Assembly: GCA_963734495.1 (NCBI GenBank)
Contig: CAVTHK010000010.1
Coordinates: forward strand, 32,001 to 96,000
Source of the DNA: an uncultured Spirochaetota bacterium
Lineage (GTDB): Bacteria; Spirochaetota; Spirochaetia; SZUA-6; CAVTHK01
Direction of reading: 5' to 3'
Length of the DNA: 64,000 bases
The translations under genes were made by a program, and so were the position numbers. The notes below the pieces were generated by a model. The model was not told the origin of the DNA, did no database searches, and saw only the letters and a list, made by a program, of their open reading frames with translations. Position 1 is the first letter of the stretch. Each line of letters starts with the position of its first letter. This document shows, in pieces, positions 1-64,000 of this stretch.

Positions 1-423
1 CGGCCGCTCCGGCGCTCCGGTCCATTCGCTCGCGCCGTCGGCGTAGTGCTCCTTTTTCCAGATCGGGACCCGCCGCTTGACCTCGTCGATGACGTAGCTG
101 CACGCGGCGAACGCCGGGCCGCGGTGGGCCGCGGTGACGCCGATCCAGACCGCGGCCTCGCCGACCGCGAGGCGCCCCAGGCGGTGGACGCACCGCACCG
201 AACCCACGTCGAACCTTTCCTCGGCTTCGACGGCGACGCGCTCGCCTTCCTTGAGGGCGAGCGTCCCGTACGCCTCGTACTCGAGCGCGGTCACCGCGCG
301 GCCCTCGTTTTCCGCGCGCACCCACCCCTCGAAGGTGACGAGCGCGCCGGCCGCGGCGTCCCGCAGCCCGGCCGCCAGGCTCGCGGGATCGAGCGGATCG
401 GGGCTCACGGAGAATCGTTCCAT
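1..423 (-). CDS. moaE: Molybdopterin synthase catalytic subunit (runs off the left edge)
   Basis: Hand translation MERFSVSPDPLDP...GALVTFEGWVR...LEYEAY...CVHRLGRLAVGE...AAHRGPAFAACSYVIDEVKRRVPIWKKEHY; TGATG-coupled to moaD. Confidence 0.9.
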   Translation of the reverse strand, partial: MERFSVSPDPLDPASLAAGLRDAAAGALVTFEGWVRAENEGRAVTALEYEAYGTLALKEGERVAVEAEERFDVGSVRCVHRLGRLAVGEAAVWIGVTAAHRGPAFAACSYVIDEVKRRVPIWKKEHYADGASEWTGAPERP

Positions 424-668
424 CAACCGCCTCCAAAGGGGGCCAGGAAGACGATCGTGTCGCCGTCGGCGAGCTCCGTATCCCAGCCCGCCATCTCGTC
501 GTTCACCGCGACCGCCATCCCGTCGGGCGGCGGACGGAACCCGTGCCGCCGCGCAAGCTCGCTGTAGACCGCGGCCGGCGTGCGCCCGTCGGTCTCGACC
601 GTCTCCTCGGCGCGCCCGCGCCGCTCGCGCAGCTCCGCGAAGTAGAGAATCCGGATCCGCAAGCTCAT
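423..668 (-). CDS. moaD: Molybdopterin synthase sulfur carrier (MoaD/ThiS ubiquitin-like fold)
   Basis: IRILYFAELRE...VAVNDE...LADGDTIVFLAPFGGG with C-terminal GG; adjacent to moaE. Confidence 0.9.
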   Translation of the reverse strand: MSLRIRILYFAELRERRGRAEETVETDGRTPAAVYSELARRHGFRPPPDGMAVAVNDEMAGWDTELADGDTIVFLAPFGGG

Positions 669-802
669 CCCCGCTCTCACCCCCCTCGCGTCCGCGCCGC
701 GGGGGGCAGCGCGCCGCCCGGACGTGGCGCGGGCATCGGGCGGCGGACTTCTCCTTGAACATTGTCTTCCATGGAGCCGCCTCTTCGCGGCCCCGGCGCG
801 CC

Positions 803-1430
803 TTACTCTTCGAGCTCGACGTTCCAGTAGGCGGCGTCGAGGAAGCTTCTCCAGGAGGCGTACTGTTTGTTGCCGATGTGCGCGACGATCGCCGGATTGA
901 GCGTGGGACGGTAAGGTGGGCGGATGAGCGTCATCTCCGCCTCCTCCGGGCAGGCGGCTGCCCTTGCGGATGTTGCAGGACACGCAGGCGCAGACCAGGT
1001 TCTCCCACGTGTCCGTGCCTCCGCGCGAGCGGGGCACCACGTGGTCGATGTTGAGGTCCTTGGCCTTGAGCCGCCGGCCGCAGTACTGACAGGTGTTGCG
1101 GTCGCGGAAATAGAGGTTCTTGCGGGTCAGCCGCACGCGGTAGGGGCGGCTCTTGTCGTAGCGCAGGACGCGGATGATCCGCGGGACCATGAGGACGACG
1201 CTCGAAGTCCGCACCCACTCGTGATCCCCGCCGCCGTCGAGCGAGACGCGATACGAGGAGAGCTCGGCCCAGCTCGGAAAGTCGAAGTTGCGGTACGTCT
1301 CGTTCTCGACCGCGACCGCCTCGGCGATCCGGGCAAAGAGCATGCAAAAAGCGCGCCGGGCTGTGGTCAGGTTGATCGGGCTGTAGTATCGGTTGAGGAC
1401 TAGGACACTGGTGTCAAGCACGTCTGCCAT
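803..1430 (-). CDS. HNH endonuclease (McrA-like); one frameshift near 945
   Basis: VLVLNRYYSP N-terminus; RDRNTCQYCG...DHVVPRSRGG...WENLVCACVSCNIRKG; C-terminus SFLDAAYWNVELEE in the next frame. Confidence 0.85.
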
Positions 1431-1652
1431 GGTCGAAGCCGGCGCGGCCCCCCGGGGCCACCCCGGGCGCCCGTGCACCGGATGATCGCACGACCGTAAG
1501 CCGTTGCGCAAGGGGCGCACGGCAAGGGGCGCGCCGAGCGGGGCCGTGGGCAGCACGCGGACGGGCGAAATCGCGCGGCGCGGGGGTGCAAGGCGGCACG
1601 ATGGACATTCGGGGACCGGTGCCGGGCGGGCCCCGGAGGCCCCGACTAAAGA

Positions 1653-1681
1653 TTGCCACGATGCTGCCGAGATAGTATCTT
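1653..1681 (+). promoter_or_regulatory. Putative sigma70 promoter of the dksA-like gene
   Basis: TTGCCA-17-TATCTT, followed by a CCACCCC/GGGGTGG hairpin in the leader. Confidence 0.5.
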
Positions 1682-1730
1682 GTCTGCCCCCACCCCTTAG
1701 GGGGGTGGACCAAGGATCCGGGAGCTCGTG

Positions 1731-2087
1731 ATGAATCAGGCATTTGTGCGCAGGATGCAGAAGCGCCTCGAAGACATGAGGCACGAAATCTTAGCCAAGC
1801 TCGCCGCGGAAACCAGCGAGATGCGTGCCATCGCCCAGGCCGACGACACCAAGGACCTGGTGGACCTCGCTACACACCAGATCGACCGCACCGCGCTGCA
1901 GGCGCTGGGAGCCGCGGAGCTCAAGCGCCTGAACCTGATCGATGCCGCGCTCGCCCGCATCCGGGAGGGCCGCTACGGAGTCTGCCTCAAGACCGGCAGG
2001 CCGATCCCCGAGGAGCGCCTCGAGGCCATTCCCTACGCCCTGTACACCGTCGAGGCGCAGAAGCAGCTGGAGCGGCGCAGCAACTAG
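1731..2087 (+). CDS. dksA: DksA/TraR family transcription factor
   Basis: Coiled coil with DLVDLA, then ALARIREGRYGVCLKTGRPIPEERLEAIPYALYTVEAQ; only one Cys (zinc-less type). Confidence 0.85.
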   Translation: MNQAFVRRMQKRLEDMRHEILAKLAAETSEMRAIAQADDTKDLVDLATHQIDRTALQALGAAELKRLNLIDAALARIREGRYGVCLKTGRPIPEERLEAIPYALYTVEAQKQLERRSN

Positions 2088-2161
2088 GAAGCCTGCGCGA
2101 CCTCCGCGGTCGGCCGCTCACGCGGCCGCAGAGTGTCCGGCCGCGGCGGACCGCGGCCAAT

Positions 2162-3877
2162 CTAGTCCCCGGCGTCCCGGGGCCGATCCGCGCCGGGGCG
2201 GACGCCCGGCGGGGTCGCCGGCGGCTCCGCGGCGCGTCCGCCGCGACGGGATCGGCTGGCGTCGCGTCACCGGGCGTCTCACCCGCCGGCCGCCGGGCCG
2301 GCGTCTGCGGAATCACGAACTGCCTGACGATCTGCAGCAGCCGCCGGATGTCCTCGAACCCCTCGGACGATGCCGGAGATGAAGTCGGCGTTGCGGTCGC
2401 CGGCGATCACGCGGACGTTCACGATCTTCTCGGGCACGCGCGCCTTGTGGTCGCCGAGCACGTCCTTGAGCAGCGATCGCGAGCCGGTTGTAGGCTGCCG
2501 CCGCCCTCCTCGAGCACCTCGCGCGCCTCCTTGTTGACGGCCCGCACGATGCGGCGGAGCTCGGCGCTGACGGCAGCCTTGCCGCGCGCGTGGCCGTCGA
2601 GGGAAAGGTGGATGACGCCGCGACGAAAACGGGCCCGTCGTTCGTCGAATCCGCCTCGAACTCCTCGAGCCGCGTCCGCACCGACTCGGCGGCACAGCGC
2701 GGCCGCGGACAGCGACTCCTGGAAGCGCCTGTCGCGGAAAGTCGCCTCATACGAGCAGCCGCTTGACCGGGTCCATGAGGCGGTTCTCGTAGCGGGCCAG
2801 CGCGAAGCTCTTGAGGATGCGCAGCGGGAACACCAGGTCGATAGCCTTCCATGTCCCGCCGCAGCAGCATCGCGCTTTCCTCGTCGCTGTAGCCTTTGAG
2901 GGCGAGCAGCTCTATGCCTTCGAACAGCGCCTTGACGTCGGCATCGAGCGCGGCCCGGCCCGCCTCCCGCGCGAGGCGTTCGCGATCGTGCTCGTACTGC
3001 TCGGTGACCCTGCGCGTGAAAGCCGCGAGATGCTCTTCGGTCCCCTCGTCCACCCTGGGCAGGTACCCGGGGTCGCGGCGCACGGCCCGGATCAGGTCGA
3101 GGAGGAGGGGCGCGGGCACCGCCTGCTGCAGCATGTCGCGGGCCCTCTCGGCCGCGCGGGTCAGCGCGTCCGGATCGTAACGGTCGTCCGCGTAGAGCCG
3201 CGATGCGAGATAGCGGACGTTGCTCGCCACGGCCTCCGTGACCTGCAGCCGGCCGATCACGAAATACAGGTCGAGCAGGCCGTCCAGGGCCTCTTCGCCC
3301 GGCACTTCGGAGAATCCGAGCTTGTAGTCGGTGCGCGTCGACTCGAACCGCGGGTCGAAGCGCTTGAGCAGCCGGTCGAAGTCGAATGCGCACAGCGAAG
3401 CGAGCCGAGGGTATCGGTCATCTCGGCGTCGAATCCGGCATACGACTTCGCCGCCGAAGGCGGCTCATGTAGCGATTGAACTCTCGGCGATGGCTTTGAG
3501 CACCGGATCCGCCCGTGCGCCGGGGGTGAGCTGTCTCTTCATCTCTTTGTAGGTAAAGGCGATACATCGCGCCTCCATCCCCGGCGGGAGGCGCGACTCA
3601 GCGAGCAGGTCCCGGTAGCGCTGAGCGGTCTCGGAGTCCTCGTGGGAGAGCGTATTGCGGAAGACCGGGCGCAGCGGATCCAGGCTGCGGGAGAGCTGAA
3701 GGACGCGCACCGCGAAGCCCGGTGCCAGCGCCCGGGCGCGCGCGGCCGAAAGACCGGCGGATTGGCGGCCCGAAGCCGCGCGTGGATGCTGCGGAGCTCG
3801 AGCCTCCTGGAGCGCTCCTCGCCCCGGTAGACCACCGACGAGATCAGCTGACGCAGCAGAGCGAGGAGGCCGGCCAT
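2162..3877 (-). CDS. Conserved hypothetical helical protein, DUF5312-like (several frameshifts)
   Basis: Stitched ORF fragments (LRQLISSVVYRGEERSRRLELRSIH...; CAFDFDRLLKRFDPRF...; PEKIVNVRVIAGDRN); family assignment from recall only. Confidence 0.55.
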
Positions 3878-3884
3878 TTCGCCC

Positions 3885-3913
3885 ATTCTAAAGACTGGGG
3901 GACGGACGTTCAA
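3885..3913 (-). promoter_or_regulatory. Sigma70-like promoter giving a leaderless transcript
   Basis: TTGAAC-17-TAGAAT-7 nt-ATG(3877) on the minus strand. Confidence 0.6.
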
Positions 3914-3983
3914 CAGAGGTCGCCTCCTTCTCCGATACTTGGATAGATGCGGCTTCTCCTCTAAGATAGCCGTGGGTGCACTG

Positions 3984-5432
3984 ATGGACGAGGCGACAGA
4001 AAACCCGCCGCAGCGGCAGATGTCCGAAGAGGACCTGCGGCGCAAGATCGAGGACTACTATCTCCCGCGGCAGCTCGTCGAGGCGATCTTCGAGCTGGGC
4101 GAGATCCCGGAAAGCTCGACGGAGACGGTCATCGGGATCGGTTTCGTCGACATCGCCGACTACTCCTTCATCTCCAAGTTCCTGAGCCCGACCGAGAACC
4201 AGGTCGTCCTGAACGGCCTGTTCACCGCCTTCGACTGGGTGCTGCGCAGGCACGGCGGCTACCTCAACAAGATCGAAGGCGACAGCATGATGTTCCAGTT
4301 CGGCGGGCTCACCGACCGCACGACTCGCGGGCTGGACCCGGCCAAGGCCAGGCGGACCATCGCGGAGCGCCTGTTCTACGCGTGCGTCAAGATGCAGCGG
4401 GCCTGCGCGCTGTTCAACGAGGCCAACGATCGCTTCCTCGACGAGGAGGCCGACCCGAAGCTGCGCGCGGACCTGAAGAAGGCGTTCGACATCATCCGCA
4501 CTCTGCGCACCAGCAACGACCTCGGTGCCGTCCCTGAACGCCCTCTTCCAGATCCGCATCCGCATCGGCGCGAATATCGGCGAGGTCAACACCGGGCAAC
4601 CTCGGGCCCGCGCGGCCGCAAGCACTGGGACATCATCGGGGTGCCGGTCATCGAGGCCAAGCGCATGGAAGCCACCGCGCCGATCGGGGGCCTGCGCATC
4701 ACTGCCGAGCTCTACCAGGCGCTCGAAGAGGGCGGAGTGGTCAAGTCCTATTTCGAGGAGTTCCGCCGCGAGGCACGCGTGCTGTTCGGGGCTTTCAGGG
4801 ACATCAGCGCAGGAGGAGCTCTTCAAGGCCAGCGCCGTCCTGCTCAAGGACAAGCGCAACGCGACGTTCAACACCTACAGCGTGCAGGTCAACCCGAAGC
4901 TCCCGGAGGCGATCGCCGAGCAGACCACGCTCCTGCTCGACCAGGGGGAGCCCGGCGCGGACCGGGTGATCCAGTTCCTCCAGTACTACCGCGGCAGCCG
5001 CTTCGTCGATCCGGGCGATGGAGCACACCCTGGAGCAGAAAGGCGTCAACATCCGGCGTCACGACATCCTGAAGATCGTGTATCCGCGCACGTTCGACGC
5101 GGCTGCGCCAGGCGTGCGGGGGCGACCGGCACAAGACGGCCCAGGTCGTGAAAGAGCGATACGACCTCTACGACCTGTTCGCGAAACTCGGCGACCTGCA
5201 GGACAAGGTCAAGGAGCACGTCTCCTTCGAAGCGCCCCGGTCGGAGCACTACGATTACGAGCGCCGGATGGCCCAGGAGATCGACAACGTCATTACCAAC
5301 TACAAGCTCGTCGAGCGCTCCGTCCGCCTGACGAACTACTTCCACAACTACGTCTACCCGCTGGTGTACCGCAGCATCAAGGTGAGCATCCTCGAATATC
5401 AGAACCGGATTTCCGCCCTCGAAGAGGTGTAG
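3984..5432 (+). CDS. Class III adenylate/guanylate cyclase domain protein with uncharacterised C-terminal region (frameshifted)
   Basis: GFVDIADYS, HGGYLNKIEGDSMM, RIRIGANIGEV, WDIIGVPVIEAKRME. Confidence 0.8.
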
Positions 5433-5457
5433 AAAGAGCGCGGTCCGCCGTGTGCCC

Positions 5458-5500
5458 TGACCCGGCGTACTCGCCGGGCTTTGACCCGGCGTACCCGGGC
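5458..5500. repeat. Palindromic repeat between convergent genes (REP-like)
   Basis: Hairpin CCCGGCG-TACT-CGCCGGG (5461-5478); direct repeat TGACCCGGCGTAC at 5458 and 5482; same core as the 9.3 kb array. Confidence 0.6.
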
Positions 5501-5617
5501 GCCCGGACAAGGCTCAAGGGGCCCGTCCGGCCGAACGGCTCAAGTCCGCCGGGCGATGCGACCGTGCGCGGCGCTCTGCGCAGCCCGCGACCGTCTTCGC
5601 CGCCCCCCCCGCCCCGT

Positions 5618-6457
5618 TCAGGGGCGCACGTCGACGACGGCGTGCTCCCGCTTGCCGGCGATCCAGGCCGCAAGCCGCTCCTCTCGCGCGTGTATGAGCA
5701 ACCTGTTCCGCGCCTCCTGCAGCGCCTCTTCGTGGGTCATCGGCCTCTCGGGCTCGCTCTCCCACACCTTGACGACGTGGTAGCCGAACGCGGTCAGCAG
5801 GACCGGCGAGATCTCGCCGGGCTTCATCGAGAACACGGGCACGTCGAACTCATCCACCATGCGACCCGGCGAAAAGAAGCCCAGGTCCCCGCCCGCGTCG
5901 TCGCAGCCGGAGTGCTCCCGCGCCACCTGCGCGAAATCCGCGCCTTCCAGAAGCTTCGCGCGCACGGCGACCATTTCCCGGTAGGCCGCGGCCGGGTCGG
6001 GGTCAGGCCGCTTCACGATGTGCGAAGCGCGGACGCGCTGCGGGTGCACCATCTCCGCGGAGTGCGCGTGCGAGTATTCCTCGACGCTTTCCTCGGTCGG
6101 CGGCTCGACGTCGTGCGTGAGGTCGGCGACGAACTTGTCGACGCGGATGCGGTCCTGCAGCTCGCGCTTGATGCGCTTCTCGTGCGGTTTCCGTGAAAGG
6201 CCCATCTGCGTGTAGAACTGGGTCTCCCCGCCGTAGCCCGCCACCAGGCGCCCGTACTCTGCGTCCACCTCTTCGGCCGTGACGCCGATGCCGGCGTTAA
6301 AGGCATTCTGCCGCAGCAGGCCGCGCGCGACCAGGCTTTCGCGGGCGCGCGCCTCCGCCTGCTGCCGGTCGAGCTGCGGCGCCTCCCGCATCACCCGCGC
6401 CACTTCCTGCTCGCAGGCCTGCGCCGATATCCGTTCTCCGTTGAGTATGATCTCCAT
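5618..6457 (-). CDS. Parvulin/PpiC-type peptidyl-prolyl isomerase with SurA-like N-domain
   Basis: RVRASHIV...FAQVAREHS...GGDLGFFSPGRMVDEFD...GEISPVLLTAFGYHVVKV. Confidence 0.9.
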   Translation of the reverse strand: MEIILNGERISAQACEQEVARVMREAPQLDRQQAEARARESLVARGLLRQNAFNAGIGVTAEEVDAEYGRLVAGYGGETQFYTQMGLSRKPHEKRIKRELQDRIRVDKFVADLTHDVEPPTEESVEEYSHAHSAEMVHPQRVRASHIVKRPDPDPAAAYREMVAVRAKLLEGADFAQVAREHSGCDDAGGDLGFFSPGRMVDEFDVPVFSMKPGEISPVLLTAFGYHVVKVWESEPERPMTHEEALQEARNRLLIHAREERLAAWIAGKREHAVVDVRP

Positions 6458-6593
6458 GTCGGCGCGATCCTAACGGAACGAGCCGGGTGCATCAAGCCAG
6501 GGATGGCATGGCGCGGGGCGCCCCGGGGTGCACGCGCCGCTTCCTTGGGCAGTCTTGGGCAACGTCGCGGGACCTGATACTGTGGCGGCAGCC

Positions 6594-7314
6594 ATGGCAA
6601 GGAACGAGCTCGTGACGATCGCGGCGGACCTTTCCGCCGCCGTGGATCGCCTCCGCTTCGGGGCTCCGGTGCAGACCGTCTACAATCCGCTCGATTACGC
6701 GTGGCAGGCACACGAGGAATACCTGCGGCGTTTCGCCGCCGCGCCGAAGCGTGTCGTCTTCCTCGGGATGAACCCGGGACCCTGGGGCATGGTCCAGACA
6801 GGCATACCGTTCGGCGAGGTGGAGATGGTGCGCGACTGGCTGGGAATCCACGCCGCGGTAGGAGCTCCGTCGCGGCTGCATCCGCGGCGGCCGGTGCTCG
6901 GCTGGAGCTGCACCCGCAGGGAGCCGAGCGGCCGCCGCCTCTGGGGCCTGATCCGGGAGAGGTTCGGCACGCCGCAGGCCTTCTTCAAGGACCACTTCGT
7001 CGCGAACTACTGCCCCCTCGCCTTCTTCGACGAAGCGGGGCACGAATCTCACGCCCGACCGACTGCGCGCCGACGACCGGCGGGCGCTCGAGCACGTGTG
7101 CGACGACCATCTCCGGCGTCTCGTCCTGGCGCTGCGCCCGCAGTGGGCCATAGGCGTCGGCGCTTACGCCGGCTCGCGGCTAAAGACGGCCTGCGCAGGA
7201 ACGACCGTGAGAGTGGACAGCATCCTGCACCCGAGCCCCGCGAGCCCCGCCGCCAACAGGGGCTGGGCCGAGGCGGTCACGACGCGTCTGCGCGATCTCG
7301 GGATCTGGCGGTAG
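6594..7314 (+). CDS. SMUG1-type (family 3) uracil-DNA glycosylase; frameshift near 7040
   Basis: YNPLDYAW, GMNPGPWGMVQTGIPFGEV, EPSGRRLW, NYCPLAF, ILHPSPASPAAN. Confidence 0.9.
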
Positions 7315-7335
7315 GCCCGGGCGCGGGACGGACGG

Positions 7336-7980
7336 CTACATTTCCCTCACGTCGACCACGCGCTCGACGAAGGGCTTGATGGTCTCCAGCAGCTTCTCGC
7401 GCGCGACGCCGTCGATTTTGATCGTGACCAGCACCGTGGTCGGCTCGTCGCCCGGGAGCGAGCCGAAGGCGAGGATGTTCCCTCCGATGCCGGCGACGGC
7501 GCCCGAGAGCTTTGCGAGCTCGCCGCGCACGTCGGGCACGATCGCCTCGATGCGAATCCCCTTTCGCCTCGCGGCGAAGACGTCGACGAACACGCGGAAG
7601 ATATCGGATTCGGTCACGATGCCCACCGGCTTGCCGTCGGCGACGACGGGCAGGCAGCCGATGTCGTGATCGGCCATGACCCGCGCGGCCTGCTCGAGCG
7701 GCGTATCGCCCGTAACGGTGATGACCTCGTGCGTCATCACCTTGGAGACGCGCAGCTTCGCCAGCAGGTAGTTGATCTCGTACATGCTCAGGCTCGTCGC
7801 GGGCGAAGGGGATGCGTAGATCAGGTCCTTTTCCGTGACGATCCCCACGAGCTTCCCCGACGTCTCGACGACGGGCAGGTGGTGAATCTTGTCTCGCCGC
7901 ATGACCGACTGGGCCTCGGCGACCGGTGTGTCAGGCGTCGTAGTCACCACGTTGCGCGACATTGCTCGGGAAACCAGCAT
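7336..7980 (-). CDS. CBS-pair plus ACT domain protein (AcuB-like)
   Basis: Two CBS domains (HLPVV...GIVTEKD; CLPVV...GIVTESD), [16 protein letters not shown]-terminal ACT. Confidence 0.85.
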
Positions 7981-8109
7981 CGCGGCGCCCTCCTCTCTCG
8001 TTCCAGTCTAATGCATCGGCCGCCGCCTTGCACACGTAGAGGCGCATGCCGGCGGCCCCGGAGCGACAACGCGGTCTGCGGGCGCCGGCGCGGCGCCGTG
8101 AGCCCTCGG

Positions 8110-9069
8110 TCAGTTCTCGGCCAGCCAGCGCTCGCATTCGAGGGCCGCCGCGCAGCCGCTCCCCGCGGCCGTGACGGCCTGCCTGTAGACCTTGTCCTGG
8201 ACGTCGCCGCACGCGAACACCCCCGGCACCCTGGTGTGCGTGGACCCGGGCACGGGCATGACCAGGTAGCCCGACTCGTCGGTTTCGAGCTGCCCGCCCA
8301 GAAACGCCGTGTTCGGGTCGTGGCCGATGGCGTAGAACAGGCCGCTCACGTCGATGAGCCCCTCCTTGCCCGTGCTCGTGTTGCGGGTCCTGACGCCGGT
8401 GAGAAAGTCCCGTCCCACGGCCTCCGTCGCGATCGTGTTCCAGACGATCTCGATCTTCGGATTCTCCATGACTCTCTTCTGCATGGCCTTCGACGCGCGC
8501 AAGGCAGTCCCTGCGGTGCAGCATGTAGACGCGGCTCGCGAAGCGCGTCAGGTACGCTTGCCTCCTCGCAGGCCGTGTCGCCGCCGCCGATGACGACCAG
8601 CGGCTTCGCGCGGAAGATCGGCAGGGCGCCGTCGCAGACCGCGCAGGCGGACATGCCCTTCTGCCAGTAGCGGTCCTCGCCGGGTATCCCGAGCCGTTTC
8701 GCGTGTCGCGCCTGTCGCGATGATGACGCGACCGCGCCAGGAACTCCCGACCGCCCGCCGTCACGCGGAACGGCCGCCGCGACAGGTCCACGGCCTCGAC
8801 GGTCTCGGTTTCGATGCGCGTGCCGTGCCTGAGCGATTGGGCCCGCATCCGGTCCATCAGATCGGGGCCCGAGATACCCTCGGGGAAACCGGGGAAGTTC
8901 TCCACTTCGGTGGTGGTGGTAAGCTGCCCGCCGGCAGCAACGCCTCCGGCGAGGAAGCCCTCGAACATCAGCGGCGACGAGGCTCGCACGTGCCGCGTAG
9001 ATGGCCGCGGTGTGGCCCGCAGGCCCGGATCCGATGATGATGACATTTTCGATTGTTCAATTCCGCCAT
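8110..9069 (-). CDS. trxB: Thioredoxin-disulfide reductase (frameshifted)
   Basis: [70 protein letters not shown]. Confidence 0.92.
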
Positions 9070-9259
9070 CGTTCCTCGCTTCGGCGTAACAGTAACCACA
9101 AGCTCGCTCGCGGGCAATAGCTGCAGGAGAGGGCCGGGCGATCCAGCCGTCGGTTGCCGGGCAATACCGCCGACGCGCCGCAGCATACGGCCCTGGCGCG
9201 CCCGGGCCACCTCCTCGCGTCGCTCGGAGCCTCGGGGCACCTCCTGTGCCTTGCCCGGC

Positions 9260-9392
9260 GCTTGTACATCCCCGGCGAGTACGCACTCCCGCGAGTACGC
9301 GGGACCTTCGGGGGCCAAAGCGCGTGTACGCGCCGGGCTCGCGACATCTCCAGCGAGTACGCTGGGCTTGGGCATCGGGCGAGTACGCCCGA
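9260..9392. repeat. Intergenic array of GCG-AGTA-CGC hairpins
   Basis: GCGAGTACGC at 9275, 9291, 9353, 9379; GCGTGTACGC at 9322; four copies extended by different complementary outer stems. Confidence 0.75.
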
Positions 9393-9474
9393 CCGACGTG
9401 CATGTCGCTTGACAAACGCTACCGTTCGTAGTTTCGTAGGCACGTCTCAAGATCACCACCAAAGGAGAGCCCCG

Positions 9475-10223
9475 ATGAAAAATCGGCTCTGGTTGTTTGT
9501 CGCACTGGCGCTCGTCCCGTTCGCGCTGCTGTCGTGCAAACCCAAGGCGCAGGCGGTCAAGGTCACGATCGCCACCGACGCCACGTGGCCGCCGATGGAG
9601 TTCGTCAACGAGTCCAAGGAGATCGTGGGCTTCGACATCGACCTGATGAAGGCCGCGGCCAAGGCCGGCGGCTTCGCCGTCGAGTTCAAGAACACGGCGT
9701 GGGACGGCATCTTCGCCGGCCTCGCCAACGGCGAGTACGACGCGGTCATCTCGTCGGTGACCATCACCGACGAGCGGAAGCAGACCATGGACTTTTCGCG
9801 TCCCGTACATCAACGCCGGCCAGGTGCTCGTCGTGCGCTCGGACTCCGGCGCGGCCAAGCTCGCCGACCTCACGGGCAAGAGCGCGGGCGCCCAGATCGG
9901 CACGACGGGGGCCTTCGAGGTCGAGAAGGTCAAGGGCGTGACGCTCAAGACCTATGACGAGCTCGGGCTGGCGATCGAGGACCTCGCCAACAGCGCGCAT
10001 CGATGCGGTGGTCTGCGACACCCCGATCGCGGCCAACTACGTCCTGCAGAACCAGACCTACAAGGGCAAGCTCAAGATCGTCGGCCAGCCCTTCACGCAG
10101 GAGCTCTACGGGGTCGCGGTCAAGAAGGGCAACGCCAACGCCCTCGACAAGATCAACGCCGGTCTGAAGAAGGTCCTCGAGTCGCCCGAGTACCAGCAGC
10201 TCAAGACCAAGTGGCTCCAGTAA
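9475..10223 (+). CDS. Polar amino acid ABC transporter substrate-binding lipoprotein (frameshifted)
   Basis: LLSC lipobox; ATDATWPPMEF...GFDIDL...WDGIFAGL...TITDERK. Confidence 0.9.
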
Positions 10224-10985
10224 AAAGCGAGAAGATCCAGGTAACGGACAGCCTCCTCGTACCCGAGAGGGACGAGACTTCCGTATTCTCGGCGTGGAGG
10301 ATCACGTTCTTCGGCGGCGATCGGCCTGCTCGTGATCCTCCCGCTGGTCTCGCCGGACCCCTACCGCAAGATCCTCGAGTTCCTGCCCGACGGGATTCTG
10401 CAGACCTTCGAGGTCACGGTGCTCTCGATCGTGTTCGCCACCGTCGTCGGGCTGATCACCGGCATCGGCCGCATCTCGCGGATCAGGATCGTCAACCGCA
10501 TCGCCACGATCTACGTCGAGGTGATCCGCGGCATCCCGCTGCTCGTCCAGCTCTTCTACATCTACTATGCCCTCGGCAAGATCGTGCAGGTGCCGCGCAT
10601 CACGGCCGCGGTCGTCGCCATGACGATCTGCTACGGCGCCTACATGGGGGAGATCTTCCGCGCCGGCATCCAGGCGGTCCCGCGCGGACAGATGGAGGCG
10701 GCGCTCGCGCTCGGGCTCACGCGCGCGCAGGCGCTGCGCCGCATCATCCTGCCCCAGACGATCCGCATCGTGCTGCCGCCGATCGGCAACGAGTTCATCG
10801 CGCTGCTCAAGGACTCGTCGCTCGTCTCGATCCTGGCGGTCTCGGACCTGCTGCGGCGAGGCGGGAGTACGCCTCGAAGACCTTCTTCTATTTCGAGTCC
10901 TACACCGTGGTCGCTCTGTGCTACCTGGTGATGACGCTGTTTTTCTCGCGCCTCGTCGCGATCATGGAAGAGAGGCTTTCCAGGC

Positions 10986-10993
<8 letters not shown>
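10211..10993 (+). CDS. Polar amino acid ABC transporter permease (start approximate, frameshifted)
   Basis: YVEVIRGIPLLVQL, EIFRAGIQAVPRGQMEAA, NEFIALLKDSSL. Confidence 0.88.
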
Positions 10994-11721
<728 letters not shown>

Positions 11722-11751
11722 CGCCGCCGGCGGTTTCCGCGCGGCCGCCGC

Positions 11752-12570
11752 TCACATCATCCCGTAGTAGCTGATGAACGAGATCTCGTTGCGCACCTCG
11801 CGCACGCCCGGGACGCCCTTGGCGACTTCGACCGCCTTTTCCGCGTTCTTCAGGGCGCTCACCGCGCCGAGCAGCGTCACGACGCCGTCGCTCACGCGCG
11901 CTTCCAGGAACTGCACGGGCACCGCCTGGTCGTACAGGATGCGCGTCTCCACCTGCTGCCCCAGGGCGAGGTCGGACAGCAGCGAGCGCGCCGCGCTCTC
12001 GTGCTTCGACACGGCGAAGGGCTCGAGGGCCCTCTCGATCATGTCGGCCACGGTCTCGGCGTCGATGTGGGCCGTGTTGATCACGAGGTCGTAGATGGCC
12101 GGATCGTCCCAGTTCACGTTGAAAAAGTAGCGCCAGAAGCCCGATCGATCGTGGTCGGTGTGGCGCAGGATCTGCTCCGCCTGGTTGTCCTTGACCTTGA
12201 GCTGCGCCGCGATCCGCCGGACCCTGACCTCCCGTGGAGCGGTCACGCGCACGTGCAGCGTGCCCGGCAGCTCGCCGAGCAGGATCGGGCTGCCCCGCCC
12301 CACGATCACCGTGTTGCCGCGGGCAGCCTGCTCGTAGATCACGGCCTTCAGGAAGTGCAGGTAGCGGTCGCGGTCCGACGAGAACGCGTCCCAGACCGAG
12401 GGGCGTTTCTCGTCGTACTTCTCGAGTTTACGCTCGGTGATGCCGCGCTCCCCGAGCGCCTTGTCGAGCACGGCCTTGTCTACGAGGGTGTAACCGAGGC
12501 GTTTCGCCAGCGTCTCCGCGGCTTCGTTCCCGAGGCTCCCGAGCTCGCGCGAAACAGTGATGATTGCCAT
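11752..12570 (-). CDS. Cytidylate kinase-like family protein with C-terminal BON domain
   Basis: [29 protein letters not shown]-like [10 protein letters not shown]...[11 protein letters not shown]. Confidence 0.85.
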
Positions 12571-12728
12571 CGCCGCACCTCCTGGTCAGCAAGTATAGGA
12601 CCTGCACGGTGCGGCGCGCAAACCGGATTTTCGCAAGCAGCACGGAGGCGAAGCGCGCTGCCACGGCGTCTCGGGCTCGCCCGGCGCTCCGCGGGCCCGC
12701 CCTGGAACGTCGGGCTACGACGCGTCGG

Positions 12729-15535
12729 TCACGGCGCCCTCGGGTACAGCACCACCCTGATGTAGCGGTCCGCCGGGAGGGCTGCGCCGCGCGGTCGTCC
12801 GCCAGGGACGCAGCGTCGAGCGACGCCACGAGGTCGGCCCGCATCAGCAGGTCCTGCGGGTCCTCGAGCCGGCGCAGGGCAGTCGCGATCCCCTCGGCCC
12901 AGTACGCGTTGGTCTTGGAGGCCAGCTCGGTGTTGCGCCGCATGATCTCTTTCTGCTTCGCCACCGACGCCTCGTCCGGCCCCTCGTCCTGGATGCGCTT
13001 GATCTCGGCGAACATCCTCGCCGAGAGTTCATCGACCCTGCCCGGGTCGCAGCCGAACCCGACGAAGACGCGCCGCTCGCCCCGCGGGTTCCTCGAGGTG
13101 CTCGAGAAGACCCCCACGCCGTACGTCCCGCCCTGCTGCTCGCGCAGAACGTCGGTGAGGCGGCTTTCGAGAATGCCGCTCAGCGCTTCCAGGCGCACGT
13201 CCTCGGCGAGCGACCAGTCGAAGGGCGCGTCGAATACGTACTGCACGCGGCTGACGGGCTCGAGCCCGACGCGCACGGTCTCCTCCACCCTGCCCTCGGG
13301 AGGCGTCACGCCCCGGTCGCGCCAGGTCTCGCGCGTCCGCGCCGGGGGCAGCCCGCCCAGGTAGCTTTCCACCAGCGGCCGGATCGCCGGGAGATCGAAG
13401 GAGCCCACGAATACGAAGGTGAAGTCGCCCCCCGCGGCGAAGCGCTCGCGGTACACCGCCAGCGAACGCTCGAGGCTCATGGCTTTGAGCTTTTCGGGTG
13501 TGAGCGGCTCGGCGCGCGGAGTCGCGGTTGGTCATCAGCAGGCGGATCGTGTCTCCGAATACCGTGTCGGGGTTCGCGAGCCGGGTCTCGACCCGCTCGC
13601 GCAGGCCGTCGCGGTAGGTTCTGAAGGCCTGCTCGTCGGCGCGCGGCGCGTGAAGGACAGGTACACGAGCTGCAGCAGCGTCTCGAGGTCGCGGCTCGAC
13701 GAGGAGCCTTCCATCCCCTCGTAGATCTCGGAAAGGTACGGCGCGAGCCGCACCTGTTTCCCCGCCAGCTTCTTTTCGAGCTCGACTCTGGTGAAGGCCC
13801 CCAGCCCCGACTCCTGCAGAATCCCGATCGCGGTGACCGCGGCCACGTAGTCCTGGTCGCCCACGAGCGAATAGCCGCCCGGGCTCAGAGCCCGGAAGAG
13901 GATCTCGTCCTTCCTGAAGTCCGTCGGCTTGAGGTAGACCTGCGCCCCGTTCGCCAGACGCCAGTAGGTGACGCCGAGCGAAGGGATCGCGCGCTCCTCG
14001 ACGACCCGCGACGGCGCCGGCGGCGAGGCGACGAGCGGCTCCTCGCGGGTGGCGTCCTTGTAGGGCTCGAGCGCGGCGACGGCGACGCGGTCGAAGGCCG
14101 CGGCCAGGTCCGCCTCCGCGGGCGGCGCGAGCCCGGGCCTGGCCGGGGCGCTCACGGCGAGCACGGCGTTCTCGCGCGATATCCACGCGGCGCCGAGCGA
14201 GCTCACCTCCTGCAGCGCGATCCCCGGGACGAACCGCTTGTACAGGCTCGTATTCGTATGCGATTCCCGGGATCGTCTCGCCCTCCAGGAAATTGCCCAT
14301 GTACTCCCTGACGTAGGAGCCCGACGGCGTGTCCTCGCGCTCGTTGTAGAGCCGCTCCAGCCGCGCGAGCACCGCGTCCTTCTCGCGCGCGAGCTCGCTC
14401 TCCGTGAACCCGTACCTCCGCACTCGCTCCGCCTCGGTCAGCAGGGCCTCCAGCCCGGGCACGATCATCCCGTCCTTGGCGCGGCCGCCGAGGTAGGTCA
14501 CCCCCATGGTCCGCACGAGGTTGCTGCGCGAGCTGCCGGCGTCCAGCAGCGGGCTTCCGGGCCGCTGCACGACCTCGTCCAGCCGGGCGTTCAGCATCTC
14601 CGTGAACATGGACAGCACGATGGAGTCGCGATACTCCGCGACCGTCCTCATCTGCTCGGGAGGGCGCTTGGAGTACAGCGCGACGCGCGAAGCCGTCGCC
14701 TCCGGGTCGGTGACGATCGAGAATCGCAGCCCCTTGCCATCGGGCACTTCGAAGCGCGGCCTCTCGCGCTCTCCAGGCGGCCCCGGCCAGGCCGCCGAAC
14801 AGCTCGCGGACGCGGGCCTCGACCCTGGCGGCGTCGAAGTCGCCGACCGCGACGACCGCCATCAGGTCGGGACGATACCAGTCGTGGTAGAAGTCGCGGA
14901 TCCTCTGCGCCGGGCCGTGCTCGATCACGTCGAGCTCGCCGATCGGCAGTCGCTCGCGCGTACCGCGACCCGGCCAGGAGCGCGGGGATCTGCTTGTCCC
15001 GGATCCGCGCTTCGGCGCCGCGGCCCGTGCGCCACTCCTCGACGATCACGCCGCGCTCCTTGTCGATCTGCCTGTCGTCGAAGGTCACCGCCGAGGCCCA
15101 TTCGGAGAGGATGCGAAGGCCGGTGTCCAGGTTGTCCCAGCTGCGCGTCGGCACCTGCAGGCGATACACCGTCTCGTCGAAGCTGGTCGATGCGTTGAGC
15201 TCCGGCCCGAACTCGATCCCCATGGACTCCAGGTAGTGGATCAGCTGCTCTTCGGGAAAGCCCTTCGTCCCGTTGAACGCCATGTGCTCGACGAAGTGCG
15301 CGAGGCCCCTCTGGTTCTCGTCCTCCAGGACGGACCCGGCGTTGACGACGAGGCGCATCTCGGCGGTGTTTTCGGGCTTGCGGTTGGCGCGGATGTAGTA
15401 GGTGAGCCCGTTGGAGAGGCGGCCGACCGCGACCGCAGGATCGGTCGGCAGCGTCTCGCCCCTGCCGGGGATCGTCCGGCATCCAGCCACCGCGGCCACG
15501 ACAGCGGCAAAGACGAGAACTCGCGCTTTCTTCAC
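12729..15535 (-). CDS. M16 family zinc peptidase (PqqL-like) lipoprotein (frameshifted)
   Basis: AVAGC lipobox; GRLSNGLTYY; GLAHFVEHMAFNGT (HxxEH); second half LANGAQVYLKPTDF. Confidence 0.9.
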
Positions 15536-15643
15536 GTGCGGGAACCTCCGTCGGGCCCGTCAGAGAATGTACACAGGCCGCGCCGATTCCGCCCACCGCA
15601 GGGGGGCCGCAGGGGAGCCCGCTTCAGCAGCCTCGCCGCACGC

Positions 15644-16092
15644 TCAAGGTGCCCGCAGCCTGCGGGCCAGCTCTCTGTCGAGCGCGGCGGCAAAGCGGTG
15701 GGGCCCGCCGCGGAATCGGCGCCGCCCGGTCTCGATGCCGCCGCGGCGCAGGTCCGTGAGCAGGTTGCGCATCGCCAGGCGCTCGCCGATCGTGTCGCCT
15801 GTGTACACGTCGCCCCTGGGGTGAATCACGTCCACGCCGGCGGCCGCGAGGGCGGCCGCCAGGGGAATGTCGGCAGTCACGGCGAGGTCGCCGCTTCGCG
15901 CGCGCCGACGAAGGTAGCTGTCCGCCGAGCCTTCGCCCGACGGAACGAGCACGAATCGCACCCGCGGCGCGCGGTCGACCTCTATCGGCTTTGCCGCGAC
16001 GAAGACCACGTCCACCGTTATGCGCCGGCAGCGCGCTCGACGATCCGCCTGACCGCGGCCGGACACCCGTCGGCATCGACCCAGACGGTCAC
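15644..16092 (-). CDS. YaiI/YqxD (DUF188) family protein
   Basis: [34 protein letters not shown]. Confidence 0.85.
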
Positions 16093-17501
16093 CGGTGCGG
16101 GTCCGCGAAGCGGACGCGGATCGCCGTCATGATCTCGTAGAGGTGCACGAAGATGTCGACGAGCTCCGGGTCGAAGTGCTTGCCCGCCTGCATGTGGATG
16201 TGCTTGAGGGCGTGCTCGTCCTTCCACGGCGGCTTGTAGGCGCGACGCGAGACCAGGGCGTCGAAGACGTCCGCCAGCGCCACGATGCGCCCGAAGAGGG
16301 GGATCTCCTCGCCTCGCTTGCCCTCGCCGAAGTAGACCTTGTCGGCGTAGATGTCCTCGACGTGGCCCGGGATAGCCGGTGCCGTCCCAGTGCTCGTGGT
16401 GGTTGAGCGTGACCTCTTCGCACGCGCGGTCCCAGGAGTTGGTCGAGTGCCGGAAGAGCCGGGCGCCGTAGATCGTGTGATAGCGGACCAGGAGCTTCTC
16501 CTCGTAGGAGAGCGATCCGGCCTTGCGCAGGATGGAGTCGCTGACCGCGATCTTGCCGACGTCGTGCAGGATGGCCGCCGTTCTCAGGGCCGCCCTGTTC
16601 TTGTTGATCTCTTCGACGCTGAGGCCGCGCCGCTCGGCCCACACCTGGTAGATCTCGGTCGAATAGGCGCCGACGCGGCGCGCGTGCGCGGTGGTCTCGA
16701 AGGGGTCGTGCATCTCCGCGATGTCGACCATCCGCAGGACCATCTCGCGGGCGTCCCGCGCCTTTTCGATGGCGACGGCGGAGCTGTCGGCGAACTGCGT
16801 CACGATCTGCCTGGTCGCGCATGGAGAACGGCACGACGCCGCCGTGCTCGTCCTTGGCGTTGATCAGCTGCAGGACGCCCGACGACCCCCTCGTCGCGCA
16901 CCCGCAGGGGGCACGACCATGATCGAATGGCGTCCGGTAGTTGGTCTTTCGGTCGAACGAGGCGTTAAAGGTGTAAGAAACGTCGCTCTTGATGTCGTAG
17001 ACGTCGTCGATCATCAGCGGCTCGCCGGCGGCGGCCGCGTAGCCCGCGAGCGACTTCTTGTTCACGGGAAGCCGCGTAAGCGAGTACACGTACTTGTCGA
17101 CCGCGCTCTCCTGGTGGAACAGCGTGTCGTTCTGCACGTAGGAGAAGTAGAGGTAGTTGCCGGCGAGCATGTAGATGGTCCCGGCGTCGGCGTTGGCGAA
17201 GCGCCGGGCCTCGTGCAGCACCCACTCGAGCAGCGAGTCGAGGTCCTTGATGCGGGTGATGTCCGCGATCGACCGCCGCCAGATCGGGCCGCCCGTCGTC
17301 GCGAACCCTCGCCGGCAGCTCCTGCCTCGGCGCGGGCGAGGCCTCAGCGGGACGCGGCGCTGGCGGCGGCGCCTGGGGGACGGGCTGCGCCCGGGGCGCA
17401 GACGGCTTCGCAGGCGCGCCCGGCGGCCGCGGAGCACGTGAGACATCTGACACCGGCGTAGCCAGCCGGGTGTTTCCCTCTGCCTGTTGCAGTAGAGCCA
17501 T
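16089..17501 (-). CDS. GAF plus HD-GYP phosphodiesterase (frameshifted; start uncertain)
   Basis: ADAGTIY...QNDTL...[40 protein letters not shown]. Confidence 0.85.
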
Positions 17502-17667
17502 AGGGGAGTCACCGCAATTATAGACCAAAACAGCGGATATGACAGCCCGCAAATCCCGGTGGCGTGGACGGCATCGACCACGGGCACGCGAGGAGGCGGT
17601 GCCGCCCCCTGGTTCTGCCGCCCCTCGTTCTTGACCCTGCGGGGACCCCGGACTATGGTGGGACGCG

Positions 17668-18135
17668 ATGGGTCCGGAGCCGTTCGTGTGGGCGATCATC
17701 GGCATCCTGCTCATGGCGGCGGAAAGCCTGACTCCGGGCTTCTGGGTGATCTTTTTCGGCGCGGGCGGCCTGGTGACCGGGGCGCTCACCTGGCTCGTGC
17801 CTGGCCTCTCGGGCAGGTGGCACTTGCAGGTCCTCCTCTGGCTCGGTTCGTCCTCGCTGCTGCTCGCCCTGCTGCGGAGGGCCCTGCAGAGCCGCTTCGG
17901 CGGCAGGCGCGTCCCGGAGGATTCGATAGGCTCCCGGGCGGTCGTGGTCGAAGCCATCGCCCCGGGCAGGCCCGGGCGGATCAGGTTCGCAGGGACGACC
18001 TGGCGCGCGGAGAGTTACGACGAGGAGATCGCCGCAGGCGAGACGGTCGAGATCCTCGCGCGGGATAGTCTCACGTATTTCGTGTCGAGGCCTTTCCTCG
18101 ACGCGGGGGAACAACCGGGGGAGGAACAACCGTGA
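17668..18135 (+). CDS. NfeD family membrane protein (short form)
   Basis: AESLTPGFWVIFFG; C-terminal OB fold GRIRFAGTTWRA; upstream of SPFH genes. Confidence 0.85.
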   Translation: MGPEPFVWAIIGILLMAAESLTPGFWVIFFGAGGLVTGALTWLVPGLSGRWHLQVLLWLGSSSLLLALLRRALQSRFGGRRVPEDSIGSRAVVVEAIAPGRPGRIRFAGTTWRAESYDEEIAAGETVEILARDSLTYFVSRPFLDAGEQPGEEQP

Positions 18136-19112
18136 ACACGCTGTGGACCGCGGTGCTGGTGGCGGCCTTCTTCTTCATCTTCTATCGCCTCATCCGGATC
18201 ATCCCCGAGCAGGAGGCGTGGGTGCTCGAGCAGCTCGGCAAGTACCGCCGGACGCTGGGCGCGGGGCTCCACCTCGTGATCCCGTTCGCGCAGAGGGTCG
18301 CGTACAAGCACTCGCTCAAGGAGGAGGCGATCGACGTGCCGCCGCAGATCTGCATCACGCAGGACAACGTGCAGGTGACCGTCGACGGGCTGCTGTACCT
18401 CAAGGTCGTCGATCCCGCCAAGGCGAGCTACGGCATCGAGAACTACCGTTACGCCACCGCGCAGCTCGCGCAGACCACCATGCGCAGCGAGATCGGCAGG
18501 ATCTCGCTCGACCACACGTTCTCCGAGCGCGAGCATCTCAACGACTCGATCGTCAAGGCGGTGGACGAGGCGTCGGACGCGTGGGGCATCAAGGTCAACC
18601 GTTACGAGATCCGCGACATATCGCCGCCCGACAACGTTCTCGAGGCGATGGAGAAGCAGATGCGAGCCGAGCGCGAGAAGCGCGCCGAGATCCTCAAGAG
18701 CGAAGGCGAGAGGGAAGCCCGCATCAACCAGTCGAAGGGAGAGCGCGAGGAGGCGATCAACCTGAGCAAGGGCGAGCGGCAGAGGCGCATCAACGTGGCC
18801 CAGGGCCACGCGCGTGCCATCGAGCTGACGGCCGAGGCTACGGCGCAGGGCATCCGGGAGATCGCCGAATGCGATCCGCCAGCCTGGCGGCCGGGCGGCC
18901 ATGTCGCTGCGGGTCGCCGAGCAGTACGTCGCGCAGCTCGGCGACATCCTCGAGGCCTCGACCACCTCGGTGCTGCCTCCCGAGCTGGCAGGGATCAAGG
19001 GCGTCCTCGACGCGTCCTGCCCCAGGCCCGCGGCGCCCGCCGCTCCGCGCCCGCCGATCGACCACCTGCCGGGCCGCACGCGGCCCCGCTCCCAGAGGAG
19101 GGCAAGGCATGA
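18132..19112 (+). CDS. SPFH/stomatin-like (paraslipin) protein 1
   Basis: EQLGKY, QICITQDNV, AQTTMRSEIG, WGIKVNRYEI, QMRAEREKRA. Confidence 0.9.
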   Translation: MNTLWTAVLVAAFFFIFYRLIRIIPEQEAWVLEQLGKYRRTLGAGLHLVIPFAQRVAYKHSLKEEAIDVPPQICITQDNVQVTVDGLLYLKVVDPAKASYGIENYRYATAQLAQTTMRSEIGRISLDHTFSEREHLNDSIVKAVDEASDAWGIKVNRYEIRDISPPDNVLEAMEKQMRAEREKRAEILKSEGEREARINQSKGEREEAINLSKGERQRRINVAQGHARAIELTAEATAQGIREIAECDPPAWRPGGHVAAGRRAVRRAARRHPRGLDHLGAASRAGRDQGRPRRVLPQARGARRSAPADRPPAGPHAAPLPEEGKA

Positions 19113-20041
19113 ACCAGATCCTCACCTCGATCGTCCTCGCGCTCTTGGGCCTTTTCGTCGCGCGTCTCGATCCTACGCAGCGTCCGCATCGTGCCCGCGC
19201 AGAGCGCCCTCGTGGTCGAGCGGCTGGGCCGCTACGCCAGGACGCTCGAGGCAGGGTTCCACGTGCTCTTCCCGTTCATCGACCAGGTCCGGTACCGCCA
19301 CACGCTCAAGGAGCAGGCGCTCGACGTGCCCTCGCAGCCGTGCATCACGCTCGACAACGTCAAGGTCCAGGTCGACGGCGTGCTCTACATGAAAGTGATG
19401 GACCCGCGGAAGGCCAGCTACGGCATCGCCGACTACAAGTACGCCACGATCCAGCTCGCCCAGACTTCCATGCGCTCGGTCATCGGGAAGCTGGAGCTCG
19501 ACAAGACGTTCGAGGAGCGGCAGCAGATCAACGCCGCAGATCGTCAAGAGCGTGGACGAAGCCTCGGCCGCGTGGGGCGTCGACGTGACGCGGTACGAGA
19601 TCCAGAACATCCACGTGCCCGAGACCGTGCTCAAGTCCATGGAAGTGCAGATGATCGCCGAGCGCGACCGGCGCGCCGTGCTCGCGAAGAGCGTCGGCGA
19701 GATGGAGTCGCGCATCAACTACTCCATCGGGGTCATGGAGGAGGCCATCAACCGCAGCGAGGGCGAGAAGCAGCGCAGCGTCAACGAGGCCGAAGGCACC
19801 CGCGAGGAGATCCTCTCGCTCGCACGGGCCACCGCGGCCGGCCTGCGCAGCGTCGCTGCCGCGGTGGAGGCGTCCGGAGGCGAAGAGGCGGTCGTGCTGC
19901 GCATCACCGAGCAGTACATCGCGCAGCTGCGGCGCCTCGCGCGCAAGGGGACCAGCGTGGTGCTGCCCGATGGACCTCGCCGATTTCACCGGCGTTCTGA
20001 ACCAGGTGCGCGCCCTCGTCGAGGAGCGGACGAAGACCTGA
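19109..20041 (+). CDS. SPFH/stomatin-like protein 2 (tandem paralog, frameshifted)
   Basis: VERLGRY, QPCITLDNV, AQTSMRSVIG, WGVDVTRYEI. Confidence 0.88.
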
Positions 20042-20126
20042 GGCGCGCCTTGAGACGATCCGCGCCGCCCGCCATCATGCCCGCCGCGACGACGCGGCTG
20101 CTCGTTCACCGACACCAGGAGGAAGC

Positions 20127-21128
20127 ATGCTTTACCGGAAGCTCGGGCGCAGCGCCGTCGACGTCTCCGCGATCGCCCTCGGTTGCTGGGGTCTGTGCAG
20201 CGACCCCATGTGGGGCGAGACCGACGAGCGCGACGCGGTCGCCACGGTGCGGGCGGCGGTCGAGCGCGGCGATCACGCTCTTCGACACGGCCGAGGCCTA
20301 CGGGGCGGGCCAGTCCGAAGAGCGGCTCGGCAAGGCGACTCAAGGGCCTGCGGGACCGCGTCGTCATCGCGACCAAGGTGTCGACAAAGAACTGCGCGCC
20401 CGCGGACCTCGAGCGCTCCTGCGAGGCAAGCCTGCGACGGCTGCAGACCGACTCGATCGACCTCTACCAGATCCACTGGCCGATGACCGCCGGGGCTTCT
20501 CCCTCGAGGCCGCGCTCTCCGCGATGGAACGGCTCCGCGAATCCGGCAAGATCCGGCTCATCGGCGTCTGCAACTTCGGCGTCGTCAATCTCTCCGAGAT
20601 CCCCGACCCTTCGGTGATCGTTTCGGACCAGCTCCCCTACAGCCTGCTGTGGCGGGCCCTCGAGTTCGAGATCCTCCCCCGCTGCGCCGCGCTCGGCATC
20701 GGCACGCTCACCTACAGCACGCTCCTGCACGGGCTGCTCAGCGGGAAGTACCGGTCGGCGCGACGAGTTCCCGCCGGACCGGGCGCGCACGCGGCACTTT
20801 TCGCGGAGGCGGCCGCAGACGCGCCACGGCCAGGAGGGCGTTCGAGGAGCTCACGTTCGGCACGATCCGGCGCATCCAGGACGCTCTGCGACGAGGCCGG
20901 GATGCCCATGGCGCAGGCGGCCCTCGCCTGGGCGGTCGGCAGGCCGGGGATCACGTCGGTTCTCGCCGGCGCGCGCACGCCGGCTCAGGTCGCGGAGAAC
21001 GCGGCACGCCGTGGAGGAGCACTGCGCCGCAGCGGCTGCTGGAGGCGCTGACCGCGGCGAGCGAAGACCTCAGGGCGGCGCTCGGCCCCGACCCCGACAT
21101 GTGGCAGTCACCCGGTCGCACGAGGTGA
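20127..21128 (+). CDS. Aldo/keto reductase (frameshifted)
   Basis: LFDTAEAYGAGQSE, IATKV, SLRRLQTDSIDLYQIHWP, GKIRLIGVCNF. Confidence 0.88.
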
Positions 21129-22343
21129 GAGCGTCCCGCCTCGCGGTCCCGTGCCGCGGTCACGGGGTACATCTACCTTCTCATGTTCGTCTATGCCTTT
21201 TCCACGACCATGATCGGGCCGCTCATGCCCGAGCTCGTCGGCTACTACCGCGTGGATCCTCGGGGCCGGCGGCCTCCTCGTCACGTTCATGAGCGTCGGC
21301 GGCATCCTCGCCATGCTCGCTCGGGGGCGCCCTCGCCGACAGGGGCAGCAAGCCGCGCCTCATCGCGATCTGCTTTCTCGCGTACGCGCTGGTCCTGCTG
21401 CTCGCCGGCCGCGGGCCCTGGCTCGCCGCTGCTGTACGCGCTGTTCTTCGCGCTCGGGGCCGAGCACGCGCTACATGGACATGGTCGCCAACGCGCTGGT
21501 CGCGGACCTGCACGCCGACCGCAAGGAGCGCGCCCTCAGCCTGCTGCACGCGATCTTCGGCGTGGGAGCGCTCCTCGGACCTCTCTACGCCCGGGTGCTC
21601 GTCGATGCGACGGGGGCCTGGACCAACGCCTACACGCTCCTCGGCGCGGCAGGCCTCGCGGTGCTCGCGTCTCGGCTTTCCCTTCGTGCTCGGCGCGGCG
21701 CCCAGCGGAGCCCCGTGCCGGCGGCGGCTCGCGGGGGCGCCGGGCGCCTGCTGCGCTCACGCGACGTGTGGCTCCTCGCCGCGATCCTCTTTCTCTACGT
21801 CGTCCATCAGTCGGGGCTCACGGTCTGGCTTCCGACCTACATGGAGCGGGAGATGGGCGCCTCGAAATGGCTCGCGAGCGTCGGCCCCTCGCTGCTCTGG
21901 CTGGGAATCGTGGCGGGGCGGTTTCTCACCTCGGCGCTCGCCATGCGCCTGGGAGGCCGCAGGATCCTGGTCTGGGGCCACGTCGCCGGCGGGCGTGGCG
22001 CTGACGGCGGCGGTGCTCTCTCGCTCGCAGGCGCCCTGGCGGCGGGCGTCGTCGCCGCCGGGGTCGCGACCGGCTGCCGCCTACCCGCTCACGGTCGCGA
22101 TCGCCTGCGCGCGGCACCCCCGCGAAACGGGCGCCGTGACGTCGATGCTGTTCGTCAGCGGAAGCCTCGCCCGCATGGTGTACCCGTGGGCCGTCGGCGC
22201 TCTGGCCGCCCTCGATGGGCCTGTTTCCCGGCATGCTCGTCACGGGCGTCGCCCTGCTGGCGGGAGGCGCTCTCGCGCTGCGCCTCCGCGATCGGACCGC
22301 GATGGGCGCGACGAACGCGACGGCGCGGCAGGGCGCGCGATAG
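21125..22343 (+). CDS. MFS transporter (heavily frameshifted)
   Basis: Multiple TM fragments; LSLLHAIFGVGALLGP, WLPTYM. Confidence 0.7.
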
Positions 22344-22354
22344 CCGCCGGTGGC

Positions 22355-23404
22355 TCACCCGACGCGAACGCCGAGCAGCGACCCTTCCGATCTGCGCGAG
22401 CCTGTCGAGGTCGCCGACCCAGGTCCACATCTGGAAGAGGTTGGTCGCCTCGCTTCGGCCCTCGGCCCCGCCGACGGGCTCCCCGCTGCACTCGATCTCA
22501 GCGAGCCCGCTCGCATCGCCGCCGCCGTTGCGCACGCGCGCCGAAAAGCCGCGCCCCCCGGCGGCTGCCGTCTGCCTGCCCGCGGCGGCGGGCTCGTCGG
22601 CATACGCGGCCGAGGGGTTGCTCAAGAAGCTCCGCACCAGGAGGGCCGTCTGTCCGTCGGGCCTGCTCACGAGATACCCCATGCGGCCCCAGAGGGATCC
22701 CGCCTTGTACCCCACGCCGAAGCAGCCGGTCTCCGTCGAGCCTCAGCCGGACGCACCCCGGCCCGATGCTCTGGCAGTCGAGCCCCGCGGGCTCGCCGAT
22801 GTCGCGGTACTCCACCTCGCCGACGTCGGCACCACCAGCGTCCCGCCCGGATGCAGCCGGGCGAGCACGCGGGCCTCGCTCGCCACGCCGTCGCGGCTCG
22901 CCTCGAGCAGCGTCACCTCGTGCTCGAACCCCGCGTAGCGCGTGCTGCGGCCCAGGCTGCGCCCCTCGTCGAGCGACCGCAGGGGGTCCGCGCAGGGACG
23001 CACGATCCGCTCGACGCTCAGGTGCTTGCGGCCGCTCGCGACGACCTTCGCTTCCAGCACCAGGTCCTGCCGCACCCGCACCCCGCGGCCGCGCGCGGAA
23101 AGGGCGTGCGCCGATGGAATCGGCCGTGTTTCGCCGCCGTCGAGCACGACCCGCACCCTTTCACCCCCGAGGTCCCGTCCCGCCGCCCGCGACGAACCGC
23201 TCGAAAGCCGCGGGCGAGCCAAGCGAACGGCTCGACCTGCAGAAGGCTCTCCGCCTCCTCGCCCCAGAACGGCCCGAGGACGCACCCTCCGCGGGCCGTC
23301 ACGACGACCTGGCACCCCTCGGCGATCTCGAGCTCCTCGAACCGGACGGCCTGTTCGGCCAGCCGGCCCTTACGGCGGAAAGGACGGCCGGTCCCATGGT
23401 TCAT
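22355..23404 (-). CDS. Hypothetical protein (possibly DUF6786-like; frameshifted)
   Basis: Stitched fragments TARGGCVLGPF..., YAGFEHEVTL..., GRMGY...LLVRSFLSNPSAAYADEP, AEIECSG; family from recall only. Confidence 0.5.
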
Positions 23405-23450
23405 CCCGCCCCGGTCGGGGCAACCGGCGCCGTCGCGCCGACACGGCGCA

Positions 23451-24874
23451 TCAGCGCGTGAGCCCGAGCGTGACGCGGGCGCCATCCCGGTAGATCTGGA
23501 AGCTGACGTCGCGGCCGCGCGCTCTCGTTCAGCGCGCGGTAGAAGTCCATGACGTTGCGCACGTCTTCGTTGTTCACGGACCTCACGATGTCGCCGGGGC
23601 GAAATCCCGCAATCGCGGCGGGACTGCCGTCGGCGACGTTGGAGACCACCAGGTCCCCCACGCCGCGGCTGAGCCTGAGCTGGTCGCGGATGCGGTCGGT
23701 GATGCGCATGACGGATACGCCGGGCCACACCGCCTTCTGCCGGGCCTCGATCTTCTGATCGTCGTCGCGCGCGACGATCGTCACGGTGATCGTCACCGGC
23801 CGGCTGTAGCGGATCAGGTCGAAGCGCACGCGCTTGCCGGGTGCGAGCCCGCCGACGACGCGGAGCAGGTGATTCGTGTTGCGGATCGCCTCGCCGTCGA
23901 TGCTGATGACGAAGTCTCCGGGCAGGATACCCGCCTTTGGCGCGGGTGAGTCCTGGAACACGCTGTAGACGAATCCGCCCTCGCGGCCCTTGACCTTGAG
24001 GTCGTCGGCCATCTCGTCCGGGATGTCGCCCACGTTGATGCCGAGCCAGCCGTACTCCACCCGACCCTTGTTGATGAAGTCGTCGACGACCTTTTTGGCG
24101 GAGTTGATCGGAATGGCGAAGCCGAGGCCGACGTTGCCCCCCGATGGCGAAGCGATCCAGCTGTTGATGCCGATCACCTCGCCGCGGATGTTGGCGAGGG
24201 CGCCGCCCGAGTTGCCCTGGTTTATGGCGGCGTCCGTCTGGATGTACTCGTTGAAGCCGCCCTGCACGCCCGGGCCGGCCTGCCTGCCGATCGCGCTGAT
24301 GATCCCGACCGTCACGGTGGACTCGAACCCCAGCGGGTTGCCGACGGCCACCGCCCAGTCGCCGACCTCGATCCGGTCGGAATCCCCGAGGTCCGCCACG
24401 GGGACCGCGTCGCGGCTCTCAAAGGACACCAGCGCCATGTCACGCCGCGGGTCACGCCCCACGAGCTTCGCGTCGAACTTGCGGCCGTCGTTCAGGTTGA
24501 TCCTGATCTGCTCGGCCTCGCCCACGACGTGATCGTTGGTGAGGACGTACACCCTGGTCGCCTTCCCTGCGCACGATCACTCCCGAACCCAGGCCTTCGC
24601 GGCGGAACTCCTGGTCCTGCGGCTGCGGGCCCCCCTGGTTGCCCTCGGGGCCGCGGGGACCGAAGAAGAAGAAGAACGGGTTCACCCGCTGCGCGGGCTG
24701 CTTGACGACGTCGACCACGTCGATCTCGACCACGCTCGGCAGGACCTTCCTCGCCACAAAGCGGAACGCGTTCTGCAGGTTCTCGAGCGTCGCCATCGCC
24801 CGGTCGGCCTGCGCGTACGCGGCAAGCGCCGCCAGCACCAACAGTCCGAAGATCACGGCCCGTCTGCGGCTCAT
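23451..24874 (-). CDS. degP: Do/HtrA family serine protease with two PDZ domains
   Basis: GLGSGVI, LTNDHVV, IQTDAAINQGNSGGAL, GLGFAIP. Confidence 0.92.
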
Positions 24875-24948
24875 CGATTTTCCTCCTGGTTTCTTTGCGC
24901 CGAAATCCTTCTATGCGCCGACGATATCGTGGCGGAATGACCCGGCCC

Positions 24949-24974
24949 TTACGCCCGCATTACAATTTAGCAAC
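24949..24974 (-). promoter_or_regulatory. Putative OmpR-family regulator binding site upstream of degP
   Basis: Minus strand GTTGCTAAATTGTAAT-GCGGGC-GTAA; GTAA repeats 11 bp apart. Confidence 0.4.
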
Positions 24975-24988
24975 GAACAGGCCGTCGG

Positions 24989-26426
24989 TCAGCCTGTCAG
25001 GCGCGGCAGGACGAGGCGGAAAGAGGACCCGCCCTCCGGAGCGCTCTCCGCGGCGACCGTGCCGCCGTGCGCCTCGATGATCGCCTTGACCAGGCTCAGC
25101 CCCAGGCCCAGGCCCGGCTCGCTCCTGCTGCGGTCGCCCCGGTAGAGGCGATCCCAGATCCGGGGCAGGTCCGTCGCCGGGATTCCGATCCCGGTGTCCG
25201 AGACCTGCAGCACGGCATGCGTCCCCTCCGAGCGCAGCTCGACGGTGATGCGAGCCCCCCGCCGGCGTGTACTTGATCGCGTTGTCGAGCAGGTTCGCGA
25301 GGGCCTGCCGAGCCTGGTGGCGTCCGCCTGCACGCGGACTCCGGCCTCGGTCCGCGCCTCGATGCGCAGCCCTTTGTCCTCGGCGGCGTATGAGTACAGC
25401 TCCGCCATGTCCTCCGCGAGCGCGGCGAGGTCCACCGACTCACGGTTCAGGCGCAGCGCTCCCTGCTCGGCCTCCGCGATGTCGAGCAGCGCGCTGATCA
25501 TGGTGAGCAGGGCCTCCGACTGCCGCACGGATTCCTCGAGGGCCGCCTGCGCGGCGGCGGGGCCGGACCCCGCCCCCTGCTGCCCGCGGTCCGGCCCGCC
25601 GGCGGCGCCGCGGCCGAGAGCGTCCATCGCGAGCTCCACCTGGTTGCGCAGCCGCGTGACCGGCGTGCGCAGGTCGTGCGCGGCGTTGTCCAGCGCGTCG
25701 CGCAGGCCCTGCACGAGCGCCTCGATCCTCTCGAGCATCCGGTTGTAGATCAGCACCAGGTCGTCGAGCTCGTCGCCGGATCCGCTCGTCTCGAGCCGCG
25801 GGCTCATGTGCCCGGTGTCGATGATCGAGCGGATCGCGGCGATCAGGGCCGTGACCGGCCGCAGGAGCCGGCGCGCGAAGAACAGCCCGGCCGCGAACGC
25901 GAGCAGGGCGAGCGGCAGCGAAGCCGTCAGGACGCTCGAGCGGAAGCGCGCGCAGCGACGTCATGATGTCGCCTGCGTCGCGGCCGATCTGCACGTAGCG
26001 GCCCGTCGCCGAGCTCGAGGGCGGCCACCTCGACGGTGCGCCCCGCGGCCAGCGAGCGCAGGAGCACGCGGCTCGTCGCCGGGACGGGGCCCCAGCCGCG
26101 CGAGCGCGCCGCGGTCCAGCCCGCGCCAGAGGTCCGGCACGTGGAGCAGCAGCGTGGTGCCGCCGGCGTCGGCGACCCTGACGAGGTAGTCGAGTCCCTT
26201 CCAGGTAGACGGCGTGCGAAGGCCGGCCTCGTTCAGGATCTCGTCGCCGCAGCGCCGGTACAGCACCCAGAACTCCAGCAGGCGCGATCGCAGCTCCTCT
26301 GCCGCCTCGCGCCGCAGCGCGGAGCCGAGCAGCGCGTAGGAGATGCCGAAGCTCGCCCCCGTCAGCACGATCGTGACCACGGCGAGCAGCAGCGGCGAGG
26401 CGGAACTTAAGGGACCTTGAGCGCAT
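24989..26426 (-). CDS. HAMP-domain sensor histidine kinase (frameshifted)
   Basis: AHDLRTPVTRL H-box, NLLDNAIKY, DTGIGI, RIWDRLYRGD, GLGLGL. Confidence 0.88.
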
Positions 26427-27081
26427 AGCCGGCACCCCGCACCGTCTGGATGAGCTTGGGCTCGAAGTCCCGGTCGATCTTGGCCCGGAGCCTGTGGACG
26501 AGCACGTCGACCACGTTCGTCTGCGGATCGAAGTGGTAGTCCCAGACGTGCTCGAGGATCATGGTCTTGGAGACGACGTTGCCGATGTTCCGCATGAGGT
26601 ACTCGAGCAGGGCGAACTCGCGCGGCTGCAGCTCGATGCGCACGCCGCCGCGCCGCGCCTCGCGCGCGAGCAGGTCCAGCTCCAGGTCGCCGACCTGCAG
26701 CAGCGTGCTCGAGGCCGTGGCCGAGGCGCGGCGCAGCAGCGCCTGGACGCGCGCGAGGAGCTCGGCAAAGGCAAACGGCTTGGTGAGGTAGTCGTCGCCG
26801 CCCGCCTGCAGGCCGCGCACGCGGTCGTCCACCGAGCGCCGGGCCGAGAGGATCAGGACCGGTGTCGTCCCCCCCGCCTTGCGCAGCGCGTCGATGAGCG
26901 AGAGCCCGTCGAGGCCCGGAAGCATGAGGTCCACGATGAGCACGTCGTACGGCCCGTGGCGCGCCAGCGCCAGGGCATCGCTTCCGTCGACGACTTCGTC
27001 GACGGCGTACCCGGCCTGCCGCAGCCCCCCCGCGACGAAGCCCGAGATCTCCTTGTCGTCTTCCACCACGAGGATACGCAT
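26407..27081 (-). CDS. OmpR/CusR-like response regulator
   Basis: ILVVEDD, DLMLPGLDG, DDYLTKPF, HFDPQTNVVDVLV, IQTVRGAGY. Confidence 0.95.
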   Translation of the reverse strand: MRILVVEDDKEISGFVAGGLRQAGYAVDEVVDGSDALALARHGPYDVLIVDLMLPGLDGLSLIDALRKAGGTTPVLILSARRSVDDRVRGLQAGGDDYLTKPFAFAELLARVQALLRRASATASSTLLQVGDLELDLLAREARRGGVRIELQPREFALLEYLMRNIGNVVSKTMILEHVWDYHFDPQTNVVDVLVHRLRAKIDRDFEPKLIQTVRGAGYALKVP

Positions 27082-27263
27082 GACTCGCTATCCTCCCCTT
27101 TCGCTCGCGCGCGGCATCGGGGCCCGCGCGGCGCGCGGACGCGATGTCCATTATACGCACCGCGCGCGCCCGGGTCATCCGCGCCGGACGCGCGGAGACG
27201 CGCAGCACACCGGGGCCCGACTCCCCTTGCCTGAGCCTCGCCGCCAGTGGGATACTACTCGCG

Positions 27264-28046
27264 ATGCCGATCCGCTCACAGCCCAACCCCTTCGGAGGGT
27301 GCGTCGTGGAAGCGGGCTCGCTTCCCGAATCGGCCGCCGAGTTCCGCGAGATGCTCGCGGCGTCCATCAGCGCCTGGCGCGAACAGGGCGTCAAGGTCGC
27401 CTGGCTGACGCTGCCGATCGACCGGGCGTCCCTGGTCCCGGTCGCCGCGGAGGCCGGCTTCCTCTTCCATCACGCCGAGGAGCGCGAGCTCACCCTCACC
27501 CTGCGGATCGTCGAAGGCGCCTACGTCCCGCCGTCGGCGACGCACTTTATCGGCGCGGGGGGCGTCGTGCTCACGCCCGACCGGCGGCTGCTGGTCGTGT
27601 CCGAGCGCCATCGCAGGGCGGGCACGGGGCGCCACTACAAGCTGCCCGGCGGCGCGCTGCACCCGCGCGAGCACATCGTCGCCGCGGTCATCCGCGAGAT
27701 CCGCGAGGAGACGGGCATCCTCACCCGCTTCCGCGCCCTCGTCTGCTTCCGGCACTGGCACGGGTACCGCGACGGGAAGTCGGACATCTATTTCGTGTGC
27801 CGCCTCGACCCGCTGTCGACCGAGATCACCTGCCAGAGCGAGGAGCTCGACGAGTGCCGCTGGATGCCGGTGGACGAGTACCTCGCCCACGAAGAGGCGA
27901 GCGTCTTCAACAAGCGCGTGGTGCGCGCCGCGCTCAAGGGCGACCTGATCGTGCCGGAGGAGATCTCCGGGTACGGCGCGCCCGAGACGCACGAGCTGTT
28001 CATGCCGCCTGAGAACGGCAGCGCGCCCGGGCAGCTCCCCGCCTAG
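27264..28046 (+). CDS. Nudix hydrolase (NUDT6-like)
   Basis: GFLFHHA N-domain; KLPGGALHPREHIVAAVIREIREETG Nudix box; KSDIYFVC. Confidence 0.88.
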   Translation: MPIRSQPNPFGGCVVEAGSLPESAAEFREMLAASISAWREQGVKVAWLTLPIDRASLVPVAAEAGFLFHHAEERELTLTLRIVEGAYVPPSATHFIGAGGVVLTPDRRLLVVSERHRRAGTGRHYKLPGGALHPREHIVAAVIREIREETGILTRFRALVCFRHWHGYRDGKSDIYFVCRLDPLSTEITCQSEELDECRWMPVDEYLAHEEASVFNKRVVRAALKGDLIVPEEISGYGAPETHELFMPPENGSAPGQLPA

Positions 28047-28069
28047 ACGCCGGGTGATAGGAGGCAGCC

Positions 28070-28788
28070 ATGGCGGCCACGGAAAGGGCTTACGGGGCCA
28101 GGTCGTTCGAGGAGGACGAGATCCCGACCTCGGGCGGACCTCTGGTCGTAACCAGCATCGGGCACGGGTCGCTCATGCTCGCCTGGCGCGGACTCGTGGT
28201 CCACGTCGACCCGGTGAGCGCGGAGGCGCGCTACGAGGACCTGCCGCCCGCGGGTCTGATCCTGATCACGCATTCGCACGGCGACCACTTCGACCCGGCC
28301 GTGATCGACCTGCTGTGCCGGCCGGACACCGAGATCGTGATGACAGAGGGGGCCTTCGCGAAGATAAAAGGGACGCGCGCGGCTGCCAGGGCGACGATCG
28401 CGCGCAACGGCGAGCGCCTCACTGCGCGCGGCTCCCCGTCGAGGCGGTCCCAGCCTACAATATCCGGCACCTCAGGTCCGCGGGAGCTCCGTTCCACCCG
28501 AGCGGCGAGGGCAACGGGTACGTCGTCACGTTCGCCGACAAGAGGGTCTACGTCGCCGGCGACACCGAAGACACGCCCGAGATGCGCGCTCTCCGGGGCG
28601 TGGACGTGGCCTTCCTTCCGATGAACCTGCCCTACACGATGACGCCTCGCATGGTGGCCGAGGCCGCCCGGGCCTTCAGGCCCGCCATCCTCTACCCGTA
28701 CCACACCGGCGACACCGACGTGAGCGAGCTCGCGCGACTGCTGGCCGAGCTTCCGGAGGTGGAGGTCAGGCTGCGGCGCCTGGCCTGA
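28070..28788 (+). CDS. MBL-fold metallo-hydrolase (frameshifted)
   Basis: GHGSL, VDP, THSHGDHFD, YVAGDT, PMNLPYTM, YPYH. Confidence 0.85.
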
Positions 28789-28801
28789 TCCCGACGCGCT
28801 G

Positions 28802-30157
28802 CTATCGCGGTGGCCTGCGGGATTCCAGGTGTGCGTTGATGGTCCGGCAGAGCCACTCCTTCTCGCGGTCCGTGAGCGAGGTCCCCAGCCGCATGCGCAC
28901 CGCGCCCGCCTCGAGCACGCAGACGGTTTCGCGAACCCGCGGAGCCGTCGGCTGCGTCTCGATGCGGCAAGGGCCGACCTCCGAGAGAGGAACCGTCATG
29001 GCGCGGGAAAAGGAAAAGAGCCTTCTGACAAGGGTCATCTGCGAGGAGCCGAGGACGATCTCGCTCCTGCCGAAGACGCTGTTCACGGTCCGGTACATGA
29101 GATAGATGCCCACGCACCAGAACGGGATCGAGAAAAGGGGGAAGAAGATCGGCGCCCCCATTGCGATGGCCGAGACCGTCCAGAACGCGACGAACGCGAG
29201 CCAGAACGCCGAGAATCCCCCCTGCGCCACCGCGGCGGCCCCGAGAACCCCCTCGGGTACGACGATCACGCGCCCGTCCCGGCCCTCGCGGACCTGGATC
29301 CGCGAACCGAAGGGCTTGTCGCCCGCGGCCGCAGCGCTCCCGCGGCGCCGGCAGGCGCGGCGGTCCCCGCGAGCAGCGCGATCGCGCGCTCGACCGGGAG
29401 CGTGCGCCGCGATTCGTCCGGCTCGAGGTAGCTGTCGAGCACCTCCGCGAGCGCGGGCGACACCTCGATCGCCGATCGGAAGTCCAGCTTGAGGTCGCGG
29501 GTCGGGAGATCGGTCGGGTCGCAGTGCGTGAGCAGGACGACGATCGTGACGGCGACCGCGTACAGGTCCGAGCGCACCGTCGCGCGTCCGAGCATCTGTT
29601 CCGGGGGAACGTAGTCCGGGCGTGCCGATCACCGTGTTGCCTCCGACCGCCTGCAGACGCAGGACGTCCTGCACGCCGCCGAAATCGACGAGGTAGACGG
29701 TCCCGTCGTCGGAACGCAGCACGTTCTTCGGGTTGATGTCCCGATGCACGATGGGGGGCCGCAGCGAGTGGATGTAGCCGACGATGGCGAGAAGCCGCGC
29801 GCCGATGTCACGGATCTGCTCCTCGGTGCCGCGCCACCCGGACGACACGAGCGCCCGAAGGCACGGCGCCGCGATGTACTGCTGCACCAGCCCGAACGTG
29901 TGCTGCCCGTCGATCTCCGCGGCGAAGGAGTCTACGTACCGGGGAATCGAGGGGTGGTTGAGGCTCTTGAGCACACGCGCCTCGCGCTCGAACAGCTCGA
30001 CCTGCGTCCACCCCCGCACGTCGGACATGCGCAGCAGCTTGACGACCACCTGCCCGCCGCTTTCCGTATCCTCCCCGAGGTAAGCGGTCCCCTGGCCTCC
30101 CTGCCCCAGCGGCCGCAAGAGCCGGTAGCGGCCGCGGACGAGCTCGTTCGTCTCCAT
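28802..30157 (-). CDS. Hanks-type Ser/Thr protein kinase with C-terminal membrane domain
   Basis: LGQGGQG, VVVK, FEREARVL, HRDINPKN, DFG; TM hairpin FSAFWLAFVAFWT...FSIPFW. Confidence 0.88.
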   Translation of the reverse strand: METNELVRGRYRLLRPLGQGGQGTAYLGEDTESGGQVVVKLLRMSDVRGWTQVELFEREARVLKSLNHPSIPRYVDSFAAEIDGQHTFGLVQQYIAAPCLRALVSSGWRGTEEQIRDIGARLLAIVGYIHSLRPPIVHRDINPKNVLRSDDGTVYLVDFGGVQDVLRLQAVGGNTVIGTPGLRSPGTDARTRDGALGPVRGRRHDRRPAHALRPDRSPDPRPQAGLPIGDRGVARARGGARQLPRAGRIAAHAPGRARDRAARGDRRACRRRGSAAAAGDKPFGSRIQVREGRDGRVIVVPEGVLGAAAVAQGGFSAFWLAFVAFWTVSAIAMGAPIFFPLFSIPFWCVGIYLMYRTVNSVFGRSEIVLGSSQMTLVRRLFSFSRAMTVPLSEVGPCRIETQPTAPRVRETVCVLEAGAVRMRLGTSLTDREKEWLCRTINAHLESRRPPR

Positions 30158-30271
30158 ACGCCGACGACCGTAGACTCACGCTGCCCGACGGTCAAGACGG
30201 AGGGCGGCCGGGCGAAGACCTTCAATCTTTTTCCGTTTGACCCCGTCGGCCCGACGGTCTATGTATCTCCC

Positions 30272-31201
30272 ATGGGGTACGTGCCGCGCGGAGTGATCCC
30301 CGCAGTGCTGCTGCCTTTCGACGCCGACCTCTCCATAGACGAGCCGGCCTACCGCGCTCACCTCAGGGACGTCCTCGCCGTCGAGGGGGTGAGCGCGATC
30401 ACGGTCTGCGCCCACTCCTCCGAGGTCCACGCCCTGTCGGCCGAGGAGCAGAAGCGCGTCCTCGCGATCTCGGTGGAGGAGGCCGCCGGCGGAGTGCCCG
30501 TCATCTGCGGCATCTACGCCGACGCGACGGAGCATGCGGCCCGGCTCGCGCGGCAGGCGGCTGCCGGCGGCGCCGCCGCGCTGCTGATCTTTCCGAGCCA
30601 GGTCTGGCTGTTCGGCGCGGTGCACAGGCCCGAGATGGTCGTGCATCACTTTCGCCGGATCGCCGAGGCCACGGACCTGCCGCTCGTCGCCTTCAACTAC
30701 CCTCTCGCGACCGGGCTCGGCTACACGACCGAATGCCTCCTCGAGCTCGCGGGCGCGGTCCCGCGCGTGGTCGCGATCAAGGACTGGTGCGGCAATCCGG
30801 TGCAGCACGAACGGAACATCAGGCTCCTTCAGGGCGTCGGGAGACCTTTCTCCGTGCTCACCACGCACAGCGCCTGGCTGATGGCCTCGCTCGCGATGGG
30901 CGCGGACGGGCTGCTGTCCGGGGCCGGCAGCGTGATCGCGGGGCTCCAGTCGCGCCTGTGGGCCGCGGTCCAGGCCGGCGATCTCACCGCGGCCCGCGCG
31001 CTCAACGACCGCATCTGGCCGATCGCGAGCGCCTTCTACACGGACCCGTTCCTCGACATGCACAACCGCATGAAGGAGGCTCTGGTCCTTCTCGGGAAGC
31101 TCGGCTCGGCGCACGTGCGTCCGCCGCTGCTCAAGCTCCCGGAGGCGGAGATCCTCCGCATCAGGGAGGCGCTGGTGCAGGGGGGCCTGCTGCCGCGCTG
31201 A
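30272..31201 (+). CDS. Dihydrodipicolinate synthase-family aldolase (probably not bona fide DapA)
   Basis: GVIPAVLLPF, FNYP, AIKD Schiff-base Lys; CAHSSE in place of GTTGE. Confidence 0.85.
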   Translation: MGYVPRGVIPAVLLPFDADLSIDEPAYRAHLRDVLAVEGVSAITVCAHSSEVHALSAEEQKRVLAISVEEAAGGVPVICGIYADATEHAARLARQAAAGGAAALLIFPSQVWLFGAVHRPEMVVHHFRRIAEATDLPLVAFNYPLATGLGYTTECLLELAGAVPRVVAIKDWCGNPVQHERNIRLLQGVGRPFSVLTTHSAWLMASLAMGADGLLSGAGSVIAGLQSRLWAAVQAGDLTAARALNDRIWPIASAFYTDPFLDMHNRMKEALVLLGKLGSAHVRPPLLKLPEAEILRIREALVQGGLLPR

Positions 31202-31270
31202 CTTGACTCCCTGCCGCGCGCGACGCCGCCACGATGCGGGCGCGGGTCGGCCTGCCGCGCGGCGACCGCG

Positions 31271-31286
31271 TCGCAATATATTGTGT
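31271..31286. promoter_or_regulatory. AT-rich palindrome resembling an NrdR box upstream of yejB
   Basis: TCGCAATATATTGTGT matches 14/16 positions of acaCwAtATaTwGtgt. Confidence 0.4.
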
Positions 31287-31352
31287 TGCAGAGGCGTCTG
31301 ACGCCTCGCCTGCCCGGAGGGCGGGTTCGCTCGGAAGGGACCGACTGCCAAA

Positions 31353-32465
31353 ATGTACGCGTACATCGCACGCCGACTGCTGCTCATCATTCCCACCCTC
31401 GTCGGCATCATGGTGATCAACTTCTTCGTCATCCAGATCGTGCCCGGCGGGCCCGTGGAGCAGCTCATCGCGCAGATGACGCAAACCGCGGTGTCCGCGA
31501 CGGCGCGCATCTCGGGCGGGGGCGGCGAGACGGCGGGTGCGCAGCCCGCGGCGGGCACGGGCGCCGGCTCCGACCTCGGCTCGCGCTACCGCGGCGCGCG
31601 CGGGCTGGACCCGGCGTTCGTCAAGGAGATCGAGAAGATGTACGGGATGGACAAGCCCATCACCGCGCGTTTTCTCGACATGATGAAGCGCTACGTCACC
31701 TTCGACTTCGGCGACAGCTTCTTCCAGGACCGCAGGGTCGTAGACCTCGTCCGCGAGCGCATGCCGGTCTCCATCTCGATCGGGCTCTGGACGACGCTCC
31801 TCGTGTACCTCATCTCCATACCGCTGGGCATCCGCAAGGCGGTCCTCGACGGCACGAGGTTCGACGTGGTGACCAGCAGCGTTGTGACGGTGGCCTACTC
31901 CATTCCGGGCTACCTCTTCGCGATCCTGCTGATCGTGTTCTTCGCCGGCGGGAGGTACCTGAGCCTCTTCCCCCTGCGTGGGATCGTTTCGGACAACTGG
32001 CGGGAACTCCCCCTTTTGCAGAAGGTGCTCGACTACTTCTGGCACATGGCGCTGCCCATCGTCGCGATGGTGATCAGCGGCTTCGCCGGCCTGACCATGC
32101 TCACCAAGAACTTCTTTGTCGACCAGATCAAGCAGCAGTACGTGACTACGGCGCGCGCCAAGGGGCTTACGGAAAAGCGCGTCCTCTACGGGCACGTCTT
32201 CCGCAACGCCATGCTCCTGGTGCTCTCCGGCATCCCCGAGGCCTTCATCAGCATCCTGTTCACGGGATCGCTGCTGATCGAGGTCATCTTCTCTCTGAAC
32301 GGGCTCGGCCTTCTCGGCTTCGAGGCCGCGATCAAGCGCGACTACCCCGTGATGTTCGCGTCGCTGTACTTCTTCTCGCTGCTGGGCCTGGTGATGCGCC
32401 TGGTGAGCGATCTCATGTACGTCGTCGTCGACCCCCGCATCGACTTCGAGTCGAGGGAGGTGTGA
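31353..32465 (+). CDS. yejB: Peptide ABC permease YejB
   Basis: YIARRLLLIIPT, PGGPVEQ, YRGARGLDP, LTMLTKN, DPRIDFESR. Confidence 0.9.
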   Translation: MYAYIARRLLLIIPTLVGIMVINFFVIQIVPGGPVEQLIAQMTQTAVSATARISGGGGETAGAQPAAGTGAGSDLGSRYRGARGLDPAFVKEIEKMYGMDKPITARFLDMMKRYVTFDFGDSFFQDRRVVDLVRERMPVSISIGLWTTLLVYLISIPLGIRKAVLDGTRFDVVTSSVVTVAYSIPGYLFAILLIVFFAGGRYLSLFPLRGIVSDNWRELPLLQKVLDYFWHMALPIVAMVISGFAGLTMLTKNFFVDQIKQQYVTTARAKGLTEKRVLYGHVFRNAMLLVLSGIPEAFISILFTGSLLIEVIFSLNGLGLLGFEAAIKRDYPVMFASLYFFSLLGLVMRLVSDLMYVVVDPRIDFESREV

Positions 32466-32469
32466 CGCG

Positions 32470-33504
32470 ATGACGGAGCTCGCCAGGCGCAGGCTCGCCA
32501 ATTTCCGAGCGAACCGCAGGGGCTTGGTCTCGTTCTGGGTCTTCTGCGTGCTCTTCCTCGTCAGCCTCTTCGCGGACTTCATCGCCAACGACAGGCCGCT
32601 GCTGATCTACTTCGACGGCAAGCTCCTGTTCCCCGTGCTCAAGCAGTATCCCGAGACATTCTTCGGCGGGGAGTTCCCCACGGAGGCGGACTACCACGAC
32701 GACTACGTCAAGGGGCTCATCCGGAAGAAGGGGTGGATACTCTGGCCTCCGGTCCCCTACTCCTACGACACGGTGGTCTACGGCAAGCCGGCCCCGGCCG
32801 CGCCGTCGTGGCGGAACCTCCTCGGCACCGACGACCAGTCCCGCGACGTGCTGGCGCGCCTGATCTACGGGTTCCGCATTTCGGTCCTCTTCGGCCTCGT
32901 GCTCACGTTCTTCTCGATGATCATCGGGGTGAGCGCCGGCGCGATCCAGGGCTTCTTCGGAGGCTGGGTCGACCTCGGCTCCCAGCGCTTCATGGAGATC
33001 TGGTCGTCGATGCCGACGCTCTACCTGCTGATCATCCTCTCCAGCGTCGTCGAGCCCGGCTTCTGGTGGCTCCTCGTGATCATGCTGCTCTTCGGCTGGA
33101 TGGGGTACGTCGGCGTCGTCCGCGCCGAGTTCCTCCGCGCCCGCAACTTCGACTACGTGCGGGCGGCGCGGGCGATGGGCGTCTCCAACGTCGCGATCAT
33201 GTTCCGCCACCTGCTTCCCAACGCGACCGTCGCCACGATCACCTTCTTCCCCTTCAACCTGAGCGGCGCGATCACGGCCCTCACCTCGCTCGACTTCCTC
33301 GGGTTCGGGCTCCCTCCCGGCTCGCCCTCGCTCGGCGAGATGGTGAACCAGGCCAGGAACAACCTGCAGGCGCCCTGGCTCGGTCTCACGAGCTTCATCA
33401 CCCTGGGCTTGATGCTCAGCCTGCTGATGTTCGTCGGCGAAGCCGTCCGCGACGCCTTCGACCCCCGCAAGGTGTACGCGAGCTCGTCGGTGGGGGCGGC
33501 ATGA
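32470..33504 (+). CDS. yejE: Peptide ABC permease YejE
   Basis: FRANRRG, IANDRPL, YPETFFGGEFPTEADY, GTDDQSRDVLAR. Confidence 0.9.
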   Translation: MTELARRRLANFRANRRGLVSFWVFCVLFLVSLFADFIANDRPLLIYFDGKLLFPVLKQYPETFFGGEFPTEADYHDDYVKGLIRKKGWILWPPVPYSYDTVVYGKPAPAAPSWRNLLGTDDQSRDVLARLIYGFRISVLFGLVLTFFSMIIGVSAGAIQGFFGGWVDLGSQRFMEIWSSMPTLYLLIILSSVVEPGFWWLLVIMLLFGWMGYVGVVRAEFLRARNFDYVRAARAMGVSNVAIMFRHLLPNATVATITFFPFNLSGAITALTSLDFLGFGLPPGSPSLGEMVNQARNNLQAPWLGLTSFITLGLMLSLLMFVGEAVRDAFDPRKVYASSSVGAA

Positions 33505-35123
33505 GCGCGCTGCTGGAGGTCAGGGACCTTTCGGTGTCCTTCGCCCTCGGCGCGAGGACGCTCGAGGCGGCCAGGCATGTCTCCTTCGACATCGAAAAGG
33601 GGGAATCGCTCGCGCTCGTGGGCGAATCGGGCGCCGGCAAGTCGGTCACGGCCCTCAGCGTGCTGCAGCTCCTTCCCTACCCTCCCGCGTTCCACCCGGG
33701 CGGGAGCATCCGCTTCGAGGGCGAGGAGCTGGTCGGAGCGGCTCCTGAGACGCTGCAGCGCATCCGCGGCAACCGGATCTCGATGATCTTCCAGGAGCCG
33801 ATGTCCTCGCTGAACCCGCTGCACACGATCGAGAAGCAGGTCGACGAGGTGCTGTTCCTGCACAAGGGGATGTCCCGGTCCGAGGCGCGCGCGCGGACGC
33901 TCGAGCTCCTCGGCCTGGTGGGGCTTCCGGAAGCGGAGGAGCGGCTGGGCGCGTTCCCGCACGAGCTCTCAGGCGGCCAGCGCCAGAGGGTCATGATCGC
34001 CATGGCCCTGGCCAACGAGCCGGACATCCTCATCGCCGACGAGCCCACGACGGCGCTGGACGTCACGATCCAGGCCCAGATCCTGACGCTGGTCAAGGAC
34101 CTGCAGAAGCGCTTCGGCATGGCCCTGCTGTTCATCACGCACGATCTGAACGTGGTGCGCAAGGTGGCGGACCGCGTGTGCGTCATGAAGGACGGCGAGA
34201 TCGTCGAGACCGGCACGACCGGCCGCATCTTTTCCGCGCCGTCGCACCCGTACACGAAGATCCTGCTGGCCTCCGAGCCCAAAGGCTCAGCCGGGCCGCC
34301 GCGCGGCGCCGCGCCGCTGATGCAGGCCGACGACCTCAAGGTCTGGTTCCCGATCAAGACGGGCCTGCTGCGCAAGGTGACCGGGTACATCAAGGCCGTC
34401 GACGGCGTTTCCCTCAAGGTGCGCTCGGGGGAGACCCTCGGCGTCGTGGGCGAATCGGGCTCCGGCAAGTCGTCCCTCGCGCTCGGGTTGCTGCGCCTCG
34501 TGGCCTCGAATGGATCGATCACCTACCGGGACCGCCCGCTCCAGGGCCTCAGGTCCAGGGAGCTGCGCCCCCTGAGGCGCCAGATCCAGATCATCTTCCA
34601 GGACCCCTACGGGAGCCTCAATCCGCGCCTTTCGATCTCGGACATCGTCGGCGAGGGGCTGAGGGTTCACAGGATCGCGTCCGATCCCTCCGAGAGGGAG
34701 GGGCTGATCGTGCGGGCGCTCGAGGAGGTCGGGCTCGATCCGGCGACGCGGCACCGCTACCCGCACGAGTTCTCCGGCGGGCAGCGGCAGCGCATCGCGA
34801 TCGCGCGCGCGCTCGTGCTCAAGCCCGAGCTGATCGTGCTCGACGAGCCGACGTCCTCGCTGGACGTGAGCGTCCAGGCCCAGATCATCGAGCTGTTGCG
34901 CCGCCTGCAGGACGAGCACGGGCTCGCCTACATCTTTATCAGCCACGACCTGCGGGTCGTGCGCGCGCTCGCCAATTACATTCTGGTCATGCGCAACGGG
35001 AGGCTCGTCGAAGAGGGACCCCCGGCGGTAATCTTCGAGCATCCGCGCGACCCCTACACGCGGGCGCTCATGACGGCCGCGTTCGAGCTGGTGAGCGTCG
35101 ACGGGGGCGTCGTCAAGACGTAG
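33501..35123 (+). CDS. yejF: Peptide ABC ATPase with duplicated NBD, YejF
   Basis: Two Walker A motifs (GESGAGKS, GESGSGKS) and two SGGQRQR signatures. Confidence 0.9.
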   Translation: MSALLEVRDLSVSFALGARTLEAARHVSFDIEKGESLALVGESGAGKSVTALSVLQLLPYPPAFHPGGSIRFEGEELVGAAPETLQRIRGNRISMIFQEPMSSLNPLHTIEKQVDEVLFLHKGMSRSEARARTLELLGLVGLPEAEERLGAFPHELSGGQRQRVMIAMALANEPDILIADEPTTALDVTIQAQILTLVKDLQKRFGMALLFITHDLNVVRKVADRVCVMKDGEIVETGTTGRIFSAPSHPYTKILLASEPKGSAGPPRGAAPLMQADDLKVWFPIKTGLLRKVTGYIKAVDGVSLKVRSGETLGVVGESGSGKSSLALGLLRLVASNGSITYRDRPLQGLRSRELRPLRRQIQIIFQDPYGSLNPRLSISDIVGEGLRVHRIASDPSEREGLIVRALEEVGLDPATRHRYPHEFSGGQRQRIAIARALVLKPELIVLDEPTSSLDVSVQAQIIELLRRLQDEHGLAYIFISHDLRVVRALANYILVMRNGRLVEEGPPAVIFEHPRDPYTRALMTAAFELVSVDGGVVKT

Positions 35124-35155
35124 GGCCGCGCTCGCGAGAGAGGTTGAAGGGAGAG

Positions 35156-37004
35156 ATGATGACAAAGGTCCACGCCGGGTTCGCGCGGGTGGTGGCCGCG
35201 GGCCTGCTCCTGGCGGCGGCAGCCGCGGGCGCGCAGACCATCCACCGCGGCAACGGGATCGCGATGCGCGGCGAGCCGAAGTATCGGCCGGGGTTCGCGC
35301 ACTTCGACTACGTCAACCCTTCCGCGCCCAGGGGCGGCAGCGTCGTCTATGGAGACGTGGGGAGCTTCGACAACCTGAATCCCTTCATCCTCAAGGGTGA
35401 AGTCGCAGCGGGCGCCGGCTCGATCTTCGAAGCGCTGATGGTGGAGTCGCTGGACGAGCCGTTCACGATGTACGGCCTCCTCGCGGAGACGGTGGAGTAC
35501 CCCGACGACCGATCCTGGGTCGCCTTTACGCTGAACCCGAAAGCCCGGTTCCAGGACGGCACGAGCGTCACCGCCGAAGACGTGGTCTGGACGTTCGACA
35601 CGCTGAAGACCAAGGGGCATCCCTTCTACCGCTACTACTACAAGGAGGTCCAGAAGGCCGAGGTCACCGCGCCCCGCACCGTGAGGTTCACGTTCGCGGG
35701 CAACCCGAACCCCGAGCTGCCGCTCATCGTGGGCCAGCTCCCCGTGCTTCCGAAGCATTACTGGGCAGGCAAGGACTTCGAAGACACGACGCTCGTCGCC
35801 GCCGGTGGGGAGCGGGCCGTACAAGGTCGCGAGCGTCGACCCCGGGCGATCCATCACGTACGAGCTCGACCCCGGCTGGTGGGGAAAGGACCTGCCCGTC
35901 AACGTCGGACAGGACAACTTCGCGCAGATCCGCTACGACTACTACGCGACGAGGGGGTTCAGCGAGAGGCGTTCAAGGCCGGGAACATCGACCTCATGGT
36001 GGAGAGCACCGCCAAGGAGTGGGCCACGGGCTACAACATCCCGGCCGTCCAGAAGGGGCGTCATCGTCAAGCGCAAGATCCCCAACAACAACCCGCAGGG
36101 GATGCAGTCCTTCGCGTTCAACACCCGCAGGGCGATCTTCCAGGACCGCAGGGTGCGCGAGGCCATCGGGGATGCCTTCGATTTCGAGTGGTCGAACAAG
36201 AACCTCTTCTACGGCGAGTACACGCGGACCAACTCGTTCTTCGCGAACTCGGAGATGGCCGCGACCGGGCTTCCGGGCCCCGCCGAGCTGCAGGCTGCTC
36301 GAGAAGTACCGCGGCAGCGATCCCCGACGAGGTCTTTACCAGGGCCTACGAGCCGCCGAAGACCGACGGCTCGGGCGAGATCCGCGAGGGCCTGAGGAAC
36401 GCGTTCAGGCTGCTCGCGGATGCGGGGTGGAAGGTCACGAACGGGCAGCTCGTGAACACGAAGACCGGCGAGGCCATGAAGTTCGAGATCCTCCTGGTCC
36501 AGCCGGCCTTCGAGCGGATCGTTCTTCCGTTCAAGAACAACCTGCAGCGGCTCGGCATCGAGGTGAGCGTCAGGACCGTCGACACGTCGCAGTACCAGAA
36601 CAGGCTCGACAGCTTCGACTTCGACATGATCGTGGCGTCGTGGGGCGAGTCTCTCTCGCCGGGCAACGAGCAGCGGAACTTCTGGGGCACGCAGGCCGCG
36701 GACACGCCCGGCTCGCAGAACTACGTCGGCATCAAGAGCCCGGTGGTGGACGACCTCGTCGACCGCATCGTGGCCGCGCCGACCCGCGAGGACCTCATCG
36801 CCGCCTGCCGGGCGCTCGACCGCGTGCTCCTCTGGGGCTACTACGTCGTCCCGCAGTGGTACCAGGCCTCCTACAGGGTCCTGTACTGGGACAAGTTCGC
36901 GGCTCCGGCAGCTCATGCCGAAGTACTCGCTGGGCCTGACCACCTGGTGGATCGACCCGCAGAAGGCCGCCACGCTCGACAGCCGCAAGCGCGCGCTGCG
37001 CTGA
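35156..37004 (+). CDS. yejA: Peptide ABC substrate-binding protein YejA (frameshifted)
   Basis: GEPKY, HFDYVNPSAPRGG, FDNLNPFILKG, LSPGNEQRNFWG, ALDRVLLWGYYVVP. Confidence 0.88.
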
Positions 37005-37020
37005 CGTTTCCCACGCGAGG

Positions 37021-38790
37021 TCAGCCCCGTCGAGGAGGCAGCATACCCAGCCCCGCTTCCCTCAGGCCGCGGGCTGCCTCCACGATCGCAGGCCACCAGA
37101 CGAGCAGCTCGCCGTACTCGCGCACCATCGCGCGGCAAAGCTCCATCGCCTCATCCGGGCTGCGCCCGGATCGCAGGTCTATGGGAACCAGGCCGCCGGG
37201 CGTGGTCAGCGCGTCGATGACCGAATCGATGTGCGCCCTCACGTCGGCCGCCCAGTGGTCGGGGGATTCCGAGTAGATGCGCAGCAGGTCTTCGAGGTGC
37301 TCGATATACGCGCTCAGGCCGTGCATCCAGCGATCACGAAGGTAGAGACTGAAGTCTGCCGCGGCGAGAGCCGCGACATCCTTCAGGTAAGCGCCCGTCC
37401 TCGCCAGCCCTTCCGCCCTCGACTGCGGAAGCGCGTTCTGGCTGCGGTCCTCCAGCAGCATGATCACCGTGTCCGAGATGCGGGGCGCCCAGGTGCGGAG
37501 CGCGCCCTCCGGAAAGCTCCTTGCGCCCGGCGGGTCGTGCAGAACAGCCAGCGGAAGATGGCCGACCATGCCGTCGGCGACAGCGGCTCGCAGAACCGCC
37601 GCGAAGACGCCGTCCTCGTTCCGCCCGACCGGGAAGAACGGAGGAAGGAGATCGCGGTTGTCGAGAGCGCTGCACCCGGCCATGAAAGAGCGCCCTTCAG
37701 TGATCGTCAGTCGTTTCACGACCCGGACCATCTCCCGGCTCGACGAAGCGATCGCGTAGCTCTGGGCCGGGGACACGATCGCTTCCCGGTCGTCCCCGGC
37801 GAGGGTCAGCAGGTAGCGAGGCGCAGCCAGACCGCAGTCGCCGGCGATGCCGGCCGCAGCGGCAAGAACGACGGGATCGCTCTTGAGGAGCCTGCGCACC
37901 AGGACCGGTGCTGCGCGGTCCGCGAGAAGCGCAGGCCCCGCCGCCGCGACGCACGCGGAAACCGTGCGGCCGAGCAGCCGCTCGTGCCAGCCTACGATGT
38001 CCACGTCGGCACGAGCGTTGGCGTTCAGCATCTCCGCCCGGTCCCGGTAGGACCTGACAGATGCAGGGTCGTGAAACGAGTAGAGCTCCAGCGTACCCGG
38101 CTCGCCAGAGGCGACGAAACGGTGCACGATGTCATCGTCGGAGCACATCACGAGGTCGCCGACCGTCCCGAGCAGCAGAGAGTTCCGGTTGGCGCCCGCT
38201 GCCATGCCGAACCCGTGGGGGTCGAAAAGCGCGAACTCCGCCAGCGCCGGCGGAAGATCGGCCCGAGTCCGGAGCAGCTCGGCGAGAAATGCACGCTTGC
38301 GGGATATGTCGACGAGGTCGGCGGTAAAGGGCGCTGCCTTCGGTTTCCCCGAATCGTCGAACACTGCATAGCGAACCGGTCGGCCGCCGGCGCGGGTGAC
38401 CGCGACCAGGCTCTCGACGCTCCTCGCCAGAAGATCCGGCCGGTCCCTCGTCACCCATGCCGCGATCGCGATGGCCGGCACGTCGCTCGGGCGTTCGCGT
38501 TCGGCCAAGGCGCGCACGAAATCTGCTTTCGCGAGCAGAAGACCCTCGCGGATCAGCCCGTTGATTCCCGCCTCGATGTTGCGCGCGGCCTCGTCGGGCC
38601 AGCCGGCATCGAGCAGATGCTGGACGTGTCCACGGGCAGTTCTGAAACGATCACACTGCTCGAGGATCTGCGGCAGCGGATCTTCGAGCCGCACGACGCC
38701 GCCGTCGGGCCGCAACGCGAGGGCGCGTCCCTCGCCCGCAGGCACGAACTGCTCAGCACACCCGATGTACTCGGGCTCGGCGGAGGGCAT
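37021..38790 (-). CDS. Hypothetical enzyme: N-terminal RRE/PqqD-like winged helix plus GT-A-like domain
   Basis: ILEQCDRFRT...IEAGINGLIREGLLL; WVTRDRPDLLARSVESL, VFDDS, GANRN, CSDDD, RNEDG. Confidence 0.55.
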   Translation of the reverse strand: MPSAEPEYIGCAEQFVPAGEGRALALRPDGGVVRLEDPLPQILEQCDRFRTARGHVQHLLDAGWPDEAARNIEAGINGLIREGLLLAKADFVRALAERERPSDVPAIAIAAWVTRDRPDLLARSVESLVAVTRAGGRPVRYAVFDDSGKPKAAPFTADLVDISRKRAFLAELLRTRADLPPALAEFALFDPHGFGMAAGANRNSLLLGTVGDLVMCSDDDIVHRFVASGEPGTLELYSFHDPASVRSYRDRAEMLNANARADVDIVGWHERLLGRTVSACVAAAGPALLADRAAPVLVRRLLKSDPVVLAAAAGIAGDCGLAAPRYLLTLAGDDREAIVSPAQSYAIASSSREMVRVVKRLTITEGRSFMAGCSALDNRDLLPPFFPVGRNEDGVFAAVLRAAVADGMVGHLPLAVLHDPPGARSFPEGALRTWAPRISDTVIMLLEDRSQNALPQSRAEGLARTGAYLKDVAALAAADFSLYLRDRWMHGLSAYIEHLEDLLRIYSESPDHWAADVRAHIDSVIDALTTPGGLVPIDLRSGRSPDEAMELCRAMVREYGELLVWWPAIVEAARGLREAGLGMLPPRRG

Positions 38791-38853
38791 CAGGGCCGGA
38801 TCGCGTCGCCTTCGTGCGAACACGCCGTGCTCGCTGCCGGCGGCGTCGAAGCG

Positions 38854-39324
38854 TCAACATACCTGGCCCGTCAGGGTCAGCACGTATGAGCCGTTGTCGG
38901 GGTCGTCGCTGACGATCGTCGCCTTCGCGCGCCTGTCGCCGTTAGTGGCTACCAGCGGAAATCGGATCACGAACTCGACTTATTCCCCGGGCTCGATGTC
39001 CGTGAGCTCCGCAGGCTGACGGGTAACACTGAAGAAGCTCGCATCCGTCCCGGAGATGACCACCGGGCGTCGTCCCCTCCAGATTCAGGTACCCCTTCCC
39101 GTCGTTGTAGATGACGAAAGGTCATCGACACCGGACTCGCGGTACAGCACCGGGCCGAAATCGTATGACGAGACCGGCGCTCCCCCCTGCTCGACCGATA
39201 TCTTGGGGTCCAGGACGCTGTACGCCACTATGTCGCGCAGGATGACCGTGTCGCACCCCGAGAGCAGCGCCACGAGGAGCAGCACGACCGGTACGTTGAT
39301 CAGGTTCCTGGCTATTCTTCCCAC
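38854..39324 (-). CDS. Lipoprotein with Ig-like (choice-of-anchor D-like) domain; frameshift near 39115
   Basis: LLSGC lipobox; YDFGPV...IYNDGKGYLNL...ISGTDASFFSV...IVSDDPDNGSYVLTLTG. Confidence 0.7.
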
Positions 39325-42300
39325 AGCACTACCCCCCTTGTCTGGCTCGCTTCGGCGGCGCGGGCCGCTTCGTCGCCCCGGAGCTCCAGGTACGAGAAAC
39401 GCTCCGCCATCGCCGGCGCGAGCTGCTTGACCCTGGCAAAGGCCTCCCGCGCCGATCCGTAGTTCTCCAGCTCGTGGTGAGCTCGCGCGATCCCGAGGAG
39501 CACGCTCGCGCTGTCCGGAGTCTGCTGCCTCGCCCGCTCGTAGAAGGCCAGCGCAGACTTCATGTCCCCGCGGACGAAGAACAGGTTGCCCAGGTTGATC
39601 AGCGCGGGCGCAAACTCGGTCTGACGGATGGCAAGGCGGAACTGACTCTCCGCCTGGTCGTCGAGGCCGTAACGGGCGTAAACCACGCCCAGCTTGTTGA
39701 CGGACCGCGGGCTGTTGTTGGAGGAGCGTATCTCGGCCTGGACCCTCGCGACCTGCGGCGAGATCTCGCGGTCGACCAGACGGCCCAGCTCGGAGCCGAA
39801 CGCAGCGGCGAGCTGCGACTCGGCCGGCAGCGCGATCGCGACTTCGCCCGGGTACCCGGTCGGCTCGTAGCTCCGCCAGCCTTCGTGAACAGGGTAGAAG
39901 GCCGCCTTGCCGCCGGTCTTGTTCTCACGCCACTCCCGCGCGCCGACATCCCACGCGGTCAAGAAGCCCCCGGCGATCTCCGTGACCTCGACGGGCACCC
40001 ATGCCTTTCCGCCTTCGAAGATGAGGTCATCCGGCCGGACGTAGGCCTGGCGGGCCTCATCGGGCGACTGCGCCAGAGCAAACGCCAGGTAGATGTGGCC
40101 CGGTATCGTTATGAACGCGGTCTCCACGCCTACCGACTCGAGAAGCGCGCTGAACAGGATAGACAGATCGTCGCAGTCGCCGGCCTTGTACTCCAGCGAC
40201 TGCTTGGGGAACTGCAGGAAGTCGATGGTCGAGCCGCTCTTCGAGAACTCCGCGTACGGCGTGCTCGGGTCGACGACGTACTTCATCCCGTAAAGCTTGA
40301 GCGCGGTATGAATGCTCATGGCCGCGAGCACGTTCATGTCGATCGCGCGGCTGCCCCTTTCCCGAGCCAGGCCGGCGGCTGCCTTTGCGAACTTGAGCAC
40401 CGCGGGGTCCTTCGCCGTGACAAAGGCGCTCGCCTTCCGGTCATCGTCCCAGGTCATGGCGTTGCGGCCCTGGATTCTCATGGACTCGATGCGCTCCGCA
40501 GCGCGCTCCCGGTTTCTCACCGTGTACAGCACTGTCACCTGGGTGGAGATCTTGGTGCCCTCGGAGATCGAGAGCACCGCGTCGGTGAAGAGGCCGTAGA
40601 TCTCGAAGTCCCTGGATTCGCCGGGCGGAACGCCGACGGACTCCTGGCGCACCTTGGGATTGTCCATGTACTGACGGGCCAGGAAGCTCACGCGCACGTT
40701 CTCCGCGGGTGCCGCCTCCCAGTTGTGTACCGTGATCTTCCCCACGGGATGATCGTCGTAGTACTTGTAGAACACCGGGAAGATGTTCTCGAAAGTGAGG
40801 CCGCTGATCTCCAGGCCCCGCCCTGGCTGGAAACGCCGCTCCAGGGTCCCCGGCTGCACGTAGTCGGGCGCAGCCACACCTGAAGCGATCCGGATTTCCG
40901 ACCCGAGCGACACGGCCCACGCATCGAACAGGTCCGGGTACCTGCCGTACGAGGCATCTACCCCGATGTGCATCGACGGCGAGACGCGGAGCTTCAGGCC
41001 CGCGCCGGACAGAACAAAGAGGTTCCCGCCGGCATCTCCCGACCCGTCGTTGACGATACCGCCGTAGTATCCAGCCCCGGTATGCACGTCCAAGCTGAGA
41101 TCCGGCGTCAGCCCCAGATCGACGCCGACCTGGGCGCCGATCGTCAGTCTCGACAGGGTCACGTCACCGGGCGTTGTCGCATAGCCGTACCCGACGCCGG
41201 CTCCCGCGTACAGAAAGGGGAACGCCGGGTTCGTCACGATGCCGGACACGTTCAGGCCGCCCAGAAGATCGTAGAGATCGCGATCCTGCCCCACCGGAAG
41301 CTCGACTGTCGGCGCCACGCGGACGGCGAAGGCCGCGACGCCCTGATCGGCGGCGGCAGGGAGCAGCGCGAGCGGGCGCGGCCTCGCCGGGACGCCGCCG
41401 CCAGCAGGTGCAAGCGCGCGCGAGAAGCCCAGCGCGACGACCCACGAGTCCTCGAGATCGAGGTAGCGGCGATAGGATCCCTCGAGGTCCATCGCCCAGG
41501 GTCCTTCGAGCGCGTATGAGAGCCCCGCCCCCGCGGCGACGAAAGCGCCTCCCCCGCTGGCAGACCCGTCGTTCAACAGGCCGTGGTAGTAGCCGCCCTT
41601 CGCAAATGTCTCCAGGGAGACGTTCGGCGCGAGGCCCAGCGACATCCCGACTCCGCCGCCGATGTCGACCCGCGAGAGGGAAGGACCCGCACTTGTCGGA
41701 ACGAACCCGTACCCCAGGTCGCCCGTCATGTAGAGCAGAGGCATCGCGGGGCTGCGCAGCACGGCCGAAAGCTCCAGGCCCCCGCCCGGCGCGTACAGAT
41801 CGGAATCGCCGCCGGCCGGGATCTGCACGACCGGCGCGGCTCTCAGCGAAACGGATGCCGAAACGGGGGGCCTGCTCTCCCTCGGGGGGCCGATCTTCAG
41901 GATGGCGCCAACGGAGACGGTCCAGGTGTTCTGGAAGTCGAGGTAGCTGTCGTAACCGGCCTGGACAGCGACGTCGATTGCCCGGGACGCCTCGTATTCG
42001 AGAGACAGCCCCGCGCCTGCGTAGGGATCGCCTCCCGAGCTCGAACCTTCATTCAGCATGCCGTAGTAGTAGCCGGTACGCCCATAGAACCCGCCCCGCA
42101 GCCCTCGCACGAGATCGATCTCGACGCCGAGTCTCGCTCCCGCCGACAGCCTGGATACCGAAGGTCCCTGCTCCTGCGAGGGCACGTAGCCGTAGCCCAG
42201 GTCCCCTGCCACGTAGACGGCCTGCTGGATGCCCGGGTATACGCGGGCGCTGAGCCCGCCCGCGGCTCCGGCGGTGAGGACGTCCGCATCCGAGCCGGAC

Positions 42301-42407
42301 GGCAATTCGAGGCTCGAATAGAGGTGCAGCAGAACGGGCGATTGCGACTGCGCTGCCGTCAGGGTTGCCGTCAGCAAGAGGACTGTTGGAAGAAACGGTC
42401 TTCTCAC
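39312..42407 (-). CDS. Secreted 1031-aa protein: three tandem OM beta-barrel-like repeats, transglutaminase-like domain, TPR
   Basis: Signal peptide; three ~165-aa repeats; GDCDD...PGHIY...WVPVE; TPR NKLGVVYARYG...ALINLGNL. Confidence 0.75.
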   Translation of the reverse strand: MRRPFLPTVLLLTATLTAAQSQSPVLLHLYSSLELPSGSDADVLTAGAAGGLSARVYPGIQQAVYVAGDLGYGYVPSQEQGPSVSRLSAGARLGVEIDLVRGLRGGFYGRTGYYYGMLNEGSSSGGDPYAGAGLSLEYEASRAIDVAVQAGYDSYLDFQNTWTVSVGAILKIGPPRESRPPVSASVSLRAAPVVQIPAGGDSDLYAPGGGLELSAVLRSPAMPLLYMTGDLGYGFVPTSAGPSLSRVDIGGGVGMSLGLAPNVSLETFAKGGYYHGLLNDGSASGGGAFVAAGAGLSYALEGPWAMDLEGSYRRYLDLEDSWVVALGFSRALAPAGGGVPARPRPLALLPAAADQGVAAFAVRVAPTVELPVGQDRDLYDLLGGLNVSGIVTNPAFPFLYAGAGVGYGYATTPGDVTLSRLTIGAQVGVDLGLTPDLSLDVHTGAGYYGGIVNDGSGDAGGNLFVLSGAGLKLRVSPSMHIGVDASYGRYPDLFDAWAVSLGSEIRIASGVAAPDYVQPGTLERRFQPGRGLEISGLTFENIFPVFYKYYDDHPVGKITVHNWEAAPAENVRVSFLARQYMDNPKVRQESVGVPPGESRDFEIYGLFTDAVLSISEGTKISTQVTVLYTVRNRERAAERIESMRIQGRNAMTWDDDRKASAFVTAKDPAVLKFAKAAAGLARERGSRAIDMNVLAAMSIHTALKLYGMKYVVDPSTPYAEFSKSGSTIDFLQFPKQSLEYKAGDCDDLSILFSALLESVGVETAFITIPGHIYLAFALAQSPDEARQAYVRPDDLIFEGGKAWVPVEVTEIAGGFLTAWDVGAREWRENKTGGKAAFYPVHEGWRSYEPTGYPGEVAIALPAESQLAAAFGSELGRLVDREISPQVARVQAEIRSSNNSPRSVNKLGVVYARYGLDDQAESQFRLAIRQTEFAPALINLGNLFFVRGDMKSALAFYERARQQTPDSASVLLGIARAHHELENYGSAREAFARVKQLAPAMAERFSYLELRGDEAARAAEASQTRGVVLWEE

Positions 42408-42440
42408 GGCCCACCTCCGGAGGTGACCAGCTCGGCCGCA

Positions 42441-42540
42441 ATTATACGCTGCAACACCGATAACGCAAGTCCGGCCAACGGGCTCCCGGCGCCGCCCTCT
42501 TCAGAGGGGCTGTTGCGATTTCGATGCCGTCGGTTATAAT
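42441..42540. promoter_or_regulatory. Back-to-back sigma70 promoters
   Basis: Minus TTGCGT-16-TATAAT (42468 to 42441); plus TTGCGA-16-TATAAT (42513-42540); palindrome CCCTCT-TC-AGAGGG between them. Confidence 0.55.
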
Positions 42541-42630
42541 GGCGGCAGTCGCCGACGCTCGCCCCTCGGTGGCCATGACGGCGAGCCGATGACGGACAGG
42601 GGATCGGCCGGAAAGCGCGGCTGCACAGCC

Positions 42631-43609
42631 ATGGAGAACACGCACCTGCTCGAGGTCGAGAACCTCCGCATGTACTTCCCGGTGACCGCCGGCGTCTTCG
42701 GCAGAAGCCTCGGGGACGTCAAGGCGGTGGACGACGTCAGCTTCTACGTCAAGAAGGGCGAGACGCTCGGCCTCGTCGGCGAGAGCGGCTGCGGCAAGAC
42801 CACCACGGGTCACTGCATCCTGCAGCTCCACAAGGTCACCGCGGGCAAGGTCCGCTTCGAGGGAGCGGACCTCGTCCAGATGAAGAAGCAGGAGCTGCGG
42901 CGGATGCGGCGGCACATGCAGCTCATATTCCAGGATCCGTTCGCCTCACTGAACCCCCGCATGACGGCGGGAGCAGATCGTGGGCGAGCCGCTCCTGGTT
43001 CATCACCTCGCACAGGACAGCGCCGCCTTCCGGGAACAGATCGACGAGCTTCTGCGGATGGTGGAGCTCGAGCCCTACATGGCCGACCGCTACCCGCACG
43101 AGTTCAGCGGCGGCCAGCGCCAGCGCATCGGCATTGCGCGGGCCCTGGCCGTCAGGCCGGCATTCATCGTCTGCGACGAGCCGGTCTCGGCGCTGGACGT
43201 CTCCATTCAGGCACAGATCATCTCGCTGCTCGTCAGGCTGCGCGAAGAGCTGCACCTGACCTACCTGTTCATCGCGCACGACCTGGCGGTCGTGAGGGAT
43301 ATCAGCGATCGCGTCGCGGTCATGTACCTCGGGAGGATCGTGGAGATCACGGCGAGCGACGAGCTGTACGCCAACCCGCTCCACCCCTACACGGTGTCCC
43401 TGCTCTCCGCGGTCCCGATACCCGATCCGGTCGTAGACCGGACGCGCAAGCGCATCGTCCTTTCCGGCGACGTGCCCAGCCCGCTGAACCCTCCGAGCGG
43501 CTGCCCCTTCCACCCGAGGTGCTTCAAGGCGGCGCCGATATGCAGCGAGCAGGCGCCGAAGCTGAGGAACCTCGGCTCGGAGCACTGGGTGGCCTGCCAC
43601 CTCGCGTAG
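42631..43609 (+). CDS. Oligopeptide/dipeptide ABC ATPase, OppF-like (frameshift near 42975)
   Basis: [48 protein letters not shown]. Confidence 0.9.
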
Positions 43610-43658
43610 AGGCGCCGCCGGGCGACGGCCGGCCTCACCGACGACAAGGGAGAATCTG

Positions 43659-45176
43659 ATGGAAACCGGCGCAGCAAAGGTCGTCATCGACCGCGACTTC
43701 GTGATCGGAGCGGTGGACCCGCGGATCTTCGGCTCTTTCGTCGAGCACATGGAGCGCGTCGTCTACGGGGGCATCTACGAGCCCGGGCATCCTCTGGCCG
43801 ACGAGGAGGGCTTCCGCAAGGACATCATCGGCCTGGTGAGAGAGATGGGCATCCCGATCGTGCGCTACCCCGGCGGCAACTTCCTGTCGGGGTACAACTG
43901 GCTCGACGGGATCGGCCCCAGGGATCGCCGGCCGAGGCAGCTCGACCTCGCGTGGATCGCGGTCGAGTCGAACGAGATCGGGCTGAACGAGTTCCTCGCC
44001 TGGTCGCGAAAGGCGGGGACCGAGGTGAACATGGCGGTGAACCTCGGCACGCAGGGGATCGACGCGGCGAGACACATCGTCGAGTACTGCAACCACAGCG
44101 GCGGCAGCACCTGGAGCGACCTGAGAAAGGCTCACGGCCACGCGGCCCCCTACGGCATCCGGACGTGGTGCCTGGGCAACGAGATGGACGGCCCGTGGCA
44201 GATCGGGAGCCGGACCGCCCAGGAGTACGGCCGCATCGCCGCCCAGGCCGGGATGGTGATGAAGAAGGTCGACCGGGACATCGAGCTCGTCGCCTGCGGC
44301 AGCTCGAACGACAGGATAGGGAGCTACCCCGAGTGGGACTCGGTGGTGCTCGACCACACCTACGACGTGGCCGACTACATCTCGCTGCACATCTACTATT
44401 CCGGGGTGGGCTCCGACACTCCGACCTACCTCGCCCGGACGCTGGACATGGACAGGCAGATCAAGACGATCGTCGCGGCCTGCGACCTGGCCAGGGCGAA
44501 GAAGCGCAGCCGCAAGACCATGTACCTGTCGTTCGACGAGTGGGGCCTTTGGTCCGAAGAGGAGCGCGCGCATCGCAACGCCTGGAGCTGGCGCTGGGAG
44601 GACGCCAATGCGATCAGCGAGGGGATGTACTCGTTCGAAGACGCCCTGGTGGCCGGCTCCATGCTCCTGACCCTTCTGAACAACGCGGATCGCGTGAGGA
44701 TCGCCTGCCAGGCCCAGCTTGTGAACCACCTTTCGCTCTTCAACTGCGCAAAGGGCGGCGCGTCCTGGAAACAGACGCTCTTCTACCCATTCAAGCACGC
44801 GTCGCTTTACGGACGGGGCACGGCGCTGAGGTGCGTGGTCGACTCGCCTCGCTATGACACAAAGGAATACGGCGGCGTACCGCTGCTCGACACTGCCGCC
44901 GTGGCAGGCGACGGCACGCTCACGATCTTCGCGATCAACCGCGACCTCGAGAAGCCGCTGGTCCTGGAGACGCATCTTCGCGGACTCGGCAGGCAGAAGC
45001 TGAAAGAGCACATTGTCTACGAGAGCGACGACCTCAAGGCGGGCAACACCCTCGCGAGGCCCGACGCGGTCGTCCCGCGCGCCGGCAGCGGATGCGTGGT
45101 CGACGGCGAGCGGTTGCGCGTCGCCCTTCGGCGCGCTTCGTGGAACGTCATCAGACTCGAGAGCGTCAGGCAGTAA
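43659..45176 (+). CDS. GH51 alpha-L-arabinofuranosidase
   Basis: FGSFVEH, RYPGGNF, WCLGNEMDGPWQ, SFDEW. Confidence 0.93.
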   Translation: METGAAKVVIDRDFVIGAVDPRIFGSFVEHMERVVYGGIYEPGHPLADEEGFRKDIIGLVREMGIPIVRYPGGNFLSGYNWLDGIGPRDRRPRQLDLAWIAVESNEIGLNEFLAWSRKAGTEVNMAVNLGTQGIDAARHIVEYCNHSGGSTWSDLRKAHGHAAPYGIRTWCLGNEMDGPWQIGSRTAQEYGRIAAQAGMVMKKVDRDIELVACGSSNDRIGSYPEWDSVVLDHTYDVADYISLHIYYSGVGSDTPTYLARTLDMDRQIKTIVAACDLARAKKRSRKTMYLSFDEWGLWSEEERAHRNAWSWRWEDANAISEGMYSFEDALVAGSMLLTLLNNADRVRIACQAQLVNHLSLFNCAKGGASWKQTLFYPFKHASLYGRGTALRCVVDSPRYDTKEYGGVPLLDTAAVAGDGTLTIFAINRDLEKPLVLETHLRGLGRQKLKEHIVYESDDLKAGNTLARPDAVVPRAGSGCVVDGERLRVALRRASWNVIRLESVRQ

Positions 45177-45190
45177 CGCGGCGGCGCCGA

Positions 45191-46049
45191 TCAGGCCCGG
45201 CCGCTCGCCATGCAGGAGCGGATCCACTCGCGCACGACCTCGACGATGCGCGGGCGGATCGCCTCCTGGATGTCCACCGTGTGCGCGGCCCGCTCCATGT
45301 CCTTGAGCTCGTCGCGCAGGCTGGTCAGGTACGTGTGCCTGATGATGGTCCCGACGTTCACCTTGGCTATGCCGTTCTTGATGGCGCGGCGGACATCCTC
45401 TTCAGGGATGCCGGTGCCTCCGTGCAGCACGAGCGGCACGGAGACCAGCTCGTGGACCCGGGCCAGCCGCTCGAAATCGATGTGGGGTTTCCCCTTGTAG
45501 AACCCGTGCGCCGTCCCGATCCCGACGGCCAGCGCATCCACGGCGCAGGCCTCGACGAGCCGGGCCGCCTCCTCGGGATCGACCAGGGCCTGCTCTTCCG
45601 CCGGCCGTTCCCTCGTCCTTGCTCGCGGGTATCCTGCCGATCTCCGCCTCGACGGCGACGCCCTTGCGCCGCGCGTATTCCACCACCTGCTTCACGATCC
45701 CGATGTTCTCGGCCAGCGGGTGCATGGAGGCGTCGATCATGACCGAAGGGTAGCCGGCGTCGATCGCGGCCTTGCAGAGGTCGAGGCTCGCGGAGTGGTC
45801 CAGGTGATGCACGACGGGCACGCGCGCGCGAGCCATCGCGGCGACGCCGATCGCGCCGCACATCTCGATGCCCAGCGCTTTGACGACCTTCGGGATCGAC
45901 GCGAGGAGAATCGGCGCCTTTTCGGCCTCGGCCGCGTCGACGATCGCGCGCATGTCCCATATGTCCGAGTAATTGAAGGCCGGAACGGCGTAGCCCCCCG
46001 CCTGAGCCTTCTTCAGCAGTGTCCTCAGCGTCGAACCGGTTACCACCAT
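45191..46049 (-). CDS. Class II fructose/tagatose-bisphosphate aldolase family (frameshifted)
   Basis: YAVPAFN, HLDH, SVMIDAS, GTAHG, LVLHGGTG, KVNVGT. Confidence 0.9.
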
Positions 46050-46053
46050 TCTT

Positions 46054-47493
46054 TCATCCTCTCAGGTACGTCTCGATCTCTTCGCGCGTAGGCTCCACGG
46101 GGTCGGGCGCGAGGCCCGGGATGTAGCGGCAGGCTTCGAAGAGAACAGGCGCGACGTGGCCGTGGATCCCCACGCAGTGATGGATGTACGGCCCATAGAT
46201 GAACTTGTGCTCCCAGGCGGGCCAGTCCTTGAACTCGATCCAGACCCAGGTTCCGTGCGTGGACGGGCCATCGACGCCGCGACCGTGCCCCATCAGCAGC
46301 GAGTACTCGCCCTTGATGCCGTCGAAGCGGGCGATCGTGATCTCGCCGCCCCGGATCTCCCAGGCGCCGACCATGGGCGCCTTTCGATTGTAGTGGTGGC
46401 ACAGGGCGGGTTCGCAGCCTTCCTTTATGAGGCTCCTCGGGAACACGCCGCAGTGCCAGAAGAGCTCGGCGTTCTTTTTTTCGGGGTGCCGGATCGTCAC
46501 GTCGGCCAGGAAGATCGGGGTCTCCCACAGCCGCGCGGCATGGGCCATCACGGCGGTCACGGCCCCGTGGATGTCGGCCTCGCAGATGGTCGGCAGCCCT
46601 TCGCCGGTCAGCTCGGAGAAGGTGAAGCACGGCGTGATCCCGACGGTCTCGAACATCGGGCCCCAGCACTGCGCCGCGGCCGCCGTGAGCCCCTGCTCCT
46701 CGGCCCAGGTCCGGATGGCCAGGCGCAGCGCGGCCGAATTGCGCAGAAGCGCGGCGTCGAAGTCGATGCGCTTGATGTCGCGCCTGATCTCCGCGACCAT
46801 CTCCGAGATCTCCTCGCGGCGCTCGCTCATGGCCCGGTCGAACATCTTCTTCAAGTCCGGAAGCGTGATCGGGAACACCTCGATGCCGAAGCGCTCCAGG
46901 AGCTCGGCCTCGTTGACCTTGACCGACCAGAACGCCGCGGGACGGACGTCGATCTGGCCGATGCGCATGCCGGAAAACGCCTTGACGACGGCGGCGGCGG
47001 CTATGAAGTTGTCGAACCCGCGTTTCAGGACGGGGTCGCCCACTGGACAGTTGGTGATATAGGTGAAGGGCACCCCCACCCGGCTCAGCACCTTGCTGGT
47101 GGCGAAGAGCCCGCACTGGCTGTCCCGCAGCCTCGAGCCATCCGCCGCGGGCGCGTCGTCCTGCGGCCCCCAGATGAGCAGCGGCTTTCCGACCTTCTTC
47201 GCGAGCCTCACGACCGCGTCCTCGGCGCCGAAGTTGCAGTGAGGAGCGAACACCGCGTCCACCTCTTCGTCGGCGAACTTCCTCGCCACGCGGTCCGCAT
47301 CGGCGTCGTTAAAGAGAAGCCCCTCGGCGTTGAGGAAATCGAGATTGACGAAATCGACGCTCTGCTGCGACAGCCACTGCTCCACGAGCTTCTTGTACCG
47401 GTTCGCCTCACCGACATTGAAGGCCTTCTCGCTGTTCATGGCCCGCCTCGTGGGGGCGAAACCCAGCTTGACCCTGCGCCTCCGTTGCACCAC
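46054..47493 (-). CDS. L-fucose/L-arabinose isomerase-like protein
   Basis: HCNFGAE, RDSQCG, QCW, CEADIHGA, WHCG, GPYIHH. Confidence 0.82.
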   Translation of the reverse strand: MVQRRRRVKLGFAPTRRAMNSEKAFNVGEANRYKKLVEQWLSQQSVDFVNLDFLNAEGLLFNDADADRVARKFADEEVDAVFAPHCNFGAEDAVVRLAKKVGKPLLIWGPQDDAPAADGSRLRDSQCGLFATSKVLSRVGVPFTYITNCPVGDPVLKRGFDNFIAAAAVVKAFSGMRIGQIDVRPAAFWSVKVNEAELLERFGIEVFPITLPDLKKMFDRAMSERREEISEMVAEIRRDIKRIDFDAALLRNSAALRLAIRTWAEEQGLTAAAAQCWGPMFETVGITPCFTFSELTGEGLPTICEADIHGAVTAVMAHAARLWETPIFLADVTIRHPEKKNAELFWHCGVFPRSLIKEGCEPALCHHYNRKAPMVGAWEIRGGEITIARFDGIKGEYSLLMGHGRGVDGPSTHGTWVWIEFKDWPAWEHKFIYGPYIHHCVGIHGHVAPVLFEACRYIPGLAPDPVEPTREEIETYLRG

Positions 47494-47514
47494 ACCGCCC
47501 TCCTGTTCCGCCGA

Positions 47515-48462
47515 CTATCCGGCGCGGCCCGAACGCTCCATGTACTCGATGACCTGGTCCATGCTCTTCACCGCCGAAGTCGACCCCACCTCCGTGACGC
47601 TTACGGCCCCGACGGCGTTCGCGAAACGGCAGCAGCGCTCGGGGTCCCAGCCGCGCAGGACTCCCGTGAGAAACCCGGCCACGAAATTGTCCCCGGCACC
47701 CGTGGTATCCACGACCTCCGCGGCAAAGCCGCCGATGAGGCTCGCCGCCCGACGCGTCCGCAGGTAGCAGCCCCGGTCTCCGAGCTTGACCACGACGCAT
47801 CCTGCCCCCGAATCGAGCAGGGCCTCCGACATTCTCGCCGGGTCAGTCTCGCCGGTGAGATCCCGGGCCTCTTCGTAGCTCGGGAGCAGGTAGTCCACCT
47901 GCCTCAACGCGTCCCGGATGCCTTTCAGCCCCGTGCCGTAGGTGTCGTGCTTGGTGTCGGCGGCCGTCGTGCAGCCTCTGGCCCGGGCGGCCTCCAGCAG
48001 CGCGGCAGCGCCCGCGCCGTCCAGCGCCGGCAGCGCGAGCAGGCTCCCGATGCATAGGAGACGCGCGCCGGTGGCGAGCGACACGTCGATGTCTTCGAGC
48101 GAAAGCTTCTCGCTCGCGTGCCTGTGGGACAGGAAGTTCCTGCTTCCGTCCCTGTTGATCAGGATCACGCAGGTGCTGGTGCTCACCCTCGGGTCTACCT
48201 GGACCCCGGCGGTGTCGACGCCCGCGGAACGGGACGTCTCGATGAGAAAGCGGCCGAAGCTGTCGTCGCCCACTTTCCCGCAGAGCAGCACCCTGCTGCC
48301 GAGCCGGGAGAGGACGATCGCCTCGTTCATCGCGTCGCCGCCCGCCGTGAGCTCCATCTTCTCCACGAGCGTCACGTCGACGTCGAAGACCGCCCTGCTC
48401 ACGGGCCGGACCGGCAGATTGGCCGCCATCATGCCCACGCACGCCACGTCGTACAAGACCAT
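47515..48462 (-). CDS. PfkB family carbohydrate kinase
   Basis: GGDAMN, GKVGDDSFG, DTTGAGDNFVAGF. Confidence 0.9.
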   Translation of the reverse strand: MVLYDVACVGMMAANLPVRPVSRAVFDVDVTLVEKMELTAGGDAMNEAIVLSRLGSRVLLCGKVGDDSFGRFLIETSRSAGVDTAGVQVDPRVSTSTCVILINRDGSRNFLSHRHASEKLSLEDIDVSLATGARLLCIGSLLALPALDGAGAAALLEAARARGCTTAADTKHDTYGTGLKGIRDALRQVDYLLPSYEEARDLTGETDPARMSEALLDSGAGCVVVKLGDRGCYLRTRRAASLIGGFAAEVVDTTGAGDNFVAGFLTGVLRGWDPERCCRFANAVGAVSVTEVGSTSAVKSMDQVIEYMERSGRAG

Positions 48463-48494
48463 CGCCTTTCGGATTGCGGCACTGTCCTGCTTTG

Positions 48495-48529
48495 AAAGGA
48501 AAGGGTGTGGGCGGAGTCCACCCACACCC
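48495..48529 (-). terminator. Intrinsic terminator or stabilising hairpin after the SBP gene
   Basis: GGGTGTGGGTGG...CCGCCCACACCC followed by TTTCCTTT on the minus strand. Confidence 0.6.
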
Positions 48530-48539
48530 CGCTTACGGT

Positions 48540-50261
48540 CTACTTGCCGGCCATCTTGGACTTCATCGCCTGGTCGATCCACAGCGAAGTGATCATCGGC
48601 ATGTACTGGTAGTACGTGGCCTCAACCTCTCCGTAGTAGTTCTTGAGCCAGGGCCAGTAGACGAGGAGACGCGACGCGGCCGCGATCGGAAGGTACGGCA
48701 CGTCGTCGAGGATCTGCAGCGAGAGCTTGCGGAAGATCTCGTTCCTCGCCGCCGGGTCGATCGTGCTCGCGCCGAGCTTGAACTGCGCGTCGACGTCCGC
48801 GTTGGCGTAGTTCGCCGGGTTGATCATCTCGCCGGTCACGTGGAGCTGCAGGGCGCGCACCGGGTTCACGGTCAGCGTGCTCTCGCTGAGGATGTCCTTG
48901 TACTTGTGGCTGAGCCTCAGGGCGTCCTTGGCCCCCGGCTCCATCACCGTGAGCTTGACGTTGACGCCGAACTTCTTCCACTGGTCGACGATCATCGCTC
49001 CCAGCTCCTGCTGGGTCTGGGAGTTGTCGACGATGAACTCCACGGAGAAGCCGTTGGGGTAGCCCGCGGCCGCCAGCATGGACTGCGCCTTTTTCGGGTC
49101 GTAGACGAACAGCTCGGCCTGAGACGGCGGCAGCTTGTCGAGCGGCGTGTAAATGTCGGGCGTGATCAGCGGGTAGGTGTGGATCTCGCCTTCGCCGTAG
49201 AGGGCCTTGGCGATCGCCCGCAGGTCGGTCCCGATCATCACCGCGCGCCTGACTTCCTTCTTGCTGAAGTACTCGGAGTCGTTCTTCAGGGAGAGCCTCA
49301 GGTTCGTGCCCGCGAGGAACTTCTTCATGATCAGGTTGGGATTCGTCTTGAGGGTGCTCTCGTACTGCAGAGGCGCCATCGTGTTGAGGTCGATCTGTCC
49401 GGTGCGCGTCGCGGCGATGGCGGTCGACTCATCGGTGATGATAGGGAACACCAGCTTGTCGATGAACGGGACGTCGTCGTAGACCTTGCCCTTGACCGTG
49501 GCGGTGCCCCACCAGTTGGGGTTCTTGACGTAGGTCGCGCCGGAGCCCGGAACGTAGCTCTGGATCATGAAGGGTCCCGTTCCGGTCGTGTTCCTCCAGT
49601 CGGAGGCGCCGGCCTTGACCTCTTCGGGAGCGTAGATCGGCGTGCACCAGCCGAACGCAAGCAGGTACGACCAGTCCGCCCAGTAGCTGTTGGTGCGGAC
49701 GATCACCTGGTTGCCCGGGCCCCTCTCCACGGATTCGATGAACGGGGTCCGCCCCTTGCCGCTCTTGCCTCCCCTGATCGAGTTCACGTAGCGGTTCAGG
49801 CTGAAGTACACGTCGTCGGCGGTGAACGGCCGGGCCTTCATGCCGATCCTCTCGTTGGCCTGCCACATGATCCCGGCGTTTTCACGCACGTAGAAGATCA
49901 GAGTCTTGGGGTCTTTCCACTCCCACCGTTCGGCGAGCATCCCCTTGAGGTACTGCTCGGGCACGAACTCCTGGAACCCGAACGAATAGGTGTTGTTGCC
50001 CCTGGGGCCGTACTTCTCTATGTCACCGACGGCAAGAAACTCCTTGTACGGGTTCGCCCAGAGGGTCGCCGGGCTCCCCGCGGGGTCGATCGTATCGAAG
50101 CTGTCCGTGCCGTTCTGCACCCAACCGACCCTCACCGTGAGCGTCCCGCCGTACTGGGGCGTCCCTTCGGCCGCGGCTGGGGCGGCCGCCTCCTTGGTGG
50201 GGCTTCCAAAGGCAATCGCCGCCAACAGCGCGAATGCCAGGACGACTAATTTCCGCTTCAT
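48540..50261 (-). CDS. ABC substrate-binding protein, family 5
   Basis: PQYGGTL, LAERWE, FTADDV, GTGPFM, VRRAV. Confidence 0.88.
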   Translation of the reverse strand: MKRKLVVLAFALLAAIAFGSPTKEAAAPAAAEGTPQYGGTLTVRVGWVQNGTDSFDTIDPAGSPATLWANPYKEFLAVGDIEKYGPRGNNTYSFGFQEFVPEQYLKGMLAERWEWKDPKTLIFYVRENAGIMWQANERIGMKARPFTADDVYFSLNRYVNSIRGGKSGKGRTPFIESVERGPGNQVIVRTNSYWADWSYLLAFGWCTPIYAPEEVKAGASDWRNTTGTGPFMIQSYVPGSGATYVKNPNWWGTATVKGKVYDDVPFIDKLVFPIITDESTAIAATRTGQIDLNTMAPLQYESTLKTNPNLIMKKFLAGTNLRLSLKNDSEYFSKKEVRRAVMIGTDLRAIAKALYGEGEIHTYPLITPDIYTPLDKLPPSQAELFVYDPKKAQSMLAAAGYPNGFSVEFIVDNSQTQQELGAMIVDQWKKFGVNVKLTVMEPGAKDALRLSHKYKDILSESTLTVNPVRALQLHVTGEMINPANYANADVDAQFKLGASTIDPAARNEIFRKLSLQILDDVPYLPIAAASRLLVYWPWLKNYYGEVEATYYQYMPMITSLWIDQAMKSKMAGK

Positions 50262-50323
50262 GTCGCCTCCTTAGCGTTGTGCCTTTACCCGGAGCCGGCT
50301 CTCCCGGGGCTCCGAGCCGTCCT

Positions 50324-51268
50324 TCATCCTCCTTCGCTATCCTTCGCGGCCATCCGCCGTCTCATCCTGATCCCGTAACGTCCGGCGCCCTTGAGGCGCG
50401 GGTCCAGAATATCACGCAGTGCATCGCCGAACATGTTCACGCCGAACACCACGATGCCGAGGGCCAGGCCCGGCCAGATGGCCATCCAGGGAGCCATGAA
50501 CATGTAGGAGCGGCCGCTGCCGCTGAGCATCCCGCCCCAGCTCGGCGCCGGCGGGGGCACGCCGTAGCCGAGGAAGCTCAGGCTGGCCTCCACCAGGATC
50601 ATGAAGGGGACGCGCGTGGTGAAGAGGATGATGATCGCGGCCATGATGTTCGGCAGGATGTACCTGACGAGGATCCGGGTCGTCGAGCAGCCGGTGGCGA
50701 CCGCCGCCGTTACGTAGGCGTTCGCCTTGGTCGCGATCGTGGCGCCCCTCACGACCCGCGAGCCGACGATCCCGTACCCCACCCCCATCACGAGGATGAC
50801 GCTCCAGAGGCCGGACCCGATCATCGAGATGACGACCATCAGCACGATCAGGATCGGAAAGCACATCCAGGAATCGACGAGCCTCTGGAGCAGCAGGTCG
50901 AGCCTTCCGCCCACGTAGCCGCTCACCAGGCCTATGAACGTGGAGATGGCCGTCGCGATCGTCGCCGCCGACAGCCCGACGATCACCGAGATGCGCGCCC
51001 CATAGATGATGCGGCTCAGCATGTCGCGGCCCATATTGTCCGTGCCGAGGAGGTAGCGGGCGGACGGCGGGGACAGCATGTCCGACGTGTGCTGCTCGTT
51101 CGAGCCGTAAGGCGCGAGGACGTCCGCGAAGATCCCGGTCAGCAGCAGGAGCAGCGTGATGACGGCGCCGACGGTGCCCAGGGGCTTCTCCCTGACGAGC
51201 CTGCGGGCGAAGACGGCGAATGACGATGGTCTCTTGCGCGGCGTCGTTGCCGAAGCGCTATCGGTCAT
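50324..51268 (-). CDS. ABC permease, OppC/DppC-like
   Basis: LGTDNMGRDMLSRIIYGARIS, EASLSFLG, FGDALRD. Confidence 0.9.
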   Translation of the reverse strand: MTDSASATTPRKRPSSFAVFARRLVREKPLGTVGAVITLLLLLTGIFADVLAPYGSNEQHTSDMLSPPSARYLLGTDNMGRDMLSRIIYGARISVIVGLSAATIATAISTFIGLVSGYVGGRLDLLLQRLVDSWMCFPILIVLMVVISMIGSGLWSVILVMGVGYGIVGSRVVRGATIATKANAYVTAAVATGCSTTRILVRYILPNIMAAIIILFTTRVPFMILVEASLSFLGYGVPPPAPSWGGMLSGSGRSYMFMAPWMAIWPGLALGIVVFGVNMFGDALRDILDPRLKGAGRYGIRMRRRMAAKDSEGG

Positions 51269-51277
51269 CGGCTGCCT

Positions 51278-52231
51278 TCACTTGTGGGAGACCCGCGGGT
51301 CGAGCACGCTGTAGGCCACATCGACGATCAGGTTGATGAGCACCAGGGCGATCGCGTAGACGAAGAGCACGCCGCTCACCATCGTGTAGTCCCTCTTCTG
51401 CGTCGACTCGATGATGAGGCGGCCCATGCCGGGCAGGCTGAAGATCTGCTCGATGGCAACCGTCCCCCCGATCATGATCGGGAGCTGAAGCCCGACGAGC
51501 GTGATCACGGGGATCAACGCGTTCTTCAGAGCATGCCGCGCCACGACCGCCCGCTCCCGCAGGCCCTTCGCCCAGGCCGTCCTGATGTAGTCCTGCCGCA
51601 GCACCTCGAGCATCATCGTCCGCGTCATCCTCATGGTGAGCCCGGACATCCCCATGCCCAGGGCCACGGCGGGGACCAGGAACATCCCGAGGTTGCCGAT
51701 CGGGTCCGCGGTGAAAGGGATCAGCATCAACGGAGGGGAGTGCCCCCACCAGATCGCGGGGAACACGATGATCATGGTGGACAGCCAGAAGTCGGGGACC
51801 GCGATGCAGATGATGGCGAAGGTCCGCGCGGCGTAGTCCGCCCAGACGTCCTGCCTGAGCGCGGAGTAAACGCCGATCGGGAGGGCGATGAGCTGCGACA
51901 CGATCAGCGCGAGGAATCCGAGCTCGAAAGTGACGGGCCACCTCGCCCTGATCTCGTCCGTCACCGGCAGCCGCGACCACAGGGACTTGCCGAGGTCGCC
52001 GTGCATCAGGATGTTCCCGATCCAGCGGCCGTACTGCGTGAGCAGCGGCTCATCCAGCCCCAGGGCGGTCCGCAGCGCAGCCCGGTCGCCGTGGGTGGCG
52101 TAGTCCATCTGGCCCACCATGCGATCCACGATGTCGCCCGGGATGAGACGCATGATGAGGAAGACCGCGACGCTCACAAGGAACACCGTCGGGATCAGCA
52201 GGAGCAGCCTTCGCAGGATGTACGCGCGCAT
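51278..52231 (-). CDS. ABC permease, OppB/DppB-like
   Basis: YILRRLL, GDLGKS, QDYIRTAWAKGL, LDPRV. Confidence 0.9.
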   Translation of the reverse strand: MRAYILRRLLLLIPTVFLVSVAVFLIMRLIPGDIVDRMVGQMDYATHGDRAALRTALGLDEPLLTQYGRWIGNILMHGDLGKSLWSRLPVTDEIRARWPVTFELGFLALIVSQLIALPIGVYSALRQDVWADYAARTFAIICIAVPDFWLSTMIIVFPAIWWGHSPPLMLIPFTADPIGNLGMFLVPAVALGMGMSGLTMRMTRTMMLEVLRQDYIRTAWAKGLRERAVVARHALKNALIPVITLVGLQLPIMIGGTVAIEQIFSLPGMGRLIIESTQKRDYTMVSGVLFVYAIALVLINLIVDVAYSVLDPRVSHK

Positions 52232-52252
52232 GGTGATCGGGTTCCGTGGCGG

Positions 52253-52290
52253 GTAGTCTGGGGTACGGGACTCCCGTTGTCAAGGACTAC
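52253..52290 (-). promoter_or_regulatory. Promoter of the sugar ABC operon with palindromic operator
   Basis: TTGACA-17-CAGACT; ACGGGA-C-TCCCGT (52265-52277) within the spacer; outer GTAGTC/GACTAC arms. Confidence 0.55.
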
Positions 52291-52392
52291 ACGCTATGGC
52301 GGCCGGCCCAGGCGGTTCGGACCCGCTCCGAAGCGCCGAGCCCATGCTCAACGCGAGTGTGTGGTAGGATGGCCGCGAATGGAGGACGCGCC

Positions 52393-53872
52393 TTGAACCA
52401 CATATCCATCTCCCTGGAGCGAGTCTCGGGTCCGATCGATCGCAACATCTTCGGATTGTTCAAGGAGTTGCGCCCCATGAATCGCGGCATCTACCAGCCC
52501 GATTCCCCTTTCGCCGATGACGACGGATTCCGCACCGACGTGCTGGAGGCCACGCGTCGCCTGAAAATCTCGAACATCCGCTGCATCGGGGGCAACACCA
52601 TCTCCGGGTACCGCTGGATGGACGGCGTGGGCCCGAAGAGCGACCGCCCGGTGCGCCACGACATCGCTTGGGACCTCATCGAGCACAACCAGGTCGGCAC
52701 CAACGAGATGATCCGCTTCTGCCGCAAGGTGAACGCCGAGCCCTACTTCGTCGTGAACTGCGGCGACGGGGACATGCGGGAGGCGGGCGACTGGGTGGAG
52801 TACTGCAACGGCACGGGCGACAGCTCGCTCGCGAGGCTCCGGCGCGCGCACGGGTTCGACGAGCCGCACCGCGTCACGTACTGGGGGATCGGCAACGAGG
52901 TCGACGGCCCCTGGCAGATCGGCTACAAGACGCCGCAGGAGTACGCGCGCGCCTGCACCGAGTTCGCGAAGGTGATGAAGATGACGGATCCCGCCATCAA
53001 GCTGGTGGCCGCGTTCGTGTCCTCCTGGCGCACCGAGATCGTCGAGAGGGGGCGGCTGCTGCTTGAGCAGGCAGGCGGCCTCATCGACTACATGGCGATT
53101 CACTGGTACGTCGGGAACCCTGGCGGAATCGCGGACCCGCCGGGGCGCGCCGGGGCAGCGCGAGGTCGACTTTGCCACCTTCATGACCCTCTCCGAGCTC
53201 TTCGAAGAGCGCTTGGCCGCCTGCGAAGGGCTGATCCGCGCCGCCCGCCTGGACAACGACATCAAGCGACCGATCCCCCTCGCCCTCGACGAGTGGGCCG
53301 TCAGGCATCAGCCGAGCCGCAACGTGGACCTGCCCCAACGGCTCGAGGACGCTCTGGTGGTGGCCATGAACTTCAATGCCGTCATCCGGCATGCGCATTC
53401 GGTCAAGATGGCGAACTTCTCCGGCCTCAACCGGCGCCTGGTGATGCCCGGCCCGGACGGGATGGTGCTCCAGACCAGCTTCTACCCGTTCGAGGTCTAC
53501 AGCCGGACCTGCGGGCAGGAGGCGCTCGACGTGCGGTGGAGCGGCGACACCTTCGGGGCCGGCGAATACGCCGGCGTCCGCGTCCTCGACGTCTCTGCGA
53601 CGCTGGACCGGGGGCGGAAGGAGCTCGTCGTGTACGTCGTCAATCGAAGCGCGACCCTGCCGGAGGAAACGACGATCGCGTTGACCGACGGGCGGTTCCG
53701 AGGCAACGTGAGCGTGCAGGTGGTCAACGGCCCCGGCATCGAAAGCGCCAACACATTTGAAAGCCCGCGGGAGGTCGAGACGCGGGAGGCGCTCCTGAAG
53801 GCCTCGGGGAGCTCCCTCACGTGCTCGTTCGAGCCTCACTCTGTCACCGCGCTGATCTGTCCCGTCGGCTGA
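52393..53872 (+). CDS. Second, divergent GH51 glycoside hydrolase (TTG start; frameshift near 53150)
   Basis: GGAGGA RBS; GGNTISGY, WGIGNEVDGPWQ, ALDEW, FEPHSVT. Confidence 0.85.
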
Positions 53873-53980
53873 CGCGCTGCACCGTGCCCGGGTGCGCCGT
53901 CCGGACGCCGCTGCCAGGGTAGGTGCACAAACGGCGAAATTTCTGTATGCTGCGCGTGAAGTAAGAAACAAGGGGGGACG

Positions 53981-54481
53981 ATGAAGGGGAAGGTGCGCCA
54001 GTCCAAGAGACCTCTCGTGCGGAACAAGAGCCCCCGCACGCGGTACCACAGCGAGTATGCCACGTGGATGATGATCAGGCAGAGGTGCCGGAACCGCAGG
54101 TGCAGGGACTACAAACGGTACGGGGGGCGGGGAATCACCGTCGCCAAGCGCTGGGACAGCTTCGATACCTTCCTCGATGACCTCGGGCCCAGACCCAAGG
54201 GCTATTCGCTGGTGCGCAAGAGTCCCGATGCCGACTTCTCGCCGAGCATGTGCTCCTGGCGGCCCCGGGCCGAGCAGCAGCGCCACAGATCCGCCAACAG
54301 GCTGACCGAGAAGGATGTCGCCCGCATCCGCGAGCGATACGCGGCGGGTGTTCGCCGCGCGGATCTCGCCCGCAGGTACGAAGTGAGCCTCTCGCACATC
54401 TGCCACATCATCGGCGGCACGAGGTGGAAGCCGGCGACGCCGCCGCGCAAGACGAAACGGCAAGGCGCTCGCAGGCGGTGA
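53981..54481 (+). CDS. Phage-type YGGRGI HNH-like protein with C-terminal HTH, catalytically degenerate
   Basis: WMMIRQRC...YKRYGGRGITV...DLGPRP; LTEKDVARIR...LARRYEVS...ICHII...W. Confidence 0.75.
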   Translation: MKGKVRQSKRPLVRNKSPRTRYHSEYATWMMIRQRCRNRRCRDYKRYGGRGITVAKRWDSFDTFLDDLGPRPKGYSLVRKSPDADFSPSMCSWRPRAEQQRHRSANRLTEKDVARIRERYAAGVRRADLARRYEVSLSHICHIIGGTRWKPATPPRKTKRQGARRR

Positions 54482-54554
54482 TGGGCGGTGGGGGACTCGA
54501 ACCCACGACCTTCTGGGTGTAAACCAGGCGCTCTACCAGCTGAGCTAACCGCCC
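54482..54554 (-). tRNA. tRNA-Val(TAC), CCA not encoded
   Basis: GGGCGGT-TA-GCTCAGCTGGTAGAGC-G-CCTGG-TTTACAC-CCAGA-AGGTC-GTGGGTTCGAGTCCCCC-ACCGCCC-A cloverleaf. Confidence 0.93.
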
Positions 54555-54702
54555 GAATCGGTCCCGAGGCTAACACGCGGCCCGCGGGCGGTCAACGCAG
54601 ACGAAATGCCGGCGTGAGCGGAACCGCCCGAGGACTTTTCTCCAATCTCGCGAAAACCCCGATTCCCTTGCGCCGGTTGTGGAGAGGTGCTATAATCAGC
54701 AT

Positions 54703-55068
54703 GTGCCGACAGCCGTGCGCTCAGCGAAGATTCTCATCGTGGAAGACGAGTACCTCATTGCCCTTGACGAGCAGAACAGGTTGCTGTCGATGGGCTTCGA
54801 GAACGTGGTCCTCACGAGCTCAGGCGAGCTCGCGCTCGACCGGGTGCGCGTCGAGTGCCCGGACCTCGTCCTGATGAACCTCAGCCTGGCCGGCAAGATG
54901 ACCGGCGCGAGCGCGGCGGAGCTCATTCGCAGGCAGTGCAAGGCCGCGATCGTCTTCGTGTCCGCGTACTCGCCCGAGCGCACGGGAGTCCATCGCGGCG
55001 ACCTCTTCCTCAGGAAGCCGTTTACGGACCAGGCGTTCCGCAAAGCGATCGAAAGCGCCCTTCAATAG
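54703..55068 (+). CDS. Single-domain receiver protein with Asn at the phospho-acceptor position
   Basis: ILIVEDE, PDLVLMNL, FVSAY, RKPF; promoter TTGCGC-17-TATAAT ends 6 nt before the GTG. Confidence 0.8.
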   Translation: MPTAVRSAKILIVEDEYLIALDEQNRLLSMGFENVVLTSSGELALDRVRVECPDLVLMNLSLAGKMTGASAAELIRRQCKAAIVFVSAYSPERTGVHRGDLFLRKPFTDQAFRKAIESALQ

Positions 55069-55120
55069 CCGCCCGCGGAGGCCGGGCGCCACGACGCCGC
55101 CCCCGCCGCGAGCGCCCGGC

Positions 55121-55579
55121 TCAGATCGCGAAGTCCTGCCCCTGCTTCACGCCCTGCGAAAGCTTCTCTCCGCCTTCCTCGAGGATGTCTTTGAGGGTGA
55201 GCCCCGAAAGGAATTCGTTGATCACGTTGTTGAACTTGTGCCAGGTGTGCGTGAGGTGACAGGTTTCCGTGCGCGCGCACCGCTCCGGATCGTGAGGGTC
55301 GGTGCACGGAGCCGGGAAAGTCGGCTCCCCCACCGCATCGAGTATGTCCTTGACCGACACCTCCGCGGGCTTGCGGTTCAGGACGAAACCGCCGCCGGGC
55401 CCGCGCACGGAAGAAATGATCCCCGACTTCTTGAGCTTGAAAAAGATCTGCTCCAGGAACTCGGGCGAGATCCCCTCGTCCGCCGCTATGGTCTTGATGG
55501 AGATGGGCCGGTTCGCGTAGGAGGCGGCAAGATTCAAGACGGCCCGCACTCCATACCGTCCCTTTGTGGTAAGTCTCAT
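55121..55579 (-). CDS. Rrf2 family regulator (IscR-like, three Cys)
   Basis: MRLTTKGRYG, FLEQIF, SVRGPGGGF, PC...RC...TCHLTHTW. Confidence 0.92.
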   Translation of the reverse strand: MRLTTKGRYGVRAVLNLAASYANRPISIKTIAADEGISPEFLEQIFFKLKKSGIISSVRGPGGGFVLNRKPAEVSVKDILDAVGEPTFPAPCTDPHDPERCARTETCHLTHTWHKFNNVINEFLSGLTLKDILEEGGEKLSQGVKQGQDFAI

Positions 55580-56520
55580 TCGTATAACCCCGTGCTTAAA
55601 TACTTGTCACCCCTGTCGGGGAATATGACTACAACGAGCTTTCCGGCGCTTTCCCGCCGCCGGGCTACGCGGCAGGCCGCATGGGCGGCCGCCCCCGAGG
55701 AAAACCCGGCTGCGATCCCCTCGGTCGAAGCCAGGCGCCGGCACATCTGCATGGCCTCCTCGTCGCGGACCGGCACGACCTCGTCGATGACGCCGCGGTC
55801 GAGGACGCGAGGCACGAAGCCCGGACCGAGGCCCTGGATCGCGTGGCGTCCGGGCTCCCTGCCGCAGAGCACCGCGGAGCCCGCGGGCTCGACGGCGACC
55901 ACCTTGACGCCGGGCTTCTTGCGCTTGAGGTACCGCCCCACTCCGCTCACGGTGCCGCCGGTACCGACGCCCGCGACCACGATGTCGACCTTCCCTTGCG
56001 TGTCATCCCAGATCTCGACGGCCGTCGTGCGCTCGTGGGTCCGCGGGTTCGCCCCGTTGCTGAACTGCTGGAGCATGAACCCGCGCGGCTGGCGCTCGAG
56101 GATCTCTTCGGCCTTCTCTATCGCGCCGCGCATGCCCATCTCACCCGGCGTGACCACGATCTCCGCCCCGTAGGCCCTGAGCAGCCTGCGCCGCTCGTCG
56201 CTCAGCGTGTCGGGCACGGTCAGGATCAGGCGATAGCCCCGGATCGCGCACAGGCAGGCCAGGCCGACGCCGGTGTTGCCGCTCGTCGGCTCGACGATCA
56301 CGCTGCCTTTGCGCGAGAAGACCCCGCGCGCTCCGCGTCCTCGATCATCGCGACGACGATCCGGTCCTTGATGCTTCCCGGTCGGGTTGCAGAACTCGAG
56401 CTTCGCCGCGATCCTCCCGTGGCCGCCCGGAGGAGAGCCGGTCGAGATAGACCATCGGCGTGCGCTCCGACGAGCTCTGCGACGTGCGCTGCGATCCTCT
56501 GCCGCATCCCCTTCTTCCAT
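55576..56520 (-). CDS. cysK: Cysteine synthase A (frameshifted)
   Basis: AAKLE.CNP..SIKDR, EPTSGNTG, AGVGTGGT, HAIQGLG, PDRGDKYLS. Confidence 0.9.
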   Translation of the reverse strand: MEEGDAAEDRSARRRARRSARRWSISTGSPPGGHGRIAAKLEFCNPTGKHQGPDRRRDDRGRGARGVFSRKGSVIVEPTSGNTGVGLACLCAIRGYRLILTVPDTLSDERRRLLRAYGAEIVVTPGEMGMRGAIEKAEEILERQPRGFMLQQFSNGANPRTHERTTAVEIWDDTQGKVDIVVAGVGTGGTVSGVGRYLKRKKPGVKVVAVEPAGSAVLCGREPGRHAIQGLGPGFVPRVLDRGVIDEVVPVRDEEAMQMCRRLASTEGIAAGFSSGAAAHAACRVARRRESAGKLVVVIFPDRGDKYLSTGLYE

Positions 56521-56589
56521 GACTTGGCGCCATCGCCAAGCCCCCTGGCCCCCTTTGGGGCTCCAGCCGCGTGGGCTACTCAGCGCGTG

Positions 56590-56619
56590 TATCTTAGCCC
56601 CTGCGTAAGATATCCGCAA
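56590..56619 (-). promoter_or_regulatory. cysK-rrf2 promoter with overlapping inverted repeat
   Basis: TTGCGG-17-TAAGAT; TATCTTA-N9-TAAGATA at 56590-56612. Confidence 0.6.
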
Positions 56620-56653
56620 GGGACCGCTCGCTTTTTTCGAGCCTCGGGCTGCC

Positions 56654-57894
56654 TCAGCGCGGACCGGCCACGCGCCTCAGGAGCATCGCCCGGAAGCCGC
56701 GGCGCCGCTGATCGCGCAGCACCCGGAAGCGCGGATCCAGGCCGCCGATCCTCGCGACCGCCCCGCTCGGGCCGCGAAACGAGCAGAAGCCCGCCCGGCC
56801 GCACGAGCCGCTCGGCGTTCGCCGCAAAGCGCGCCTGCCAGCGCCAGCCCGGGTCGTCGTCGGGCGAGAACGCCACGAAATCGGCCTCGCGCTCCACGAG
56901 GAAATAGAAGGGAAGGTGAAGGGTTTCGATCCGCCCTGCCGCCGCGCCCGCGGCGAGGGCGTTCACGCGCGAGACCTCCAGCGAGAGCAGATCGCGGCCT
57001 GCGAGCACGAGGGCCGACGGCCGCGCCGCGTCCGAGCAGCGCTGCCGGCGAGATGGCCCTGCCCCGGCCGCCAGAACCCCCACACGCCCTCGGGGCGTTC
57101 GTCTCCCAGCGTCTCCAGCGCCGAGCTCCTGCTCGTAGCTCGGCGTGTCGAAGTCCGGCAGCCCGTAGACCGTCGTCATCTCGTAGCGCGGCGCCTCCGG
57201 CCTCGAAGCGCCCCGCGTGCCGCAGGAACGGCGCCAGCCACGCCGCGGACGCCCGCGTCGTCTGCCCCTCCCGCGTAGTGGTAGACGACGTGCTCGCGCG
57301 TCTCCTCGGTGAAGCAGCACTTCCCGCCCCTGCGCCCCGATGGCGGAGCGGATCAGCTCCTTGAGCGGCGTCACGACGACGACGGCGACGCGGCCGCCCG
57401 GCCGCACCAGCGCGGCGAGCCGGCGCACCAGCGCCTCGAGAACCGGGTGACCCGCCTTGGCCGGCAGGTTGGAGACCGCCAGGTCGTAGGGGCCGCCGAC
57501 GCGCGCGTCGAGCACGAGGCTGCCAAAGGGGCGCACGCCGGCGGCTGCGTTGAGACGGGCGTTGGCGGCGGTGAGCGCGACGGCGAGGGCGTCGCGGTCG
57601 ACGGCGTCCACAGTCAGTGCCGGGATACGCGGCAGCCAGCGCCGAGCGCGAGCACGCCCGTGCCGCAACCCGCGTCGAGCGCGGACCGCGGCGGCCGCGA
57701 GGTCCGCCTCGCTGCGCGAGGGTCTTGAGGAGCAGCCGAGAGCCCGTGTCGACGTCGAAGCTGCTGAAGAGGGACTGCGAGAGATCGAGCGAGAGGCGGG
57801 CGCTGGAGAACCGGAACGAGACCCGCTTGTTGACGATGCCTTCCGGGAGGCCGCCGCCGTCGCCAGCGCGGCCTTCCGGCTGCGGCGCCGTCAG
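56654..57894 (-). CDS. Class I SAM-dependent methyltransferase, RsmC/MTS-like (frameshifted; start uncertain)
   Basis: [39 protein letters not shown]. Confidence 0.75.
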
Positions 57895-58454
57895 TTCACG
57901 CGCTCCACGTATTCGCCGGTCTCGGTGTTGATGAGGATCTTGTCGCCCTCCTTGATGAAGAGCGGGACCCTGACGCTGTACCCGGTTTCGATCGTGACGG
58001 GCTTGGTGGCGCCCGTGGCAGTGTCGCCCTTGAGCCCGACATTCGCCTCGCGTGACCGTGAGGACGACCTTGAACGGGCACCTTGATGTCGATCGCCTTG
58101 CCTTCGTAGACGATCAGGTCGTAGGTCGAGCCTTCCTTGAGCCAGTTCTGGCGGTCCTCGAGGCCTTCCTTCTCGACCGCCATCTGCTCGAAGCTCTCGT
58201 TGTCCATGAAGTGGAAGCTCTCGTCGTCGGCGTACATGTACTGCGCCGGCCGCATGTCGACCTGGATGTCCTCGACGTTGTCAGGGGTCTTGAAGGTCTG
58301 CTGGATGCTGCGTGCCGGTCTTCAGCCCCTTCATCCGCAGACGGACAAAGGCCTGACCCTTGCCGGGGTTGACGAATTCGCGCTCGACCACGAGACAGGG
58401 CTCTTCCTTGATCAGAAGGAACATGCCCTTGCCTATCTGACCCGCCTTGATCAC
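57891..58454 (-). CDS. efp: Elongation factor P (frameshifted)
   Basis: [48 protein letters not shown]. Confidence 0.95.
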
Positions 58455-59430
58455 GTGTCTTCCTCCAGGGAGAACTCGGAGAACGAGTACGACATCACAC
58501 CTTCTACTTGATTTAGGCCGGAGAGTAGCATGAAGAGCCGATCCATGCCAAGGGCGACGCCGGAGCATCGCGGGAAAGCGGCCGTCGAAGACCTCGAGCA
58601 GCCCGGTGTCGGGCGGGTGCGCGACGCGGCGCCCGGTCCTTGCGCGCGCTCTCGTCTGCGAAGAGCTCCTCGAGCCGCGCGCGGTCGGTCTCCTCGGTAA
58701 AGCAGTTGGCCATCTCGACGCCGCCGACGTACAGCTCCCATCGCTCGGCCCAGAGCCCGCGCGCGCGGGCGAGCGTCGGCACGCCGCTCGGCCAGTCGGT
58801 GAGCAGCAGCGGCCGGCCGCGGGGAGGCCGCGGCTCGACCCCGACACGAGCAGCCTGTTGAAGAGCTGCTCCCACGTCTCGTCGTCGGCGGCGTCTCGCC
58901 GCACTCCCGCGCCGCGGCGAGGAGCGCCCCCCGCTCCTGCAGCCGCTCGAGGTCGAGGCCCGCCAGGCTGCGGAACGCGTCGTTCATCGAGAGCCGCAGG
59001 CAGGGCGGCGTCGCCGTCCGCGGCCCGCCCCCAGGGCGGCGAGCAGGTACGCGAGCAGCTCGTCGGTCAGGTCCGCGGAGTCCATGTAGTCGGCGTCCAC
59101 CGTGTACCACTCGAGCATCGTGAACTCGGGGTTGTGGTAGCGGCCGAGAGCCTCGAAGTTGCGAAAGGACTTGCAGATCTGGAAGAGGCTGCCGGAGCCG
59201 CGCGCCAGGAGCCTCTTCATCCAGAGCTCGGGCGACGGGACGAGAAAGAGCTCACGGGCGGCGAGGCAGCGCGGGTCGATCCACTCGGTGCGGAAGACCT
59301 CGAGCGCCGGCTCGGGGATCAGGGCGGGCGCAAGCAGCGGCGTCTCGACCTCGAGATAGCCCCTCTCGAGAAAGAAGCGGCGCGACCTCCTGGTAAAGCG
59401 CGCCCGGCTGCGCAGGAGCTCGACATCCAT
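58451..59430 (-). CDS. epmA: EF-P lysine aminoacylase (GenX/PoxA; frameshifted)
   Basis: YLEVETP, PSPELWMKRLL, FRNFE...HNPEFTMLEWY, EMANCFTE, GVALGMDRL. Confidence 0.9.
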
Positions 59431-59455
59431 GGGTTCGCGCCTGCCGGCCCCGGGC

Positions 59456-60813
59456 CTACAGGCGCTCCATCGTGAGGGCGCTTCCCGGCGGACGCCCGGC
59501 GCGGGTCCTCGCGGGAGACCCGCTCCACGCGCTCGCGCAGGTCGCGCAGCCCGTTGAGCGCGATGCCCGCGCAGGCCGGCGACGCGCACGTTCGGCTCGG
59601 GTTGTCGAGAAAGCGCTCGAAGAGGCCCCGCGACGCCCCGATGACCGGCGGCCAGGCGGGACGCGGTCTGCTCGACGATGCGGTTCGTCGTGCTCGTGAC
59701 GGCCCCATTCGGCGGCGACGACCTTCTCGATGGCGTCGACGCTCCCCTCGAGGTCGTGCCCCAGCAGCGCGTCGAGGCGCGGCCATGCGGATCTCGAGGC
59801 TCGCCGCCGGCGGACGCGTACAGCTCCGCCACGTGTCCGGCGCGTCCCGCGTCGCCTATCCGGCCGAGCGCCTCGATCGCGTCCAGCCTGACCCGCGGCA
59901 CCGGATCGCGCCGGGCCTTGTACGCGAGGATCGCGACGGCTCCGCGCTCCTTGCGCTCGGCGAGTGCCTTGCAGCCGGTGCTTCGCACGCGCCAGTTGGA
60001 GTCCTTGAGGGCCTGCTCGAGCAACTTCGCTCACGCCGGGCTCGTCGAAGCGACCGAGGGCCGACGCGGCATGAGCGCGCAGCAGCGCGTCGTCCTCGGC
60101 GAACAGCGCCCGCAGCAGCGGGCACCGCCCGCGGGTCGCCGAGCCGCCCCAGGCTGTCGGCCGCGTACATGCGCCACGTCTTGTCCTGGGAGCGGTCTCG
60201 ACGATGGTGGCCAGCTCGTCAAAGGCGGGCGCGTAGCGCAGCGCCCCGAGCGACGAGGATCATGTCCGGCTTGAGCTCGGCGGGCGTGCGGTCGTCCCGG
60301 AGCTTGCGCGAGCAGGAGCTCGCCCGCGCCCGGGTCCGTCTTGAGGGCGCGCACCGCAGTCCCGGCGACCGCCAGGTCGTCGCTGTCGGTGAGCCGCCGA
60401 GCCGCGGCGGGCGAGCCCGCTCGAGCCGATCGCCGCGAGGTAGCGCAGCGATCGCGACGGTCAGGTCGTCGCCCGCCGCCGGGTCGGCGCGAGAGGCGCC
60501 AGCGCCGGCCTGCTCGCCCGCCCGCTCCTCGAGCACGCCGAGGTAGTCGAGCACCTTGACGCGCACCTGGTCGGAGCGCGAGCGCGCGACGAGCCGCACC
60601 ATCTCGGGCACGAGCGCGGTCTCGTGCGCCGCTCTGCATGGCGTCGAGGACCGCGATGATCTCGTCGTCGATGCCGTAGGAGAGGCGTGTCGCGCCACTC
60701 GCTCGACGCAGGCTCCGCGCCCCTTCCCTGCGCGGGCGCCCGCTGCCTGCCCGAAGACGGCGAGCGCGGCCGCGAGCAGCGAGGCGCGCAGGGCGGCGCG
60801 GGCGCGCGCTCAT
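59456..60813 (-). CDS. HEAT-repeat protein (heavily frameshifted)
   Basis: YGIDDEI; RMYAADSLGRLGD; LKDSNWRVR; RDPVPRVRLDAIEALG. Confidence 0.7.
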
Positions 60814-62396
60814 CCGCGCCTCCGCCCCGAGCAGGTCGCGCGCGGCCTGCACGCGGAGGCCGCGGTAGACGAGCAGCGTGACGCCGGCGAACAGCGCGAA
60901 CCCGGCCAGCACGAGGCCGAGCCGCGCGCCGCACGGCCGCCGCGGCCGCGCGCGCAGGCGGTCAGCGCGCGGAAGCCCAGCAGCGCGAGCGTCGGCAGGC
61001 AGCATCCCTGCCGCGACCCGCGCAGCCTCCAGCGCCAGCCGCCTGCCGTCGATGCGGCGGCCGAGCCGCGCGCGCGCGGAGGCCACGAGCAGGACGAGCC
61101 CGACGGTGAACGCCGAGGAGTTGGCAACCGCGAGCCCCACCACGCCCAGCGCCGTCCCCTTGAGCCAGATCGAGAGGCCCGACGTCGACGGCCACGACCA
61201 CGACCGCGGCGGTCCAGAGCGGGGTGCCGGAAGTCGTGCAGCGCGTAGAACAGGCGCTGCAGGAACGTGAACAGCCCGACGCTCGCGAGCCCTACGGAGT
61301 AGCCGGTGAGCACGCGCGCGGTGAGGTCCGGTGGCGGCGGACGTGAAGGCTCCCCGCTGGTAGGCGACCTCGATCATCGACCGGCCCTCGAGGAGGAAGA
61401 AGACCGCGGCCGGCACGAGCAGGGCGCCGAGCAGGCGCATCCCGTAGCTCGTCGACTCGCGCAGCGCGTCGGTGTCGCCGTCGGCGGCCTGGCGGCTCAT
61501 GCGCGGGAACAGCACCGTGGTCACCGAGGCGGACAGCACGCCGAAGGGAAGCTGCCAGAACACGACGGCGTAGCTCATGGCGGACGCGCTGCCTTCGGCC
61601 AGGCCGCTGGCAAAGCGCAGGGCCACGAGCTGGTTGACCGCGTAGATGGACGAGGTGGCGACAAAGGGCACCCAGAGCTCGCAGCACGCGGCGCAGCTCG
61701 GGCGACAGCCAGCGCCGCGCGGGCAGCAGGCGGTAGCCGAGGCGGGCCGCGAACGGGACCTGGGCGACGAGCTGCACGATCGCCGCCCGAGAGCACGCCG
61801 ACCGCGAGGCTGTAGATGCCGAGCGACCGGTGCAGCATCAGCAGCGCGGCGATCACGCAGAAGGAGAAGAACAGCGGGCGTGAGGGCGGGCAGCACGAAA
61901 CGGTTGTGCGTGTTGAGCGCCCCCATCAGGATCGCGCTGAGGCTCACCAGGATCAGGTACCAGGCGATCCAGCGGAAGAGCCCGGCCGCCAGCTCGAGCT
62001 GCTCCGCGGACTCGAACTCCGTGAAGAGCCCGACGGCCTGCCGCGGGAACAACGGACGGCCAGGACCAGCAGCGGGACGAGCGTCACGAGCAGGAAAGTC
62101 ACGACCTCGCGGAAGAGGCGCCCCGCGGCGTGGCCGCCCGCCCTGGCGGTCCTCCCTGACCACGAGCTCGGACAGCACCGGGATGAACGCGGAGGACAGC
62201 GCGCCCTCGGCCATGAGCTTGCGGAGCGTGTTGGGGATGTTGAACACGGCGTTCAGCACGTCGGCTTCGCCGGTGGCGCCGAAGAGGGCGGCGATGATCG
62301 CGTTCTTGACGAACCCGAGCAGCCGTGTCGTCATGCGTGCACGCCATGACGACGGCGCTCGTGAGCCGCGCTGCGGCGGAGGGTGGTGTCTGCTAT
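60810..62396 (-). CDS. murJ: Lipid II flippase MurJ (frameshifted; start uncertain)
   Basis: RLLGFVKN, FNIPNTLRKLMAEGALSSAFIP, QLPFGV, QRGAF. Confidence 0.9.
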
Positions 62397-63176
62397 GGCC
62401 GTCCTCCCGGGCTTCCCGAATCGAACGCCAGCTCCGCGGGCACGCCGCCGCCGGCTTCCTCGACCCTCACGGTCCAGCGGCCGGGGCCGGGGACCAGCCA
62501 GCACGCTCGCCTCGCGGCCCGGCGAGAGGCTCAGGCGGCGCGCGAGCACCTCTTTCCCGTCGACGAGAGCGCGCACCGTGACCGGGCTGACCGCGCCCCG
62601 GCGGCGCTCGACACGGCGAACTGCAGCGGCGTCCCGGCGGCCACCGGCGCCGCGAGCGAGGCCCGGACCGGGTCCCCGTCGATGCGCATCACGAAGCGGC
62701 CGGGGCCGGCGACGAGGAGACGGCGCGCCTCGAGGAAGCGGTCGCGGTAGTACGGCTCGTCCATCGACGAGACGATCACGCCCGTGGCCGGGCCCCTCGG
62801 ACGCGGCGTGCACGAACGACCGCCCGTCGAGCGCGATGCCCACGTGCGACGGCCCGCCCGTCGTGTCGAAGAACAGCAGGTCCCCCGCCCGCGGCGCGCC
62901 TTCGATCCGCTCGCCCCGCTCGATCAGCCCGGCCACCGTGCGCGGGCAGCTTCTCGCCCGCCGCGGCCGCGTAGACCGCGCACACGAGGCCCGGAGCAGT
63001 CGACGCCGTTCGCGTCGATGCCCGCGTCGCGGTACGGGCACGCCGCGGTATCCGAGCGCCTCGGCCGCCACGCGGCGGCCGCCTTCATCCACATATTCGA
63101 CGTTCGCCCCGAACGCTGGTGCCATGGCCGCGGCCATCGCTGCCGCCAGGGCGGTCCGAACGAGGGTCCGTTTCAC
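62393..63176 (-). CDS. NlpC/P60 family cell-wall peptidase (frameshifted)
   Basis: GVPY...GVDCSGLV, GDLLFF, SHVGI, FVHAAS. Confidence 0.85.
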
Positions 63177-64000
63177 GCCGCTCCTCCCGTTTCGATTGTC
63201 GGCATCACGGCTCCCCCCGGGGCGCCGGTCGACGAAGGCGCCGGCTGAAGGCCCCGAAGCGCGCCTCGCGGATGGCCCGCCGCGCCTCTGCGATCATGTC
63301 CTGGATGAACCGCAGGTTGTGCTGCGTCGTGAGGACGGCGGCCAGAATCTCCTTCGCCTTGAACAGGTGCCTCAGGTACGACCGCGAGGCCGTCCGGCAG
63401 GCGTAGCAGCCGCACTCGGGATCGATCGGCCGCTGGTCGAGCCGGTTCTTCTCCAGCCTGAGGTTGAGGTTGCCCGTCGCGGGTCAGCGCCAGCGCGTTG
63501 CGGGCCGTCCGCGTGGGGTAGACGCAGTCGAACAGGTCGATCCCCTCCTCCACCGCCTGGAGAATGTACTCCGGAGTCCCTATGCCCATCACGTACCGCG
63601 GCCGGTCCGCCGGAAGCAGCGCCGCGGTAAACGCGAGCATCTCGCGGAAGCGGCCCGGCTCCTCGCCGACGGAGAGCCCCCCGATGGCGCACCCCGGCAG
63701 GTCGAGCGCGACGATCTCCTCGGCGCTGCGCCGACGCAGGTCGCGAAGAAGTTGCCCTGCACGATCCCGAAGAGCTCACCGGGCTCGCCTGGCTCGCGCG
63801 GCCCGCCATGCTCGCCGGGCTCGCCGCGGCGCTCCAGCCAGCGCGCGCGGCTGCGCCGCGCCCAGCGCGTCGTCTGCGCCGCCGCCTCCTCGGCCTCGTC
63901 GCGGCCGATCCCCGGCGGCGTGCACACGTCGAGCGGCATCATCACGTCGCTGCCGAGGCTCACCTGCGCGTCGATGACGTCCTCGGGCGTGAGATTGTGC
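63173..64000 (-). CDS. tgt: Queuine tRNA-ribosyltransferase (5' part outside window; 3' end approximate)
   Basis: GSDVMMPLDVC, FGIVQG, IGGLSVGE, RYVMGIG, DLFDCVYPTR, CGCYAC, HNL. Confidence 0.93.

Follow-up and report, generated by a model that had tools for sequence, protein, structure and literature searches.

Gene organization of the locus

The window analysed here is a 64,000-nucleotide stretch from an uncultured Spirochaetota bacterium (positions 32,001 to 96,000 of contig CAVTHK010000010.1, assembly GCA_963734495.1). It contains three closely packed genes which, like the features given below with coordinates, lie on the minus strand: g1 (39312..42407; 1031 aa), g2 (38854..39324; ~155 aa) and g3 (37021..38823; 600 aa, or 589 aa counted from the ATG at 38790). 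g1 encodes a signal peptide followed by three barrels, an Ig-like domain, a transglutaminase-fold domain and a TPR domain, while g2 encodes a lipoprotein with a single Ig domain (HYDIN/DUF1573-like) that is broken as assembled. The product of g3 consists of an RRE, a GT75-like GT-A domain and a helical C-terminal domain, and has no signal peptide. As the initial annotation had stated, the genes run in one direction, g1 and g2 overlap, and the set sits between the yej operon and a sugar cluster. The overlap measures 13 nt, and the latter flank holds an oppF-like gene and the arabinofuranosidase ArfA. A functional tie to this arabinofuranosidase was dropped because the corresponding locus in another genome, G019, has different neighbours. 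An indel in yejA was seen in one low-depth contig (one DNA read run, small share).

The locus had been credited with its own promoter and a reduced GC content. A TTGCGT-16-TATAAT element is indeed present (42441..42468), but its −35 box matches the consensus at only 3/6 positions and it does not appear in the list from a consensus scan; TATAAT occurs five times in the whole window. A Shine-Dalgarno-like GGAGGT (42413..42418) precedes g1. The GC content of the locus is 0.670 as against 0.663 and 0.666 in its flanks, so the idea of an island was abandoned; GC3 alone is lower (0.84 and 0.80, compared with 0.90-0.96 in five neighbouring genes). There is no space for a small precursor-peptide gene, the g2-g3 gap being 30 nt and the distance to the convergent end of yejA ~25 nt. 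In relatives, gaps are mostly <80 nt.

A barrel protein with a transglutaminase-like domain

The model of g1 contains three tandem beta-barrels (40884..42335; residues 25-172, 185-332 and 359-508) that are pairwise 31-44% identical, each with eight antiparallel strands over ~150 residues, as in the OmpA, NspA and OmpW barrels. Structure comparison of a modelled barrel with NspA gave a Z score of 18.5 (rmsd 2.4, 148 residues aligned), and the G019 orthologue matches PF13505. Next come an Ig-like beta-sandwich (40473..40814; residues 532-645), assigned from the secondary structure of the model, a transglutaminase/cysteine-protease-like domain (39858..40442) with the triad C745 (40173-40175), H771 and E807, and a TPR domain (39372..39767) found both by Pfam above its cut-off and by structure comparison. 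The barrels, the TPR domain and the RRE and GT-A folds of g3 were thus recovered as predicted, while the transglutaminase fold rests on a match to PF01841 below the cut-off (E 5.5e-4; 20.6 bits, cut-off 23) together with a triad that is invariant in 27/27 sequences. Whole-chain fold lists were filled by barrel and TPR matches, and Foldseek returned poor barrel matches only. Cross-linking by g1 is a prediction, and proteolysis would fit the triad equally well. Residues 555-781 also resemble the N-terminal region of Prometheus ProA (NCBIfam NF058533, profile positions 12-240, E 9.4e-11), but score only 39.9 bits where the cut-off is 1500. Helicase and nuclease parts are absent, and an anti-phage role was discarded.

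A periplasmic transglutaminase-like cysteine protease paired with an adhesin is known from LapG/LapA. As with g1 and g2, an enzyme with a Cys-His-acid triad in the periplasm is paired there with an envelope protein that has Ig-type domains, yet g1 differs in being barrel-anchored with Ig and TPR domains, in having Glu as the triad acid and in its lipoprotein partner. PF06035 (LapG/BTLCP) was not among the 17 Pfam matches, and neither LapD nor T1SS adhesin genes were found in the loci.

The lipoprotein and its breaks

g2 retains the lipobox Cys followed by an amphipathic helix tag, whose helix moment is modest in the window's own copy (0.36), and it ends in a Cys codon (38857..38859) which we propose to be an acceptor tag; its homologues P0162, P0163 and that of genome G003 also end in Cys. 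Pfam matches of the homologues back the single-Ig assignment. The initial annotation missed that the reading frame of g2 as assembled is shifted twice, near 39118 and near 39066, and interrupted by an in-frame TAA at 38980-38982. With X placed at these breaks, the protein is 41% and 38% identical to the intact P0163 and P0162, respectively. The assembly is rich in errors, with 58/177 genes broken, but g2 has three breaks compared with the 0.2 expected at this rate. Therefore, g2 may be a true pseudogene in this genome.

A relative of GT75 mutases behind the lipoprotein

The RRE of g3, a PqqD-like winged helix (38500..38781; model residues 4-97) with three strands and three helices, aligns with those of MccB (Z 9.4, rmsd 2.5), TigE (Z 9.3) and MibB (Z 8.6). 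It is followed by a GT-A core (37516..38484) with D218-D219-D220 (38131-38139), D318, R390-x-x-D393 and H418. The core had been described as a generic DxD glycosyltransferase joined to an RRE; both folds stand, but its nearest relatives are the GT75 NDP-pyranose mutases, and several lipoprotein-linked relatives of g3 have no RRE. The model aligns with UAM2 at Z 21.6 (rmsd 4.2, 315 residues) and with MtdL at Z 19.6 (rmsd 3.7, 301 residues), the next fold scoring Z 13.3, and Foldseek matched the GT75 core at E 4e-6. Sequence identity to GT75 mutases is 13-15%. Among 113 family sequences, D218 is conserved in 112, D219, D220 and H418 in all 113, D318 in 109, R390 in 108 and D393 in 107.

The reference residues of MtdL are D109-111, H287, R257, D260, D195, Q229 and D87, and the self-glycosylated Arg is R159 in MtdL, where it is essential, and R158 in the rice enzyme (PMC9937993). 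Judged by order and spacing of residues rather than residue-level superposition, g3 shares with these mutases and reversibly glycosylated polypeptides (MtdL, rice UAM; PMC9937993) the fold with its C-terminal helices, the DDD motif and, similarly spaced, the His, the R-x-x-D motif and one more Asp. It differs from them in its RRE, its longer helical tail, its position behind lipoprotein genes and, apparently, the lack of a conserved Arg at the expected self-glycosylated position. R352 (104/113), later in the chain, could take the place of MtdL R159 in space.

These similarities raise the alternative that g3 is itself a GT75-type NDP-pyranose mutase or another donor-making enzyme, with a different transferase modifying the lipoprotein tail. 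UAM2 and MtdL are its top folds, far above the next, the DDD, His and R-x-x-D residues are kept, and some loci have tandem pairs, GT2 genes or SDR epimerase/dehydratase genes after g3. However, no near-invariant Arg lies between D220 and D318 (best column 75/113), Gly occupies the place equivalent by spacing to MtdL D87, and g3 has no Pfam match at all; PF03214 (GT75) was found in 0/201 genomes of the phylum, G000 included, while a Haloferax control matched. A mutase requires neither an RRE nor one copy per lipoprotein, and g3 is the sole sugar enzyme of its operon and is replaced by a GT-B enzyme elsewhere. We therefore regard a donor-making role as unlikely. PDB sequence searches with the g3 and GT-B profiles returned nothing significant.

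A terminal Cys or Ser often marks lipoproteins encoded before g3

In a discovery set of hand-picked g3 neighbours, 16/32 end in Cys or Ser. In held-out loci, where the gene upstream of g3 was chosen automatically, 22/33 do so compared with 7/63 control lipoproteins (Fisher P = 3.7e-8, kin being included and thus non-independent). By hand count, 11/18 genera are mostly tagged, and the tag occurs across unrelated lipoprotein folds (Ig, NHL propeller, Fn3 and cadherin-like). Other lipoproteins in g3 loci end in Cys or Ser in 9/36 cases, and paralogues not adjacent to g3 are often untagged (G047, G214 and G286). A nucleotide-level origin of the tag (start overlap, ribosome site or Sec readthrough) was rejected because both codons and stops are mixed: in 36 chosen positives the last codon is TGC in 10, TGT in 8, TCN in 12 and AGY in 6, followed by TGA in 19, TAA in 9 and TAG in 8.

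The same ending is found with a second, unrelated enzyme. Eight of 16 NHL lipoproteins lacking g3 end in Cys, and all eight are followed by a gene for a GT28-like GT-B enzyme. Among 61 relatives, only the eight concerned have this gene; in held-out GT-B loci, the upstream gene ends in Cys or Ser in 13/21 cases. Untagged neighbours account for 11/33 held-out g3 loci and 8/21 GT-B loci, several of them ending in Tyr, Trp or Gly.

Could the association arise by hitchhiking, with g3 landing in variable surface-gene regions with no functional tie and the tag being inherited noise? The varied contexts of g3 outside spirochaetes and the inflation of the statistics by related genomes would agree with this, yet the tag recurs in unrelated folds, in most genera, with both Ser codon families and beside the unrelated GT-B enzyme, which makes hitchhiking a poor candidate in our view. 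Rather, in free-living spirochaetes the Cys/Ser-ending lipoproteins encoded before g3-type genes point to an undescribed addition of sugar to the last residue. We found no description of such a system in the literature, subscription papers being largely beyond our coverage.

Two proposed modules meeting in one lipoprotein

The g1 family is strong in 42/61 relatives, and g1 with an overlapping gene for a lipoprotein bearing an amphipathic helix past the lipobox is a common arrangement. This coupling was found in 19/30 loci by script and in 22/25 evaluable loci when three were added by eye. The helix moment is 0.59 in g1-coupled lipoproteins (n=19) as against 0.29 in the comparison (n=91; P = 2e-8). 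The g3 gene is mostly found in cassettes with an outer-membrane (OM) barrel, FecR and a CHASE2 adenylate cyclase and without g1, and g1 is widespread without g3. The FecR and cyclase genes are absent at the present locus.

The initial annotation had proposed a dedicated machine of three genes, with g3 glycosylating a lipoprotein that g1 would then cross-link or anchor. The triad does recur in two other genomes, three in all: G019, from another family and with 45% GC, has the same gene order, and G275 has g1-lipoprotein-lipoprotein-g3. However, g1 adjoins g3 at 1 distinct locus of 55, 0 of 78 and 1 of 37 in separate surveys, and no g3 match was found in g1 control loci. Moreover, the Cys/Ser ending tracks g3 and not g1: none of 25 g1-coupled lipoproteins lacking g3 ends in Cys or Ser, suggesting that g1 acts on an unglycosylated lipoprotein. 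An obligate machine is thus very improbable. What survives of the proposal is the link between transferase and lipoprotein and the near-universal coupling of lipoprotein and g1, and we conclude that the three genes are two modules meeting in g2 rather than one obligate module.

Proposed mechanism

The reading that we consider reasonably probable is that two separable modules share one lipoprotein, with g3 glycosylating its terminal Cys or Ser in the cytoplasm before export and g1 handling it separately in the periplasm. We infer the activities, sugar donor, compartments and direct binding from the observed folds, conserved residues, gene order and tag statistics. In the first module, g3 would act as a cytoplasmic, metal-dependent nucleotide-sugar transferase that, before Sec export, attaches a sugar to the C-terminal Cys or Ser side chain of the lipoprotein encoded just upstream. 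The RRE may help to hold the C-terminal strand before it folds, but would be optional; RRE-less relatives also follow tagged lipoproteins. The small GT-B enzyme would take the same job in other genomes. In the second module, the barrels would hold g1 in the OM with the Cys-His-Glu enzyme and the TPR domain facing the periplasm, where g1 could recognize the amphipathic helix that follows the lipid anchor and cleave, transamidate or escort the coupled lipoprotein. g2 would bear both tags, the helix and the terminal Cys. In favour of this reading, g3 keeps the metal and sugar residues of GT75 and a gene for a precursor peptide would not fit into the locus; against it, the nearest solved folds of g3 are mutases and not protein transferases.

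The terminal residue might instead serve other chemistry. A glycan or a glycolipid anchor could be attached to it, or the tail could undergo RiPP-like tailoring and then be released by cleavage as a small glycopeptide that signals to the adjoining FecR/CHASE2-cyclase system. The RRE fold, the barrel, FecR and cyclase cassettes, extra GT2 genes in two loci and relatives beside a C39 peptidase transporter outside spirochaetes would suit such a scheme. We nevertheless think it improbable, as no protease or precursor gene is common to the cassettes, the tail is the final strand within a folded domain, and this locus lacks FecR and the cyclase.

Beyond transfer by g3 and separate handling by g1 at this locus, we speculate that spirochaetes at large use a terminal-residue code for their lipoproteins. 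Either of two unrelated cytoplasmic enzymes, the GT75 relative guided by its RRE or the small GT-B, would recognize a final Cys or Ser and decorate the C-terminus of full-size proteins with S- or O-linked sugars, which might be furanoses or pentoses. The N-terminal helix would route these proteins to a protease-fold handler in the OM. RiPP-style substrate reading would in that case extend to envelope proteins, and g3 would be the first GT75 relative to glycosylate another protein. This generalization is tentative, and we hold it to be possible but doubtful.

Relation to known glycosylation systems

TibC/Aah and GtfA/B are dedicated cytoplasmic protein glycosyltransferases encoded beside their surface substrate. 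A similar precedent is HMW1C, which, as proposed for g3, is a cytoplasmic enzyme that modifies a co-encoded adhesin before export (PMC4550697). All these enzymes belong to families other than that of g3, act on many internal Asn or Ser sites rather than one terminal residue, and have substrates that are not lipoproteins. The chemistry has its precedent in the S/O-glycosyltransferases of glycocins, which place sugar on Ser and, in glycocin F, also S-linked on the C-terminal Cys (PMC4786598), and which have a GT-A fold like g3 (SunS, Z 9.3). The g3 substrate would differ in being a full-size exported lipoprotein and not a bacteriocin; no bacteriocin precursor, C39 transporter or immunity gene was found in the loci examined. 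RRE-glycosyltransferase fusions also appear, uncharacterized, in RRE-Finder studies (PMC7470986, PMC12710340), and the text descriptions in those parts on which our comparison draws give no substrate, GT75 link or lipoprotein.

Under the present proposal, the final residue of the lipoprotein encoded alongside becomes a concrete candidate substrate for the large unnamed enzyme family of g3 and for the RRE-GT fusions left open by RRE surveys. S-glycosylated terminal Cys has been described for a bacteriocin and would be new on a folded lipoprotein. If the proposal is true, GT75 self-glycosylation chemistry would be tied to transfer onto other proteins, and site-specific protein glycosylation would profit from a portable enzyme that reads a one-residue tag. 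At this locus, the putative tail-tag sugar transferase system meets a second, independent module that is common, membrane-anchored and protease-like. That module is relevant to the way in which spirochaetes deal with their large number of lipoproteins.

The g3 family outside spirochaetes

The g3 enzyme family comprises 3013 clusters at E 1e-30. A role in NRPS pathways within the spirochaete loci was dropped, as A-domains had 0 matches in 78 loci and none in this region of the window. Outside spirochaetes, no tag signal was seen (2/15 and 1/21), and family members occur there as fusions with NRPS, GT2 or FkbM domains that retain the RRE. Therefore, the RRE need not read a lipoprotein.

A junction of two partnerships

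Positions 37021-42407 are filled by the three co-oriented genes that the initial annotation had claimed, all on the minus strand: g1 (39312-42407; three barrels, an Ig domain, a putative transglutaminase fold and TPRs), the single-Ig lipoprotein gene g2 (38854-39324) and g3 (37021-38823; an RRE and a GT75-like GT-A domain). Their neighbours are the yej operon on one side and, on the other, an oppF-like gene and then the arabinofuranosidase gene ArfA. The expected co-occurrence of the three genes elsewhere was recovered in two genomes only: in G019, of another family (45% GC), all three are present and unbroken, and in G275 two lipoproteins stand between g1 and g3. Otherwise g1 seldom lies beside g3 (1 distinct locus of 55, 0/78 and 1/37 in three locus sets). 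Most spirochaete g3 genes are downstream of a lipoprotein gene; the cassette that they share with it also includes an OM barrel and FecR, and a CHASE2 adenylate cyclase is often close by. What regularly accompanies g1, and likewise g3, is thus a lipoprotein, and we conclude that the triad is a junction of two partnerships, with the lipoprotein common to both. An obligate triad, which the two recurrences would suit and the rarity of g1 beside g3 would not, is very improbable.

A recurrent form of the cassette, with a 150-aa exported protein, a 440-aa OM barrel, FecR and a lipoprotein facing a CHASE2 adenylate cyclase (L021-L024, L026, L028, L321-L332), looks like a trans-envelope signalling unit. 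The window's own genome has a second cassette on contig C9 (about 115400-123800; L032:5397-13500), comprising a small protein, barrel, FecR, Tyr-ending lipoprotein and two g3 paralogues, both heavily frameshifted.

A terminal Cys or Ser ahead of the putative transferase gene

The last residue of g2 and of its intact homologues is Cys, and a discovery set of 32 hand-picked g3 neighbours held 10 Cys-ending and 6 Ser-ending proteins. Of 37 g3 loci fetched as a held-out set, 33 were kept after removal of three repeats and of one contig that was empty upstream; in each, the closest upstream ORF on the same strand was chosen by script, and two fragments among these 33 rows were scored as misses. Twenty-two of the 33 genes were Cys/Ser-ending, compared with 7/63 control lipoproteins whose loci lack g3 (Fisher P = 3.7e-8, inflated by kinship), and 11 of 18 genera were mostly tagged (hand count). 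The tag was found in 43/310 other ORFs, 9/36 other lipoproteins within g3 loci and 0/25 g1-coupled lipoproteins without g3 (27 rows, less two artefacts, both untagged); among the 67 lipoprotein-like ORFs of the window's genome, none ended in Cys and one in Ser. Non-spirochaete g3 loci gave no tag signal (2/15 and 1/21). The terminal Cys/Ser codons are mixed, which places the selection at the level of the protein. Untagged misses frequently end in Tyr, one base away from Cys.

NHL lipoproteins without a g3 neighbour were Cys-ending in 8/16 cases, and in five of the genomes of these eight no g3 match was found. All eight are followed by a different, uncharacterised 290-aa gene with a GT28 C-terminal match (L327:9358-10260 in G003; also L321-L328, L334-L363), which stands in place of g3. 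Among 61 relatives, this GT28-like GT-B gene occurs in precisely the same eight. Of 25 further GT-B loci, the upstream gene was readable in 21 and Cys/Ser-ending in 13 of those. The family is present in 32/401 genomes of the class, and its Atlas clusters include Myxococcota too. A seeming counter-result thus turned into the strongest support for the tie between tag and enzyme. Hitchhiking of g3, with which kinship among the loci would agree, is quite improbable beside this replacement.

A putative glycosyltransferase for the lipoprotein tail

Pfam and NCBIfam profile searches with g3 gave no match. In a structure search with its confident model (pLDDT 92), residues 4-97 resembled the RREs of MccB, TigE and MibB (Z 8.6-9.4) and residues 103-578 the GT75 proteins UAM2 (Z 21.6) and MtdL (Z 19.6), the next fold being far lower (13.3). 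When 113 family sequences were compared, by order and spacing, with the residues reported in the accessible text on MtdL (PMC9937993), the DDD, metal His, R-x-x-D and a further Asp were kept in 107-113 of 113. No near-invariant Arg stands in these 113 sequences at the place expected for R159, the self-glycosylated Arg of MtdL (PMC9937993). On its modelled fold, g3 is predicted to work like a GT75 relative; the GT75 profile did not match it. That g3 is a mutase, as the GT75 likeness would allow and the missing Arg would disfavour, is improbable.

The two unrelated transferase folds behind a residue alternating between thiol and hydroxyl make S- or O-glycosylation of that residue the simplest reading, and since the lipoproteins carry Sec signals, whereas g3 lacks a signal peptide, transfer would be cytoplasmic. 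Probably, then, g3 or the GT-B enzyme puts a sugar on the terminal Cys/Ser ahead of Sec export, with g1 acting separately on the N-terminal helix. This resembles HMW1C in placing glycosylation in the cytoplasm before export (PMC4550697), and a C-terminal Cys is glycosylated in glycocin F (PMC4786598). Other chemistry on the tail, for which the same tag could serve, is unlikely. The locus has no space for a precursor gene, and therefore the lipoprotein is the sole co-encoded candidate substrate. The RRE may grip the aromatic-rich last strand of the lipoprotein (aromatic residues at -4 in 17/36 tails and at -3 in 15/36); tagged lipoproteins also precede RRE-less g3 relatives, which counts against a need for the RRE. 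Some loci have SDR epimerase/dehydratase and GT2 genes downstream of g3, whose products may supply the donor or lengthen the glycan. The SDR gene adjoining g3 genes (L275, L276, L288, L290, L293) resembles UDP-glucuronate decarboxylase in a motif, which hints at a pentose donor. In the literature searched, with incomplete coverage, neither module was described, nor was the tail tag. Among dedicated systems that glycosylate proteins in the cytoplasm, this one would stand out by its acceptor and its enzyme, both unusual, and it is joined here to a common, undescribed spirochaete envelope module.

The g3 family is a large one, with 3013 clusters at E 1e-30. The closest relatives of g3 among named records are in Spirochaetota, and the source organism was accordingly taken for a free-living spirochaete. 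The family occurs in 11/61 relatives and 62/401 genomes of the class, 42 of them with E below 1e-15. Beyond the spirochaetes, its members are either fusions with NRPS, GT2 or FkbM domains or lie in varied contexts, and RRE-GT fusions are listed, uncharacterised, in the accessible text of two papers (PMC7470986, PMC12710340). In P0016, P0047, P0108, P0117 and P0157 it terminates NRPS/PKS proteins directly after a carrier domain, usually with the RRE kept, possibly as an unrecognised terminal tailoring or release domain. A planctomycete locus (L088:3403-11285), with a C39 peptidase ABC transporter and HlyD followed by two g3-family genes, is a candidate glycosylated RiPP cluster. Acidobacterial relatives (L072, L126, L143, L146) lie downstream of exported proteins whose C-termini are rich in Cys (at -2 or -3) and which may be substrates under a related logic.

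g1 and its lipoprotein partners

The g1 model (pLDDT 81) has three 8-stranded barrels, 31-44% identical among themselves and similar to NspA (Z 18.5), together with a sandwich of Ig type, an alpha/beta domain and TPRs. All 27 of 27 aligned homologues keep C745, H771 and E807; the PF01841 match (E 5.5e-4) is under the Pfam cut-off. Both barrel ends of OmpA are periplasmic, and we infer that the enzyme domain of g1, with ends placed likewise, would face the periplasm. The family has matches in 55/61 relatives (E below 1e-50 in 42), often in several copies, mostly one-barrel. By script, a lipoprotein gene starts between 19 nt upstream and 7 nt downstream of the g1-family stop in 19/30 loci; of the other 11, five run into a contig end, inspection by eye adds three with such a gene, and three lack it. 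The conserved last codon of the g1 family, for Trp, shares bases with the partner's start codon. These lipoproteins differ in fold; what they have in common is that their lipobox Cys is followed by an amphipathic helix (median moment 0.59, n = 19, vs 0.29, n = 91), a pattern that g2 fits weakly (0.36). On this helix g1 might act by cleavage, transamidation or escort.

Residues 555-781 of g1 (39858-40750) are like the N-terminus of ProA, an anti-phage protein (E 9e-11), which points to an Ig-transglutaminase module present in both. Elsewhere in the window's genome (L034:1465-11622, contig C11), a one-barrel g1 paralogue precedes two giant lipoproteins, one of 1513 aa (Big_13) and one of 1162 aa (LVIVD).

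Integrity and context of the locus

The assembled g2 is interrupted by one TAA and by two frameshifts that compensate each other and fall in short homopolymers; with X put at the breaks, it shares 41% and 38% identity with two unbroken proteins. The assembly is error-rich: of 273 ORFs queried against G001, 177 passed identity and cover filters, and 58 of these are broken (0.38 frameshifts/kb, 0.09 stops/kb), 10 of them with three or more breaks. The three breaks in g2 compare with ~0.2 expected from the assembly rate, and therefore assembly error and a pseudogene are both possible; a working module in this genome depends on an intact g2. The neighbouring yejA (35140-36996) is split by several frameshifts, and one low-depth contig of read run X1, whose contigs do not reach g2, differs there by an indel at 36907, consistent with assembly error.

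The contig is C10 of a genome that is 83% complete. The promoter proposed for the three genes, TTGCGT-16-TATAAT, is present at 42468-42441 with a weak -35 and is absent from the promoter scan's list; a better, divergent promoter-like site, TTGCGA-16-TATAAT (42513-42540, plus strand), faces the oppF-like gene. The lower GC ascribed to the three genes was not borne out (0.670 vs 0.663 and 0.666 in the flanks), GC3 alone being reduced. A Ser/Thr kinase with a membrane domain at its C-terminus is encoded at 28802-30157, and its gene has a probable internal frameshift.
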